DNA of 64,000 nt from Mobula hypostoma (lineage: Eukaryota). The notes below the pieces were generated by a model, which saw nothing but the letters and a program-made list of their open reading frames with translations, was not told where the DNA came from and ran no database searches. The stretch spans positions 58,964,001-59,028,000 of the forward strand of contig NC_086097.1 of the NCBI RefSeq assembly GCF_963921235.1. Direction: 5' to 3'. This document shows positions 1-64,000 of the stretch, piece by piece. Numbering within the stretch: position 1 is the first letter of the stretch; every line of letters starts with the position of its first letter. The position numbers and the translations under genes were made by a program.

Positions 1-414
1 AATGAGCTCCTTCTATGCTATAAAATTCTACTGTTAGAAATTCATTTTTGGTTGATGATATTAAGCATTAGATATCACACTAGAGCATTGTACCTTGCCT
101 GTGGAAATAATTTCATTGATTTTGACGACAGAGCACAATGTGCTAATGTGATTACATAATATGTTTATTGAAACCAATTGGGGATGGGTTTCTCAACATA
201 CAATTCTAATTTACAATTATTGGATTAATTCCTTTTACTCAATTAAAGCATTATTTAAGAATCCCAAAAGAGTATTTTGTCCATGATTCACTGGAAAGCA
301 TATTGCATGTCATGTATTTTCAGCACTTCAGCAGGCATATTAAAGCATGGAGAGCATATTAAAAGAACTGTTCCAGTACAGTACTAACTTTCACAAGAGC
401 TCATGGGGCTGGAG

Positions 415-821
415 GGCATATAAAGGCAATCTGCAAACTCCCATTACAGTGAGCATGCGAAGGTGAAATTAATAGCAGAGGTTGAGTTGGATATACTCCA
501 AGTAGAATACTTAATTACAAATACACATAGGTGACATACTCTCTGGTCAAAGGTTCACTCAGCAGGGATAATGATGAGGAATAGAAAGACATTATGCACA
601 TCAAAAATGGATATTTACATTTATATGATTTATGCACTCAGTCCATACTGGAAATTTCTGCATATTTCAGAATCATTTTGTCACCAAATTTCTGCTTGTA
701 TACCAGCTTTATTGCAAATTACTATTATCTTTGACTCTGACTTTGCCTTTGCCATATACATACTTGGCATATAAAGGCAATCTGCAAACTTCCATTACAG
801 TGAGCAAGTGAAGGTGTAATT
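415..821. repeat. 56-bp direct repeat pair (415-470 and 766-821)
   Basis: GGCATATAAAGGCAATCTGCAAACT(C/T)CCATTACAGTGAGCA...AAGGTG(A/T)AATT occurs twice, 52/56 identical, 351 bp apart. Confidence 0.85.
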
Positions 822-1007
822 CACTTGAAACTTCATTATCCTGAATGTGCCACAGATTAGACTTCATTGACTTACTCACACACCCACCGCCCCTCTCCAG
901 TTTGACTGCCATTTGCTCTTGAAATGCTAAAATTCTCTCCTCAATTTCCATTCTGTTAATAGTGGCATATCTATTGCAAGAGTTACCACATTGCCAGTGG
1001 AAAATCA

Positions 1008-1049
1008 AGGTGGTGCTGCTGGTGCTGGTGGTGGTGGTGGTGGTGGTGT
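1008..1049. repeat. (GGT/GCT)n microsatellite
   Basis: ggtggtgctgctggtgctggtggtggtggtggtggtggtgtg. Confidence 0.85.
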
Positions 1050-1513
1050 GGATCCCTTTTGCCTTCTCATGGACAATATTCAGTGCAATTTCACCTCCTC
1101 AGATCTCACCTGTTTTAAGTGGACCACATTGAAACAAAACTATCCAGAAAACTGGCAAAGCCCCTCAGGGTGAGCTGATTACCATATCTTCAGTGGTTTA
1201 AAATTAGGTCATTCACAGACGGTGGATTAATGCTGATTAAAAATTCTTATTTTTTATGATCAAACCCTTTTCACTGCATTTAAGAAATTTTAAACAGATG
1301 AGATAATTTTAGAATATTTAAAAACTAAAAGCAATACTTTGCAGGTGCTGGAAATCTAAAATAAAATTGCTAAATAGGCTCAGTGGATCAGGCAGTATTT
1401 GTAGTCTTCAGTTCAGATGCAAGAACTATTCGTTTCACCAGATTCTTCCTCACTCACTCACTATTTCCAACATCTTCTACTGAATATTTTATAAAGCAAT
1501 TTAAAATATTTTT

Positions 1514-4504
1514 AAAAAATTACTCCAGCACCCCAGGGCACATTCAAAACCCAGACTCCAGCACCATCACTGGCGGCTCCAAAGACCATGGACACCTTCA
1601 AAGCGATTGCGCAACCACCAACTGCGACTCCAGCCTTGAACTCCTGGCCAGGTCTTCACATGCTGCTATTGTGACTCCCGTCTCCCCTTCCTCACCACCA
1701 CTCTGCAACCCCGTCTCCCTCAGATACCCCCGTCAACTCCTGGACCTTCAGAGGCTCCATCTTCCTCTCACCCCAACCCTCCCCCTCCACTGACACTACC
1801 AGCCTCCCTCCCCCTCCACTGACACTACCAGCCTCCCTCCCCCTCCCCCCTCAGATCCCACTTCTCATCCGTGCCAGGTCTTTACCATCCCCTCCAATCT
1901 TCAACTCTCTGAGGCAGAACGCTCTGTCCTCAGTAAGGGCCTTACCTTTTTCCCCCTTCACCCACACCTCAACGAGTTCCGTGTTCGCCATGATGCTGAA
2001 CTCTTCTTCCGCCGGCTCCATCTTCAAGCCTACTTCTTTGGCAAGGACTCTCCCACCCCCACCGATGACCCCTACTCCCATCTTCAATCCTCCTCCTCTT
2101 CATGGACACCCCGCTCTGGTCTTCTGCCTGCTCTGGATCTCTTTATTGCTAACTGCCGATGGGATATCAACTGTCTCGAATTTACCGCACCTTGTTCCCA
2201 TTCCAATCTCACTCGTTCTGAACGCTCTGCTCTCCACTCCCTCCGCACTAATCCTAACCGTACTATAAAACCCGCCGATAAATGGGGTGCTGTTTTACCC
2301 TGGCGTACTGACCGCTACCTTGCCAAGGCACAGCGACAACTCGCGGATACCTCCTCTTATTTACCCCTCCATCATGACCCCTCTAAGGAGCACCAGGCCA
2401 TTGTCTCACACACCATCACCAACATTATCGGCTCAGAAGACCTCCCATCCACTGTTACCAACCTTTAGTTCCCACACCCCGCACTTCCCGTTTCTACCTC
2501 CTACCCAAGATCCACAAAGCTGCCTGTCCAGATAGACCCATTGTTTCAACATGCTCCTGCCCCACCGAACTCATTTCTGCATACCTCGACACTGTTTTAT
2601 CCCCCCTTGTTCAATCCCTTCCTACCTATGTTCGTGACACTTCTCACACTCTGAATTTTTTCAATGATTTTAAGTTCCCTGGCCCCCACCGCTTTATTTT
2701 CACCATGGATGTCCAGTCCTTATATACTTCCATCCCCCACCAGGAAGGTCTCAAAGCTCTCCGCTTCTTTTTGGATTCCAGACCTAACCAGTTCCCCTCT
2801 ACCACCACTCTGCTCCAACTAGCAGAATTAGTCCTTACTCTTAATAATTGCTCCTTTGGCTCCTCCCACTTCCTCCAAACTAAAGGTGTAGCCATGGGCA
2901 TCCGTATGGGTCCCAGCTATGCCTGCCTTTTTGTTGGCTTTGTGGAACAATCCATGTTCCAAGCCTATACTGGTGTCTGTCCCCCACTTTTCCTTCACTA
3001 CATCGATGACTGCATTAGCGCTGGTTCCTACACGCATGCTGAGCTCGTTGACTTCATTAACTTTGCTTCCAACTTTCACCCTGCCCTCAAGTTTACCTAG
3101 TCCATTTTTGACACCTCCCTCCCCTTTCTTGATCTTTCTGTCTCTGTCTCTGGAGACAGCTTATGTACTGATGTCTACCATAAGCCTACGGACTCTCACA
3201 GCTACCTGGACTATTCATATTCCCACCCTGTCTCTTGCAAAAATGCCATCCCCTACTCACAATTCCTCCATCTCTGCCGCGTCTGCTCTCAGGATGAGGC
3301 TTTTCATTCCAGGACGAAGGAGATGTCCTCCTTTTTTAAAGAAAGGGGCTTCCCTTCCTCCACCATCAACTCTGCTCTCAAACGCATCTCTCCTATTTCA
3401 CGCACATCTGCTCTCACTCCATCCTCCGGCCACCCCACTAGGAATAGGGTTCCCCTGGTCCTCACCTACCACCCCACCAGCCTCCGGGTCCAACATATAA
3501 TTCTCCGTAACTTCCGCCACCTCAAACGGGATCCCACCACTAAGCACATCTTTCCCTCCCCCCCTTTCTGCTTTCCGTAGGGATCGCTCCCAACGTGACT
3601 CCCTTGTCCATTCATCCCCCCCATCCCTTCCCACCGCTCTCCCTCCCGGCACTTATCCTTGTAAGCGGAACACGTGCAACACATGCCCTTACACTTCCTC
3701 CCTCACCACCATTCAGGGCCCCAGACAGTCCTTCCAGGTGAGGCGACATTTCACCTGTGAGTCGGCTGAGGTGATACACTGCATCCGGTGCTCCCGATGT
3801 GGCCTTCTATATATTGGTGAGACCCGACGCAGACTGGGAGACCACTTTGCTGAACACCTACGCTCTGTCCGCCAGAGAAAGCAAGATCTCCCAGTGGCCA
3901 CATGTTTTAATTCCACATCCCATTCCCATTCTGATATCTCTATCCACGGCCTCCTCTACTGTAAAGATGAAGCCATACTCATGTTGGAGGAACAACACCT
4001 TATATTCCGTCTGGGTACTCCAACCTGATGGCATGAACATTGACTTCTCTAACTTTCGTTAATGCCCCACCTCCCCTTCATACCCAATCCGTTATTTATT
4101 TATTTAATTTATTATTTTCTTTTCCCTTTTTTTTCTCTCTTTTTTCTCCCTCTGTCCCTCTCACTATACTCCTTGCTCATCCTCTGGGCTCCCCCTTCCT
4201 TTCTCCCTAGGCCTCCCGTCCCATGATCCTCTCCCTTCTCCAGCCTCGTATCCCTTTTGCCAATCAACTTTCCAGCTCCTAGCTCCATCCCTCCCCCTCC
4301 TGTCTTCTCCTATCATTTCGGATCTCCCTTCCCCCTCCCACTTTCAAATCTCTTACTATCTCTTCTTTCAGTTAGTCCGGACGTAGGGTCTCGGCCGAAA
4401 ATTTCGACTGTACCTCTTCCTATAGATTCTGCCTGGCCTGTTGCGTTCACCAGTATTTTTTGTGTGTGTAGCTTGAATTTCCAGCATTTGCAGATTTCCT
4501 CATG
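1514..4504 (+). mobile_element. Penelope-like element (RT + GIY-YIG endonuclease), 5'-truncated, disrupted ORF
   Basis: ORF pieces carry PLE RT motifs (MDVQSLYTSIPH, QTKGVAMG, YIDD at 2705-3100) and GIY-YIG (CIRCSRCGLLYIGETRRRLGDHFAEHLR, 3738-4028). Pyrimidine-rich 3' region and degenerate hammerhead tail at ~4370-4505. Candidate TSD TTTA(A/C)AATATTTTT at 1500-1513 and 4505-4518. Confidence 0.93.
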
Positions 4505-4870
4505 TTTACAATATTTTTGATTCATTTTTATTTTGTATCACAATTTGCAATGGAGTTTGAAGGAGAAACACTTTTCTAAAATTAGGGAGACACATTTGGA
4601 CTGCGTGTACACTGCAAAGACTATTTTTTCTGATATCAACTTATTGCTCATCCCTCTCCCATCACCTCAGCATTTATCATTGTGGAAATCCTGTCCTCAA
4701 AACCCCATCACTCCAACTTTCTTTCCACTTTTCCGGCCTTCCTTTGAACCCACTTCATCAAGCAAACTTTACATTGTCTTATTTTAATGGCTCTTTACCT
4801 CTGTGCCTTCATTTGGCTTTTGGAGCTTGGATTTACGGTCAGCTTCAGAAATACAATATCAATTTATGCT

Positions 4871-5009
4871 GTGAAGTAAAGAGTCTCGGCCCGCAACGTT
4901 GACTGTACTCTTTTCCATAGATGCCATAGATGCTACCTGGCCTGCTGAGTTCCTCCAGCATTTTGTATGTGTTGCTTGAATTTCCAGCATCTGCAGATTT
5001 TCTCTTGAT
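4871..5009 (+). mobile_element. PLE 3'-tail mini-copy (partial hammerhead)
   Basis: gagtctcggcccgcaacgttgactgtac...ccagcatctgcagattt matches the tail of the PLE at ~4380-4505. TSD-like TAT(C/A)AATTTATG(C/T)T at 4857-4870 and 5010-5023. Confidence 0.8.
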
Positions 5010-5029
5010 TATAAATTTATGTTTGCTTG

Positions 5030-6176
5030 TTTATTTATTTATTGAGATACAGCGTGGAATAGGCCCTTTGAGCTGTGCTGCTCAGCAACCCCCGATTTAG
5101 CCCTAGCCTAATCACGGGACAGTTTACAATGACAAATTAACCTACCAGATGGTACATCTTTGGACAGTGGGAGGAAACAGGAGCACCCAGAGGAAACCTA
5201 CGCAGTTAAAGGAAAAAACGTATAAACTCCTGTTACGTACCCCGTAACTGGGTTGCCAAACCAGCAGAAATGGATCACTCAGTTGGAGTCTGGATTACTA
5301 GAACTAAGAAAGTTTTATTAAAGAAACAAGCAACACAGTAATCGAAAGGATAATAAATGCAACAGTTCAGCAATGATAAACACACATGTGCACAGAATTA
5401 AGATAACAGCATCAATCAAGCTCTATCGTTGTCTAGGAGTAAATGACCAATTTCAAAGTGACACAAAGTTCAGTCCAATTTAGTTCAGTTCGCAGTAATC
5501 GTTGCCATGGCGATGGACAACGTGGGGGGAGGGAGAGAGAGAACGAGAACGACTGATCATTCAGAACGGCTTCCACTCACAGACCGGCGATATTGCTCAC
5601 AAGCAGCTTTCGGGCGGATCCTTTGTGATGTCACCTGAGGTCACCGACTGTGACCCCTCCTCCAGATGCGGTCGATCCTCTGCAGTGAACCCGGCACCCA
5701 AGCGAGGGTGGACACACACCGGGTTCCCGCTGATCGTACCTTTCCACCCTGTGCGTTTAAGGGTGATCCCCCGATCAGCCGTACAAGAGCTTCCCACCGA
5801 CTTGTGAGAGGCGCACCGCTTCCAGGGTCTCGTTACCTCGGGTGTCGTGTGTGTCCTGCCTTAGCGAACCTATCCCTTTTTATCCCCCTGCTGGGGTATC
5901 GCCTGTCCATCACTTCAAACAGTTCAGGGTTCAAAGGAGGGAGCCGCTCTAGACAATACCCAGACTGATGGCTCCTTCATTAACACCTCCAAATTCTGCC
6001 TCATTGTGTGCCTTATCTCTCCCTCCCCTGAGGACAGGTGGCAGACCAACTGCTGATGCCACTGATGCTAGCCCAGGCCAGCAAACATCTTAATTTATGT
6101 GTATTTTCGTCACACTCCTTACAGACAGCAGTGGGTCCCCAGTACTGTAAAGCGTCGTGCTAACGACTATGCTACC
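5030..6176 (-). mobile_element. tRNA-derived V-domain (HE1-like) SINE interrupted by a solo LTR
   Basis: Reverse complement gives the V-SINE core ggtttcctctgggtgctcctgtttcctcccactgtccaaagatgtac, a CR1-like tail and an A-rich end. The head resumes after 6118. Confidence 0.8.
5231..6114 (-). mobile_element. Solo LTR (Gypsy-type, 884 bp)
   Basis: Termini TGTTACG...CGTCACA. 4-bp TSD CTCC at 5227-5230 and 6115-6118. On the minus strand, a TATA-like GATAAAAA at ~5877-5884 and AATAAA at ~5314-5319. Confidence 0.88.
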
Positions 6177-6942
6177 ATTGTTACTGAATAGAGGTGGATA
6201 TTTCTGGGAACAATAGGCAATTTGGTAATGGGACCCATGGCAAGCAATTAAAGACAACAAAATAGAATGGTCTTCCTGTAGTGTATTTAATATTTCAGTA
6301 ATCTATGAGCAATATTGTAAGTATATTGCTTGACTACGCATTCTTTGTTTGTTTACATAATTAATTATGGGTTATTTGTAAGAAGTTTGTGAAAGGGAAG
6401 GAGGTGATGGCCAGTATAAAGAGAAGAGGGGAAGGGTGAAACAGGGTCCGATAGATCATAGGTGGACCAAGGAATGGTGAAGAATGATGGGCAAATAGAA
6501 GCAGGTGGGCAAAGAGGAAGGGCGTTGTTGAGAGACAGAGGCAGGAAGCAGACAACAAAGATAGAGCCAGATAGAGGGTGGGGGGAGGGTGGTGCTGGAG
6601 GAAAGAGGATGAAGTGGATGGAGTCGTCTGCTGGAGATGTTAAGCAGAAACACAAAGGCTATCAGATTCCAGCCATCTCCATCTTTTCCATAACCTACAC
6701 TCACCTGGCTCCATCTTCATCTTTATGTCCTTGTCTGCTTCCTTTATCACCCACCTGTCTGTCCCTCAACTCTACTCCAAATACTCTCAGATTCTTTTGT
6801 CTCCATTCCTCCCTGCTTCGCTGGTTACCTACCTCTGCTATTGTTCCACCACTTCCTCATTCCTCTATATACTGGTTATGGAGGTAAACGCTTTAAAGGT
6901 TAATTCCACATTTATCAACAGAGATACATAACAGTGAAGAAT

Positions 6943-8040
6943 TGTGAGGAATAGTCATTTTCCAGGGCTCCAGAGTCTTATTGCTAAACTCACCCTTCTA
7001 GCACAGCAGCATGACTTATCCAAAGGGTCAGAATTATTGGTGATGAAGTTAAACTTTTAACAAATATTCTTTGCTCAGCTATTCGTTGTAAATAAGAAAC
7101 AGTCTGTATTTCCTTATGTAAGTTACGAGCAGCAATCAGCTTGATGCACAGCTTTGCTAAAAAACCATGTTACAGAACGCAAGCTGCTGGCTCACAGCAG
7201 ATGGCTGCCTGCTTCGAGGTCTGCTTTGCAAAGTGAAGTGACCAAGAAACTTCTTGTCTGCAGGAGCCAAATGCAAGACAAAGGGGTTATGTCACATAGC
7301 ACATCAGACCTGTTTAAAAGTTTGGTTGTTTGTGTATTCAGAGGGTCAGCTCTCACAACATTAATTGTGAATGTTTGCGATCTCTGTCACCAGCAGCCTT
7401 TAACACTATCTTGTGACTTACTTTGTCCTGACAAAAATATCTGGAAAACATCATGTGCAGATGATATCAGTCAGTAAAAAATAGTATAAATATCAAAAGC
7501 ATTGGGAATCTTAGGAATGACAAGAAGAATGATAGAAAGGTGGGGCTACAGAAAACAGAATTAGAATTTATTCCTCAACTTTTGGTTTCTGCAACAGGTA
7601 ACGTGATTGTCTGCAACTCACTGGTACATTCTTCTAGTTCAGAAGAATTGCATCTGTGTTTGGAAATTCTTTGTAGCCTGTAAATCTTTTATAATTCAGA
7701 AATCTTTTATAAACTAGAAATCCACTGTGAGCATGAAATGTTAAGAAATATTTGTTGAAATGTAAACATGTATCGTTAAAAATAAAATACAGTATCGGAG
7801 TTTAGCTGGAAGTAGTTCCTACTTGGTTGTGAGAGGGGAACCCACCACTCAAGCAGTGAGTATTGACAGCTAGATCTCACCGTAGACACTAGACAAGAAA
7901 CCTAAGCTAGGTCTTGAAGAGTAGCTGGATAGAGCATAACCCCCCTGTAGTGAGAACATCCATAGATATCAAAATCAGTTTGGGCTTAAAATCTTCTTTT
8001 GAGTTTAGGGCTTTGTGGACAGGAAACCAATATCATCACA
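6943..8040 (+). mobile_element. Solo LTR, second family (~1.1 kb)
   Basis: TGTGA...TCACA termini. 4-bp TSD GAAT at 6939-6942 and 8041-8044. TATAAATA at ~7485, AATAAA at ~7781. Co-linear homologue at 29041-30060. Confidence 0.82.
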
Positions 8041-8089
8041 GAATAAAAACTTGAGGAGAAAGGACATGACGAAAGAGACAAGGGTGGAA

Positions 8090-8370
8090 TTAGTCTGAAA
8101 GAAATTGCTTTACATATTGCAAAGGAGATAGGCTGTTAATTGAAGATTAGGAGAATTGTGTAAATGAATAAAAGATGAATTAAAATAATGGATAAATAAG
8201 GAAGAAATAGAGTAAGAACAGACTAGCAAGGATAGTAGAATAGATTATAAAAGCTTCCACAGGCACGTAAAATAAAGGTTGAAATAGTACTTTTTTGGTC
8301 CCTTAGACGCTGGGACTAGGGGAATATAATGGTGAAGATGGAAATGGTAGATATTAAACAAACATTTAAT
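8090..8370 (+). mobile_element. Old CR1 ORF2 fragment
   Basis: Degenerate KSF.R.VK...GPL...G.....EM..LNK.F pattern of the CR1 tether region. Confidence 0.5.
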
Positions 8371-9118
8371 TCCAGAATAATGGATAATAAGGAGATACAG
8401 GCCATCAGTCCTGGAAACATGTCACTTTTCCTCCCATTAAATCATCTGGCACTTTTTTCCTATTAGTAATAGTTATGAGTTTTCCCCTTCCCATTAATTG
8501 AGAAGAACTGTGAAATACCCTCCTTAAATTATTTTCCATCTTGTGTTTGACACATTATTGCATACAAGTCTTGAAGGTAACAAAATAGTCAACAACAGAA
8601 TCAGCCTCAGTGAAAACATACGTAAAACAAGGCATCGTTGCCCAAATGCTTTTCTCTCTTTCTCATCACATTGTTGAATCTCAGTTGCATCTTACCCCTG
8701 GGAATGGTGCTAAACCTCTTACTAAAGAGAAGCTGTTCTTCCCATTGTAACTGCACTCCAGAACCAGAATCTATGTCGTCAAGGAGATGGCATTTATACA
8801 CTTCCAGAGGTCTAGCTCCAGCTCATTACTGACTCATTGATTAAGCAAGTTAGAAGATAAGTTTTGTGCTGAAAGTTTATAGTACCAAGTTCCTTGGCTA
8901 GACTACTCCTGCAGAAATACACTGCCCTCTGACAATAATAATTCTCAGTGAGACTCTGGAAAACATTACCAGTTCCCATATCTTGGGACCCATCTCTCAG
9001 TGAAGGCAGCATTGATTTAGTTCATCATAGTCTTCAGTGCCTTTGGCTGAATGAAAAAAATGGTGTTTGAAGATCAAGAATACACATCCCTGTTGTATCA
9101 AAGATACTATGGTGAAGC

Positions 9119-9273
9119 AACACACACAAAAAATGCTGGTGAATGCAACGCGCCAGGCAACATCTATAGGAAGAAGTATAGCCGACGTTTTGGGTCCCGG
9201 CTGCCTGGCCTGCTGCGTTCACCAGCATGTTTTGTGTGTGTTGCTTGAATTTCCAGCATCTGCAGATTTCCTC
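9119..9273. mobile_element. PLE-tail fold-back mini-element
   Basis: Minus-strand tail copy joined to a plus-strand tail copy. Flanked by GATACT(A/G)TGGTGAAGC at 9103-9118 and 9274-9289. Confidence 0.85.
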
Positions 9274-9847
9274 GATACTGTGGTGAAGCTTGTTGATAAC
9301 TTCAAGATCCTAGATTTAAATCTCACCCACAATTTCTACTAGACTAACCATGTCTCTATGGCCAAGAAGAAACACCAGAGTGTCTACCTCCTCAGAAGGC
9401 TAAGGAAATTTCACATGTCCTCAATGACTCTTACCAATTTTTACAGATGTGCCATGAAAAGCATCCCATCTTGAAGGAGCTTAGTATGACAATCGCTTTG
9501 TCCAAGACTGGAAATAATTGCAGAGAATGGTGAACGCAGCTCAGTCTATCCTGCAAATCAGCCTCTCCTCCATCGACTCTGCCTACTCTTCCTGCTTCAT
9601 CAGGAAAAAGGTACAGACTCAAGGATCCCCTCCCACCCAGGGCAGCCATTCTTTTTTCATCCCTCTCCTTTCAAGAAGAACATAAAAAAGCTTGAGAGTA
9701 CATTCTACCAGACTCAAGAACAGCTTTTATTCTTCTGTTATCAGATGGCTGAACTGCCGCTAAAGGATAAACTCTTGATCTCCCAATTTACTTTCATGTA
9801 ACCCTTGCACTTTATTTGTCTACCAACTCTGCAGTTTCTCTGTAACT

Positions 9848-11578
9848 TAGAAACATAGAAATATAGAAAAACCTACAGCACAATACAAGCCCTTCCACCC
9901 ACAAAGCTGTGCCGAACATATTCTTTCCTTAGAAATTATGGAGGTACCCTCTATTTTTCTGAGCTCCATGTACCTGTCCAGGAGTCTCTTAAAAGATCCT
10001 ATTATATCCACCTCCACCACCGTCACTGGCAGCCCATTCCACGCACTCACCACTCTCTGCGTAAAAAACGTACCCCTGATATCTCCTCTGTACCTACTTC
10101 CAAGCACCTTAAAACTGTGCCCTCTTGTGCTAACCATTTCAGCCCTGGGAAAAAGCCTCTGACTATCCACACGATCAATGCCTCTCATCATCTTATACAC
10201 CTCTATCAGGTCACCTCTCATCCTCCGACGCTCCAAGGGAAAAAGGACAAGTTCACTCAACCTATTCTCATAAGGCATGCTTCCCAATCCAGGCAACATC
10301 CTTGTAAATCTCCTTTGCACTTTTCTATGGTTTCTACATCCTTCCTATAGTGAGGCGACCAGAGCTGAGCACAGTACTCCAAGTGGGATCTGACCAGGGT
10401 CCTATATAGCTGCAACATTACCTCTTGGCTCCTAAACTCAGTCTCACGATTGACGAAGGCCAATGCACTGTATGCTTTCTTAACCACAGAGTCAACCTAC
10501 ACAGTAGCTTTGAGTATCCTGTGGACTTGGACCCCAAGGTCCCTCTGATCCTCCACACTGCCAAGAGTCTTACCACTAATACTATATCCTGACATCATAT
10601 TTGACCTGCCAAAATGAACTACCTCACACTTTTTTGGGTCGAACTCCATCTGCCACTTCTCATCCCAGTTTTGCAACTGATCAGTATCCCTCTGTAACCT
10701 CTGACAGCCCTCCACACTATCCACAATACCTCCAACCTTTGTGTCATCAGCAAATTTACTAACCCATCCCTCCACTTTCTCATCTAGGTTATTTACAAAA
10801 ATTATGAAGAGTAGGGGTCCCAGAACAGATCCCTGAGGCACACGACTGGTCACCGACCTCCATGCAGAATATGATCCATCTGCAACTGTTCTTTACCTTC
10901 TGTAGGCAAGCCAGTTCTGGATCCACAAAGCAATGTCACCTTGGATCCCATGCCTCCTAACTTCCTCAATAAGCCTTGCATGGGGTACCTTGCCAAATGC
11001 CTTGCTAAAATCCATATACACTACATCTACTGCTCTACCTTCATCAATGTGTTTAGTCACATCCTCAAAAAATTCAATCAGGCTCATAAGGCATGACCTG
11101 CCTTTGACAAAGCCATGCTGACTATTCCTAATCACATTGTGCCTCTCCAAATGTTCATAAGTTCTGACTCTCAGGATCTTCTTCATCAACTTACCGACCA
11201 ATGAAAACTCACTGGTCTATAATTTCCTGGGCTATCTCTACTCCTTTTCTTGAATAATGGAACAACATCTGCAATCCTCTAATCCTCCGGAACCTCTCCC
11301 GTCCCTACTGATGATACAAAGATCATCACCAGAGGCTCAGCAATCTCCTCCCTCACCTCCCACAGTAGCCTGGGTTACGTCTCATCTGGTCCCAGTGACT
11401 TATCCAACTTGATGCTTTCCAGAAGCTCCAGCACATCCGCTTTCTTAATATCTACATGTTCGCGCTTTTCAGTCCACTGTAAGTCATCCCTATAATCGCC
11501 AAGATCCTTTTCCGTAGTGAATACTGAAGCAAAGGACTCATTAAATACCTTTGCTATCTCCTCCGGTTCCATACACAC
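9848..11578 (-). mobile_element. CR1 LINE, 5'-truncated (RT and 3' tail)
   Basis: ORF pieces SQHGFVKGRSCL, VYMDFSKAF, VPQGSVLGPLLF, KFADDTK, RRRMRGDLIEVYK. (TTCTATRT)n-like tail at 9848-9870. Confidence 0.95.
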
Positions 11579-11910
11579 AACTGTAGCACTTCATTCTGAA
11601 TTCTGTTTTCCTTGTTTCTCCTTGATGTACTTCTGTTTGGAATGATCTCTCCAGATGGAACACAAACAAAAACTTTTCACTGTTCTTCAGTGACTATGAC
11701 AAAAATAAACCAAGATTAAGACCTCAGATCTGGCACAAAGCTCATTGTCTATTGATCCCCATGTCTAGCTCGTGCTGTGTCTCAGATCTCCAGTGACTCT
11801 GATTTCTCCAAACCTGGAACACCATATTCTGCTTTTCACTTGAACTACCTCAATGTACTGCTTTGGTGAAATGTTCTGTATAGACAGCATACAGATAGTG
11901 CTTTTCACTG

Positions 11911-12044
11911 ATACAAGAGATTCTACAATGCCAGAAATCTTGAGCAACACACATAAATGCAGGAGGAACTCAGCAAGTGAGGCAGCAAGTAGGGAGGGGA
12001 ACATACAGTCATTTTGTGCTGAGACCTTTTGTCTGTACTCCATG
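11911..12044 (-). mobile_element. Diverged PLE-tail mini-copy inside a Rex1-type 3' UTR fragment
   Basis: gagcaacacacataaatgcaggaggaactcagcaagtgaggcagca resembles the reverse complement of the tail. TSD TTTCACTG at 11903-11910 and 12045-12052. Confidence 0.65.
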
Positions 12045-15000
12045 TTTCACTGTGTCTCAGTACTGTACATTTCAATAAATGTGATAATAATAAACCAATT
12101 ACCTTCCCTTCACTTACTTATACATTCCAAATAAAAGCTAAAACCTGCCTGTCATAGACACAAAATTACTAAGTGAGGTGAAGTAAATTGTTTTTGTGGA
12201 GAGAATTCCAAATTTAACATCTTTTGTCAAATTCTGTTGATTGGTCTGAATCTGTGGACCCAGTGGATCCTGACCCTCTTTATGACTGACTGGTCAATGT
12301 CAGAGACACCTGCTATGGCTCCTCTTCAAACACTTGCACCATTTTCCCCAGCTTCTGCTAGAACCCATCCTCGGCCTCCTCATTCTCAGTTACATGCCGC
12401 ACTTCGGCATCAAATCTGACACGCACTGGGTGTATTGACCATTTCGTTTTCTTTGAATTCTTACTTGCTCTATTTGTCAGAGTGCTTGTCCAGTATCTAG
12501 TACTAGAGAAGCAGGGAGTAACAACTAAATAATTATTAGGAGGACAGAAACCATTAATATAGGTTGCCATCCCTTAACCACCAAATCCACCTCATACACT
12601 TTACTAATATAATTGACAGTAATGAACTTCATGCTGCAGCATTACAAAGACTACTTACCCATCCTGCACATCAATTGTCCAGTTTTCTTCAGTTCATCTG
12701 CTACAGGAAACCCATGTCCAAACCCCTGTTTGTGCCTGATTTCGTTATCCCAACTCACACCTGCCCTCTTTCCTTCTAGTTGTGTTTGTGTGCCGGTCTA
12801 TACCATTTGTTCATCTGTTTTAGTAACTGCTATTTGATTAGACTCATTCATCCCCTATGTGAATGGGCCCTTGTAGCATGGCACACTTGTTTATCTGCTT
12901 CTCTGATCATACAATTGAAAGAACTCTGCACTTGTGGCCAGGTGAAAGTAGAGTCAGGGGTGCATTAAAATTCCAACCTGTCTGATTTATAAATCATCAC
13001 TGTGCTTCAGCCCTATATTTGCTACTAATAAAAGGTGCCCTCATTTTATATTTATTAATTTTAATTTAAAAAATGGGGATATTTGAAGCCCCAAAATAGT
13101 ACATTATGGAACACCACCAGCCTCTTAATAGTTTAAACAAATACCAATTAACCTTACTTTCTGCCTTCTACCATCAAACCACCCTCCCAATGTGACCAGT
13201 TAATTTGCCCTTAATCCCATTAAGTTTATTTCAGCTCATATCCTCTGAATGCCTTTATAAACTGGATTTATACACAGTCCAGCATCTATTTTTGTTTATT
13301 TCTTAATTATTTAGGTTCACTAAACGGTTGACTAAGCATCTCAGATTTTTTAAAAGTATTTAGTCACTTTGCCCTTAACTATAGGTTCCTACAACCTCCC
13401 AGTTATAGATATTATGACACAATACAAGCAAGTTTATAATATTCTGATTTTCCTTTCTGTGTTTTATTAAATAGTCTACAGTCTTTTATAGAAGAGTGGA
13501 AGTAAAATCATAATGGGTCAAAAAGCAGCATCCAAACATCAGGATTTATAGTGAGCCTTATCAGATGCCTGGTGATATCACGTTGATGGACTGCAGAAAA
13601 ATATCCAGTATTGATGGAACCATTTAACTTGACTTTAAGACTCACCAGTGTTTTGTAGATTTTGTAGCAGGGATAACACTCTTGCCCAAACATTGTTTGA
13701 TGTAGGTATGTATGGAGGTTAGTCACTCAGTTGACTTGTATTTGAAAAAAACCCTTGAATTTTACTGGCTTTTCTACAATTTAAGTGACATGTAATATCC
13801 ATTGCATCTCACTCCCCTAAGATAAACATACTTAATTTATCCTTTCTTTATATTCCTCCTTTTTTTTCAGATTCTGAGGTCCTTCCAAACATTTCTGCCA
13901 AATTTCTCAGTCAGGCATCTAGCATCATCCACTCTGCATGTATCCCCCTTAATGATATGAATGCAGTTCATTGTTAATTAGGCAGAGTTATAGTCAATCA
14001 GCATAGTAAAGGATTTCTCTACTCAAATGAAGGTAATCTTGGCAAACCTTTTCTGACAGGAGGGCCAAATACAAATGTCAGCTGAGACTGGAATTTTAAA
14101 TTAGATCTTGTAATTGAGAATCCAACAGCCTAGTATTGTGGTTACTGAACCACTCACTACATCAATTTAATCTCAATAAATACTGACACAACTCCCCAGT
14201 GCTACAATTTATAGTAAAACATGTATGAAATGGGCATTCTTGACAAGAGACTGGGCAGTGTACACCAGTTAAATGCTAGTGTTTCCAAGAAAGAACATGA
14301 TTATCTGCCATGTAAATATATCCAGCTCAGTATATCAAAAATTATTCCATATTAAAATTAGAAAGAGCAGACAGATTAAAAATTAAAACAAACAGAAATG
14401 TGACTGTTTTACTAAATTATAGCATAGGCTTATTATGCAGTCGGCACATTAGCGTGCGTATCACCCTCCTGAATTGCAAAACCTTGGTCACAGCAGGACA
14501 TTAATGAGGGAAAAGGTTAGTAAATCAGGGAGCAGTACCAGGTTAGAATTCTAAAAACCTGGTCCCGCTGAAGAGCACAATTGAAAATGAAATGAGTCCT
14601 TATTTCAACATTGGAATAGAGCAAACACTGAACCATTCTACCTGTGACCATACAGAAAGACCAGCACATTTGATAATCAGCAGGTGTAGAAGGATTAATT
14701 ACAGTAGCAGGTTATATTTACTGTTAAGTGTCCCCATTTGCAGCTTGGACAGATTGATCCCATTAAGCTTTAGCACTGACTAATTGCTCACTTGCTGCTT
14801 GTATCTGCAGCTGCTCCATTTTAGAAAGGGAATTGTCACCGTTTTGGGAGTGAAAGAAACAGAGGAGCTGCTCTGCATTTTTATTGATTTCGAGCACTGC
14901 AGTGATATTTTGGTGGCACGACGAGCTGCTGCAGTGGGATTTCTGCAGGAAGCACAGGCATCCCAATGTCAATGCCGACTAATTTTCTAGGACTGGCCTT

Positions 15001-15938
15001 ATTTGCATTTTGTGGGCATGTTCGCAGCAGTAACATTGCCCAGCATAGGGCCCGAGAAACCGCTTCAACAGCTTAAAGCAGATTCAGTTGAAATGTTTAT
15101 AGGAAGTATGAATTCTGTTTTAACTGGGTCAGGAGTGGAGGGAGGAAGGTGGTGTCAGGTTGAGAGAGAGGAGTGAGAAATGAGAAAGAGAGCATTAACT
15201 CTTGGTGGATGAAATGAGAGGCAGGGAAGGGTAAAACTGGAACAGGGAGGGGAAACAGTGGTCATTAGAAAAATTGGAGGATAAAAGAACAGAACACATG
15301 AGGACTGCAGAATATCTATGCTACCTGGTCCCTGAAGCCTGCCTCACCTTTTGTGGCTGATCTATTTCAAGCCCTGTGCTGGGTTCCTATAGCCCTCAGT
15401 CCCCTGATGTATCTACATCCACTTTAAGTAGATCTAATGAAGTTTCACATCTTTCTGGCAGAGAATTTCAGAGATTCATAGCAATCTTCAAAAAGAAATT
15501 TTGACCATAAGACATAGGAGCAGAATTAAACTATTTGGCCCACTAAATCTGCTCTTCCATTCGATCATAACTGATTTAATTTCCCTCTCAATCCCATTCC
15601 CCTGCCATCTCCTCCTAACCTTTGACACCCCTACTAATTACAAACATATAGACCTTTGTTTTAAATATATCCAATCACTTGGCCTCCAGAGTCATCTGTG
15701 GTAATGAATTCCACAGACTCTCCACCCATTGGCTAAAGAAATTATTCAACATCTTTGTTTTAAAGGGGCATCTTCTATTTTGAGGCTGTGCCTCTGGTCC
15801 TGGACTTTCCCACTATTGGAAATGCCTTCTCCATGTTTATTCTGTCTAGGCCTTTTCATGTTCAGTGGATTTCAATAGGATTCCCCCCTTATTCTTCAAA
15901 AATCTAGCAAGTGCAGGGCCAGAGACATTATGCACTCC

Positions 15939-16203
15939 TGGTGTTCCTCCTTCTTTCCTTTCTCCCATCGTTCATTCTCCACTCCCATAAGATTCCTCCC
16001 TCTCCAGCACTTTTCTTTTCCCACCCCCCTGGCTTCACCTATCAACTTCTAGCTTGTCCTCCTTCCCTTCCCCTACCTTATTTTTTTGGCTTCTCCTTCA
16101 GTTTCGGTCCCGATGAAGGGCCTTGGCCTAAAACGTTGACTCTATATTCATTTTCATAGATGCTGCCTGACCTGCTGAGTTCTTCCAGCATTTTGTGTGT
16201 GTG
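15939..16203 (+). mobile_element. PLE 3' UTR/tail fragment with degenerate hammerhead
   Basis: Pyrimidine-rich UTR, then gtcccgatgaagggccttggcctaaaacgttgact...ccagcattttgtgtgtg. Confidence 0.78.
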
Positions 16204-16396
16204 CTACTCCATATTGTTAACCCTTTCATGCCTGGGATTATTCTGTAAAATTCAATGCCAGTACATCCTTTCTTAGATATGGGAATCAAAATTGCTCATA
16301 ATCTCCAGATGTAGTCTGACTATTGCATTATAAAGCCTGAGTATTACATTATTGCTTTTATATTCTAACCCCCTTGAAATGAATGCTTACATTACA

Positions 16397-18343
16397 ACAC
16401 ACACAAAATGCTGGAGGAACTCAGCAGGTCAGACAGCATCTATGGAAATGAATAAATGGCTGATGTTTCAGACCGAGACCCTTCTTCGAGACCGGAAGGA
16501 GATTAGTGAGGAGGGATGAATGGACTAAGGAATCACAGAGCAATCCCTGCAGAAAGCAGCGAGGGCAGGAGGTAACAATATGTTTGGTGGTAGGATTCCA
16601 TTGAAGATGGTGGAGGTTGTGGAGAATGATGTGTTGGATGCAGAGGCTCATAGGTTGGTAGTTAAGGACAAGAGTTAAGGAACTCTATCACAGTTCAGGC
16701 AGTGGGTAAATAGTGTGAGCACGAATGTCCAGGAAATGGAAGAGATGCTGGTGAGCGCATCATCAATAGTGGAGGAAGGGAAACCCCATTCTTTGAAGAA
16801 GGAGAACATCTCTGATGTCCTGGAAAGGAAAGATGCATCCTGGGAACAGATGCAGTGAAGTTGAAAGAATAGAGAAAAGGGAATAGCATTTTTACAGAAA
16901 ACAAGTTAGGAAGGGGTATAGTCACTGTGGGATAACTGTGGGAATTGATAGGTTTATAAAAGATGTCAGTCAGTAGTTTCTCTCCAGAGATGGAGACAGA
17001 AAGTTCAAGAAAATGGAAAGAGGTCTCAGAAATGGACCCAGTAAATTTAAGGGCAGGATGGAAGTTGGAGGTAAAGTTGATGAAATTGATAAGCTCAGCA
17101 TGGGTGAACCAGCACCAATGCTGTCGTCACTGTAACGGAGGAAGAATTGGGGAGCAATACCAGGGAAGGCTTGGAACATGGACTGTTCCACATAGGCAAC
17201 GAAAAGGCAGGCATGGCTGGGGCACAAGTGGGTATGCATGGCTACCCCTTGAGTCTGAAGAAAGTGTGAGGAGCTGAAGAAAAATTTGCTGTGGGTGAGG
17301 ACCAGGTCTGCCAGATGAAGGAGGATGGTGGTGGAGGGATACTGGTTGGTTCTTTATTGAGAAAGAAGCAGACAGCTTTAAGACCTTGTTGATGGGGGAT
17401 AGAAGTGTATAGGGACTGGATATCCTTGGTAAAAATGAGGCAGTCAGGGTCAGGGAATTGAACGTCAGTGAGGAAACCAGGAGCATGAGAAGTTTCATGA
17501 ATGTAGGTGGGAAGGTACTGAAACAAGAGGGATAGAATGGAATCTAGGTACAAGGACATGAATTCAGTGGGGCAGGACCAGGCATAGACAATGGAACTGT
17601 CCAGACAGTCAGGGTCGTGGCTGTTTGTAGGAGGTAGAAGCAAGCAGTGTGGGGTAAGGGAAGTGCAAGTCTGGTGGCAATGGATGGGAGTTCTTCAGAG
17701 CTGATGTGATCAGTGACAGTGTCGGAGACAGTTTTCTGATGGTTCTGAGTGGGGTTCTCTTCAAGAGATAGGGAGGTGGAGGTATCTGAGAGTTCATGCC
17801 TGGCCTTGGCAAGGTAGAAATCAGACCACCACACCACAGCCGCATCTCCTTTGTCTGGGGGTTTGATAATAAGGTTGGGAATTGTGCAAAGAGAGTGAAG
17901 AGCAGTGCCTTCAGAGAGAGTAAGATTCGAGGCGGAGAGAGGAGTTCTAAGGTTGAGAAAGTTGATGTCTCATTGGCAATTTGAGATGAAAAGATCCAGA
18001 GCAGGCAAAAAACCAGAGCAAGATATCCAAGAAGAGGGGGAAGGTTGGAGACAGGAGAAGGAGTTATCAGTGCAGGGCATGGAACTCTTGCCAAAGAAGT
18101 GGGCTCGGAGACGGAGGCAATGGAAGAAAAGCCCGGTGTTCTGGTGGGAACAGAACTCACTGAGGTGTGGGCATAGGGAAACAAAGATAGGGTCCTTTTT
18201 GAGGACTCCATATTCTGCCTCAGAGAGGCGAAGGTTGGAGGGAACAATGAAGACATGGCAAGGATTAGAACTGGGATCAGATGGGGGGAAAGCTGTTGGA
18301 GGTGCCAGAGAAGAGGTAATATTGATGATACAGCCTCTCCTCA
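16397..18343 (-). mobile_element. Penelope-like element, older, GIY-YIG region deleted
   Basis: RT motifs FTKDIQSLYTSIPHQQGLKA, CPSHACLFVAYVEQ, FLRYSDD. The tail (16397-16490) is joined directly to post-RT sequence. 12-bp TSD GCTTACATTACA at 16385-16396 and 18344-18355. Confidence 0.88.
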
Positions 18344-18993
18344 GCTTACATTACATTTGCTTTCCTTACAACCTGCAAGTTAACCTTTAGGGAATCCTGC
18401 ACTAGGACTCCGAAGTCCCTTCGCACTTCAAATTTCTGAATTTGCTCTCTATTTAGAAAATTGTCTACGCCTTTATTCCTTCTACCAAAGTGCATGAATC
18501 TGCACTTCACCATGCAAGACGATGTACTCCATCTGCCACTACTTTAACCATTCTCCTAATCTGTCTAAGTCCTTCTGTAGACTCCCTGCTTCCTCAACAC
18601 TGTCACCCTCCTCCTATTTTTTTACCATCTGCAACATCCACAATGCCTTCAGTTCTGTATTCCAGGTCATTAACATATAAGATGAAACACCGCCTCCTGT
18701 GAAACACTACTAGTCACTGGCAAACAGCCAGAAATGGTCCCTTTTATTCCCACTCTTTGCCATTCAGCCAGTCAGCCAATCTTCTATCCATGTTAGTATC
18801 TTTCCTGTAATACCGTGGGCTCTTAACTTGTTTAGCAGCATCATATGGGGCACCTTGTCAAAACCCTTTCGAAAATCCAAATAAACAACATCCACTGACT
18901 CTCCTTTGTCTGTCCTACCTGTTACTTCAGTACTTTAGTATTTTCCTGCACTTGAGTTTGAAGTCACCTGCTTCTAATCTTAAAACACTACCT

Positions 18994-21900
18994 AATATAA
19001 AAATTGCTGGTGAACGCAGCAGGCCAGGCAGCACCTATAGGAAGAGGTACAGTCGACCTTTTGGGCTGAGACCCTTCGTCAGGACTAACTGAATGAAGAG
19101 CTAGTAAGAGATTTGAAAGTGGGAGGGGGAGGGGAAGATCCGAAGTGGTAGGAGAAGACAGGAGGGGGAGGGATGGAGCCAAGAGCTGGACAGGTGATTG
19201 GCAAAGGGATATGAGAGGATCATGGGACAGGAGGCCTAGGGAGAAAAAAAGGGGGAGGGGGGAAGCGCAGAGGATGAGCAAGGGGTATAGTGAGAGGGAC
19301 AGAGGGAGAAAAAGGAGAGAGAGAGAAAAAATTAACAATAATAAAAATAAATAAGTAACGGATGGGGTATGAAGGGGAGATGGGGCATTAACAGAAGTTA
19401 GAGAAGTCGATGTTCATGCCATCAGGTTGGAGGCTACTCAGACGGAATATAAGGTGTTGTTCCTCCAACCTGAGTGTGGCTTCATCTTTACAGTAGAGGA
19501 GGCCGTGGATAGACATATCAGAATGGGAATGGGACGTGGAATTAAAATGTGTGGCCACTGGGAGATCTTGCTTTCTCTGGCGGACAGAGCATAGGTGTTC
19601 AGCGAAACGATCTCCCAGTCTGCGTCGGGTCTCGCCAATAGCCAATATATAGAAGGCTGCATCGGGAGCACCGGACACAGTATTTCACCCCAGCCGACTC
19701 ACAGGTGAAGTGTCGCCTCACCTGGGATGGCTGTCTGGGGCCCTGAATGGAGGTGAAGGAGGAAGTGTAAGGGCACGTGTAGCACTTGTTCCGCTTAGAG
19801 GGATGAGTGCTGGGAGGGAGATCGGTGGGAGGGGATGGGGGGGGCGAATGGACAAGGGAGTTGCGTAGGGAGCGATCCCTGTGGAAAGCAGAGAAGTCGG
19901 GGAGGGAACGATGTGCTTACTGGTGGGATCCCATTGGAGGTGGCGGAAGTTACCGAGAATTATATGTTGGACCCAGAGGCTGGTGGGATGGTAGGTGAGG
20001 ACAAGGGGAACCCTATTCCTAGTGGGGTGGCTGGAGGATGGGGTGAGAGCAGATGTGCGTGAAATAGGAGAGATGCGTTTGAGAGCAGAGTTGATGGTGG
20101 AGGAAGGGAAGCCCCTTTCTTTAAAAAAGGAGGACATCTCCTTCATCCTGGTATGAAAAGCCTCATCCTGAGATGTGGTGGAGATGGAGGAACTGCGAGA
20201 AGGGGGTGGCATTTTTGCAAGAGACAGGATGAGAAGAGGAAGAGTCCAGGTAGCTGTGAGAGTCCGTAGGCTTATAGTAGACATCAGTACATAAACTGTC
20301 TCCAGAGATAGAGACAGAAAGATCAAGAAAGGGGAGGGAGTTGTCGGAAATGGACCAGGTAAACTTGAGGGCAGGGTGAAAGTTGGAGGCAAATTTAATG
20401 AAGTCCATGAGCTCAGCATGCATGCAGGAAGCAGCGCCAATGCAGTCGTCGATGTAGAGAAGGAAAAGTGGAGGACAGATACCAGTATAGGCTTGGAACA
20501 TGGATCGTTCCACAAAGCCAAAAAGGCAGGCATAGCTGGGACCCATACAGGTGCCCATGGCTACACCTTTAGTTTGGAGGAAGTGGGAGGAGCCAAAGGA
20601 GAAATTATTAAGAGTAAGGACTAATCCCGCTAGACGGAGCAGAGTGGTGGTGGAGGGGAACTGATTAGGTCTGGAATCCAAAAAGAAGCGGAGAGCTTGG
20701 AGAGCTTTGAGACCTTCCTGGTGGGGGATGGAAGTATATAAGGACTGGACATCCATGGTGAAAATAAAGCAGTGGGGGCCAAGGAACTTAAAATCATTGA
20801 AAAAATTCAGAGTGTGAGAAGTGTCACAAACATAGGTAGGAAGGGATTGAACAAGGGGGGATAAAACAGTGTCGAGGTATGCAGAAATGAGTTCGGTGGA
20901 GCAGGAGTGAGCTGAGACAATGGGTTTACCCGGACAGGCAGGTTTGTGGATCTTGGGTAAGAGGTAGAAACGGGAAGTGTGGGGTGCGGGAACTATAAGG
21001 TTGGTAGCAGTGGATGGGAGATCCCCTGAGCTGATACAGTTGGTGATGGTGTGGGAGACAATGGCCTGGTGCTCCTTAGTGGGGTTGTGATTGAGGGGTA
21101 AATAAAAGGGGGTATCCACATATTGTCGCAGTGCCTCGGCAAGGTAGAGGTCAGTACACCATACTACAACAGCACCCCCCTTAATGGCAGGTTTTATAGC
21201 AAGGTTAGGATTAGTATGGAAGGAGTGGAGAGCAGAGCGTTCGGAAGGAGTGAGGTTGTAATGGGAACAAGGTGTGATGAAGTCGAGACTGTTGATGTCC
21301 CGTCGGCAGTAAAGAGATCCAGAGCATGCAGAAGACCAGAGTGAGGTGTCCATGAAGAGGAGGAGGGTTGAAGACTGGAGAAGGTATCATCGGTGGGGGT
21401 GGGAGAGTCTTTGCTGAAGAAGTAGGCTCAAAGATGGAGCCGGCGGAAGAGGAGTTCAGTGTCATGGTGGACGCGGAACTCGCTGAGGTGTGGGCGAAGG
21501 GGGACAAAGGTGAGGCCCTTACTGAGGATAGAGCGCTCTGCCTCAGAGAGTTGAAGGTCAGAGGGGATAGTGAAGACCTGGCATGGATGAGAAGTGGGAT
21601 CAGAGGGGGGGAGAGGGAGGGTGGTGTCAGTGGAGAGGGGAGGGTCGGGGTGAGAGGAAGAAGGAGACTCCGAGGGCCCAGGAGTAGATGATGGAATGTG
21701 AGGGAGACAGGGTTGCAGAGTGGTGGGGGCCTCCCGTCCCATGATCCTCTCATATCCCCGTTGCCAATCAACTTTCCAACTCTTAACTCCATCCCTTCCC
21801 CCTACTGTCTTCTATCATTTTGGATCTCCCCTCCCTCCCCACTTTCAAATCTCTTACTATCTCTTCTTTCAGTTAGTCTTGACGAAGGGTCTCGGCCCGA

Positions 21901-22014
21901 AACGTCGACTGTACCTCTTCCTATAGATGCTGCCTAGCCTGCAGCATTCACCAGCAACTTTTATGTCTGTTGCTTGAAATTCCAGCATCTGCAAATTTCC
22001 TTGTGTTTGTGTTT
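18994..22014 (-). mobile_element. Penelope-like element with inverted terminal pLTR
   Basis: 396-aa RT stretch at 20163-21353 (MDVQSLYTSIPH, YIDD) and GIY-YIG at 19388-19678. The 3' repeat 18994-19236 is present again inverted at 21728-22014. TSD TTA(A/G)AACACTACCT at 18980-18993 and 22015-22028. Confidence 0.94.
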
Positions 22015-22514
22015 TTAGAACACTACCTCCTCATTTGAGAGTCTCAAACTCTACATCTACTCAGTCACTCATTTATATTTCACTAACATTACCCTTCAAT
22101 CTTTGAAACTTGTTGAGATGGGATAAGTACATCATAAAGCATCATCATATCAGGGTAATGAAGTAGCCTTGATCTGACATGCCGACCTTGTTCTAAGCGA
22201 AGGTTGGTAGCGGTCCTGAGAAGCCTATATTGGGTAACCAGCTGGCAATATGACATTGAGAAAGTGCCCCCAATTTCTCTCATAATTTTTCCCTTTCATG
22301 CACTTGACTTATAAAGGTCAAGACAAGGCCAATTGTGAGCATGAGCAATGCAACCATTGATTGGTATTTAATCCAGATGCATCCAATAGACACAAGGTTT
22401 TGTGGCTGGTGACGATCACCATCAGGTCACTGTTGACTTTCTGAAAAAAAACTAAAACCTAACTCGCAACAGTCCTTCCAGTGGTGGAGGTTTACGAGAA
22501 TGATGCTGAAAATA

Positions 22515-22957
22515 AAAGGGTTAATATACGAGGAGAATTTGGAATTTGATGGCTCTGGCTCTGTACTTTCTGGAGTTTAGAAAAGCAAGGGCGGAATCTC
22601 ATTGATTCCTATCGAATATTGAAAAGCCAAGATAGAGTGAACGTGCAGAGGATATTTCCTATAGTGGGGTAGTCTAGGACCACAAGACAGCCTCAAAATA
22701 GAAGAACATCACTTTAGAACAGTGATGAGGAAGAATTTCCTTAGCAGAGGGTGGTGAATCTGTGGAATTTATTGCCACACATGGTTGTGGAGGCCAAGTC
22801 ACTGGATATATTTAAATCGGAGTTTGATAGGTTTTTGATTGGTAAGCGTGTCAAAGGTTATAGGGAGAAGGCAGGAGAGTGGTGATGAGAGCCATGAAGG
22901 AATGGTGGAACAGATTCAATGAACTGAATGGCCTGAGTCTCCTCCCTGTGGTCTTAT
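22515..22957 (+). mobile_element. CR1 3' fragment
   Basis: Degenerate YEE.L.ALALY.LEFR, QRVVNLWNLLP and CR1 3' UTR. Confidence 0.72.
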
Positions 22958-23239
22958 ATCCTCCCTATGGTTTTATAGTGACAGTTGAAAACAGCTGGAA
23001 GGCATCTTTGCTGGCTGGGCAAAGCAGGCTCTCCCCGGTGGCCAGTTGGCAAAGCTGCCAACCACAACAATCACGTATTAAGTAAGCTGTTCCTTAGTTT
23101 GAAATGCAAGGTTTGTGTCGATACACATAACAGAAATGGCAATTGTCCCAGTATAAATAACCACCATGAGCTCCAGGGGGTGACCTAATTTGCTTATTTT
23201 TAATTTCAGACACTACAACACATTAATTCTACTAAGACT

Positions 23240-23660
23240 GTTCATGAAGAAAGAGGTTTTGAGAAAATATTGTCCTGGATAGAAGCAGATTACTTGTACG
23301 GAGAGGTGGAACAAACTTCAGGCCAGCAAAGCAGTGACTATTAAGTCAAAGGTGGGTGAACCTCATAATGGATGGTCTGCTGTTTCATTCATTGGGAGAG
23401 AATTCCAGAGCAATCGACAGCACACCATAGGTCTAATATAAGGCACTAGGGAGAGATGTAGTAGATTTTAAAGGTTTAAGTTGTTCACTAGTTGGAATAT
23501 GGATATGGGAAGGATACTTGGGGAGCAGAGAGGTGTGGAGATGAGGTGTGTTGTTGAGGTGCACTAGAATAGGCAAGTGAAGTAGCAGGAGCCAGGAAAA
23601 TGGAAGGGGATGCAATGGTTTAGGAAGGAACCCGTGATGATGCTCTGTAAGCAGCAAATT
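23240..23660 (-). mobile_element. Possible ancient L2 LINE 3' fragment
   Basis: Weak similarity only (gggagagaattccagagc = reverse-complement LWNSLP; purine-rich). Confidence 0.3.
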
Positions 23661-24128
23661 TAATAATATTGAGCAACATGTGAAGATTTCTCCTAGTTCA
23701 TTTTGCAGTAAGTCTGTTGCTGGGTGGAATGCCTACATTAATTGAGATCTTGTGGGCTCTGCATGTACAGTACAGTAGATTTCCACATAATTTTTCCAAC
23801 CTGGACAGAAAATGATATTCATTTTTCTCAATAGATTCACTCATCAAACACCGGACTTCAGTGGTAAATAGACACAGGAAATCTGAAATAAAACAGAAAA
23901 TGCTAGAAACACCTAGCAAGTCAAACATTCCCTGTGGGGACAGAAACAGATTAAGTGCCTTAGGCCAATGGCCATTCATCGTGAAAAAGAAACTGAAAAC
24001 AAGCATGTCTTAATTTGTAGAGACAGGGAACAGTGAGAAAAAGCAAAAGAAATGTTTGTGACAGGGTGGGTACCAGAAGAAACTATGATGCTGGATAAAC
24101 TCAGCACATTTTGAAGGCCTGTTAATCT

Positions 24129-25712
24129 AGAATCAAAATTAGAATCAGGTTTAATTTCAATGGAATATGTTGTGAAATTGTTTTGCTGCAGCAGTACAGT
24201 GCAATACATGATAATAAAAAAATTACAAGAAGTAATATATATATATATATAAAATAAATTAAATAAGTAATGCAAAAAAAGAGAGAAAATAACTAGTGAG
24301 GTAGGGTTTATGGGTTCATTGTCCACTTGGAGGGAAAGAAACTGTTGCTGAAACGTTGAGTGTGTGTCTTTAGGTTCCTGTACCTCCTCCTTGATGGTAG
24401 CAGTGAGAAGAAGGCAAGTCCTGAATGATGGGAGTCCTTTATGATGGATGCCTCCCTTTTCAGGCATCGCCTTTAGAAGGTTTCCTCAATACTGTGGAGG
24501 CTAGTGACTGTGATGGAGTTGGCTGAGTTTACAAATTTCTGCAGCTTCTTCTGATCCTGTGCAGTGGCCCCTCCATACCAGATGGTGATAAAACCAGATA
24601 GAACCTGTAGAAATTTGCGAGAGTCTTTGATGACACACCAAGTCTCCTCAAACTCCTGATGAAATACTGCCGCTGTTGTGCCTTCTTTTTAATTGCATCA
24701 ATATGTTGGGCCCAGGAACTTGAAACCACTCACCCTTTCCACTGTTGATCCCTCGATGAGTACTAGTGTGTGTTCCCTCAACATCCTTTTCCTGAAATCC
24801 ACAATCAATTCCTTCTTCTTACTGAAATTGGGTGTAAACTTATTATTGCAACACCACTCAACCAGCTGACCTATCTCACTTATCAAAGTATGCATATGTT
24901 CCTATATGTTACCATACCTTGAGATGCCTCTTCTCGTCATCTGAGATTCTGCCAACAAACAATGGTTTCACTGGCAAATTTACCAATGGAGTTTGAGCTG
25001 TACCTAGCCACACAGTTGTGGGTGTTGGGAGAGTATGGCACAGGGCTAAATATGCATCCTTGAGGTGTGCCTGTGTTGATTGTCGGCAAGTAGGAGATGT
25101 AATCTTCAATCTGCACTGCCTATGGTCTCCCGGTGAGAAAGTCAAGGATTCAGTTGCAGAGGGAGGTACAGGGGCCAAGATTTTGGAGCTTGTTGATTAG
25201 AACTGAGGGCATGATTGTGTTGAATGTGGAGCTGTATCAATAAACAGCAGTCTGACCAAGCATTGCTATTGTCAAGGTGATCTAAGGCTAAGTGGAGAGC
25301 CAATGGGACTGTATCCATTGTGGGCCTACTGTGACGTTTGGCAAGTTGCCATAGGTCCAGGTCCTTGCTTAGGTTGAACTTGTTCTGGCCATGAACAACC
25401 TCTCAAAGCATTTCATCACAGTAGATATAAGTGTATAAAGGTGATAATCGTAGAGGCAGATCACCCTGCACTTCTTGGGCATCGGTATGATTGTCACCCT
25501 TTTCAAGCAGGTGGGAACCCCCGAGAGCAACAGTGAGAGATTGAAGATGTCTTTGAATGCTCACCTCTTTTGGTTGACTCAGATTTTCAGGGCCCTACAA
25601 GATATACCATCAGGCTCTGACGCTTTGAAAGGATTCTTCCTCTTGAAAGATGTTCTGACGTCAGCCTCCAAAGCAGAGATTACAGAGTCACCAGATACTG
25701 TAGGGATTCACT
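24129..25712 (-). mobile_element. Rex1/Babar LINE, truncated
   Basis: WAQHIDAIKKKAQQRQYFIRSLRRLG, KELIVDFRK, PTCLKRVTIIPMPK (reverse complement). (GATTCT)n-like tail at 24129-24147. Confidence 0.87.
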
Positions 25713-26115
25713 GCTGGTCCACAACTAGTCTGGAGGGAGTTTAAAAAAGAAAACTTTCTGGGATTGCAGATGTTGTAAGCTTGAATTCGAAGAGATTATT
25801 GGAAATATCCAGCAGGATATGTAGCAAAACTGAGTTCATAGTTACATAATGGTGTCTTTATAGCAAAGCTAGCCAGTTCTGATAAAAACAGGAAAGACTA
25901 ATTATCTGTAGTTGTAGAATTCAAAACTGGCTCGTGATAGCTGTGGCATAACTCAATAAAAAACTGAGGTACTTTTACTTGAGGTTACACTGGGCTTTGT
26001 TTTCCAACTTTTTCTTTTTCTGATGAAAGGCCATGGACACCAAACATTAATTCCCCTTTGACTCTCTGTAGAATGATTTCTGTCATGCTAGGTATTTCCT
26101 GCAGTTTACTTTCTT

Positions 26116-26826
26116 AAGACTAAGGAGCTGGTGGTAGACCTGAGGAGAGCTAAGGTACTGGCGACCCCTGTTTCCATCCAGGGGGTCAGTGTGGACATGG
26201 TGGAGGATTACAAATACCTGGGGATACGGATTGACAATAAACTGGACTGGTCAAAGAACACAGGCTGTGTACAAGAAGGGTCAGAGACGTCTCTATTTCC
26301 TGAGGAGACTGAGGTCCTTTAACATCTGCCGGACGATACTGAGGATGTTCTACGAGTCTGTGGTGGCCAGTGCGATCACGTTTGCTTTTGCGTGCTGGGG
26401 CAGCAGGCTGAGGGCGGCAGACACCAACAGAATCAACAAACTCATTCGTAAGGCCAGTGATGTTGTGGGGATGGAGCTGGACTCTCTGACGGTGGTGTCT
26501 GAAAAGAGGATGCTGTCCAAGTTGCATACCATCTTGGACAATGTCTCCCATCCACTACATAATGTACTGGTTGGGCACAGGAGTACATTCAGCCAGAGAC
26601 TCATTCCACCGAGATGCAACACAGAGCGTCATAGGAAGTCATTCCTGCCTGTGGCCATCAAACTTTACAACTCTCCCTTGGAGGGTCAGACACCCTGAGC
26701 CAATAGGCTGGTCCTGGACTTATTTCCTGGCATAATTTACATATTACTATTTAACTATTTATGGTGCAACTGTAACAAAAACCAATTTCCCCCGGGATCA
26801 ATAAAGTATGACTATGACTATGACTA
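26116..26826 (+). mobile_element. Rex1/Babar LINE 3' end, young second family
   Basis: TKELVVDLRR, YKYLGIRIDNKLDWS, KKGQRRLYFLRRLRSF, RKSFLPVAIKLYN. AATAAA followed by a (TATGAC)n tail. Confidence 0.9.
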
Positions 26827-27855
26827 ATCAGAAGTCAAATAATCTTTAGTCTTTCCAAAGTTTCACAAAAAATCAACTGTATCCAATTAGGCATATTAGG
26901 TATAGTGTTGTGCTGGGGTCCAAGTTTATATATAAAAGATTTTATAAAGAATTCCTTGTGGCTTTTTGGTACCACTCTAATATTTTGCCATAACCTCAAG
27001 GTAAAGTCTGTCTCAGATTTGTGATGTAGAGAAAATTAACACAACAAATCATTCAGATGTGGAGGATAAAAGTTAAAATGTGGGCAATTACTCAGCCACA
27101 CACTGGAACAAAGAATTCTTACTGTTCATGAGCTTTCAACTGATGTTTTAGTGAAAACAAACTGGAAGTATTTCCCTGTTGTACTGGGGAAGATAGGGAT
27201 ATACTTTAGAAAGCTGACAAAAGATATGCAAGGAACTAGAATGACCACCTTAGTCGTGTGGAGAAAAATGTTTGCAATAATCAAAAAAATAAGGACAGTG
27301 TTTATCCTACTGTGCGTTTTCTTAAAACAACATTCACAAATTCTAAAATGAAGATCAATTCAGCTATTCTTCCTAAAACAACATTATTTATGAAGAGAAC
27401 AAATTAATAGTACCAAAAGTCTTCCCAAATACTGGTTAAATTCTAAATTCAGTGTGATCACTGAACTTACACTCTTAATTGATCTCATTTAGTCTAAGAA
27501 ATGTCCAGGCATGTGGCAATGAGGGCAAAATTAATCATCTCTCAGCTGTACACAACAATGTTTACACGCTTCGTTTGTGCTTATTGAAAAATCTCAGATG
27601 TACTATACACCTGTTTCTACTCTCAGTAATTTGTTTGAGATCCTGAAAGCGGCAAGAGCCAACATGTAGGAAATCCAATGACCATCATTATTAGAGAAAC
27701 AGTGCACCCTTTAATTGTCATTAGAGGCAAACCTGCCATAATGAATTGGCTGGCACAAACAATGCATTTTAGATGTATTAACATGGTAGTTCATTTTCAT
27801 GACTCTCTGGTGCTTTGAAAAATTATAGAAGACATTGAATAATTGAATTTATTTA

Positions 27856-27982
27856 AAACACAACAGATTCTTCAAATATTTTCCTGATTCCAGGTCTTGC
27901 CCTGAAACATTGATTGTTTATTCCCCTCTGTACGCACTGCCTGACTTACTGAGGATCTCTTGCATTTTGTGTGTGTTGTTCT
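27856..27982 (+). mobile_element. Diverged PLE-tail mini-copy
   Basis: cctgattccaggtcttgccctgaaacattgattg...gcattttgtgtgtgttg. Exact 13-bp TSD TTGAATTTATTTA at 27843-27855 and 27983-27995. Confidence 0.78.
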
Positions 27983-28248
27983 TTGAATTTATTTATATCT
28001 GTGCTTAGGTACTAGGAGACTTTGTATGTCTCTAAGATTCAACAAGGCACATGTGAACAAACCTGGCATGAGGAGGAAATGACCAATGAGTTAAAGACAT
28101 TTTAGATTGATTTCCCTTACTAAAGATACTTCCATGATCCTGGTCTTCATCAGTCTGTGCTATGTTGCTTCAGTTGAAGTTACTGTTGAAAAGTCTCAGA
28201 TGCAACTAAAGTACTTAAATCCAATTGTTCCATTCAGACTAATTTTTT

Positions 28249-28878
28249 TTAGATTAGATTACATTATGAGGACACGCAGTCCTCTTTTATTGTCATTTAG
28301 TAATGCATGCATTAAGAAATGATACAATATTCCTCCAGTATGATATCACAGAAACACAGGACAGACCAAGACTGAAAAACTGACAAAGACCACATCATTA
28401 TAACATATAGTTACAACAGTGCAAGCAATACCATAGCTTGATGAAGAGCCGGCCATTAGCACGGTAAAAAGTTCAAAGTCTCTCGAAAGTCCCACATCTC
28501 ACGCAGACGGGAGAAGGAAGAAAACTCTCTCTGCCATACCCGACCACAATCCGACTCTGAGTCGTCCGAAAACTTCGAGCTCCGACCAGCCCTCCGACAA
28601 CAAGCACCGAGCACCATCTCTGCCGAATGCTTCGACCCCAGCCCTGGCTGCCAGCAGCACGCAAAGCCGAGGATTTTGGGGCGTTCCCTCCGGAGATTCT
28701 TGATCGCACAGTAGTGGCGGCAGCGAACCGGGCATTTCAGAAGTTACTCCAGATGTTCCTCCGTGCTCTCACAGCTGTCTCCATCAAATCAGAATTGTGC
28801 ACGGCCCCTATTTAACAATACGATATCATTTCACCGGACAGGCTACGCACGCTGTGTCGCACCACCATCTTCTCCTCC
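28249..28878 (-). mobile_element. Non-autonomous Rex1/Babar-derived element (5' UTR joined to 3' UTR)
   Basis: Minus strand starts GGAGGAGAAGATGGTGG and is CpG-rich. It ends ATGACAATAAAAG...(AATCT)n, like the Rex1 3' ends elsewhere in the window. No ORF of the family. Confidence 0.65.
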
Positions 28879-29040
28879 CACCTTTTTCACCCTAAATAGT
28901 CAAGCTCTAACTGTATGACGATCTGAATTCCTACACCTATTTCTGTAACTTCCTTTAAAATTATTAAATAATTTAAAAAGAACACAATTTGATTAGTTCT
29001 CCACTTAATAGAATGCAGGTCAAATTTATGTAACTTGTCT

Positions 29041-30060
29041 TGTGATGGATACTCACTTTTGAGGGCCTGAGAGACTTATTACTACCCCAGCTTTCAAGTA
29101 CAGCAACGTAATGTTTCCAAAGGGTCTGATCTGTTTTTTGACTAAACTAAACTTCTAACCTATATTCCTTGCTCATCTTCTTGTTGTAAACAAGTAAACA
29201 ATAATGTCTTGTAGGCCCATGTTTAATCAACATAAGACAATGGGGTTATGTTAATTGGCCTGCAACAAACCAGGCAACACTGGCTAAGTTATTTGCACCA
29301 AAGAAGCTTGCAAGGCAGACTAAATTTGTCACTTATCAGATCAAATATAGTCACAAGTAAATCAATGGTTGGGATATTTGTGCATTCGGAGGGTCAGCCA
29401 TCCCAGCATTGATTTTGGATGGCTGTGATCTCTGTTCCCAGTAGCTTTCAGACCATCTGTGTGAATTATTTTGTCCCAGCAAAGGTATCTGAATAACATC
29501 ACATGTAAATAATGTCAACTAGTAGAAAACAGTATAAATGTTACAAAAGCATCAGGGATTAATAGGACTGACAAGGAGAATGACAGAAAGATGGGCTGAC
29601 AAAAAAGAACTAGAATTCATTCTTCAAACTTCAGTTTATGTGACAGACAACTCATTTGTCTTTTAGTTTGTGAGAATTGCACATGTGTTTGGAAATCCCT
29701 CGTAGTTCATAAATCTTCAGCACTTTGGAAATCTTTTGTAAATCAGAAATACACTATGTGTGTTAATAACTAATTGTCTAAGTTTAAACATGTATCATTC
29801 AAATAAAATGTGTTTAAATTACTTTGTTAGATGAAAGCATCTCCTCCTTGGTAGGGAGGGGGAATCCACCGCTCATATAGTGCGTATTGGCAGCTCGGCC
29901 TCACCACAGATCCTAGACAAGGAAGTAAGCTCATCTTTAAAAAGTAGGTGGATATAGTAGAGCCTCCCTATAGTGGGGGTATTCTCAGATACCTAGATCA
30001 GGGTTTAGACACCCCTTTGGAATTTAGGGTTTTGGGGACAATGAACCCAACATCATCACT
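29041..30060 (+). mobile_element. Solo LTR, diverged homologue of 6943-8040
   Basis: Starts TGTGATG, ends CATCACT. Shared co-linear blocks (ccaaagggtc, gttgtaaa, agtataaat, tgtgtttggaaat, aaacatgtatc, ctagacaag, tttaggg). No clean TSD. Confidence 0.75.
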
Positions 30061-31669
30061 TCCTCACAGGTCAACTCTCTGTAGCCCACGTTAATCCTTT
30101 TATGTACCCTAACCAAGCACAGGATCTCTGTTCCGCGATGCTGGACTTAAAATTGAATACAACAACATTAAATAGTATTTGGCAACTGAAATATCAGCTC
30201 ACGAGCATTTATAATATTTATGCATAGAAATGCAAATACAACTGGTGCTCACTGATAGTGTCTAGCCTTAGAAAAATTCACTGCATTCAGCCTGCAGTCA
30301 CTGAAATTGGAGCATTCCCTGACAAGCTCCAGTCTTTATATGAAATGCATTAATGAACATCTCTGCTGGAAATTACAGGTGTGTGGCTTGTGGCAGGTGA
30401 TGACGAAAGTCTCTGGTGCAGCAATATCTGTCCATCACACTGTCACCATTCACTCTCTACCCTCTTCCCAGAAAATCTTCCTTTCTTCACCGACATGTTC
30501 CTTTTATACAACATAAACTTTGTGTAAGATAATTAACCAGAGCAGGATTTACTTCTTGAATCAAAGCACAGTATTTTGATTTCATATGAATATAGAACAA
30601 AGGAGTAGGGCAAAGTAACAGCTACCATTCATTATGTTTTATGGTTATACTGTTCACTGGATAATACAATATGAAGTAACAATTTTCTTGCATTTAGATG
30701 CCTGACAGGAACAGGAATTTTGTTGTAAGAAATTATCTCCTTTAGAATGAGGTTTAAAGTTGTCATATATCCCTGTTGCGAGAGAGTGGAATGATTGTGC
30801 AAATTGATGCTAGCATTTTACTTTGACAAGGACATTTGTTTTTAAAAGGAAAATTATCCATTGGCGTTTGCATTATTTATCTTCTACAGCTGAATTTCCT
30901 GTGTGCTGGAGGGTATTTGGAAATGATTACACTTTTTCACAACTGTGCTTCAGACACCCAGACACCAGAGATCTCACAAATCATGTCCCATCACATTTCC
31001 CTCCTATGGTTTGAAACATGCATAAGTAAGCACATCATTAACAGTTTCTTTATTTTTCATAACCATCTGTTCTATCCAGCTATCTGTTTGATGGACAATT
31101 CATCCACTGGGTCCTGTCCTGCTTTGCTGATTAATTGGAAAGCTGGTTCAGGAAACTCTTGTGTTCTGGAGGGATGTGAACACAGATGTGGTGTCGTGAA
31201 ATGAAGGGCAACAAAAAAATAACTTCAAGGTTGAATACAGCCTGAATTATTATTGTTACCTGATGAGACATGACACAGGTTAATGCGAAAAATACTTGGT
31301 TACAGCAAATAACAGCACAGTAATAAAATTGTAGAGCTGGAGATGTGAGATCCGATCTGGTCAATTCATACTCAAATGACATGAACAGGAGCCTGTATGG
31401 TATTTATTCAAAATACACACAGTGCTTCTAACTAATAGAAAAGCTCATTGGATTCAGTGACTATGTTGCAGGTTTAGTTTTATGCTACAATGAAGATGGG
31501 CTAGAAATAACCAAGGGTAATTTTTAATTTCCAACTGTTTATGTTAAAGAGATTTAAAATTTACCGATGTCTTATTAGGTACTGTTGGGAATTCTAAAAC
31601 ATGCCTGAATATATCAGTGGTTTGAAGGTGCAAGAAGAGTTTCCTGATCTTGGAAAGCTGAATGTTGAG

Positions 31670-31908
31670 GTTAGTGCGACGCTATTACAGCTTGGGTCAT
31701 CAGAGTTCAAAATTTAATTCTGACACCGTTAGTAAGAAAGTTTGAATGTCCCTCCCTCCAGAATCCAAAGACGGACTGGTTAGTAGGTTAAATGGTCATT
31801 GTAAACTGTCTTGTGATTCGGCTAAGGGTAAGTTGGTGTGTTGCTGAGCGGTGTGGCTCGTTGGGCTGGAAGGGTCTCTTCTGTGCTCTTTCTCTAAATG
31901 AAATAAAT
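31670..31908 (+). mobile_element. V-domain SINE, internally deleted
   Basis: ttagtgcgacgctattacagc head, tccaaagac...ggttaaatggtcattgtaaa body, A-rich tail. Confidence 0.7.
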
Positions 31909-33419
31909 TACTGTGTTGCATACCACCTGTAACACAAGAACAGAAACTGTCTCCTCAACCTGGGAGTTATGATTCATGTGATGGTGTGTGCTAACACTGG
32001 AAACCATTCCAAACTGAAAAGAGACGATGTTAAAATGAAAGAAATATTGTAATGAATAATTTGCCTCTGCTGTTCTCACTTCATCCCGATCTCTATGAGT
32101 ACTAGTGACACAAACAGAATGGATTGAATGACATTCTAGTTTCCAGAAGTGGATCCCCTACATATTATATGTCATTCTGGCTAGTGGTACAGCTGGCCAA
32201 TAACGAATTCACCTATTACAGTTTGAATGACAACTAGTATGTGTCCTTGGCACAAAACATGTCAATTAGGAATCAAATACCCTTTGAGTAAGTTATTGGA
32301 TTTCAATTTTAATTCAGGCTACCTTTACTGCTGAATCAATTAATCCACAGGATGAGTTTCAAATACAATGACTGAATAGATCAAAAGAATTGCACTGTTG
32401 AGAATAAAAAATTATCCTGCTCTGCATTGCTTCATGTATATATAAATATCTGAAAACTATTATGAAAATGAAGAAAGATTACTAGAAATTTGTATAGCGG
32501 CTAATTCTAACCAAATGAATTGCCGCTGCTGGCGATCCCCATGGATTTGTTATACCTGTATGACACGCCCTCAGCTCCAGTAATGATTCTTCCAAAGTCA
32601 AAGATATGTATTTGATCCTTTTTTAGCAATTAGCAAACATAAAAACTTGATCTGATGAAATTAAGCGTAATTGAGCATTCAATAAAAGATACATTGGCCC
32701 CCAGCTGCAAGCTGCCATGAACAAAGCATGAAGATGTAACTTACTCCCTTGGCCTTTACCATGCCCCCACTCATGAGACTAATTACCAGAATAAACATAA
32801 ATGCACAGCACAGAACACAATGCAGATAGAGAGCAGATGCATGTTCCTACAATGTGTAGTAATCTAATGGATGCACTAACTTGGAGTTGGGGTGTCAATG
32901 ACTGGTCCAGCGGTTAGAGCTCCAATTTCGCTTTGGCCAAGGCCCAAGGTATCAAAGTCCCGCTGTTTAAATGGGATTGGGTTGGCTGGAGATGATGAGA
33001 AATGGATTATGTCTGAATTGTGGTCAGCATAGCAGAATTACTGATTCCAGTGACTCAGAGATAGGTTGGGAGGTGTGGGGGAAATATGGACTAAAGCTGA
33101 AGGCACCCAAGGGGTAGGTTACAGAATAGGATATCTGGAATGATCCAGCAAAAGTCCTTCTTACCAGTTATTTGAGGATAGAAGATAATTTTCAAATTCA
33201 CAACCCTGTCAGCAAATATTTGAGTGAGAACCAACCACCCAGAGTGTGTGCTGTGCATAGTTTAGAGTTGAAATAAGGAAGAATAAGTTAAAGGAAATGA
33301 TGTAATTCTCACACAGATGGGATTGCATAATAGAGTGTGCCTTTGCCCTTTCACTCTTGTGTTTCAGTGAAGAGTAGTACAATGAGGATGTTGGACAGTT
33401 GACATTTCTCTTGTTAAAA

Positions 33420-33685
33420 TTCGTCAGATGAGGAGTCTCAACCTCCAAGGTTAACTGCCGTTTCCCTCCATGGATGCTGCCTGACCTATTGAGTTCACAG
33501 AGTCAAAAGTCATTGAGTCTCACAACAATGAAACAGGCCCTTCAGCCCAACTAATCCATGCTGACCAAGGTCCTAGCTCAGCAAGTCCCATTTACCCGTC
33601 TTTGGCCCATATCTCTCTGAAATTTCCCCATCCATGTCTCCAGCAGTTTGTTGTTTTTAGATTCCAGCATCTGCAGTCTCCTGGA
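33420..33685. mobile_element. Old PLE-tail copy (+) interrupted by a CR1/SINE 3' tail (-, ~33497-33637)
   Basis: cagatgaggagtctcaacc...gatgctgcctgacc and later ttccagcatctgcag. Insert has gaaacaggcccttcagcccaact. Confidence 0.6.
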
Positions 33686-34169
33686 TCTTGATGAAAAAAG
33701 AACGTTGTTGGGTCAGATGACAAAAGAAATTTAACAGGAGAAAAATCTCAAAAAAAATCACCAGATGGACCAGAATCCCTACCAGTAGATGTGACTTCCA
33801 TGTTAAACAACATGGAGAAGTGGTAACTTGTTGCAAATTTTCCACCTTTTCCTTTTCAATGTGGTCACCTCCTTTTGCAAACCTGTAGGATTCATAACAA
33901 GACGGGATGCTCTTTATTGAATTCCATCAATGACACAAATGCTGGCAATGAGGGACAATTTCCTACCTCGTGTCTACATCATAACGTTGATTCATCTCAT
34001 TTAATACTAGCAATGTAGCAAGATATACAATAAGGAGAGTAGTCACATGGTGCAATTCTTAAAGGGATAGGTGTTTAATATTATACAAGGTCCACTGCTG
34101 GCTCATCACTGACTACAACATCCAGGTTATTTTTGCTTTAGCTGTTGAATGATGGTTAACTACAGCAGA

Positions 34170-35300
34170 ATCTAACAAGCTTTGAACAAACACTAAGATA
34201 TTAGCATGCAGATATGATGTGCAGTTAAGAAGGCAAAACTGTTTTATTGCATCAGGTTGAAATTATAGTTGGATTTTGTTTAGTTAAGATGGCCATAGTT
34301 TAGGAAGGACTTATCTGCAAAAAATTGTGTCACATGGATTTAACAAAACAATTCCTGGACAATTTTTGGAGAGAACTTTAGAACACAAGGAAATAGGAGC
34401 AGGGGTAGGCCCCCACACTGCTCAAACTTGCCCCGCTATTCAGTATAATCATGGCTGATCTATGCTGACCTGAATTTCCCTATACTTCTCAATTCCATGA
34501 TCTTTCAATTACTTATCTACCTATATCTTAAGTACATTTAATGAAATAACCTCTACTGGGGCAGAGGAGAAATTTTCATCAGTTTTGAATAACTGGTCCT
34601 ATCGGAAAACTATCCTCCCTTATTGGTGACTTTCCGATGAGTAAAAATATCTCACCATTTACCCTATTATGTTTGAATGAGGTTATCACTAATTCTTCTA
34701 AACTCCAATGAATACAGACCAAAGTTATCTACCCTTGCTTGGTAAGACAATCCTCATCCTAGAAATTGGCTTAGAGAATCTCCTTTTGACTGCATCCAAT
34801 GTTCCTTAACTTCTTTATAGGTAAGCAGGCCAGAATTGTGCACTTGTACTCCACCTGTAACAAAACCTCCCCATTCTTAAACTCTAACCTATTTACATTA
34901 CAGGCCAAAAGATCAAGAAAGATTGAGCCTCACTGAGAGGTGAACTTAAGTATATAAATTCTGGGAGAACTTGATCACTTAAATGTTAAGAGGATGTCTT
35001 CTATCACTCAGAAGTTGAACTGGTAGGCGTAATCTCAGAATTAAAGGTCAATTATTTGATACTGAAAATAAACATCTTTATGGAAATTTTTGTTGAGTAT
35101 TGTAAACCTCTGGGATAATCTACCTTAGAGGGCAGCTATTGAACACTCTGTTATTGAATACATTCATGGCTTAGATCATGCATTCAAGAATAGAAAGGGA
35201 ACCAAGGGAAATGATCAGAAACAGATTAGAGATACATGATCTGCCATGAATTTCCTGAATAGTGCAGCAGGTTCAGTGGGGATTACTCCTGCTCTTACTT
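34170..35300. mobile_element. Cluster of highly decayed CR1 fragments on both strands
   Basis: agaacacaaggaaataggagcaggggtaggcc (CR1 3' end, minus strand); gtaaacctctgggataatctacc (VNLW..LP, plus strand). Confidence 0.5.
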
Positions 35301-35352
35301 ATAGAGTTTGAAATGGCATTTTTAAAAATATAAATTTTTATATTGGGTGGGT

Positions 35353-35813
35353 GGTTAGGGGAGCAGAGAAGGTTATTGGAGTCTCCCTACCTTCTGTCCA
35401 AGACCTCTTTCAGAGTCGATGCCTCCAGAAGACACGGTACATCATTAAAGACCCCTCACACCCTCTCCATGAACTGTTTGTTCTTCTGCCATCAGGCAAA
35501 TGTTACAGGAGCATCAAAACTAAAACCACAAGGCTACTAAACAGCTTCCTCCCACAGGCAGTCAGACTGCTAAATTGCTGCTCCGCCTGACTCTGCTTTA
35601 GACACTTTTAACTTACACTGGACACTTATAGCTGATTTTAACTGACATGTGGCTGTTGTGTGTTACTATTTATTGTTATGTTTATTATTTAGTGTTGCGT
35701 TTGTTACGTTATGATTGCACTGCCCCTGAGAAATGTTGTCTCATTCTGCCCTGCAGAGCTGATGTATGGTTAGAATGACAATAAAGTTTTTTGAATCTTG
35801 AATCTTTGAATCT
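35353..35813 (+). mobile_element. Rex1/Babar 3' end
   Basis: VRGAEKVIGVSLP...IIKDPSHPLHELFVLLPSGKCYRSIKTKTTRLLNSFLPQAVRLLN. (TTGAATC)n tail. Confidence 0.88.
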
Positions 35814-36093
35814 ATAATCAGCCATTCAAAATACCAGTGGGGTGTCAGAGGATATCAGATGCCCAGACCTGAAATATGGCAGCTCTGGGATATCACAATC
35901 CAGACCTGAGCTCTCCATTGAGAGGACTTCTCATGACTTGTAGATGCCTGATGAGATAAAAATTATCATACACTTATCTCATAATATTTAGTGCATTATA
36001 ATTTGTGTTTAGTAAAGGTCCTATTAGTTTTTTGATTCTTAGATGGTTCTGAAGATTGCATATACTTTTGTCAGCTTCAATTTACAGTAATAA

Positions 36094-36378
36094 TTTTATT
36101 TATTTTTTATTTTTTAATTATAATTTTAATTTAGAGACACAGCACGTTAACAGGCATTTCTGGCCCACCGAGCCCAAGCCACACAATTGTACCCATGTGA
36201 CCAATTAACTCACAATCCCATATCTCTTTGGAATGTGTGAGTACACCAGAGCACCTAAAGGAATCTCATATGGTCATAGGGAGAACATACAAAATCCTCA
36301 CAGACAGCGTTGGCAATTGAACCCCGACCATTGATGCTATAGTAGCATCACGCTAACCAGTACTCTACCATGCTGCCC
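36094..36378 (-). mobile_element. tRNA-derived V-domain SINE
   Basis: Reverse complement: ggggcagcatggtagagtactggttagc (A box), ggggttcaattgcc (B box), V-domain, A-rich tail. Confidence 0.8.
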
Positions 36379-36854
36379 CTGCTATGCTACCGTACTGTGA
36401 TAGTAATCATATAACAATGATAATAAATAAATTCAGGATAACTATTTTCTAACTCTGTTATGAACACTGGATCATAGATATTGTGGCATTCATAATGCAA
36501 GAAATGGGATATTTTAGAGCTACTTTGGATATCACACAGAGAAATTAATTATTAATGTCTCTGAGTGTTAAGTAACAATGTTAAAATGATAGCAAAGATT
36601 TTGTAAAATTTCTTGTCAATCAAAGTTTCAAATGACCTTGGAATTTCTAAATGAAGTGCAAGTTAGTAGCGTAATACATACCCATGGCACTAGGTATGAT
36701 TGTTGGCAATTTCATTACCTTTTTTGTTATAGTTGCATTTTGTATTTTTTTTAAAAAGTTACATTGACTTTGTAAAGCCCAGGAATAACTGTTTTTGGTA
36801 ATTATTTTATCAAATTACAAAGTCATTGACACTTTTTAAATACACTTTTTTTCT

Positions 36855-37613
36855 AATTTGGCAGATGGAATACAGAGTAGGGGAGTAAATTGTCATGCAC
36901 TTTGACAGAAAAAATAAAGGCTTGGATTATTTTTTCAATGAGGAGCAAATTCAGAAATCAGAAGTGCAAAGGGACTTGGGAGTGCTCGTGCAGGATTCCC
37001 TAAAGGTTAACTTTCAGATTGAGTCGGTAGTAACAAAGGCAAATTCATCTCAAGAGGGCTAGAATATAAAAGCAAGGGTATAAGTTTCAGGTTTTATAAG
37101 GCATTAGTCATACCACATTTGGAGTGTTATGAGCAGTTTTGGGCCCCTTATCTAGGAAAGGATGTGCTGGCATTGGAGAAGGTCCAGACGGGCTCACCAG
37201 AGTTGTCCCGTGAATGAAAGGATTAAGATTTGAGGAGCATTTGATAGCTCTGTGGTTATACTCGCTGGAGTTTAGAAGAACGAGAGTGAATCTGATTAAA
37301 ATCTATCAAAGTCTGGGACCAGAACGCACAGCCTCAGAATACATGGACATTCCTTTAAAACAGATACAGAGGAATTTCTTTAGCTAGAGGGTGGTGAATC
37401 GGTGGAATTCATTGCCACAGATGCCTGTGAAGGCCAAGTCATTGAGCATATTTAAAACTGAGGACGATAGGTCCTTGATTAGTAAGGACATCAAAGGTTA
37501 CAGGGAGCAGGCAGGAGAAAGGGGTTGAGAGAGATAATAAATCAGCCATGATCGAATAACAGAGCACACTTGATGGTCTGAATGGCTTAATTCTACTCCA
37601 ATGTCTTATGATC
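36855..37613 (+). mobile_element. CR1 3' fragment
   Basis: WQMEY, VQRDLGVLVQDSLKV, YKALVIPHLE, RVVNRWNSLP and CR1 3' UTR. Confidence 0.85.
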
Positions 37614-40059
37614 TTTACATTTAATTTATGTGCATTGTAATCACGATATTTCTTCCCAGAAAATTGAACATTTAGAACATAATCTTAAATAATTGTGTTT
37701 TACGCTTGCCGTAAATGTTTCAGTTCCATAATATTGAGATGTTGAGTACAATAAGTACGGATCACTTTTGTTACAGGTTAGAAAATCTACATCCCTCTTT
37801 GTGTACAATCATGATGTACAGCCTAGTGTGGATTAGGCTGAATTCTCACCTTTTAACATCTTGAACCCAGTATTATGCAGGATCAACTGTCAGCATTATA
37901 CATAGACTTCTAAACAAAATATATTCACGATATTGCACACATCTGAGTGTACTAAACAAAAATAAACTCATTTTTTATATTTGGAATAACCTAATGAAGC
38001 ATCAGAAAATGCTGGAATTCTCAGCAGGTTACAGTAATACCTGTGATGTGAGAAGCAGTTAATGATTCAGATTAATGCGTTCCATCAGAATGGGTTAAAA
38101 ATAATTTTCTTGCACAAAAGAATCCTTAAAAACAATGGTTGCATATACATTTTGACTTTTATTGTAATATATTAATTCTCACTATAAGCCTTAAATATTT
38201 TGATTGAATTGTGAGAAATATCTGGGATATTAGTTGGATTTAGTCGGAATAATATTAAGCTTGAAATTTATTTATTTATATGGTCATAGTTGGTATTAAT
38301 TTTCCCTGGTACCTTTTCCTTTTCTTTGCAAAGGTTGGCAGGATGAATATGATAGAGTTCTGATTTAAGGATTTCCATTTATATGCTGTCTGCATGGGGA
38401 GTTTCTATAATATATTTTCTGAGGTATTAATTTGAACAAAACTTGATTGAGCCAACAATTTCTTTCTGCTAAATATAAATGTTATGGATGTAATGAGATT
38501 GGGCATCCTAGTCATTTTCCAATAAATAAAACATTAGTTTTGCGTTAGTAAGTCTCAGATGATAAGTTTGGCATACTTAGGAGAATAAAAAGGAAGCTCT
38601 GGACTTGACCAGTGTTTGAGTGCAGTGTATATTGAAATCAGTAAATGTCAATCAACCACACATCTCATTTAACTCCAATAAAAAATATGATGAGCCCTCT
38701 GAGGTCTCTGTGTTAAAACATGAGCTGGGAGTTAGCGCAGCTTATTAGGTACTTGGCAAAGCTCTACAAATGAGAGAGTGGTTTACGCAGACCAGCCATT
38801 GTAGGAGCAGCTACATTGTGAGTGTGCCAGTGTTAGAGGGGAGAGCTTGAGGATTTGGTTCAAGAGGTTTAAGCGAGAAGAAGTGAAAACTAAGGTAAGT
38901 TTCTACTAAGTTTCTTTATTTGTTCATTTATCAGTACCTTGCTAAAGCAGTGGGAGTGGATCTACTACCCAGTGGTGTGCTCTTCATGCCAGATATGGGA
39001 GATCTGTGGAAGCTCCACACTCCCTGGATACCTGTGTTATGTGTATCCAGCTGCAGCTCTTTACAGACCTTGTTAGGAGCTGGAGCTGCAACTGGATGAC
39101 CTACAGCACATTTGGGAGAATGAGAAGGTAATAGATAGGAGCTACAGGGAGGTCGCCAATCCTACATTGCAGGAGGCAGGCTGCAGGTTGACTTTCAGGA
39201 GAGGGCAAGGGTAAAGGCAGCCAGTGCAGAATACTCTGTGGCCATTCACCTCAATGCCAGGTATCATGAGATACTATTGTTGGGGGGTGGGGGGGGGGAG
39301 GCAAACTATCAGGGGAAAGCCACAGCCACAAGTCTGGCTCTGTGGCTTAGAAGGGAAAGGGGAGAAGAGAAGTAAAGGGATGATAGGGAACTTAATAGCT
39401 AGTGGAACAGACAGGAAATTTTGTAGGCAAGAGAGAAACACATGGATGGTCCGCTGTGTCCCAGGTGCCAGGGTTAGAGAGATCACATACACAGGGGGAG
39501 GATAAGCGGCCGGAATTCATAGTACATATTGGAATCAAGGACATAGATAGGAAAAGGGATGCGGTCCTGAAGAAAGAATATGGGGAGCTAGGTCAGGAAG
39601 CTGGAAAGCAGGACCTCAGGTGTAGTAATCTCTGTGCCACACACCAGTGAGGATAAGAATAGAATGATTTGGCAGGTGAACGTGTGGCTGAAGAACTGAT
39701 CCAGGGACAGGGATCATTGGAATTTTTCTGATGAAGGTATGAGGTGCACAAAAGGGATGGGTTACGCATGAACTTGACAGCAAATTTGCTGCTACTGTTG
39801 GGGAGGGTTTTAACTAGTCAAGAGAAAGAAAGAAGCATCCTTAATGTTTTGAAAACAAGGGCTCTTGAGAATTACAAGTAACTTACAAGAACTTAAGGAT
39901 GGACTTAGGAGAGTGAGAAAGGGGCATGAGAAGGCCTTGACAAATAGGATTAAGGAAAACTCTGAGGCATCCTACACATATGTGAAGAACAGGAGGATGA
40001 CTAGGGTAAAACAGGCTGTTATGCCCGAAAAGGCTGATATTAAGAAAAAGGATCAGTAG

Positions 40060-43000
40060 ACTAGCAGATAGTCAGGGATTCATCTTCGGATCTGAATGAA
40101 TATGCTACAGTTGTCACTGACTTTTCAAGACCTTTGTGGATGACAGTGTGTCATTGACAACATATGAAAAAGACCCAAACTAGAAGCCATGGCTGAATCA
40201 AAAGATTTGCAGTCTGCTGAGGGCTAGATCTGTGGAGGTTCAAGAGGCAGAACTCTGTAAGAAGTCCAGCTATAACTACAGAAGTTTATACTAAGAGAAA
40301 CAAAGCAATTCCAAGTGAAGTTAGAGACTGAATTGGATGTATGTCGGCTTTGGCAGGGGTTTCAGGCCATTCCTTCTTACAAAGCAAAACCCAACTTCAT
40401 ACATGTTTCTTATGCTACACTCTCAGATGAGCTCAACACTTTTATGCACGCTTCAAAAGGGAAAATAAAGCTACACCTCTCTGAATCACTGTAGCATCTG
40501 ACAATCCTTTGATATCTGTCTCAGATGCTGATGTCAGAGCATCTTTCAAGAGGGTGAATCCTTGCAAGATGTCAGGCCCTGATGGTGTACCTGGCAGGGT
40601 GCTGAAAACCTGAGCTAACTAACTGGCTGGAGTGTTCAGGGACATCCTCAATCTCTCACAGTTGCAGTCAGAGATTCCCATCTGCTTCAAAAGGTCATTA
40701 ATTATACCAGTGCCCAAGAAGAACAGGATGAGCTGCCTCAACATCTATCACCCAGTTTCACTCACATCTATTGTGACGAAATGCTTTGAGAGGTTGTCAA
40801 GGCTAGAACGACCTCCTGCCTAAGAAAGGACCAGGATCCACTGCAAATTTGCCTTCCTCCACAATAGGCCTACAGTGGATTAAATCTCACTGGCTCTCCA
40901 TTTTGCTGCTGACCACCTGGATAACAGCAGTACCTATGTCAGGCTGCTATTTATTGAATACAGCTCACTGTTTAGCACCATTGTCCTCTCAATAATAATT
41001 AAGAAGCTTCAAAACCTGGGGCTCTGTACCCCCTTCGGCAACAGAATCTTTGGCTTCCTCATCAAGAGACTTCAGTCAGTTTGGATTGGAAATAACACCT
41101 CTTCCTCGCTGACAATTAACACAGGTGCTCCTCGGGGAAGTGTGTTTAGCCCTCCACTCTATTTTCTCTACACCGATGACTGTGTGGATACTCACAGCAC
41201 AAACACCATCTTTAAATTTGCTGATGACAGAAATGGTAATGCGGAGATCTACAGGGGTGGGATGAATCAGCTGTTTGAATAGTGTTGCAACAACATTGGA
41301 CTCAATGCCTGTAATACCAGGAAATTGATTGTGGATTTCAGGAAGGGGAAGTCAAGGGAACACACAACAATCCTTGTCAAGAAGTCAGCAATGGAAAGGG
41401 GGAGCAGTTTCAGATTCTTGGGTGTTAACATGTCTGGATCCTACATGTTGATGCAGTTATGAAGAAGGCACACCCAAGGCTAAATTTCCTTAGGAGGTTG
41501 ATGAGATCTGGTATGTCATCAAAGACTCTCACAAATTTCCACAGATATACGGTGGAGGGCATTCTCAGAATCAGAATCAGAATCAGGTTTACTATCACCG
41601 GCATGTGTCGTGAAATTTGTTAATTTAGCAGCAGCAGTTCAGTGCAATACATAATATGGAAGAAGAAGAAAAAATATTAACAATAATAAATGAGTAAATC
41701 AATTACAGTATACATATATTGAATAGATAAAAAATCGTGCAAAAAACAAAATTAACATATATTAAAAAAGTGAGGTAATGTTCACAGGTTCAATGTCCAT
41801 TTAGGAATTGGATGACAGAGGGGAAGAAGCTGTTCCTGAATCGCTGAGTGTGTGCCTTCAGGCTTCTGTACCTCCTACCTGATGGTAGTGAGAAAAGGGC
41901 ATGCCCTGGGTGCTGAAGGTCCTTAATAATGGACGCTGCCTTTCTGAGACACCGCTCCTTGAAGATGTCCTGGGCAATTTGTAGGCTAATACCCAAAATG
42001 GAGCTGACTAGATTTACAACCCTCTGCAGTTTCTTTCGGTCCTGTACAATAGCACCCCCAACCCCCCATACCAGATAGTGATGCAGCCTTGTCAGAATGC
42101 TCTCCACGGTACATCTATAGAAGTTTTTGAGTGTATTTGTTGACATACCAAATCTCTTCAAACTCCCAATGAGGTATAGTTGTTGTCTTGCCTTCTTTAT
42201 AACTGCATCGATATGTTGGGACCAGGTTAGGTCCTCAGAGATCCTGACACCCAGGAACTTGAAACTGCTCACTCTCTCCACTTCTGATCCCTCTATGAGG
42301 ATTGGTACATGTTCCTTCATCTTACCCTTCCTGAAGTCCACAATCAGCTCTTTCATCTTACTGACATTGAGTGCAAGGTTGTTACTGTGACACCACTCCA
42401 CTAATTAGCATATCTCACTCCTGTACGCCCTCTCGTCTCCATCTGAGATTCTACCAACAATGGCTGTATCATCAGCAAATTTATAGGTCGTATTTGAGCT
42501 GTGCCTAGCCACACAGTCATGTGTATATAGAGAGTAAAGCAGTGGGCTAAGCACACAACCCTGAGGTACACCAGTGTTGATCATCAACGAGGAGGATATG
42601 TTATCACCAATCTGTACAGATTGTGGTCTTCTGGCTAGGAAGTCGAGAATCCAATCACAGACGGAGGTACAGAGGCCAAGGTTCTGTAACATCTCAATCA
42701 GGATTGTAGGAATGATGGTATTAAATGCTGAGCTATAGTCAAAAACAGCATCCTGACATAGGTGTTTGTGTTGTCCAGGTGGTCCAAGGCTGTGTGAAGA
42801 GCCACTGACATTGCATCTGCCATTGACCTATTGTGGCGATAGGCAAATTGCAATGGGTCCAGGTCTTTGCGTAGGCAGTCTGGTCATGACCAACCTCTCA
42901 ACGTATTTCATCACTGTGGATGTGAGTGCTACTGGGCGACAGTCATTAAGACAGCTCACGTTATTCTTCATAGGCATTTGTATAATAGTTGCCTTTTTGA

Positions 43001-43926
43001 AGCAAGTGGGAACTTCGACCCATAGCAGTGAGACGTTAAAAATGACCTTGAATACTCCCGCCAGCTGGTTGACACAGGTTTTACCAGGTACTCCGTTGGG
43101 TCCTTCTGCCTTGTGAGGGTTCTCCCTCTTTAAAGACAGCCTAACATCGGCCTCTGAGAAAGAGATCACAGGGTCATCAGGTGCAGCAGGGATCTTCACA
43201 GCTGTAGTTGGGTTCTCCCTTTCAAAGCAGGCATAGAAGGTGTTGAGTTCATCTGGTAGTGAAGCATCGCTGCCATTCATGCTATTGGGTTTCACTTTGT
43301 AGGAAGTAAGGTCTTGCAAACCCTGCCAGAGTTGTCGTAGATCAGATGTCATCTCCAACCTTGTTTGAAATTGTCTCTTTGCCCTTGAAATAGCCCTCTG
43401 CAAGTCATACCTGGTTTTCTGGTACAGACCTGGGTCGCCATCTTGAATGCCACAGATCTAGCCTAATCGGTTGCATCACTGTCTGGTATGGAGAGGCCAC
43501 TGCAGAGGTTCAGAAAAAATTGCAGAAGGTTGTAAACTCAGCCAGGTCCATCATGGGCTCAAGCTTCCCCAGCTTTGAGGACATCCTCAAAAGGTGACGC
43601 TTCAGAAAAACGGCATCCATCATTCATGATCCCCATCACCCAGGACATGCCCTATTCTCATTACTACCATCAGGGAGGAAGTACAGGAACCTGATGTGAC
43701 ATGCCCAACATCTTAGGAACAGCTTCTTTCCTTCTGTCATCAAGTTTCTGAAAGGTCAAAGAACCCTTGAACATTATCTCATTACTTTTGCTTTCTTTTT
43801 GCACTATTATTTAATTTTTATATATGTCTTATTGTAATTTATAGTATGTTTTATGTATTGCACTGTGTTGTTGCTACAAAACACCAATTTTCATGACATC
43901 TCAGTGATAATACACCTTATTCTGAT
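40060..43926 (+). mobile_element. Rex1/Babar LINE (40060-41565 and 43463-43926)
   Basis: CFKRSLIIPVPKK, PVSLTSIVTKCFERL, FKFADD. The 3' part resumes after the nested minus-strand copy. Confidence 0.83.
41567..43462 (-). mobile_element. Rex1/Babar LINE nested in the opposite orientation
   Basis: ORFs 42828-43403, 42405-42692 ([22 protein letters not shown]) and 41790-42401. (GATTCT)n tail at 41567-41586. Confidence 0.93.
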
Positions 43927-44877
43927 TAACTGCTAGAACCTTTGAAAAATATTAGGGTAAATATTGCAAGTCTCCAGGACTGGATGGATTATACCCAAGG
44001 CTACTACAGTAAGCAGGAAAAGTGATTACTGCACCTTTGTCAATGATCTTTGCATTTTCACTGGCCACAGGCAGTATCAGAAGGCTGGAAGGTGGCAAAT
44101 GTTACTCCTTTAATTAAGAAAGGGAACAGGAGAAACCATGGAAACTATAAATCAGTGAGTCTTACTTCAGTGGTGGGCAAATTATTGGAGAAGATTCCTA
44201 CAGCCAGGTTTTACATGCATTTGGATTAGAGATAGTTAGCATGACTTTGTGAGGGGCAAGTTAAGCCTCACAAACATAACTGAATTCTCTGAGGATGTGA
44301 AAAATACATTTGCAAAGGCAGAGCAGTGGATAGGGTGTGTAAGTATTTTAGTAAGAGTGTTGATAAGCATGGAATCCAGGGAAACTTAGCTGTGTGGATT
44401 CAGAACTGGCTTCCTCAGAGGAGGTAGAGGATAGTTGTAAATGAAGTGTATTCTGCAGGGATCTGTTCTGGGTCCCGTCCTCATTGTTATTTTTATAAAT
44501 GACATTGATGAGGAAGTGGAAGGGTGGGTTAGTAAGTTTGCAGATAACATGAAATTTGGTGGAGTTCTGGAGAGTGTAGAAGGTTGTCTTAGGTTAAAAA
44601 TGGACATTGACAGGATGGAGAACTGAGCTGAAAAGTGCCGGATGAAGCTCGATCTAGAGAACAGTGACATGATTTAATTTGGAAAGTCGAATTTCAATAC
44701 AGAATACAGGGTTATTAGCCGGATTCTTACCAGTGGAGGAGCAGATAAATTTTTGGTTAACAACCATAGATATTTCAAAGTTGCCACACAAGTTGATAAA
44801 GGATGTTAAGAAGGTTTATGGTGTATTGCCTTTATTGTTGTGGTATTGAATTCACGAGCCATGAGGGAATGTTGCAC

Positions 44878-44958
44878 AAAGGGTCTCGGCCTGAAACGTC
44901 GACTGTACCTCTTTCTAGAGATGCTGCCTGGCCTGCTGTGTTCACCAGCAACTTTGAC
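44878..44958 (+). mobile_element. PLE-tail fragment (3' half of the hammerhead only)
   Basis: agggtctcggcctgaaacgtcgactgtacc...ttcaccagcaac. Confidence 0.82.
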
Positions 44959-44960
44959 AT

Positions 44961-45431
44961 TTATTTTTCCTACTTTTACACACTTAGTCCAGTGGTCGTG
45001 GAACATACGGATCCCTTCTTTGTAGAAGTTAGTGTCTAGGACCTCCAGAAGTGGTCCACAGCAGGGGTGATTGATAAGTTCGTGGCCTAAGGTAGAAGGA
45101 GATGAGTTATTAACTTCAAACTTTCTGCATAATCACTCGAAGAGTTGAACTGCACGTGCATGTAACAAAAGCTGTATAACTCATCTCCTTCTACCATAGG
45201 CCACAGACTTATCAATCACCCCTGCTGTGGACCACCTGGAGGTCCATGACACTCTCATTACATGCGCGTGCAGCTCAACTCTTTGAGTGATAATGCAGAA
45301 AGTTTGAAGTTAGTAACTCATCTTCTTCTATCTTAGGCCACGAACTTATCAATCACCCCTGCTGTGGACCACTTCTACAAAGAAGGGATCCGTATGCTCC
45401 ACGACTGCTGGACTAAGTGTGTAAATGTAGG
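44961..45431. mobile_element. Mariner-derived palindromic (fold-back) element
   Basis: Arms 44969-45029/45371-45431 encode a mariner C-terminus FYKEGIRMLHD.WTKCV.VG in opposite orientations. Three copies of a TIR-like AGGGGTGATTGATAAGTTCGTGGCCTAAGG. Confidence 0.82.
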
Positions 45432-45521
45432 CGCCATCATGACAAGCTTTTTGTTTTGGTATGCTCATCATACGGCGTGTCTTGGGCATCTTAAACCTGG
45501 CGAAGCCCATCCCTCCCCACA

Positions 45522-45620
45522 TTTTTTTTTTAAGAGGTCGAGTTGTTAGCTCAATACTCAACCCAGGCGTGGATGGAGAGCGTGCAAGGGAGTCGGCTGG
45601 ATTTGAACTCGGGATGCACT
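45522..45620 (-). mobile_element. Short tRNA-SINE-like fragment
   Basis: Reverse complement: cccgagttcaaatcc (B-box-like)...aactcgacctctt followed by poly(A). Confidence 0.5.
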
Positions 45621-46094
45621 AAGAGAAAGGTGGCATTCATTGAACTTGACCTGTTCTGTAAAGTCCTTGAACAATTTGTGACAGTGTATCGAGCCTATTG
45701 GTGCAGCAGTGGCATTTCCTTCTCTCATCTTAATGTTTCTCCCTCCCCCGTATGGGCAAAGTACAGCGAAACATCCCGATATTAACTTCCTCTCAGATTC
45801 CATCCAGTGTGAATTAACAACGAGTTATGGCCAAAGTACAGCTCTCCTTTCGGAGCTTCAAGATCAGGATGAACTGACAGTCTGCAAGCTAGCTCATGAA
45901 ACTGAGCTCTGAGATAAGCACGCTGGGACAAAAAGCATCATGTCCTATACCGGCTGGTCAACGGAATCATAATAATGTGTAGACAATTTTTATATAGTCC
46001 TTTGTTGAACAGGTGGGAGGAGAATAATCTTTTATCAGGTTCCTAGTGTCTCTGATCTGACATGAACATATTTAGCCTCCTTGGTTTCTGTTAC

Positions 46095-47745
46095 AGGTCA
46101 TCAACTTGAAACAGTAACTCTGCTTCCTTTCACACATGTTTCATGACGTGCTGAACGTTTCAGTAACACACACAAGATGTTGTAAGAACTCAGCATGTCT
46201 GACTGTATTTATGGAGGGAAATAACTAGTTGGCATTTTGGACTGAGAACATTGGGACTTTAGAGTCGTACAGCAGTGAAACAGGCCCTTTGGCCCATCTA
46301 GTCCATGGCAAACCATTAATTTGCCTAGTTTCATCAATCTGCACCTGGACCATAGCCCTCTAAATTCCTCCCATCCATGTATTTATCTAAATTTCTCTTA
46401 AGTATGGAAGTCGAGCCCATATTCCCCACTTGCGCTGGCAGCTTATTCCACACACTCATCACCTTCAGAGTGAAGAAGTTCCCTCTCACGTTTCCCTTAA
46501 ACGTTTCACCTTTCACCCTTAACCCAGAACTTCTGATTGCAGTCTCACACAATCTCAGTGCTTGCATTTATTCTATCTATACCTCTCATAATTTTGTATA
46601 CCTTTATCAAATCACTCTTCATTCTCCTGCACTCTAGAGATAGAGATGAGAGGGTGTACAGGAGTGAGATATACCAGCTAGTTGAGTGGTGTCACAGCAA
46701 CAACCTTGCACTGCACATAGTGCAGTAAGACCAAAGAGCTGATTGTGGACTTGAGGAAGGCAAGACGAGGAAACATGAACCAATCCTCACAGAGGGATCA
46801 GAAGTGGAGAGAGTGAGCGATTTGAAGTTCCTGGGTGTCAATATCTCTGAGGATTTAACCTGGTCCTAACATACTGATACAGCTATAAAGAAGATAAATA
46901 GTGGCTATACTTCATCAAGAGTTTGAAGAGATTTGGTATGTCAACAAATACATTCAAGAACTTCTATAGATACACCGTAGGGAGCATTCTGACAGGCTGC
47001 ATCACTGTCCGGTATGGGGGAGGAGGGCTACTGCACAAGATTGAAAGAAGCTACAGAACGTTGTAAGATTGGTCAGCTCCATCATGGGTACCAGCCTTCA
47101 TAGTATCCAATATATCTTCAAGGAGCGGTGCCTCAGAAAGGCGATGTCCATTATTAAGGACCCCCATCACCCCGAACGTGCCCTCTTTCCATTGTTACCA
47201 TCAGGATGGAGATACAGAGGTATGAAGGCATGCACTCAGTAGTGATTCAGGAACAGCTTCTTCCCCTCTGCTATTCGATTTCTAAATGGACATTGGACCA
47301 ATGAACACTTCCTCACTTTTTAAATTATTTCTGTTTTTGTACTATTTTTAATTTAACTACTTAATATAAATGTATATATTTACTAATTCATTTATTTATT
47401 TTTTTCTCTATACTTACCATGTATTACATTGTCCTGCTACTACTAAGTGAATTTCATGACATATGCCGGTAATGTTAAACCTGATTCTGATAAAGTCCTA
47501 ACCTTCCTCAATCTTTCCTGATAACTCAGGTCCTCAGGTCCTGGCAACATCCTTGTAAATTTTCTCTGCACTCTTTCAATCTTATTTACATCTTTCCTGT
47601 GACCAAAACTGGACACAATGTGCCAAATTAGTTCTCCCCAACGTCTTATAAAATTTCAACATAATATTCCAACTCCTGAACTCAATACATCGATTTAACA
47701 AGACTACTGAACATTTCCATCACTTCCTGCTTCTTAACTGCAGAT
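46095..47745. mobile_element. Four-level nest: old PLE tail > PLE tail (-) > CR1 3' end (-, 46259-47700) > Rex1 (+, ~46640-47490)
   Basis: CTGAAC(G/A)TTTC at 46151-46161 and 47707-47717 brackets the nest. CR1 motifs RGNFFTLKVMSVWNKLP. Rex1 motifs YRSEIYQLVEWCHSNNLAL and a CCTGATTCTGA end. Confidence 0.75.
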
Positions 47746-49953
47746 CTACTTCATTGGTGCAAATCTTATTTTTTGGGGGGATATCCTGAGGTTATAAAAA
47801 GAACTATGTAAATACAAGAATTTACGAAAGGATACACAATGAACTCTGTCTAATTCTAACATCTGTAAATGAGTCTTCAGATTGAAAGATAGTGTTCTAA
47901 TATATGCATTGTAGCCCTTAATTGGACAGGCAACATGTGTCCTTGGGTACAATCACAGAAAAACAATCTAATCTGTTCATTTCATTTCCATTGCAGCAAA
48001 TAGTAATGATGCAGGAAATCAACACTACAATGAACCGACTACTCAAGAAAGTTAGTCGGAATAATTCAGAGTCTACAATTAACAGCTTTCTCATCAAAAC
48101 GTAATGAATGCTACACGATCTAAGTCTACAAGGTCATAATGAATATTTAAGGTTCAAGCACTAGGTCAGGGTCATCCATACATGTGGTTTCATTAATTTT
48201 ACTCGATGTAAGGATTACTTAGAGTGTAACTAACCATGTTGGATGACAGAAAATTAAGTAGAGATTTTAATTTAAGTGGGTGAATAGTCATCATACTCCC
48301 AAAGGGTGAGGGTAAAGAAACTTTTGGTTCCTACCTGCACATATTGTTCTTAGTTTTTTGACCAAAACTGATGCAAAATTGCAGTGGGCCAAAGGGTGGG
48401 AACAGCATCAAGATAACAAGACTGCAGATATAGTCCTTAAACTTGTGTAAAGGCGGGGGCACTGTGGGGAGGCTTGGGGAAGGGAGAGTCCTAGGCCTTA
48501 GTTTTGGAACTATAGCAGTATACTTGTTCAATGTAATCCCTCAAAGAAGATGAAAAACAAGTAACACTAATAATTCTGATTTTTCCTTCCATTCGATTGG
48601 GCTGGGAAGCAAGTTAAAACCACTCCCCACGAGCAGAGTAGAAATTACCTAAATATTTACTGGTTATCTTCTACATCTGTTCGAGGCAGCAGGAGAAAAA
48701 TTATTGAAGATATTTCAGTGGATCTGTCGATGACTTTGCCACACAGGTAGATGTATCTGTTATTCTGCCCAGTTTCCATTAGTAAACTGGTTTTAATTGA
48801 GTCAGCAATGCAGGATTAAGGATCACTTGCTTAAATTAATAAAGAAATTACTTCATTTGATACACGTTTTTGAAGTCCCAATTTGAAGTGGAATGGTGAA
48901 ATGCAAGCAATAAAACATTTTGGACATATAGACACTATTCATTATCAGTATTCTGCACAACATATCTAGTTCTGTTCAGTTTCCAGGGACATGGACGTCT
49001 CTTCTCTAGTTACAATCTGTTTGATGATTGTTTGCTTTTCCCTCACATTTCTTGTATGCAATAACCCAGCAGTGACATTTACAAAATGCAGCGAATCCGA
49101 GGTAACATAGATAAAAATTACCTTCCACACATACAAAAAAAGGTTTGACAATTAGAAAGATAGTCTGCTTGGTGTAATCAATGCCAACTTCTCAGTGTGT
49201 TACATTACGCTGGTAGTCTCATTGATGTCCTGAATGTATTGCAGCAGGGAGAAGTAATTAGTTTCCTTTCAGGCGTGAGACATTAGTAGTTGGATACTTG
49301 TGGTATTTGTTTCAGAATATTTGACAGAAGATTTTAGGCTCAATTTGAAACCGTTTCCAGTGCGGAGAGTCAGTAAGGAATACAGGCACTAGTGTAAATT
49401 CAAGGCCTGGATTTCAACTCCCTTCCCTCATTAACATAGAACAAAATCATAAAATAGTTCAGTCCCCCTGCTCCTTCCCTATCGTCCTATAAATGACTTT
49501 CCTTCAAGTGCCAATCTAATTTCCGTTTTACCTGGGGGGCTTTACATTTGATCAGATGGGGAATAGGAAGCCAGCCTGTTCATGGGTCATAATTTCTGGC
49601 CAGTCTCCAGAAAAAGTGAGAGGGCATCTCACGACATAAATGCTTGAAATGACAGTTCTCCAACAGCAGCACTATTAAAAGTAACGAGTAGCTAGGATGC
49701 TAAGATGTTGGCAACACCCAAACCCTTCGAACATTGCAACTATATTTTGCTGCCAGAGGATGACCCTTGGATTAGAGTGGTTGAGGATCCTCCATAGCAA
49801 TAAAATACTGAGAAATCTGGTCCATTGTGAAAAACACAATCTTCTCTTCCCCTCTAGGTGTGTTACCAACAATACTGCATTTTTAAAACAATTTTGCACT
49901 TGCAGCCAATCCACTTGAGCAAGGCGTGCATTGTTACCATCAACGTAGTTATG

Positions 49954-52795
49954 TGTGAAGTACCTCAGTGCAAGAAGCATCAGGAACAAAGGTGATGAAC
50001 GGAGAGCTTGGATACATACATGGAATTATGATGTAGTAGCCATTACAGAGACTTGGCTGGCACCAGGACAGGAATGGATTCTCAACATTCCTGTATTTCA
50101 GTGCTTTAAATGGGATAGAGAGGATGGAAAAAGGGGAGGAAGGGTGGCATTACTGGTCAGGGATACTATTACAGCTACAGAAAGGGTGGGTAATGTAGCA
50201 GGATCCTCTTTTGAGTCAGTATGGGTGGAAGTCAGGAACAGGAAGGGAGCAGTTACTCGACTGGGGGCAGTCTATAGGCCCCCTGGTAGCAGCAGAGATA
50301 CAGAGGATTAGATTGGGAGGCAGATTTTGGAAAGGTGCAAAAATAGCAGGGTTGTTATCATGGGTGACTTTAACTTCCCTAATATTGATTGGCACCTGAT
50401 TAGTTCTAAGGGTTTAGATGGGGCAGAGTTTATTAAGTGTGTCCAGGACAGATTCCTGTCATAGTATGTGGACAGGCCGACGAGGGGGAATGCCATACTA
50501 GATCTAGTACTAGGTAATGAACTGGGTCAGATCACAGATCTCTCAGTGGGACTGTGACCACCACTCCCTGGCCTTTAGCATTATCATGGAAAGGGATAGA
50601 ATCAGAGAGGACAGGAAAATTTTTAATTGGGGAAGGGCAAATTATGAGGCTATAAGGCTAGAACTTGCGGGTGTGAATTGGGATGATGTTTTTGCAGGGA
50701 AATGTACTATGGACATGTGGTTGATGTTTAGAGATCTCTTGCAGGATATTAGAGATAAATTTGTCCCGGTGAGGAAGATAAAGAATGGTAGGGTGAAGGA
50801 ACCATGGGTGACAAGTGAGGTGGAAAATCTAGTCAGGTGGAAGAAGGCATCATACATGAGGTTTAGGAAGCAAGGATCAGATGGGTCTATTGAGGAATAT
50901 AGCGTAGCAAGAAAGGAGCTTAAGAAGGGGCTGAGAAGAGCAAGAGGGGGCGTGAGAAGGCCTTGGCAAGTAGGGTAAGGGAAAACCCCAAGGCATTCTT
51001 CAAATATGTGAAGAAAAAAAGGATGACAGGAGTGAAGGTAGGACCGATTAGAGATAAAGGTGGGAAAATGTGCCTGGAGGCTGTGGAAGTGAGTGATGTC
51101 CTCAATGAATACTTCTCTTTGGTATTCACCAATGTGAGGGAACTTGATGATGGTGAGGACAATATGAGTGAGGTTGATGTTCTGGAGCATGTTGATATTA
51201 AGGGAGAGGAGGTGTGGGAGTTGATAAAATACATTAGGACGGATAAGTCCCCGGGGCCTGACGGAATGTTCCCCAGGCTGCTCCACAAGGCAAGGGAAGA
51301 GATTGCTGAGCCACTGGCTAGGATCTTTTCGTCCTCGTTATCCACAGGAATGGTACCGGAGGATCAGAGGGAGGCGAATGTTGTCCCCTTGTTCAGAAAA
51401 AGTAGTAGGGATAGTCCGGGTAATTGTAGACCAGTGAGCCTTACGTCTGTGGTGGGAAAGCTGTTGGAAAAGATTCTTAGAGATAGGATCTGTGGGCATT
51501 TAGAGAATCATGGTCTGATCAGGGACAGTCAGCATGGCTTTGTGAAGGGCAGATTATGTCCAACAAGCCTGATAGAGTTCTTTGAGGAGGCGACCAGGCA
51601 TATAGATGAGGGTAGTGCAGTGGATGTCATCTATATGGAGTTTAGTAAGGCATTTGACAAGGTTCCACATGGTAGGCTTATTCAGAAAGTCAGAAGGTAT
51701 GGGATCCAGGGAAGTTTGGCCAGGTGGATTCAGAATTGGCTTGCCTGCAGAAGGCAGTGGGTGGTGGTGGAGAGAGTACATTCAGATTGGAGGATTGTGA
51801 CTAGTGGTGTCCCACAAGGATCTGTTCTGGGACCTCTACTTTTTGTGATTTTTATTAATGACCTTGATGTAGGGGTAGAAGGGTGGGTTGGCAAGTTTGC
51901 AGATGACACAAAGGTTGATGGTGTTGTAGATGGTGTAGAGGATTGTCAAAGATTGCAGAGAAACATTGATAGGATGCAGAAGTGGGCTGAGAAGTGGCAG
52001 ATGGAGTTCAACCTGGAGAAGCGTGAGGTGGTACACTTTGGAAGGACAAACTCCAAGGCAGAGTACAAAGTAAATGGCAGGATACTTGGTAGTGTGGAGG
52101 AGCAGAGGGATCTGGGGGTACATGTCCACAGATCTCTGAAAGTTGCCTCACAGGTGAATAGGGTAGTTAAGTAAGCTTATGGAGTGTTACCTTTCATAAG
52201 TCGAGGGATAGAGTTTAAGAGTCGCGATGTAATGATGCAGCTCTATAAAACTCTGGTTAGGCCACACTTGGAGTACTGTGTCTAGTTCTGGTCGCCTCAC
52301 TATAGGAAGGATGTGGAGGCATTGGAAAAGGTACAGACGAGATTTACCAGGATGCTGCCTGGTTTAGAGAGTATAAATTATGATCAGATTTAAGGGAGCT
52401 AGGACTTTACTCTTTGGAGAGGAGGAGGATGAGAGGAGACATGATAGAGGTGTACAAGATAATAAGAGGAATAGATAGAGTGGATAGCCAGCACCCCTTC
52501 CCCAGAGCACCACTGCTCAATACAAGAGGACATGGCTTTAAGGTAAGGGGTAGGAAGTTCAAGAGGGATATTAGAGGAAGCGTTTTTACTCAGAGAGTGG
52601 TTGGTGTGTGGAATGCACTGCCTGAGTCAGTGGTGGAGGCAGATACATCAGTGAATTTTAAGAGATTACTAGACAGGTATATGGAGGAATTTAAGGTGGG
52701 GGCTTATATGGGAGGCAGGGTTTGAGGGTCGCCACAACATTGTGGGCCGAAGGGCCTGTACTGTGCTGTACTATTCTATGTTCTATGTTCTATGT
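49954..52795 (+). mobile_element. CR1 LINE with near-complete but disrupted ORF2 (APE endonuclease + RT)
   Basis: YLSARSIRNK, DVVAITETWL, YRPP, MGDFNFP, CDHH. 403-aa RT stretch at 50963-52174 (VPQGSVLGP, KFADDTK). (TTCTATG)n tail. Several stops and frameshifts. Confidence 0.96.
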
Positions 52796-53289
52796 CACCA
52801 CACCATATCCTGTATTGTTCCTATCTAATTGTGCTACATACATGGTTCAAGGTCATACAAGTCAGGAAGAGTCAATACAAGATACATGCCATGGAATGGA
52901 ATTTATAGTTAGTGAGCAGGAAGAGGAACTCTAGGTGCAATTTTGTTCTTTAGTTCATGGTGTAGGTATCAGCTTCTCTGCCAACTTCCTACCTTAAATG
53001 GAAACAGGATGTATTTTCTGAAAGCAAAGTTGATCTGTAATTCTGTCTTGTTAATTACATGTTACTAAATTCAAAAACTAGATGATGTCTTGGCACACTT
53101 TTGAGCATGAATTTTCCAAGCTCAACAGTCGAGACCTAGGATAAGCATCCTACAGAGAACTGAAGTGAATGCCTGGCCATTGTGTGCAGCCTCCACTGCT
53201 GCAGCTGTCAGTGTTCTGTGAAGCACCTGCAAATTCTTGGTTTCCACCCACTTCTGAATACTGAAGATCTTTTCTCTTAGTCATCAATC

Positions 53290-53740
53290 AATTTTTGAGG
53301 AGTTGTGGACATCGCTCAGCACATCACAGAAACTGGTCTCCCAGGACTCTGTCTACACCTCACTCTGCCCTGATAATGCAGCCAGTGTAATCAAAGATCC
53401 CACCCAGGACATGCTCTCTTCTGCCTCTCCCATTCAGGAGAATATACAAAAAGCTTGAAAACTTAAGGACAGTGTCTGTCCTGCTATTGTAGGATTATTG
53501 AATGGTGCCCTAGTATGATAGAATTGATTCCTGACCTCACAATACATCTTGTTACGGCCCTGCACCATATCATCTGTCTGCACTGTACTTTTTTGCAATT
53601 GTAACTTCTTTTACTGCTTTATATTATTGTTTTTCCTTGTGCTACCTCAATACACTGATGTGATAAAATGAACTACATGAGTGACATACACAACAAAGAT
53701 TTTCATTGTATTTTGGTACATGTGACAATAATAAACTGTT
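53290..53740 (+). mobile_element. Rex1/Babar 3' fragment
   Basis: RVVDIAQHIT, IKDPT, GHALFCLSHSG motifs. gtgacaataataaac end. Confidence 0.7.
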
Positions 53741-55813
53741 TTACTAATAACCAGGAAAGACAACATCATTGTATTCATTTTTTAAATAGACAATGTCTCA
53801 CATGTATTCAAGGTCAACAGAGCCTTATTTCATTTATTGCAGAGTATAATCAAGCAAATTTCTAACAAGAACTATTAAGGGTTATGCCTTTCACAAAAAC
53901 ACATATTTCAATATTTTTGACGTTAGTTGTGTTTTATACCATAGTGGAGGTTTGGGAATGGGAAGGATTCTACTAAAATCAAACTATATAGATGAAGTTC
54001 AGAGTTCACTTCTACCACTCAAGTCGTACCAGAATTGCTGTTGAATATTGCGCTAGCAAGGGAAATTCCATTTTTGCTTCTAAGCAGAATAAATTCTCCA
54101 GTGCACAGTTCCACCTTAAATGTTCTGTTATGTCACTTATCTGTAATTATTTTACATAAACAATATTCAAGTACTCTTGGGTATAAAAGACTTTTCTTAA
54201 CTTCAAGTCATTTAGAGAAAATTCTCCTCATTCAAGCAAATGCTTTACTGTATTTCTGAACTGAATTTTAATTACATTCAATTAAATCAGTTTCTCACTT
54301 GGATTTTGTGCACAGTTTTTAAAGGGGGTCACCTACACATTCAGTGCATTTTGCTGGATTCTTTTAAATGCAGAACAGCCTCAGCTTTCAGTGACAAATA
54401 CAGTGTTAAATAAATAAATGCAAGTCTGCCCAGTGGATCAGTATTCTGGGAACAGGCCAGAATTGGAAGGAGTTCAAAAGAAACATTAGATTTGCTTAAA
54501 TGCCTCTTTCTACTTAACTGATAATCCTCTTACTGAAATTTATTGAATTTATTTTGTACTATTTCAAATGTTTATAGAGCTTTTCATTTATGGAATGCCA
54601 CAAGAGATGCAGATTGCTGCTGCCTGCTCACAAATAAAGGTTATCTGCTGAGACAGAAATATTCACTTATACTGTTTGGGAAACAGTTTATCATGAACTA
54701 AATGCTGTTTATAATAATTCAGTAAATGAGAAATAGCTAATGACCTGACCTTGATTCTCTCCATGACTACCATTTTCCATTCCTCCCTGTCAAAGAGGTT
54801 GACAATTAGCACTTGATGTTATCTGAAACTTGAATGTAACAAATCAGTTTATTTTAGCTCAGTTTATTGCAGGTAAAAATAAAAAATTTGAAGCTTGGTA
54901 TAAAATAATGGAAGACATGTAAACAGGTGCTCTGAAGCAGTTGCATCTCAACAATGTGAACATTATTATCTTTTAACTTTTGCCTAAACTTGTTCAGTGC
55001 AACATGCTGTCTCATTTTGACAGATTTCTTATTCTTCCATGTTGCTCTGGGATTTTCCACGATTCCCAGATTAGCCTAAACTTAAATATGGAGTAGCTGC
55101 ACCCATGACCTACATGTGTGGTAAACAGGCATTCCCAAGCATCTTGGGTGAAGTTCATAAGGCATGCAGTGAAACTTTACACTACAACTTGCTTTCAGGA
55201 TGGCGGAACAAGGCATAAACAGTTGCAACTTATTGACAAAGGATGCTTAGAAGCAGCTAGGCCTTACATTCTTCATCTTCATCAGTTGTTAAAGTACCTA
55301 ATTTTGGAAATTTGATGCACATATCCTCATATTTTCCTGCCAGTCCAATGAGGTAGTCACTGACATGTGACAGGAGTTATTATATTCCTTGGTATGAGGA
55401 GATCAATTTACACTGGTATGCACTTCTGACCAATACCAGTCCATTAGAAGACCAGAAATATTGCTGTAATGGTAAAGTGGCTTAATAAGCATCCTCCCTC
55501 TCATTTTTCATCTCTAAATGATACACTAGAAGCCCTGCTAATGACTAAACCAAATGTTTGGCTTACATTACTCTTTTGACCCGAATCTCACTGAAGAAGC
55601 ATCCTTCATTTCTCTGTTTTTATCTTTTGCTCCTGAAGGTCTGTCTAGTTTGTACCCCACGACTAACGATGTCACTCTTTCTCCTCAAGAACATATTATA
55701 TCTCTACAGATAGAATTCCTACCTCTCTGTGTCACTGGTATGTAGTTCTGGATCTCCAATCCTAGCTAATTCAGTGAATCATTAGGACCAACAGAAACAC
55801 AGAAGCTGGTAGA

Positions 55814-55912
55814 AGCAACACACACAAAATGCTGGTGGAACATAGCAGGCCAGACATCATTAATAGGAAGAAGCACAGTTGATACTTCGGGCCGAGACCC
55901 TTCGTCAGGACT
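55814..55912 (-). mobile_element. PLE-tail mini-copy, hammerhead with mutated GAAAC-GTC half
   Basis: Reverse complement: agtcCTGACGAagggtctcggcccGAAGtatcaactg...ccagcattttgtgtgtgttgct. Confidence 0.83.
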
Positions 55913-56889
55913 CTTTGAGGTTCCTTCACTGCAGACCAACACCATTCCAATTGGTATACACAAGGCTTCAACAAAATTCAGCACGTAGTGTCTTGAATGT
56001 TACCATCAGGTCTCCCACCACAGCTGAAATAGATAATTAGCTTCTTTTGTCACACATTTGTGCTGCACTTTACCCCTTCTTACTAACCAAGGGAAACTGC
56101 TTTTTACCTCGTTCGATTCACATCAGTTTATTATTACCGTCAACATGCAGCCTTATCCAATCTCATATACTGTCACTAGTATTTTTCTCGATTTCAGATT
56201 CAGTGCACTGCAGCTGAATTTTTACAATGTCATCCACGCAGATAAATGGGCACTATTTTTCCACAATACCAAAGCAGGAGCATTTCTGAAGTACTTCACC
56301 ATTAGGTAAGAGTTCTGAGAATCCCTCAGGGAATGAAATAATAAGGGACTATATTAATACAAGTCTCTCTTATTTTAATTTCTTATTTTGACAATTAATT
56401 TTGGATGGATTTTCTGTCAGAATGACACACGTGCTCAGGAGGGTGCTTATTATGCAAAAGCCAAAGCAGTCTGTAGCCAGTTACCTGCATCAGATACTGG
56501 CATTTACCCTTTCATTTCAATTGAATAGCTGCTCAACTCTTTATATCTTACTGTCAATATCAGCAACACTCCATCCATTATGACCACCACAGCAATGCTG
56601 CAGAACCAGTGCTGAATTAAGCCATCATTGACAGTACTGCTAAAAATAAGGTCTACATGCTGGGAAAAAGGAAACACAGAATCTACAGGCTGAATAGAGA
56701 GAAACATGCCAGGTGGCGACCCAGTTAAGAACTAGCAAATTTATCTTAAGATTTATCAGGTATAATACTGGACTGGGACATTTCCTCTGGGAGCAGCAAC
56801 ATGAGCTTCAAATAAATATCCCCTCAATATGACTTGATGTTACGTACTCTTGTCAATGTTATAAAATATACGTATACCCTTACAGTTTT

Positions 56890-57980
56890 AGAACATAGAT
56901 CATTGAACATTGAACAATACAGCATAGTACTGGTACCCCAGTCCCTTCAGCCTACTCCAAGATTAATCTAGTTCTTCCACTCACATAACCTACCATTTTT
57001 CTTTCATTTATATGTCTATCTAAGAGTCTCTTAAATTTCTCTAATATATTTGCCTCAACCACAAAAACTAGCAGGGCATTCCACACATCGCTCCCTGTGT
57101 ATAACACCTACCTTTGACATACCCCCTATATTTTCCTCAAAGTACCTTAATGTTATGCTCTCTTGAATTGGCCATTTCAGCCCTAGGAATAAGTCCCTGG
57201 ATATTCTCTTTAACTACACTCATTCATGTTCATGGCGTGGAACTTCCTCTTCAAGGTTTGATGCATTGTGCATTCAAAAATGCTTTTCTGCACACCAGTG
57301 TTGTACTGTAAGATTATTTATGTTATTTCTTCTTCCTGTCAGCTTGAGCCAATCAGGCCATTCTCCACTGACCTCTCTCATTAACAAGGCATTTTTGTCC
57401 ACAGGACTGACACTCACTGGAAGTTTTTTGTTTCTTGCATCATTCTTTGTAATCTCTAGAGACTGTTGTGCATGAAATTTCCAAGAGATCAGTAGTTTTT
57501 GAGATACTCAAACCATCCCTTCTGACACCAACAATCATTCTACGGTCAAAGTTACTTAGATTATATTTCTTCCCCATTCTGATGTTTGTCAGAACAACAA
57601 ATGAATTCTTGACCATGTCTGCATGGTTTTATGCTTTGAGTCGCTGCCAGATGATTGGCTGATTAGATATTTGCATTACCGAGCAGGTGTACCTATTAAA
57701 GTGGCCACTGAGTGTATGCCCCATCATCTTGTACAGCTCTATTAAGTCACCTCTCAATCTCCTTTGCTTCAAAGATAAAAGCCCTAGCTCACTCAACCTA
57801 TTCTCACAAGGGTTGCTGTCTAATCCAGGCAGCATTCTGGAAAATCTCCTCTACACCCTCTCTAAAGCTTCTACATCCTTCCTACAATGAGGTGACCAGA
57901 ACTGGACACAGCACTCCAGTGTGATCTACCCAGAGTTTTATAGAGCTGTAATATTACATTGTGGCTCTCAAAGAGCTCAA
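56890..57980 (-). mobile_element. CR1 3' fragment split by a Tc1 relic
   Basis: CR1 tail agaacatagatcattgaacattgaac. MLPGLDS...ENRLSELGLLSLKQRRLRGDLIELYK (57717-57835). Confidence 0.78.
57217..57714 (-). mobile_element. Tc1-like DNA transposon relic
   Basis: One full TIR (reverse complement CACTCAGTGGCCACTTTAATAGGTACAC) and a CACTCA stub at the other end, with TA on both flanks. Minus-strand HTH-like MIVGVRRDGLSISKTTDLLEISCTTVSR. Confidence 0.82.
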
Positions 57981-58597
57981 TACGTCACAAACTAAAGGTA
58001 GGACACAGGGTCATGAACAACTCCATCTCGGAGTGGTGAAGAAGATTGAAGCATCAAGGTGAATGTGAAGGGGGTCAGCGATCGCTCCCAATGGAAGCCA
58101 CCAGTGCACTCGGACCAGGTGTGCATTCTCTGTCATGGAACGACTGATGTTTTGAGATTTATGTGATTGGACAGTACCTCAATTTCTCGGCATTTTCTTG
58201 CTTGTGGCGAATTAGTGGGTGGGTGATCTGTTAGTTCCTTATGTGTGAATGAGGTTTTTTTGATGCTACTGTTGCTGTTCATTTTTTTGAATGACGGTTC
58301 GGGGTGACATGGTCACTGTTTTTTCCGTGGGGGAGGCATTGAGGATGATTTGTTATTGTTGCTGTCTTTTGTTCTGCGAGTTACCCACGAGAGGTGACAC
58401 CAGAGGCAGTGTGGTATACCATCCATGCTGGTGTTGGTGCTGCCCTCTAGTGTTGACTCCCTGGAACACAAGCTGGATTGCATTCATCTGCAGAATCCTG
58501 CATGCTCGTTCTTGCCGACAGCATCCATAGACTGTATGTTATTTATTTTGTATGACAGTTTGTTTACAGCAATCTTACACATACTAGATGTGCATTA

Positions 58598-59310
58598 CTG
58601 TGAAATCTTCATCGGATCTCCAACACAATGCTGCAACTTCCTGTCCCAGTGTCATGCACTTTGAGCTCCAATCATCTCCGTATTTTACAGATCAAACCAA
58701 GATTGCTGTTGTGATCTTTCTTTTGACTGAGAAAGCTCTGACCAGGGCCACCTCTAACTGGGACAATAAGACCCCCATTTGCAACCGATATGAGAATTTC
58801 ATCATTGAGATGCACTGGATTTTCGACCATCTGGGAAGTGGGAGGGAGGCAGCAGATCAGGTACTTAGCCTGCATCAAGGCTCATGCTCAATACTGGATT
58901 ACAACGTGGAATTCAGGACCCTTGCGGTGGATTCTGGTGCAACAGGCAACTCTCTGGACTAGATTCTGTGTGTGGAGCTTGGAGTCCATATAGAGCCTAT
59001 CTCTCACCCTTTCTCCATCACAGCCATTGACAGACATCCCTTGGAGTCTGGGATAGTTAGAGCGTATACACGATCTGTACTCAGGAGCATTAGAGAGCAC
59101 CACACGTGCAGCCAATTCCTCCTTATCGACTCATCCAACACTTCTCTCATCCTGGGTAACGCCTGGCTCTCCAATCACAATCCTCACTTCACCCGGTCGT
59201 CTGGTTCACTGCTGAGTTGGGGACCTGCCTGCCAAGCCACCTGCCTGCAACCTCAGTTGATTTCACCCCATAATTCCGTGAAGAAGGAGGAAAGTCTCAA
59301 CTTTACCAAA
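58598..59310 (+). mobile_element. Ty3/Gypsy (sushi-ichi/PEG10-RTL1-like) gag-protease relic
   Basis: Gag motifs FIGSPTQCCNFLSQC, HFELQ, KIAVVIFLLTEKAL, FDH, LHQGSCSILDYNVEFRTLA. Aspartic protease VDSGATGNSLD...LILGNAWLSNHNP. Confidence 0.85.
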
Positions 59311-59937
59311 GGTGTTATTGTCTTTTTTAAATGCACTTGTTATGATCACAAGAGTCTTCTGGATGTTGAGAACTTAAAGTGCTGCAGGGCTACCCCATCA
59401 GCGAGGGGCAGAGAAGCTGAAGGAGCTGGACTTACTGTGGATTGTGCTGTGTCAGAGAAGTCGGTGTACCAAGGTGCTGCGCAGCCTAGCAGTCAGTGAT
59501 TGTCATAGTCACGTCTCTTGTGATCACAAGACCCTGCTGGACATTGGCAATGTGGAATGTTGCAGGTCCAATTCACTGTTCTATTGCTGAACGGCATGGG
59601 AGTTATGTGGCCTTCGTCATAGCCACGAGTAGGCCTCCTACCTCACTGTCGCCCGTTTGCAGCCAACCAGGAGGAAAGTGTTGGAGTTGGTGCGCTCTAC
59701 CTGAGACAGCGTGGCACAGCATCCATGCTGGAGACAATGCTGCTCTCCAGTGTTTGCTCGGCAGAAAACTAGATGTATTGCGTTTGGCTGCTGACTGCTG
59801 CAACATTTGTGGACTCAGGGACTTAGACTTTATATTTTTTTGTTTCTGACTGTATTTTGTTGTTGTCTTGTATGTGCAATGTGTGCCTTATGCTGTGAAT
59901 GACTGCTAGTACTGTGTTTTGCACTTTATTCCCAGAA

Positions 59938-62213
59938 CGTCATCTGGGTTGGTCATGGTGGGAGCATAGGCACTAATCAGCGTAGCACTCTTCTTGTTTG
60001 CAAGTGGGAGCTAAAGTGTCATCAGGCGGTCGTTGATGCTCTCGGGGTGCTTGGTGAGTTTATGGGCGGGGTTAGAATTGATAACAAATCCCACGCCTGC
60101 TTCTCGTCGTTCAGCGCTGCTGCGACCACTCCAGAAGAACGTGTATCCACCACTACGTTCTGTCAGCTGGCCCTTGTCTGCTGGGGGCGTTTCGCTGAGA
60201 GCTGCTATGTCCACGTTGTAGTGAGCTAGCTCTTTTGCAACCAGTGCAGTTCTTCTCTCTGGTCTGTCTGCCTTGATGTTATCTCGCAGAGCTCTCATGT
60301 TCTATGTGCCGAGGTTGAGCACCATCACTTTCTTCTTCACTGTTGTAGGTCGACCGCTATGAGGGATCCCCACCAGCCGCGGTAAGCTGGCCAGGGTGAA
60401 GTGAAGCAGACTATGTTTGAGGCACCTTTTCCAGCCCCTTCCTCCATGGAGGTGAGCAGAGCCATCCTAAAGAGGGCTGCTCAGATACCCAGGGGGCTGC
60501 CGAACTCAACTGCTGCTTCAGTCCAGTAGAGAGCGACCCTATGCCCTGGGCCGCCTGTGTGCAGGTTTGTGACTACAGCTTCCAGTGTATCCGTACCTGC
60601 TGCTTCGCCACTCCCCCATCGCCACAGGACTTTAGGTTGCGTGTTGGGTTTGAAGTCATGACTTGCGCTTGACTTGGATTAAAGTGAGGGAGAGTTGCGC
60701 AGGTCGTCAGCCTCACTCTCTCGTCCCGGCCTATCTGGACCCAGTGGCAAGACATAGTCAAGACGGCTAGAGATAGGTCAGGATGCAGTAGATGGCCAGC
60801 AGTGTTCTGTGTGTCTCACTGTGCCCTCTTAGTGCTCCACGATGCATTGCTGAGAATCGCCTTTCTGCCCGTTGAACCAGTGATGGTTTCTTCCGCGCAG
60901 TCCACCGAATCCAGGCTTCACACGCCAGGTAGACAAGCCCTGAGTGTTGTGGGTCTACGGCAGTTCTTGCGGTGTGCTCGCAAGCCTCCCTACCCATTGT
61001 TGGGCATCCTCATCCACCTTTGCAGCCATTGAGAGATGTCTCCTCTGCTGCCTTTGAGCGGGGCCACGGGTGGGTGAGTGAGAGCGTGGGCGCCGTGTCG
61101 GTGCGGGTGTTGCGCACGTCCGGCTCCCGTGGCGCCACGCTGCTGCCCTACCGGACGACCGAGGGCACGGCCAAGGTGGGCGAGGACTTCATGTTTGCTG
61201 ATGACTGCGCACTCAACGCCAGCACAGAGCAGGAGATGCAGCGTGAAATAGACTGCTTCTCACAAGCCTGCGACAACTTTGGTCTCACTATCAGCACCAA
61301 AAAGACCGAAGTTATGTACCAGCCTGCCCCAGGAAAGCCATACCAGGAGCCGCGCATCACGGTGAAGGGTCAGAACCTCCAGGCAGCCGACAACTTCACC
61401 TACCTGGGCAGCATACTCTCTCGCGCAGTGAACATCGACGCTGAGGTCAACAACAGGATTTCCAAAGCCAGTGCCGCCTTTGGGAGACTCCGTGAGAACG
61501 TTTGGGAGCGGAGAGGACTCAGCCTTACCACCAAGCTGAAGGTCTACTGTGCAGTGGTCCTTACCACCCTCCTTTATGCCAGCGAGACCTGGACTGTCTA
61601 CAGCAGACACGCCAAACAGCTCAACCACTTTCACCTGAGCTGTCTCCGCAGACTCCTCCACATCAGGTGGCAGGACAAAGTTCCCGACACGGAAATCCTG
61701 GAACGAGCTGGGCTCTGCAGCGTCTACACCCTCCTGCTGAAAGCCCAAGCCAGGTGGGCTGGACATGTGGTCAGAATGCCAGACAGCCGATTGCCTAAGC
61801 AGCTGCTGTACGGAGAACTGTGTCAGGGCAAGCGCTCAGTCGGGGGGCAGAAGAAACGTTACAAAGACTGCCTGAAAGCGTCCCTCAAAGGCCTGGGTGT
61901 CGACATCAACACGTGGGAGACGCTTGCCCTCGACCGTCCAGCTTGGCGCAGCAAGATCACCACAGGAGCCCGTGCAGCTGAAGTCAGGCGCATCATCGAG
62001 GCGCAACGAAAGTGTGCTGTGCGCAAGGCCCGAGCAGCATCCACTGCCACGACAGCACCCACCCACTTGTGTCCCACATGTGGGCGAGCCTTCAGGGCCC
62101 GGATTGGCCTCATCAGTCACCTCCGGACCCACAGCCACCAATCTCCCATTTGAATTTGAAGCCATGGTCATCTTCAACTACGAAGGACGAACAACAACAA
62201 CAACAACAACAAC
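59938..62213. mobile_element. RTE-clade LINE insertion with 5' inversion and a captured host fragment
   Basis: Minus 59938-~61049: 5' UTR and APE start (RPERRTALVAKELAHYNVDIAALSET, GYTFFWSG, ISAYAPT). Plus 61185-62213: MFADDCAL, FTYLGS, YASETW, RWAGHVVRM, CPTCGRAFRARIGLISHLRTH, (CAA)n tail. Exact 10-bp TSD ATTCCCAGAA at 59928-59937 and 62214-62223. Confidence 0.94.
61050..61190 (+). pseudogene. SLC8A: Captured fragment of a Na+/Ca2+ exchanger (SLC8A/NCX) Calx-beta domain coding sequence
   Basis: Translates AFERGHGWVSESVGAVSVRVLRTSGSRGATLLPYRTTEGTAKVGEDF, matching the NCX CBD2 start as I recall it (TFE....HVSESIG.MEVKVLRTSGARG.V.VPYKT.EGTA.GGGEDF). Very GC-rich with about 18 CpG in 141 bp. 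Paralogue not determined. Confidence 0.88.
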
Positions 62214-62296
62214 ATTCCCAGAATAACGATGTTTCATTTGGCTGTATTCATGAGTATTCATGTATGGTTGAATAACAATTAAACCTGAACTTGAAC

Positions 62297-62790
62297 TAGT
62301 TTTGGTCACCCTGAATAGGACAGATATTGTCATGCTGGAGATGATGCAGAAGAGATTTACAAGGATTCTGCCTGGACTAAAAAGGTTCAAGTTATAGGGA
62401 CAGATGGCCATGCTAGATTGCGCTTCCTTGGAGAAAAGAAGAATGAGGGGTGACCTCATAGAAGTTTATAAAATCATATAGAGTAGGGATAAGATGGGCA
62501 GTCATAGTTTGTTCCTTGGGTTGAGGAGTCCAAAAGTAGAGGGCCCAGGTACAAGATAAGAGCGGAGAGATATAAAGGAAACCTAAGAGGTAACTATTTA
62601 TGAAGAGGGCTGTGAGTACCTGGACTGAGCTGGCAGAGCAACTTCTCAAGGTGGATACAATTACAGCTTTTAAGAATTATATGAATGGGAGGGCTTGGAG
62701 TGTTATGGCCTAGGCATGGGCAATAGAGGGGATGGTGTGGTAGGCATGGGGCAGTTGGGCAGAAAGGCCTGTGCTGCATTACTCTTTGTG
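62297..62790 (+). mobile_element. Decayed CR1 3' fragment
   Basis: FWSP, MQKRFTRILPGL, SLEKRRMRGDLIEVYKI. Confidence 0.75.
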
Positions 62791-62964
62791 GTATCAGATA
62801 CAAACTAACGTTGATTAAAGAGAGATTATGTAGTGAAATACTTCTTTTTAAAGGGATCCTTTTGGAAGAGGAGAGAGGCAGACGTTTTAAGGCAAGTTCC
62901 AGAGCATCATCCTCTTTGAGTGTGATCAATAATTGAAGCTAAAGGAAATGGGGAAGTCAGAACC

Positions 62965-63180
62965 GGGTAGCATAGTGGTGCAACTAGTAGAGATTCTGCC
63001 TCAAAACTCTTTCACTTGGGTCGAATCCTGGTCTCTGGACCTGCGTTTGTGGAGTGTGCACACTCTCCCTGTGGTTATCTGGGTTTCTCCAACATCCCAG
63101 AGATATGTGACTTGGTGGGCTAATTGGTCATTGTAAATATCTCCTGGTTTGTAGGTGAATGGTTGGGTTTTGGACTCTGG
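62965..63180 (+). mobile_element. tRNA-derived V-domain SINE, diverged
   Basis: gggtagcatagtggtgcaactagtag (A box), gggtcgaatcct (B box), tgtggagtgtgcacactctccctgtg, taattggtcattgtaaat. Confidence 0.72.
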
Positions 63181-63401
63181 ACCAGAGTAAGGATGAATTG
63201 AACTTGTACAGGATACAGTATAAGTACAGCAGAAATAATTAAGTAACAAGAATGCTGTTTTATTTTCAGTTTGGTTTTTGGGGAACGTAAAAAAATGTTT
63301 ATAATGATTCTGTGGTTTGATAGTATGGATACAGAGAATTTATTTCCACTAGTTAGAAACCATGTCCAAGGAGCAAAATATTAAAACGAATGCTCTGCTT
63401 G

Positions 63402-63515
63402 CAGACTCTTCCTTCAGTTAGTCCTGACGAAGGGTCTCGGCCTGAAACGTCGACTGCACCTCTTCCTACAGATGCTGCCTGGCCTGCTGCGTTCACCAGC
63501 AACTTTTATGTGTGT
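63402..63515 (+). mobile_element. 114-bp PLE-tail mini-element
   Basis: Exact 11-bp TSD TGCTCTGCTTG at 63391-63401 and 63516-63526. Matches the PLE tails at ~4365-4470 and ~21865-21975. Confidence 0.9.
63419..63456 (+). ncRNA. Minimal type I hammerhead ribozyme motif (PLE-associated)
   Basis: TAGTC-CTGACGA-AGG gtctcgg CCT-GAAA-C-GTC^GACTG. Stem I TAGTC/GACTG, core CUGANGA and GAAA, palindromic loopless stem III ACGT, predicted cleavage after 63451. Confidence 0.82.
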
Positions 63516-64000
63516 TGCTCTGCTTGTTTGGAGTGTTTTCAAAATGGGTAGCAGAGAAGTAATTGAAATTCTTATGCAATCAGTGTTATAGCATGGAAAC
63601 AGCCCCTGTTGGCCCAACTTGTTCATGCTGACCAAAGTGCATAGATGAGATAATCCCATTTTCCTCAGTTTTGCCTCACTTTAAACACATGACCTTTGGT
63701 TTTGGACACTGTTGCTCTTGGGAAAGATAGTGACGATCCACTTTCCCTTGTTTTATATTCCTATGGATCATAATTAAGGGCTACAGTTTTTTTTTCTCTG
63801 TTAGGTGACGACATGAGAGTCCACAAAGGAAGGTAGTTTATGTTGGGGTTCAAGTAATGTTGCTGCTTTATGTTATTATTAACCTATGTTGTTACATTTC
63901 CTTTCTTGAACCTCAAATATATTTCCTTTCTTGGACTGTGTATAATACTGAGCGTGCTCAGCATCTTGCATGAAGCAGTAAAGAAGGTGTCCGTTGTTTG

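What the first reader, a model, noticed from the sequence alone, without database searches (positions are those of the whole stretch)
59928..62223. Twin-priming-type 5' inversion of an RTE element in a single three-template insertion
Seen: TSD ATTCCCAGAA, then the reverse-complemented RTE 5' part (APE codons outermost, 5' UTR innermost), the SLC8A piece, the sense RTE 3' kilobase, (CAA)n and the TSD again. The RTE region between early APE and FADD is missing. Established: this outer/inner polarity is what the twin-priming model predicts, and it is best documented for mammalian L1. Inference: second-strand priming inside the RTE RNA ran to its 5' end, while the first strand jumped to a host RNA before the two were joined.
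Basis: partly seen in the sequence, partly recalled or inferred. Interest (0 to 1): 0.7.

Follow-up and report, generated by a model that had tools for sequence, protein, structure and literature searches.

The report
Front-flipped RTE retrotransposon with host fragment
A dead jumping gene in a ray-like fish landed in one event with its front part flipped and a 144-base piece of a host calcium-exchanger gene wedged in the middle, a pattern known from human L1 elements but here made by a different class of jumping gene.

Summary
The anatomy is real. One 2,276-bp insertion lies between a 10-bp duplication, and removing it restores a single older repeat. It holds an inverted RTE LINE 5' piece (59938-61053), a mid-gene SLC8A fragment (61050-61193) and the sense RTE 3' kilobase with an (AAC)8 tail. 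Both RTE halves belong to one family, and about 1.86 kb between them is missing. Unexplained: the inverted and SLC8A parts carry about three times more private changes than the 3' kilobase (p 0.001-0.02). Best reading (0.55): twin priming plus a template switch, with later overwriting of the 3' end. Main rival (0.2): one switch onto an older SLC8A/antisense-RTE block. The mechanism is known for mammalian L1; my searches found no report for RTE elements. The scan already noted a flipped RTE on other DNA of this genome (e1-7812926, unchecked).

The parts
59917..59920 (+). T run 8-11 nt upstream of the TSD, as in the published RTE target signature
   Evidence: sequence; signature from PMC6007223 passages and section 15; one site only, weak alone
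59928..59937 (+). 5' copy of the 10-bp target-site duplication, inside an older repeat
   Evidence: (tables 5, 5c)
59938..60337 (-). Inverted RTE coding piece: APE endonuclease codons 7-140, two stops, codon 140 outermost
   Evidence: tblastn and codon comparison with P0002; Pfam Exo_endo_phos E 1.6e-5
60336..61053 (-). Inverted RTE 5' leader of the long variant; 60336-60642 is absent from a short variant; ends about 240 nt before the inferred 5' end of the element
   Evidence: tables 5 and 8; 74-77% DNA identity to RTE relatives L007, L016, L001 up to 60940; length check
61050..61053 (.). 4-nt overlap (GCCT) shared by the inverted RTE and the SLC8A piece: the inversion junction
   Evidence: RTE contig match ends at 61053; SLC8A protein match starts at 61050
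61050..61193 (+). 144-nt fragment of an SLC8A (Na/Ca exchanger) gene, start of the second Calx-beta domain, same sense and frame as the RTE 3' part
   Evidence: no second copy in the window; depth near single copy in the three DNA-like runs
61185..61193 (+). SLC8A-to-RTE junction: 2 nt exact overlap (TG) inside a patch that matches RTE at 7 of 9 and SLC8A at about 8 of 9
   Evidence: X9 contig match starts at 61185 with 3 differences, all accounted for by the three amino-acid changes against P0002; inferred from protein, not from consensus DNA
61192..62189 (+). Sense RTE 3' part: RT from FADD onward, C-terminal C2H2-like finger, stop at 62151-62153, short 3' UTR
62190..62213 (+). (AAC)8 microsatellite tail
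   Evidence: sequence
62214..62223 (+). 3' copy of the TSD

Best explanation
One target-primed reverse transcription event by an RTE-clade LINE. The endonuclease cut both strands 10 nt apart (shown by the TSD). The first cDNA started at the (CAA)n tail and ran about 1 kb (shown). It then moved, at a short imperfect homology, onto an SLC8A template and copied 144 nt (junction shown; RNA template inferred). The second DNA end primed inside RTE RNA at APE codon 140 and copied 1.1 kb toward the 5' end without reaching it (polarity shown; priming inferred). The two cDNA ends were joined through 4 nt of overlap, and the 1.86 kb between the two start points was never copied. The copy has been dead since. 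The low divergence of its last 500 nt most likely reflects later overwriting by a younger copy (inferred, untested).
For: Single TSD with a clean empty site. Both halves on one family contig and one ORF. The inverted piece begins at the first base after the TSD with the downstream codon outermost. TSD length 10, first base A with a (CAA)n tail, and an upstream T run fit RTE-clade target sites. 4-nt overlap at the inversion junction; SLC8A in the sense of the first cDNA, with a homology patch at its junction. The left junction is present in a second organism's contig at single-copy depth, with T at 59938 as the family's Ile codon requires, so it is not an assembly join. L1 insertions with an extra templated piece at the inversion junction are described. 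The same polarity appears in RTE relatives in metagenome contigs.
Against: Only 1-2 nt complementarity at the second priming site, against 2 nt or more in 71% of L1 cases. The 1.86-kb gap is far longer than the 1-10 nt gaps or overlaps reported in one L1 cell study. Private changes are uneven: about 30-32 in 1115 nt (inverted part), at least 8 in 144 (SLC8A), 9-12 in 981 (3' part); Fisher p 0.001-0.02; amino-acid changes 11 of 133 against 3 of 319. A single event from fresh templates predicts equal rates, so an extra step is needed. No splice junction shows an RNA template. The metagenome inversions have no demonstrated TSD.
Confidence: 0.55

Rival explanations
1. Two templates, no twin priming here. 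An older locus already held a 5'-shortened RTE in antisense next to SLC8A sequence. Reverse transcription began on a young RTE RNA, switched once onto a transcript of that locus and ended as an ordinary 5' truncation.
For: The SLC8A piece and the inverted piece have similar, higher divergence: 8 changes observed against 4.5-6.5 expected at the inverted-part rate, but only 2.2-3.6 at the 3'-part rate. Chance-level complementarity at the outer junction fits plain truncation. An antisense RTE would place its 5' end against the downstream host sequence, as seen.
Against: No sign of a second SLC8A/RTE locus: depth over the piece is near single copy in X1, X5 and X16 (contigs only, so absence is not shown). 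It needs a transcribed, disrupted SLC8A copy. Within the 3' part, 8 of 9 listed changes lie in 61250-61682, which suits a later overwrite of the far end at least as well.
Confidence: 0.2
2. Twin priming in trans: the second end primed on the transcript of a different, already decayed RTE copy.
For: Explains the excess of stops and missense changes in the inverted part and the long gap. Opposite-orientation joins of two different RNAs are described for L1.
Against: Does not explain why the SLC8A piece also looks old. The window's alleles in the inverted part have no support in other copies at the listed sites (table 3; contigs drop rare variants).
Confidence: 0.12
3. The SLC8A piece, and perhaps the inverted piece, were copied from DNA during repair of the 5' junction, not from RNA.
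For: The piece is colinear with genomic DNA over at least 112 nt, is under 250 nt, and has short overlaps at both ends. DNA-templated inserts occur in L1 events.
Against: Those described are taken from near the target (within 15 bp in one study); this piece has no other copy in the 64-kb window. Its orientation fits mRNA, though that has a one-in-two chance.
Confidence: 0.1
4. The open 406-codon frame (Calx-beta piece plus RT tail) has been kept by selection, which is why the 3' part changed little.
For: In the 3' part 3 of 9 listed changes alter the protein, against 72% expected (p about 0.02); the frame 60933-62153 is open.
Against: The SLC8A part of the same frame has 5 amino-acid changes in 48; the RT piece lacks most of the domain; no such chimeric protein was found; the test is post hoc on few sites.
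Confidence: 0.03

Closest known systems
Twin-primed (5'-inverted) mammalian L1 insertions (model of Ostertag and Kazazian 2001, not read; seen as described in PMC2912911, PMC4245944, PMC12016303 passages)
   Same: One TSD; sense 3' part with tail; inverted 5' part starting at the TSD with the downstream position outermost; internal deletion; short overlap at the inversion junction.
   Different: RTE clade, (CAA)n tail, cartilaginous fish; only 1-2 nt at the priming site; 1.86-kb gap; a host fragment at the junction; unequal divergence of the halves.
L1 insertions with extra templates at the inversion junction (PMC11702581 section 7; 'twin priming and switching' and templated insertions in bioRxiv 10.1101/2024.08.27.596794, passages)
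   Same: Twin-priming geometry with a third piece between the two cDNAs.
   Different: Those are somatic or cell-culture L1 events; this one is germline, shared by two species, and RTE-driven.
LINE chimeras by template switching: U6-RTEX in Anolis (PMC4476161 passages), tripartite WEIRD/Mg-SINE/MGL in Magnaporthe (PMC2104539 abstract), mRNA-L1 chimeras (PMC13174262 passages)
   Same: A host sequence fused in sense to a 5'-truncated LINE inside one TSD.
   Different: PMC4476161 states that L2 and RTE clades form U6 chimeras only by template switching; here an inverted LINE piece is added and the host piece is a mid-gene fragment.
RTE-clade LINEs (RTE-1 type)
   Same: Single APE-RT ORF, microsatellite tail, 10-bp TSD starting with A.
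   Different: This copy is a rearranged, dead insertion, not a family structure.

Membership tests
RTE-clade LINE | Single ORF with APE endonuclease followed by RT | tested here: met
   P0002 has Exo_endo_phos and RVT_1 in one 1079-aa frame; both window halves match it
RTE-clade LINE | Microsatellite 3' tail and TSD of 7-15 bp, starting with A for (CAA)n elements | tested here: met
   (AAC)8 and a 10-bp TSD starting with A; ranges from PMC6007223 section 15
RTE-clade LINE | RT phylogeny places it in the RTE clade | not tested
   No tree with named references was built; the label RTE rests on architecture, tail, TSD and recall
Twin-primed 5'-inverted insertion | One TSD around both parts, none for each half | tested here: met
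Twin-primed 5'-inverted insertion | Both parts from one element family, inverted part upstream in the RNA, downstream position outermost | tested here: met
   (table 8, record 25)
Twin-primed 5'-inverted insertion | Complementarity between the target's 3' end and the RNA at the internal priming site | tested here: inconclusive
   1 nt, or 2 if the Ile codon is ATT; all 6 relatives that begin this codon with A read ATC, of 11 aligned; chance level; the family's own DNA past the breakpoint was not seen
Twin-primed 5'-inverted insertion | Short overlap at the inversion junction | tested here: met
   4 nt at 61050-61053, but with the host piece and not RTE to RTE
Twin-primed 5'-inverted insertion | Both cDNAs made at one time from the same RNA (equal age) | tested here: inconclusive
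   Divergence differs about threefold; later gene conversion or different templates cannot be told apart here
Template-switch chimera with host mRNA | Host piece in sense with the LINE, directly fused, inside the TSD | tested here: met
Template-switch chimera with host mRNA | RNA origin shown by a splice junction or other processing mark | tested here: inconclusive
   A DNA contig covers at least 61064-61175 without a break (table 3); exon map of the source gene not available

The most novel reading that the evidence does not exclude
RTE-clade LINEs routinely make twin-primed 5' inversions and can pick up host transcripts at the inversion junction, so both behaviours are general to LINEs with a 10-bp or longer overhang and not special to mammalian L1. 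This locus would be a germline record of both in one event.
Probability: 0.5. Interest if true: 0.55.

Novelty: new variant of a known kind. Interest (0 to 1): 0.4.

Why it matters
The papers I saw treat 5' inversion as almost exclusive to L1 in mammalian cells: in PMC4245944 it was found only with L1 in human cells plus one Nimb-2 insert, and overhang length was proposed as the limiting factor. An RTE element with a 10-bp TSD fits that overhang idea and makes it testable across clades by counting inverted copies. RTE elements move between species often, so they could shuffle host exon pieces in many animals. The locus itself is a dead copy with no shown function.

Tried and rejected
No whole genome is held, so the genome-wide count of inverted copies could not be made. 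Rfam found 0 matches in 59000-63200 at E up to 1 and 0 in 9 related loci at E up to 0.1, so no ribozyme marks the 5' end. The 307-nt leader segment folds no better than shuffles (z 0.33). A search for a short chimeric SLC8A-RT protein found no candidate; the longer search found only 2 exchangers among 30 candidates. No RNA holder is on record; run X9 is only guessed to be RNA, so nothing is claimed on expression. X1, whose flank contigs are identical to the window, showed no contig across 59938; contigs show presence, not absence. The right junction was not seen in any listed contig (32 pieces listed, 25,397 not shown). Two independent insertions: rejected (no own TSDs, no tail on the inverted piece, clean empty site). 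Post-insertion inversion: unlikely, as the breakpoint sits on the TSD edge. Assembly artefact: unlikely, left junction in a second organism. A multicopy SLC8A-bearing family: not supported by depth. Strand-specific editing as the cause of the excess changes: not supported, the listed changes are mixed, with CpG decay on both strands. A TSD for the inverted locus L032-L035: none convincing. PMC5389967 held the terms only in its reference list.

Full report
Setting. The window is 42% G+C with several RT-bearing repeats. The best match of the host fragment is a Mobula hypostoma protein, so the host is probably a ray; this is inferred. No whole genome is held.

One insertion. ATTCCCAGAA occurs 2 times in the window, at 59928 and 62214, enclosing 2,276 nt. 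The flanks are two halves of one older repeat. Contigs of other copies skip 59921 to 62234 with 26 letters between, which is the insert plus one TSD plus 26. The rebuilt empty site matches that repeat's consensus at 21 of 30 letters, and 6-10 of 30 when shifted. No separate TSD exists for either half. A contig of a second organism (run X5) crosses the left junction, 59813-59979, at depth 34.6 where single-copy flanks have 44-46. Its three listed flank and junction contigs differ from the window at 20 of 874 letters, so the insertion is older than that split. TSD length, first base A, the (CAA)n tail and an upstream T run fit RTE target sites as given in PMC4245944 (passages) and PMC6007223 (passages and section 15).

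One family, inverted. The best full-length relative, P0002 (1079 aa), matches the minus strand at 60337-59936 (aa 7-140) and the plus strand from 61194 to the stop. One X9 contig holds both pieces in element order with 1854 nt between. So the 5' piece is inverted, codon 140 is outermost, and about 1.86 kb is missing.

The inverted piece does not reach the 5' end. RTE likeness ends at 61053, at letter 414 of a 651-letter contig. Adding those 237 nt gives 3,907 nt plus a 24-nt tail for the short variant, close to the 3,939-nt contig on which P0002 was seen. This is an inference from lengths; I did not see those 237 letters.

Junctions. Outer: organism B has T at 59938, as the family's Ile codon requires, and the last TSD base also fits; the next does not if the codon is ATC, as in all 6 relatives that begin it with A, of 11 aligned. 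That is 1-2 nt, no better than chance. In L1, 71% of inverted inserts had 2 nt or more (PMC11702581 passage). Inversion junction: 4 nt, 61050-61053, belong to both the RTE and SLC8A. SLC8A to RTE: 2 nt exact within a 7-of-9 patch, deduced from three contig differences that equal three amino-acid differences.

Host piece. 61050-61193 matches aa 506-553 of the exchanger at 43 of 48, the start of its second Calx-beta domain. It is in sense and in frame with the RT remnant. It has no other copy in the window, and depth over it is near single copy (15, 38 and 5 in X1, X5, X16), against hundreds to tens of thousands on RTE parts. A DNA contig with the gene's alleles spans at least 61064-61175, so no intron was removed there and an RNA template is not proven. 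The X5 contig shares the window's A at 61137, which suggests the piece is also in organism B's copy; this is weak.

Uneven age. From contig difference counts (table 8) the inverted part has about 30-32 private changes in 1115 nt and the 3' part 9-12 in 981. Table 3 showed 40 rows and left 162 unshown, so these are tilings of counts, with 60116-60157 uncovered and taken as zero. Fisher p is 0.001-0.02, and weighting for CpG does not remove it. The complete amino-acid comparison gives 11 of 133 against 3 of 319 (p 0.0002). The SLC8A piece, with at least 8 changes (partly judged against another species' protein), groups with the inverted part. In the 3' part 8 of 9 listed changes lie before 61683, and 6 of 9 are silent. 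These tests are post hoc on one locus. A single event from fresh templates predicts equal rates, so either the 3' end was later overwritten, where family depth is about tenfold higher, or the inverted and SLC8A parts came as an older block.

Other RTE inversions. Of 78 metagenome loci (56 distinct groups), 77 had tblastn hits and 6 had them on both strands. Four (L032-L035) are one locus with twin-priming polarity, found in four assemblies at 99-100% identity; L003 shares its inner junction; L019 is a second junction at a contig end. None has a shown TSD, and L019 and L003 could be assembly or amplification chimeras.

Mechanism. Most likely twin priming with a template switch of the first cDNA (0.55). 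Shown: TSD, family identity, polarity, junction overlaps. Inferred: priming by the second end, RNA nature of the host template, later overwriting of the 3' end. Rivals: one switch onto an older chimeric block (0.2), priming on a decayed RTE transcript (0.12), DNA-templated patch (0.1), selection on the open frame (0.03).

What is known. Twin priming and added templates at the inversion junction are described for L1 (PMC2912911, PMC12016303, PMC13174262 and bioRxiv 10.1101/2024.08.27.596794, passages; PMC11702581, passages and section 7). Tripartite LINE chimeras are known (PMC2104539, abstract). RTE-type template switching to U6 is known, and that paper says non-L1 clades form such chimeras only by switching (PMC4476161, passages). 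PMC8501958 (passages) added nothing on inversions. Searches listed no paper whose title or abstract start reports 5'-inverted RTE insertions. The library lacks most subscription journals, Ostertag and Kazazian 2001 and Ichiyanagi and Okada 2008 were not read, and no supplements were seen; they may bear on the novelty claim.

Verdict. A real, well-bounded, dead insertion. It works like an L1 twin-primed chimera but is not an L1, and two tests of twin priming stay inconclusive. New variant of a known kind; interest 0.4.

Noticed in passing
window 60336-60642: This RTE family has a variant lacking these 307 nt of leader, which brings an upstream ATG into frame with the ORF (P0002 type). The joint is seen in runs X1, X16 and X9 but not X5. 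The long variant has no ATG at the ORF start.
   Followed up: partly
L032 3476-4697 (same locus in L033-L035, L038, L040; junction also in L003 1-776): An RTE copy in metagenome contigs with an inverted middle piece (aa 551-730) in front of the sense 3' part (aa 863-1073); twin-priming polarity, no convincing TSD.
   Followed up: partly
L019 1-130: 102 nt of inverted RTE directly before the sense part, 25 nt apart on the family sequence; the contig ends inside the inverted piece.
   Followed up: partly
window 60933-62153: An open frame of 406 codons runs from the antisense leader through the SLC8A piece into the RT tail; its first ATG (61191) probably arose by CpG decay.
   Followed up: partly
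window 1695-4507 and 18997-22008: Two copies of a 2.8-kb RT-bearing element, 88% alike, in opposite orientation; they look Penelope-like from recalled motifs, with only a weak RT match in Pfam.
   Followed up: no
window 50924-52174: A 416-codon RT frame (RVT_1, E 7e-29) of another LINE, CR1-like by recall, with a decayed relative at about 9842-11461.
   Followed up: no

Follow-up and report, generated by a model that had tools for sequence, protein, structure and literature searches.

How did the start of a host Calx-beta domain come to stand in frame with the reverse transcriptase (RT) of a LINE retrotransposon? This is the question raised by a locus in the ray Mobula hypostoma (contig NC_086097.1, forward-strand positions 58,964,001 to 59,028,000; this 64,000-nt stretch is called the window below, and positions are counted from its first letter). 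A first-pass annotation of the sequence had proposed that the fragment was copied from an SLC8A transcript or circular RNA (circRNA) during the window insertion itself. Our analysis points to an older origin. With a probability of about 0.62, a small subfamily of RTE-like LINEs carries the Calx-beta piece as a passenger, and the window holds a dead, rearranged copy made by a twin-priming-type 5' inversion of an RNA resembling another exon-bearing copy, C50.

Anatomy of the window insertion

The element is a single insertion of 2276 bp (59938-62213), flanked on both sides by a target-site duplication (TSD), ATTCCCAGAA, read at 59928-59937 and as the identical 10-mer at 62214-62223. LINE homology sets in at 59936-59938, and where the host repeat has paralogous copies in contigs from related organisms, 59927 is linked to 62237. 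This one 10-bp TSD serves the whole composite, with the tail at its right end, so that the Calx-beta piece, lying within it, arrived with the element as had been suggested.

The left part of the insertion is inverted. Positions 59938-60335 (minus strand) hold the N-terminal AP-endonuclease (APE) coding part and the proximal 5' UTR (ATG at 60298), the counterpart of 1531-1930 in L039, the reference copy, with a Pfam Exo_endo_phos match on the minus strand at 60011-60298 (E 1.6e-5). This segment is 94% identical to L039 and 95-96% identical to 39 other copies (those scored, of 267 candidates). It is followed by a leader segment of about 300 bp, Y (60336-60642, minus strand), which is present in the window copy, C50 and C9 and missing from C22 and many canonical copies. 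Contigs of related organisms jump from 60335 to 60643, i.e., they lack Y, and in many canonical copies the next segment, X, directly adjoins the APE part. X (60643-61049, minus strand) is the LINE family's canonical 5' leader in inverted orientation (96-97% identity to 39 scored copies of 547 candidates), and most of its matches end at 61046. The inverted leader meets the exon piece at 61049-61053 with an overlap of about 5 nt, reading TGCCT in the window and CGCCT in C50, which has the same breakpoint.

The exon piece itself (61050-61190, plus strand) derives from exon 2 of an slc8a4-like gene, belongs to a LINE-borne lineage and covers the start of the second Calx-beta domain (CBD2). It ends in GACTTC (61185-61190, plus strand), the D-F codons of both partners; the microhomology noted earlier at this join is real, since the family reads IRDF/LLFADD, and is 6 nt long. 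Beyond it, 61191-62153 (plus strand) is the 3' part of the LINE ORF, comprising the RT from FADD on (Pfam RVT_1 profile positions 151-204 of 205), the C-terminal region, a C2H2-like finger (weak zf-C2H2 match) and the stop codon, with 97-98% identity to 39 scored copies of 747 candidates. The LINE parts are therefore about equally close to the canonical copies throughout (RT 97-98%, X 96-97%, APE 95-96%). A 3' UTR of 36 nt and an (AAC)8 tail, both read directly, complete the element (62154-62213, plus strand), and C22, C58, C91, C9 and C50 have a tail of this type too. Between the two LINE segments, about 1.85 kb (reference positions 1931-3781) are missing.

From ORF layout and tail type, the LINE is classified as RTE-like. 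The single ORF with APE and RT expected of an RTE-clade LINE is found in L039, where positions 1355-4747 encode Exo_endo_phos (E 2.2e-9) and then RVT_1 (E 3.5e-32) in one frame, with two stops in that copy. The RTE clade, as described by Malik and Eickbush in 1998, reportedly has a very short 3' UTR and short tandem repeats instead of poly(A). Relatives of the endonuclease in many animals are labelled 'craniofacial development protein 2-like', a label that we take to be associated with RTE. All 19 family copies examined read ATC AGA GAC TT(C/G) TTG TTT GCT GAT GAC at the place of the join (C in 10, G in 9), i.e., IRDF/LLFADD, in line with the RDFLFADD reading expected of RTE RTs.

The Calx-beta piece and its donor gene

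The 141-bp piece (61050-61190), AFERGHGWVSESVGAVSVRVLRTSGSRGATLLPYRTTEGTAKVGEDF, runs without a stop into MFADDCAL within an ORF of 393 aa with a GTG start (60972-62153), as the first-pass annotation had described. Its 47-aa peptide matches the Pfam Calx-beta profile PF03160 with 34.9 bits (E 1.7e-8; cut-off 27 bits), and it aligns to the start of CBD2 in the NCX1 structures 3us9, 8jp0 and 8sgi (whole-sequence E 1.7e-16 to 3.6e-15), with NCX1 and NCX3 structures matched at E values down to 1.7e-16. The profile check and the structures both bear out its reading as the beginning of the second Calx-beta domain of an Na+/Ca2+ exchanger. Compared with CBD2 of NCX4 (slc8a4), the 47 residues correspond to the first beta strands and cover only profile positions 10-56 of 119. 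The piece stops at GEDF and thus comprises a partial domain without CBD1, the transmembrane part or the complete seven-strand sandwich fold. The chimeric ORF is non-functional and the in-frame fusion incidental, which agrees with the earlier view that a functional chimeric protein is unlikely; the product in the window is a dead, truncated copy without function.

The piece is rich in GC (0.70-0.74 against about 0.55-0.60 in the flanks) and holds 18 CpG at an observed/expected ratio of 0.99, compared with 0.59 in the RT part, so its description as a GC- and CpG-rich stretch stands. From the retained CpGs a recent event had been suggested. This is only half right: among the 141 bp, 8 changes are private to the piece, and 6 of these fall on CpG sites.

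The source exon (G000:C82:6387602-6387742) is 92% identical to the window piece (130/141), compared with 72% for the next paralogue; the genome has four NCX-type loci. The C82 exon is large, running from the initiator Met through the transmembrane segments and CBD1 and ending 45 nt past GEDF at a GTAAGT donor, and the window piece corresponds to its 3' part, as anticipated from the proposed origin in the large coding exon. The gene is intact on C82, with exon 3 lying 65 kb 3' of exon 2 and reading V|KTIEVQ, which confirms the GTAAGT donor and its phase. The tentative assignment to the SLC8A4 paralogue gains support from the gene's own reading, GTAKAGEDF, and from the best named relatives of the exon, 'solute carrier family 8 member 4a/4b' of coelacanth, gar and teleosts; judging by these names rather than by a tree, the donor is an slc8a4-like paralogue. 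No member of the LINE family is present within 8.2 kb downstream of the donor exon on C82. A search with the junction motif returned the known copies and matches near the control level (28 against 13), with no match on C82 and no source locus.

Exon-bearing LINE copies elsewhere in the genome

A single near-identical genomic match, in an slc8a gene, had been expected for the piece. The genome instead holds eight (8/8 candidates scored): the window, the donor gene, the 72% paralogue and five more LINE-borne copies. The LINE-borne copies are thus six (window, C50, C58, C22, C91 and C9), and the five others have it within the 5' leader. All five reach past GEDF, and in each of them gene homology stops at the last exon base (...GACGAGACCGT), so that the host sequence ends exactly at the exon donor site; it is followed by TTTTAACAGGCGG... 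in 5/5 LINE copies and by GTAAGT in the gene. That five LINE copies already carry the piece, up to the exon end, speaks against its copying from an SLC8A transcript or circRNA during the window insertion.

Between exon end and LINE lies a filler of 3-6 nt (TTT/TTTTAA). In C9 the exon is followed by 178-193 nt that are the reverse complement of the canonical leader (84-86%) and then by direct leader (95%), as seen against 4/4 canonical copies tested; 35 of 40 scored canonical copies hold the post-exon leader segment in the opposite orientation. The TSDs differ by copy (ATATTGCTGGTA in C22, CTGGAGAAAAGAT in C91, ATTTTTC in C58, GTC(A/G)TAATG in C9) and the 5' ends also vary, from which we conclude that the composite was inserted several times independently at C22, C91, C58 and C9. 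A clear TSD was sought for C50 and none was recognised.

No splice acceptor is identifiable at the exon/LINE join, a reservation about the history proposed below; the corresponding stretch of canonical copies, ...CCGTACCAGG, offers no AG in register. Two flanks that a cellular RNA might have left were rejected. Exon 3 begins GAAAACCATC and not TTTTAA, so the exon 2-exon 3 junction of a processed pseudogene is not what follows the exon, and the start of exon 2 (GATCGAGG), which a circRNA back-splice would place there, never stands after the exon end in the LINE copies. A coding extension of exon plus leader in the copies that keep the exon at their head (A-type, defined below) was likewise discarded, as a stop follows after about 50 codons (translated by eye from the alignment).

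Lineage of the window piece

The window is colinear with the C50 copy (L004) across the leader/exon breakpoint for 1229 nt (59936-61164) at 94% identity, and in C50 an almost full-length element starts from this breakpoint. Two bases of the window piece, 61175 G and 61187 C, are found in 5/5 LINE-borne copies and not in the gene, which reads AAA for AAG and GATTTC for GACTTC at these places; 61137 A is common to the window and C50 only. These LINE-lineage bases, together with the LINE leader at the left flank, speak against the reading of the piece as a direct copy of a cellular RNA. GACTTC is present in three of the five other exon copies, with AACTTC in C50 and GACTTG in C22. C50 reads AACTTC and has no more than 88% identity to the window over the exon piece, which makes it a collateral relative of the window copy rather than its parent.

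Further copies of the Calx/RT chimera had been suggested as a check, and a 33-mer over the Calx/FADD junction, with up to 3 mismatches allowed, turns out to match at one place in the genome. Its uniqueness fits a junction made in the window insertion. Base 61191 is A, unlike the T of the family and the G of the exon copies. In X5 and X13, from related organisms, loose ends before 61185 read canonical ...GTCATCAGA. In the four runs of related organisms, contig depth is low over 61018-61191 and no listed contig bridges 61190/61191; this is family-level cover and neutral on the join, and the best share of sampled words in any DNA run (contigs of related organisms) is 0.30, with small shares in RNA runs. 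The junctions at 61049/61050 and 61190/61191 are known from the assembly alone.

Proposed origin of the composite

The anatomy of the five other copies looks like an older RNA-level capture by exon trapping, of the kind known from SVA_F1, with later copying to sites whose TSDs differ. In a first step, whose outline can be read from the copies, the 3' end of the slc8a4-like exon 2 would have been joined at RNA level, at its splice donor, to a LINE with the first ~200 nt of its leader inverted in place. The product, called A-type here, would read exon, TTT(TAA), reverse complement of leader segments U and V, W, X and ORF, and would have been retrotransposed to several sites with variable 5' truncation. 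In a second step, a 5' inversion of A-type RNA may have given the C50-type, in which reverse-complemented V ... and the reverse-complemented exon piece are joined at a CGCCT/AGGCG microhomology to X, Y and the ORF.

The window insertion would then be one target-primed reverse transcription (TPRT) of C50-type RNA. Going by the anatomy, the first cDNA would have run from the (AAC)n tail up to the RT codons GAC TTC, and the second, primed in the endonuclease region from the opposite side of the staggered break, back via Y and X to the GAAGTC of the inverted exon piece, after which the cDNA ends would have annealed over 6 nt and been joined. This double inversion would restore the sense orientation of the exon piece beside the RT, and the in-frame join would be due to chance, since the D-F codons are common to both partners. 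The C50-type element holds both window segments in the needed orientations; the actual parent is absent among the copies found.

L1 5' inversion by twin priming was reportedly described by Ostertag and Kazazian in 2001. As in that process, a tailed sense 3' segment and an inverted, more 5' segment lie within one TSD and their joint sits on a microhomology, here GACTTC. In contrast to it, the element is RTE-like, ~1.85 kb are missing between the segments, and the template RNA would already have carried two older inversions. A loss of ~1.85 kb between priming points is larger than typical for L1 twin priming. Twin priming is described for L1, and a limited literature search returned no test of it in RTE-type elements.

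It is unlikely, although conceivable, that the window copy was made straight from A-type RNA, the piece being a passenger as before. The first cDNA would then have jumped from the GACTTC of the RT to the GACTTC of the leader in the same orientation and on to the RNA 5' end, and a twin-primed second cDNA (endonuclease region to X) would have been joined to it at CGCCT/AGGCG, recreating the C50 breakpoint independently. The exon piece in A-type copies is indeed sense and upstream of the RT, GACTTC is found in 3/4 of them (GACTTG in C22), and the longest pieces, those of the window and C50, begin at the same gene position, which could be the RNA 5' end. A recurrent microhomology join could in principle produce the common breakpoint. 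This route nevertheless demands that a single insertion combine two unusual sub-events and that an identical 5-nt join arise twice, and it leaves aside that the window and C50 have 61137 A and the Y segment in common. Loss of ~2 kb from a longer head-to-head or palindromic LINE structure after insertion, by microhomology-mediated deletion between GACTTC sites, appears more doubtful still. Instability is a general property of long inverted repeats, an identical junction would result from deletion between 6-nt repeats, and the junction is unique in the genome; but the precursor, with the reverse-complemented APE-to-X part and a full A-type element, is absent from all 8 places with the piece, and the TSD, the tail and both junctions are already explained by one TPRT event.

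The template switch originally proposed, from LINE RNA to slc8a4 mRNA or the exon-2 circRNA at GACTTC with 141 nt copied, would account for a sense, in-frame piece with microhomology at its join, and switching to cellular RNAs is described for L1 (PMC13174262). We regard it as very improbable. The lineage bases at 61175 and 61187 separate the window and 5/5 LINE-borne copies from the gene, the 5' end of the piece adjoins the inverted LINE leader at the C50 breakpoint rather than exon or TSD, and the piece stands in five other copies, which run 45 nt further, to the exon end, and so cannot descend from the window copy. For the circRNA variant, the back-splice junction is absent. Least credible is an assembly chimera in which the junctions are repeat mis-joins. 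No sequencing run containing the stretch was found (best share 0.30) and 61190/61191 is unbridged by listed contigs, but perfect TSDs surround the composite, both internal joins fall on microhomologies, and one of them occurs at an independent locus as well, a combination that would not come from mis-assembly.

Within the passenger reading, which we prefer, the capture itself might have taken another course, bypassing an ordinary acceptor, which we judge improbable: the RTE-like LINE of the ray may have trapped the CpG-rich slc8a4 exon end by exon-primed reverse transcription, the piece then becoming a 5' end or promoter. A splicing intermediate in which exon 2 has a free 3' end (...CCGU) may have primed on the complementary ACGG, the start of leader segment W, and exon-primed reverse transcription would give a one-step account of the exon adjoining inverted leader.

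Relation to known systems

Earlier reports (PMC13174262, PMC6139936, PMC4245944) already describe twin priming, the cis-splicing that joins host exons to LINEs or SVAs, and their later amplification, and the passenger history proposed here is a new instance of such known processes. The SVA_F1 (MAST2 exon 1) and chimpanzee pt_SVA_D6 (STK40 exon 1) groups arose by exon trapping through splicing and subsequent amplification (PMC6139936). As in those groups, the host sequence is a GC-rich exon that stops exactly at its donor (3') end, its partner is the 5' part of a non-LTR retroelement, and copies of the composite stand at several sites with variable length of the retained exon; in pt_SVA_D6, too, a short filler (CATG) hides the acceptor. 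Unlike them, the carrier is an autonomous RTE-like LINE with an inverted leader beside the exon, the trapped piece comes from the 3' end of a large coding exon that looks internal, not from a first exon, and the copies number 6 against 84-94 in the SVA groups. In the improbable capture course outlined above, the CpG-rich piece would act as a new 5' end or promoter of the subfamily, by analogy with the MAST2 exon in SVA_F1; for the piece here this role is hypothetical.

For mRNA/LINE-1 chimeric insertions, PMC13174262 names template switching, twin priming and the cis-splicing by which upstream exons become joined to an intronic LINE-1, as with RAP1GDS1. The same catalogue of mechanisms applies here, with a spliced host-exon/LINE composite in more than one independent TPRT event, but the LINE clade differs, the host lineage is a ray, as the label of a 100% identical database protein also says, and the source locus was not found. 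A limited literature search returned no published report of an slc8a4/NCX4 piece in an RTE-like LINE.

The locus offers a natural example, outside mammals and L1/SVA, of how a LINE can, at the RNA level, acquire a portion of a host coding exon and take it to new sites, and of how repeated 5' inversions can shuffle such a passenger into frame with the element's own ORF, in principle a possible route for fusing domain fragments to new partners. Its value is mechanistic and also concerns annotation, in that six 'Calx-beta' matches in this genome are LINE passengers, not genes.

Structure of the insertion

The target site duplication (TSD) ATTCCCAGAA occurs twice, at 59928-59937 and 62214-62223, the second copy directly 3' of an (AAC)8 tail. 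Between the two lies a single 2276-bp insert, which falls into three blocks when mapped against L039 (G000:C22), a near full-length copy of the LINE family. The 5' part of the LINE (59938-61049, minus strand) comprises the endonuclease N-terminus (Pfam Exo_endo_phos, ATG at 60298), the ~300-bp segment Y (60336-60642), which lies between leader segment X and the ORF start, and X itself. It is followed on the plus strand by the Calx piece, an slc8a4-like exon fragment (61050-61190), and by the RT from FADD to the LINE 3' end (61191-62213). As one 10-bp TSD brackets all three blocks, the Calx piece arrived with the element, as the first-pass annotation had proposed. The insert boundaries also fit contigs of related organisms, in which paralogues of the host repeat have 59927 joined to 62237 with about 23 other letters between them.

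The host of the LINE insertion (59800-59927 and 62224-62400) is another high-copy repeat, both flanks of which are joined in the relatives' contigs, with contig depth at 62236-62322 reaching 42,489. At 60670-60756, the contigs of related organisms reach a summed depth 10-30x that of the neighbouring leader (e.g. 58,889 vs about 2,000-3,000 in X5, one of the contig sets compared), and this ~90-bp leader part may be common to a short repeat of very high abundance, perhaps a SINE-like one. Upstream of the insertion, 58600-59300 looked on reading like the coding region of another retroelement.

The 141-bp Calx piece has a GC content of 0.70-0.74 and 18 CpG, and encodes AFERGHGWVSESVGAVSVRVLRTSGSRGATLLPYRTTEGTAKVGEDF. 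An ORF with a GTG start (60972-62153) runs from it stop-free through MFADDCAL to a C2H2-like finger, with its stop at 62151-62153. The peptide scores 34.9 bits against Pfam Calx-beta (cut-off, 27 bits; profile positions 10-56 of 119) and aligns, in NCX1 structures, with the initial strands of CBD2, and the part of the ORF 3' of it matches the end of RVT_1, which confirms both the Calx-beta identity and the open continuation into the RT part noted at first pass. A working protein is unlikely, and here we agree with the earlier view: the ORF has no ATG start and occurs once, and of the two domains it includes less than half (Calx-beta) and just the C-terminal third (RT).

The donor gene

The Calx piece is present at 8 places in the 3.48-Gb genome (8/8 candidates scored). 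The expected match in an slc8a exon was found (C82:6387602-6387742, 92% identity, 130/141), but not as the lone near-identical match that had been anticipated. The C82 source exon is 1.7 kb long, begins 20 nt ahead of the initiator Met and codes for a signal peptide, TM segments, CBD1 and the beginning of CBD2; it ends in ...GEDFVGLSGQLLFQNDETV, followed by a GTAAGT donor. The next exon, exon 3, is found 65 kb further downstream, with the reading (V)KTIEVQIINDEEYEKNKNFF. Among the four NCX-type loci of the genome, the C82 exon has as its best named relatives "solute carrier family 8 member 4a/4b" from coelacanth, gar and teleosts. These best-hit names support the tentative SLC8A4 assignment, and the source gene is taken here as a putative slc8a4-like paralogue; a database protein from a ray, 100% identical to the exon, carries the label sodium/calcium exchanger 1-like. 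On G000:C82, about 400 bp 5' of the slc8a4-like start codon (L035 about 7690-8050) and directly 5' of the large-exon acceptor, lies a tandem array of ~60-bp units (…GGGGTCAGACACAGAGTGAAGCTCCC…), where the reading is open in the exon's frame.

Probable exon capture by the LINE family

Five more places with the Calx piece (contigs C50, C58, C22, C91 and C9) all adjoin this LINE family's sequence. Each of the five matches the gene for 45 nt past GEDF, to the exact last base of the exon (...GACGAGACCGT), and continues as TTTTAACAGGCGG... where the gene has an intron. This following sequence is the LINE's own leader, reversed, and the exon-bearing arrangement is termed A-type here. The reversed stretch in C9 is 178-193 nt long and matches the reverse complement of U+V, the first part of canonical leaders, at 84-86% (4/4 canonical copies tested); the remaining leader adjoins it in direct orientation (95%), a few bases being duplicated where the orientation changes. 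In canonical copies, U-V-W-X share one orientation (35 of the 40 scored, from 197 candidates).

The A-type copies differ from one another in TSD and in the point of the exon piece at which they are 5'-truncated. C58 (L003 1501-2243) and C91 (L006) have a common internal deletion, from leader X (matching window 60643) to the last ~56 nt and the tail; this non-autonomous form of about 740 bp accounts for at least two insertions, each with its own TSD. The exon-LINE composite was thus retrotransposed repeatedly.

The breakpoint falls exactly on the splice donor, which speaks for an RNA-level capture. As capture products, an exon 2-exon 3 junction and a back-splice are ruled out, since the start of exon 3 and the start of exon 2, respectively, are absent after the exon end. 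Alignment with canonical copies found no splice acceptor AG in register at the exon/LINE join, and neither junction-motif searches nor the 8.2 kb downstream of the exon within the 65-kb intron yielded a source locus. The breakpoint on a splice donor is comparable to those of the MAST2 exon in SVA_F1 and the STK40 exon in pt_SVA_D6, for which short filler that can hide an acceptor is likewise described (PMC6139936). The A-type composite likewise resembles the cis-spliced host-exon/LINE-1 composites reported from two independent insertions (PMC13174262).

Origin of the window copy

The near full-length C50 element (G000:C50:19595385-19600366; L030/L037) carries the exon piece and the reverse complement of V inverted and placed before X, with W and U missing, and a 5-nt overlap at the exon/X join (CGCCT in the exon, AGGCG in X). 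A 5' inversion of A-type RNA would give this arrangement. No recognisable TSD was found around the element, and a 732-bp insertion lies within its RT C-terminal region. The window is colinear with C50 across the exon/X breakpoint (59936-61164; 1229 nt, 94%), and Y occurs in the window as well as in C50 and C9, and is lacking in C22 and many canonical copies. The window piece differs from the gene at 11 sites in 141 bp: two (61175 G and 61187 C) are common to all five LINE-borne copies, one (61137 A) to C50 only, and eight are private to the window, six of these being CpG transitions. These common bases, together with GACTTC in the LINE-borne lineage vs GATTTC at the same place in the gene, indicate that the window piece derives from a LINE-borne copy and not from a gene transcript.

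The family RT motif reads ATC AGA GAC TT(C/G) TTG TTT GCT GAT GAC (IRDF/LLFADD) in 19/19 copies, with C in 10 and G in 9, and loose ends of relatives' contigs before 61185 are canonical, ...GTCATCAGA. Both place the Calx/RT join within GACTTC (61185-61190). The microhomology seen at first pass is therefore real and belongs to both partners, the RT motif and the LINE-borne exon piece, and as it is the D-F codon pair in each, the frame is preserved; the in-frame outcome is a one-in-three chance. Base 61191, the first after it, is A and makes ATG, and so agrees neither with the T of the family nor with the G of the exon copies. A search for further copies of the chimera returned this join once only in the genome.

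We infer, with a probability of about 0.6, an older exon trapping in a six-copy LINE subfamily, whose member in the window is dead, doubly re-inverted and of the twin-priming type. The template would be C50-type RNA, in the order reverse-complemented exon piece, X, Y, endonuclease, RT and tail. A first cDNA would begin at the tail and halt at the RT's GACTTC, and a second would be primed at reference position ~1930 (on L039), where two bases AA overlap the TSD, from the opposite side of the staggered break, and would extend back to GAAGTC in the inverted exon piece. Pairing of the two cDNA 3' ends over 6 nt, and their joining, would yield exactly the order and orientations observed, with a single TSD and with reference positions 1931-3781 lost. 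These three steps are deduced from the anatomy of the insert, none having been observed. Twin priming was reportedly proposed for L1 by Ostertag and Kazazian in 2001. What is new here is the element and the host, the processes themselves being already known; steps matching those proposed are described for L1 in two reports (PMC13174262, PMC4245944).

The first-pass annotation invoked a template switch from RTE RNA onto an slc8a transcript during the window insertion. The microhomology is there, but the piece belongs to the LINE-borne lineage by 61175 G and 61187 C, five further LINE copies bear it up to the exon end, and the window is colinear with C50 across the leader/exon breakpoint, which together make this origin very improbable. 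Descent straight from A-type RNA would take an intramolecular jump and a recurrent CGCCT join, and we regard it as doubtful; a later DNA deletion within a longer palindromic insert seems improbable. Mis-assembly of the joins is unlikely, judged from the TSD and the microhomologies at the joins, which speak against it.

Age and carrier family

The LINE parts of the window are 95-98% identical to their nearest canonical copies, and private changes, the majority of them CpG decay, make up 5.7% of the exon piece. The insertion is not very recent. The carrier has one frame, endonuclease then RT, and ends in a 36-nt 3' UTR and a trinucleotide-repeat tail, and relatives of its endonuclease bear the database label "craniofacial development protein 2-like". 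By these sequence features it probably belongs to the RTE clade. The family's endonuclease region (L039 1355-2626) has 59-74% identical proteins in animals as remote as shrimps, tapeworms, a priapulid and a soft coral, which would fit the wide, possibly horizontal, spread of RTE-type LINEs reported in PMC6007223.
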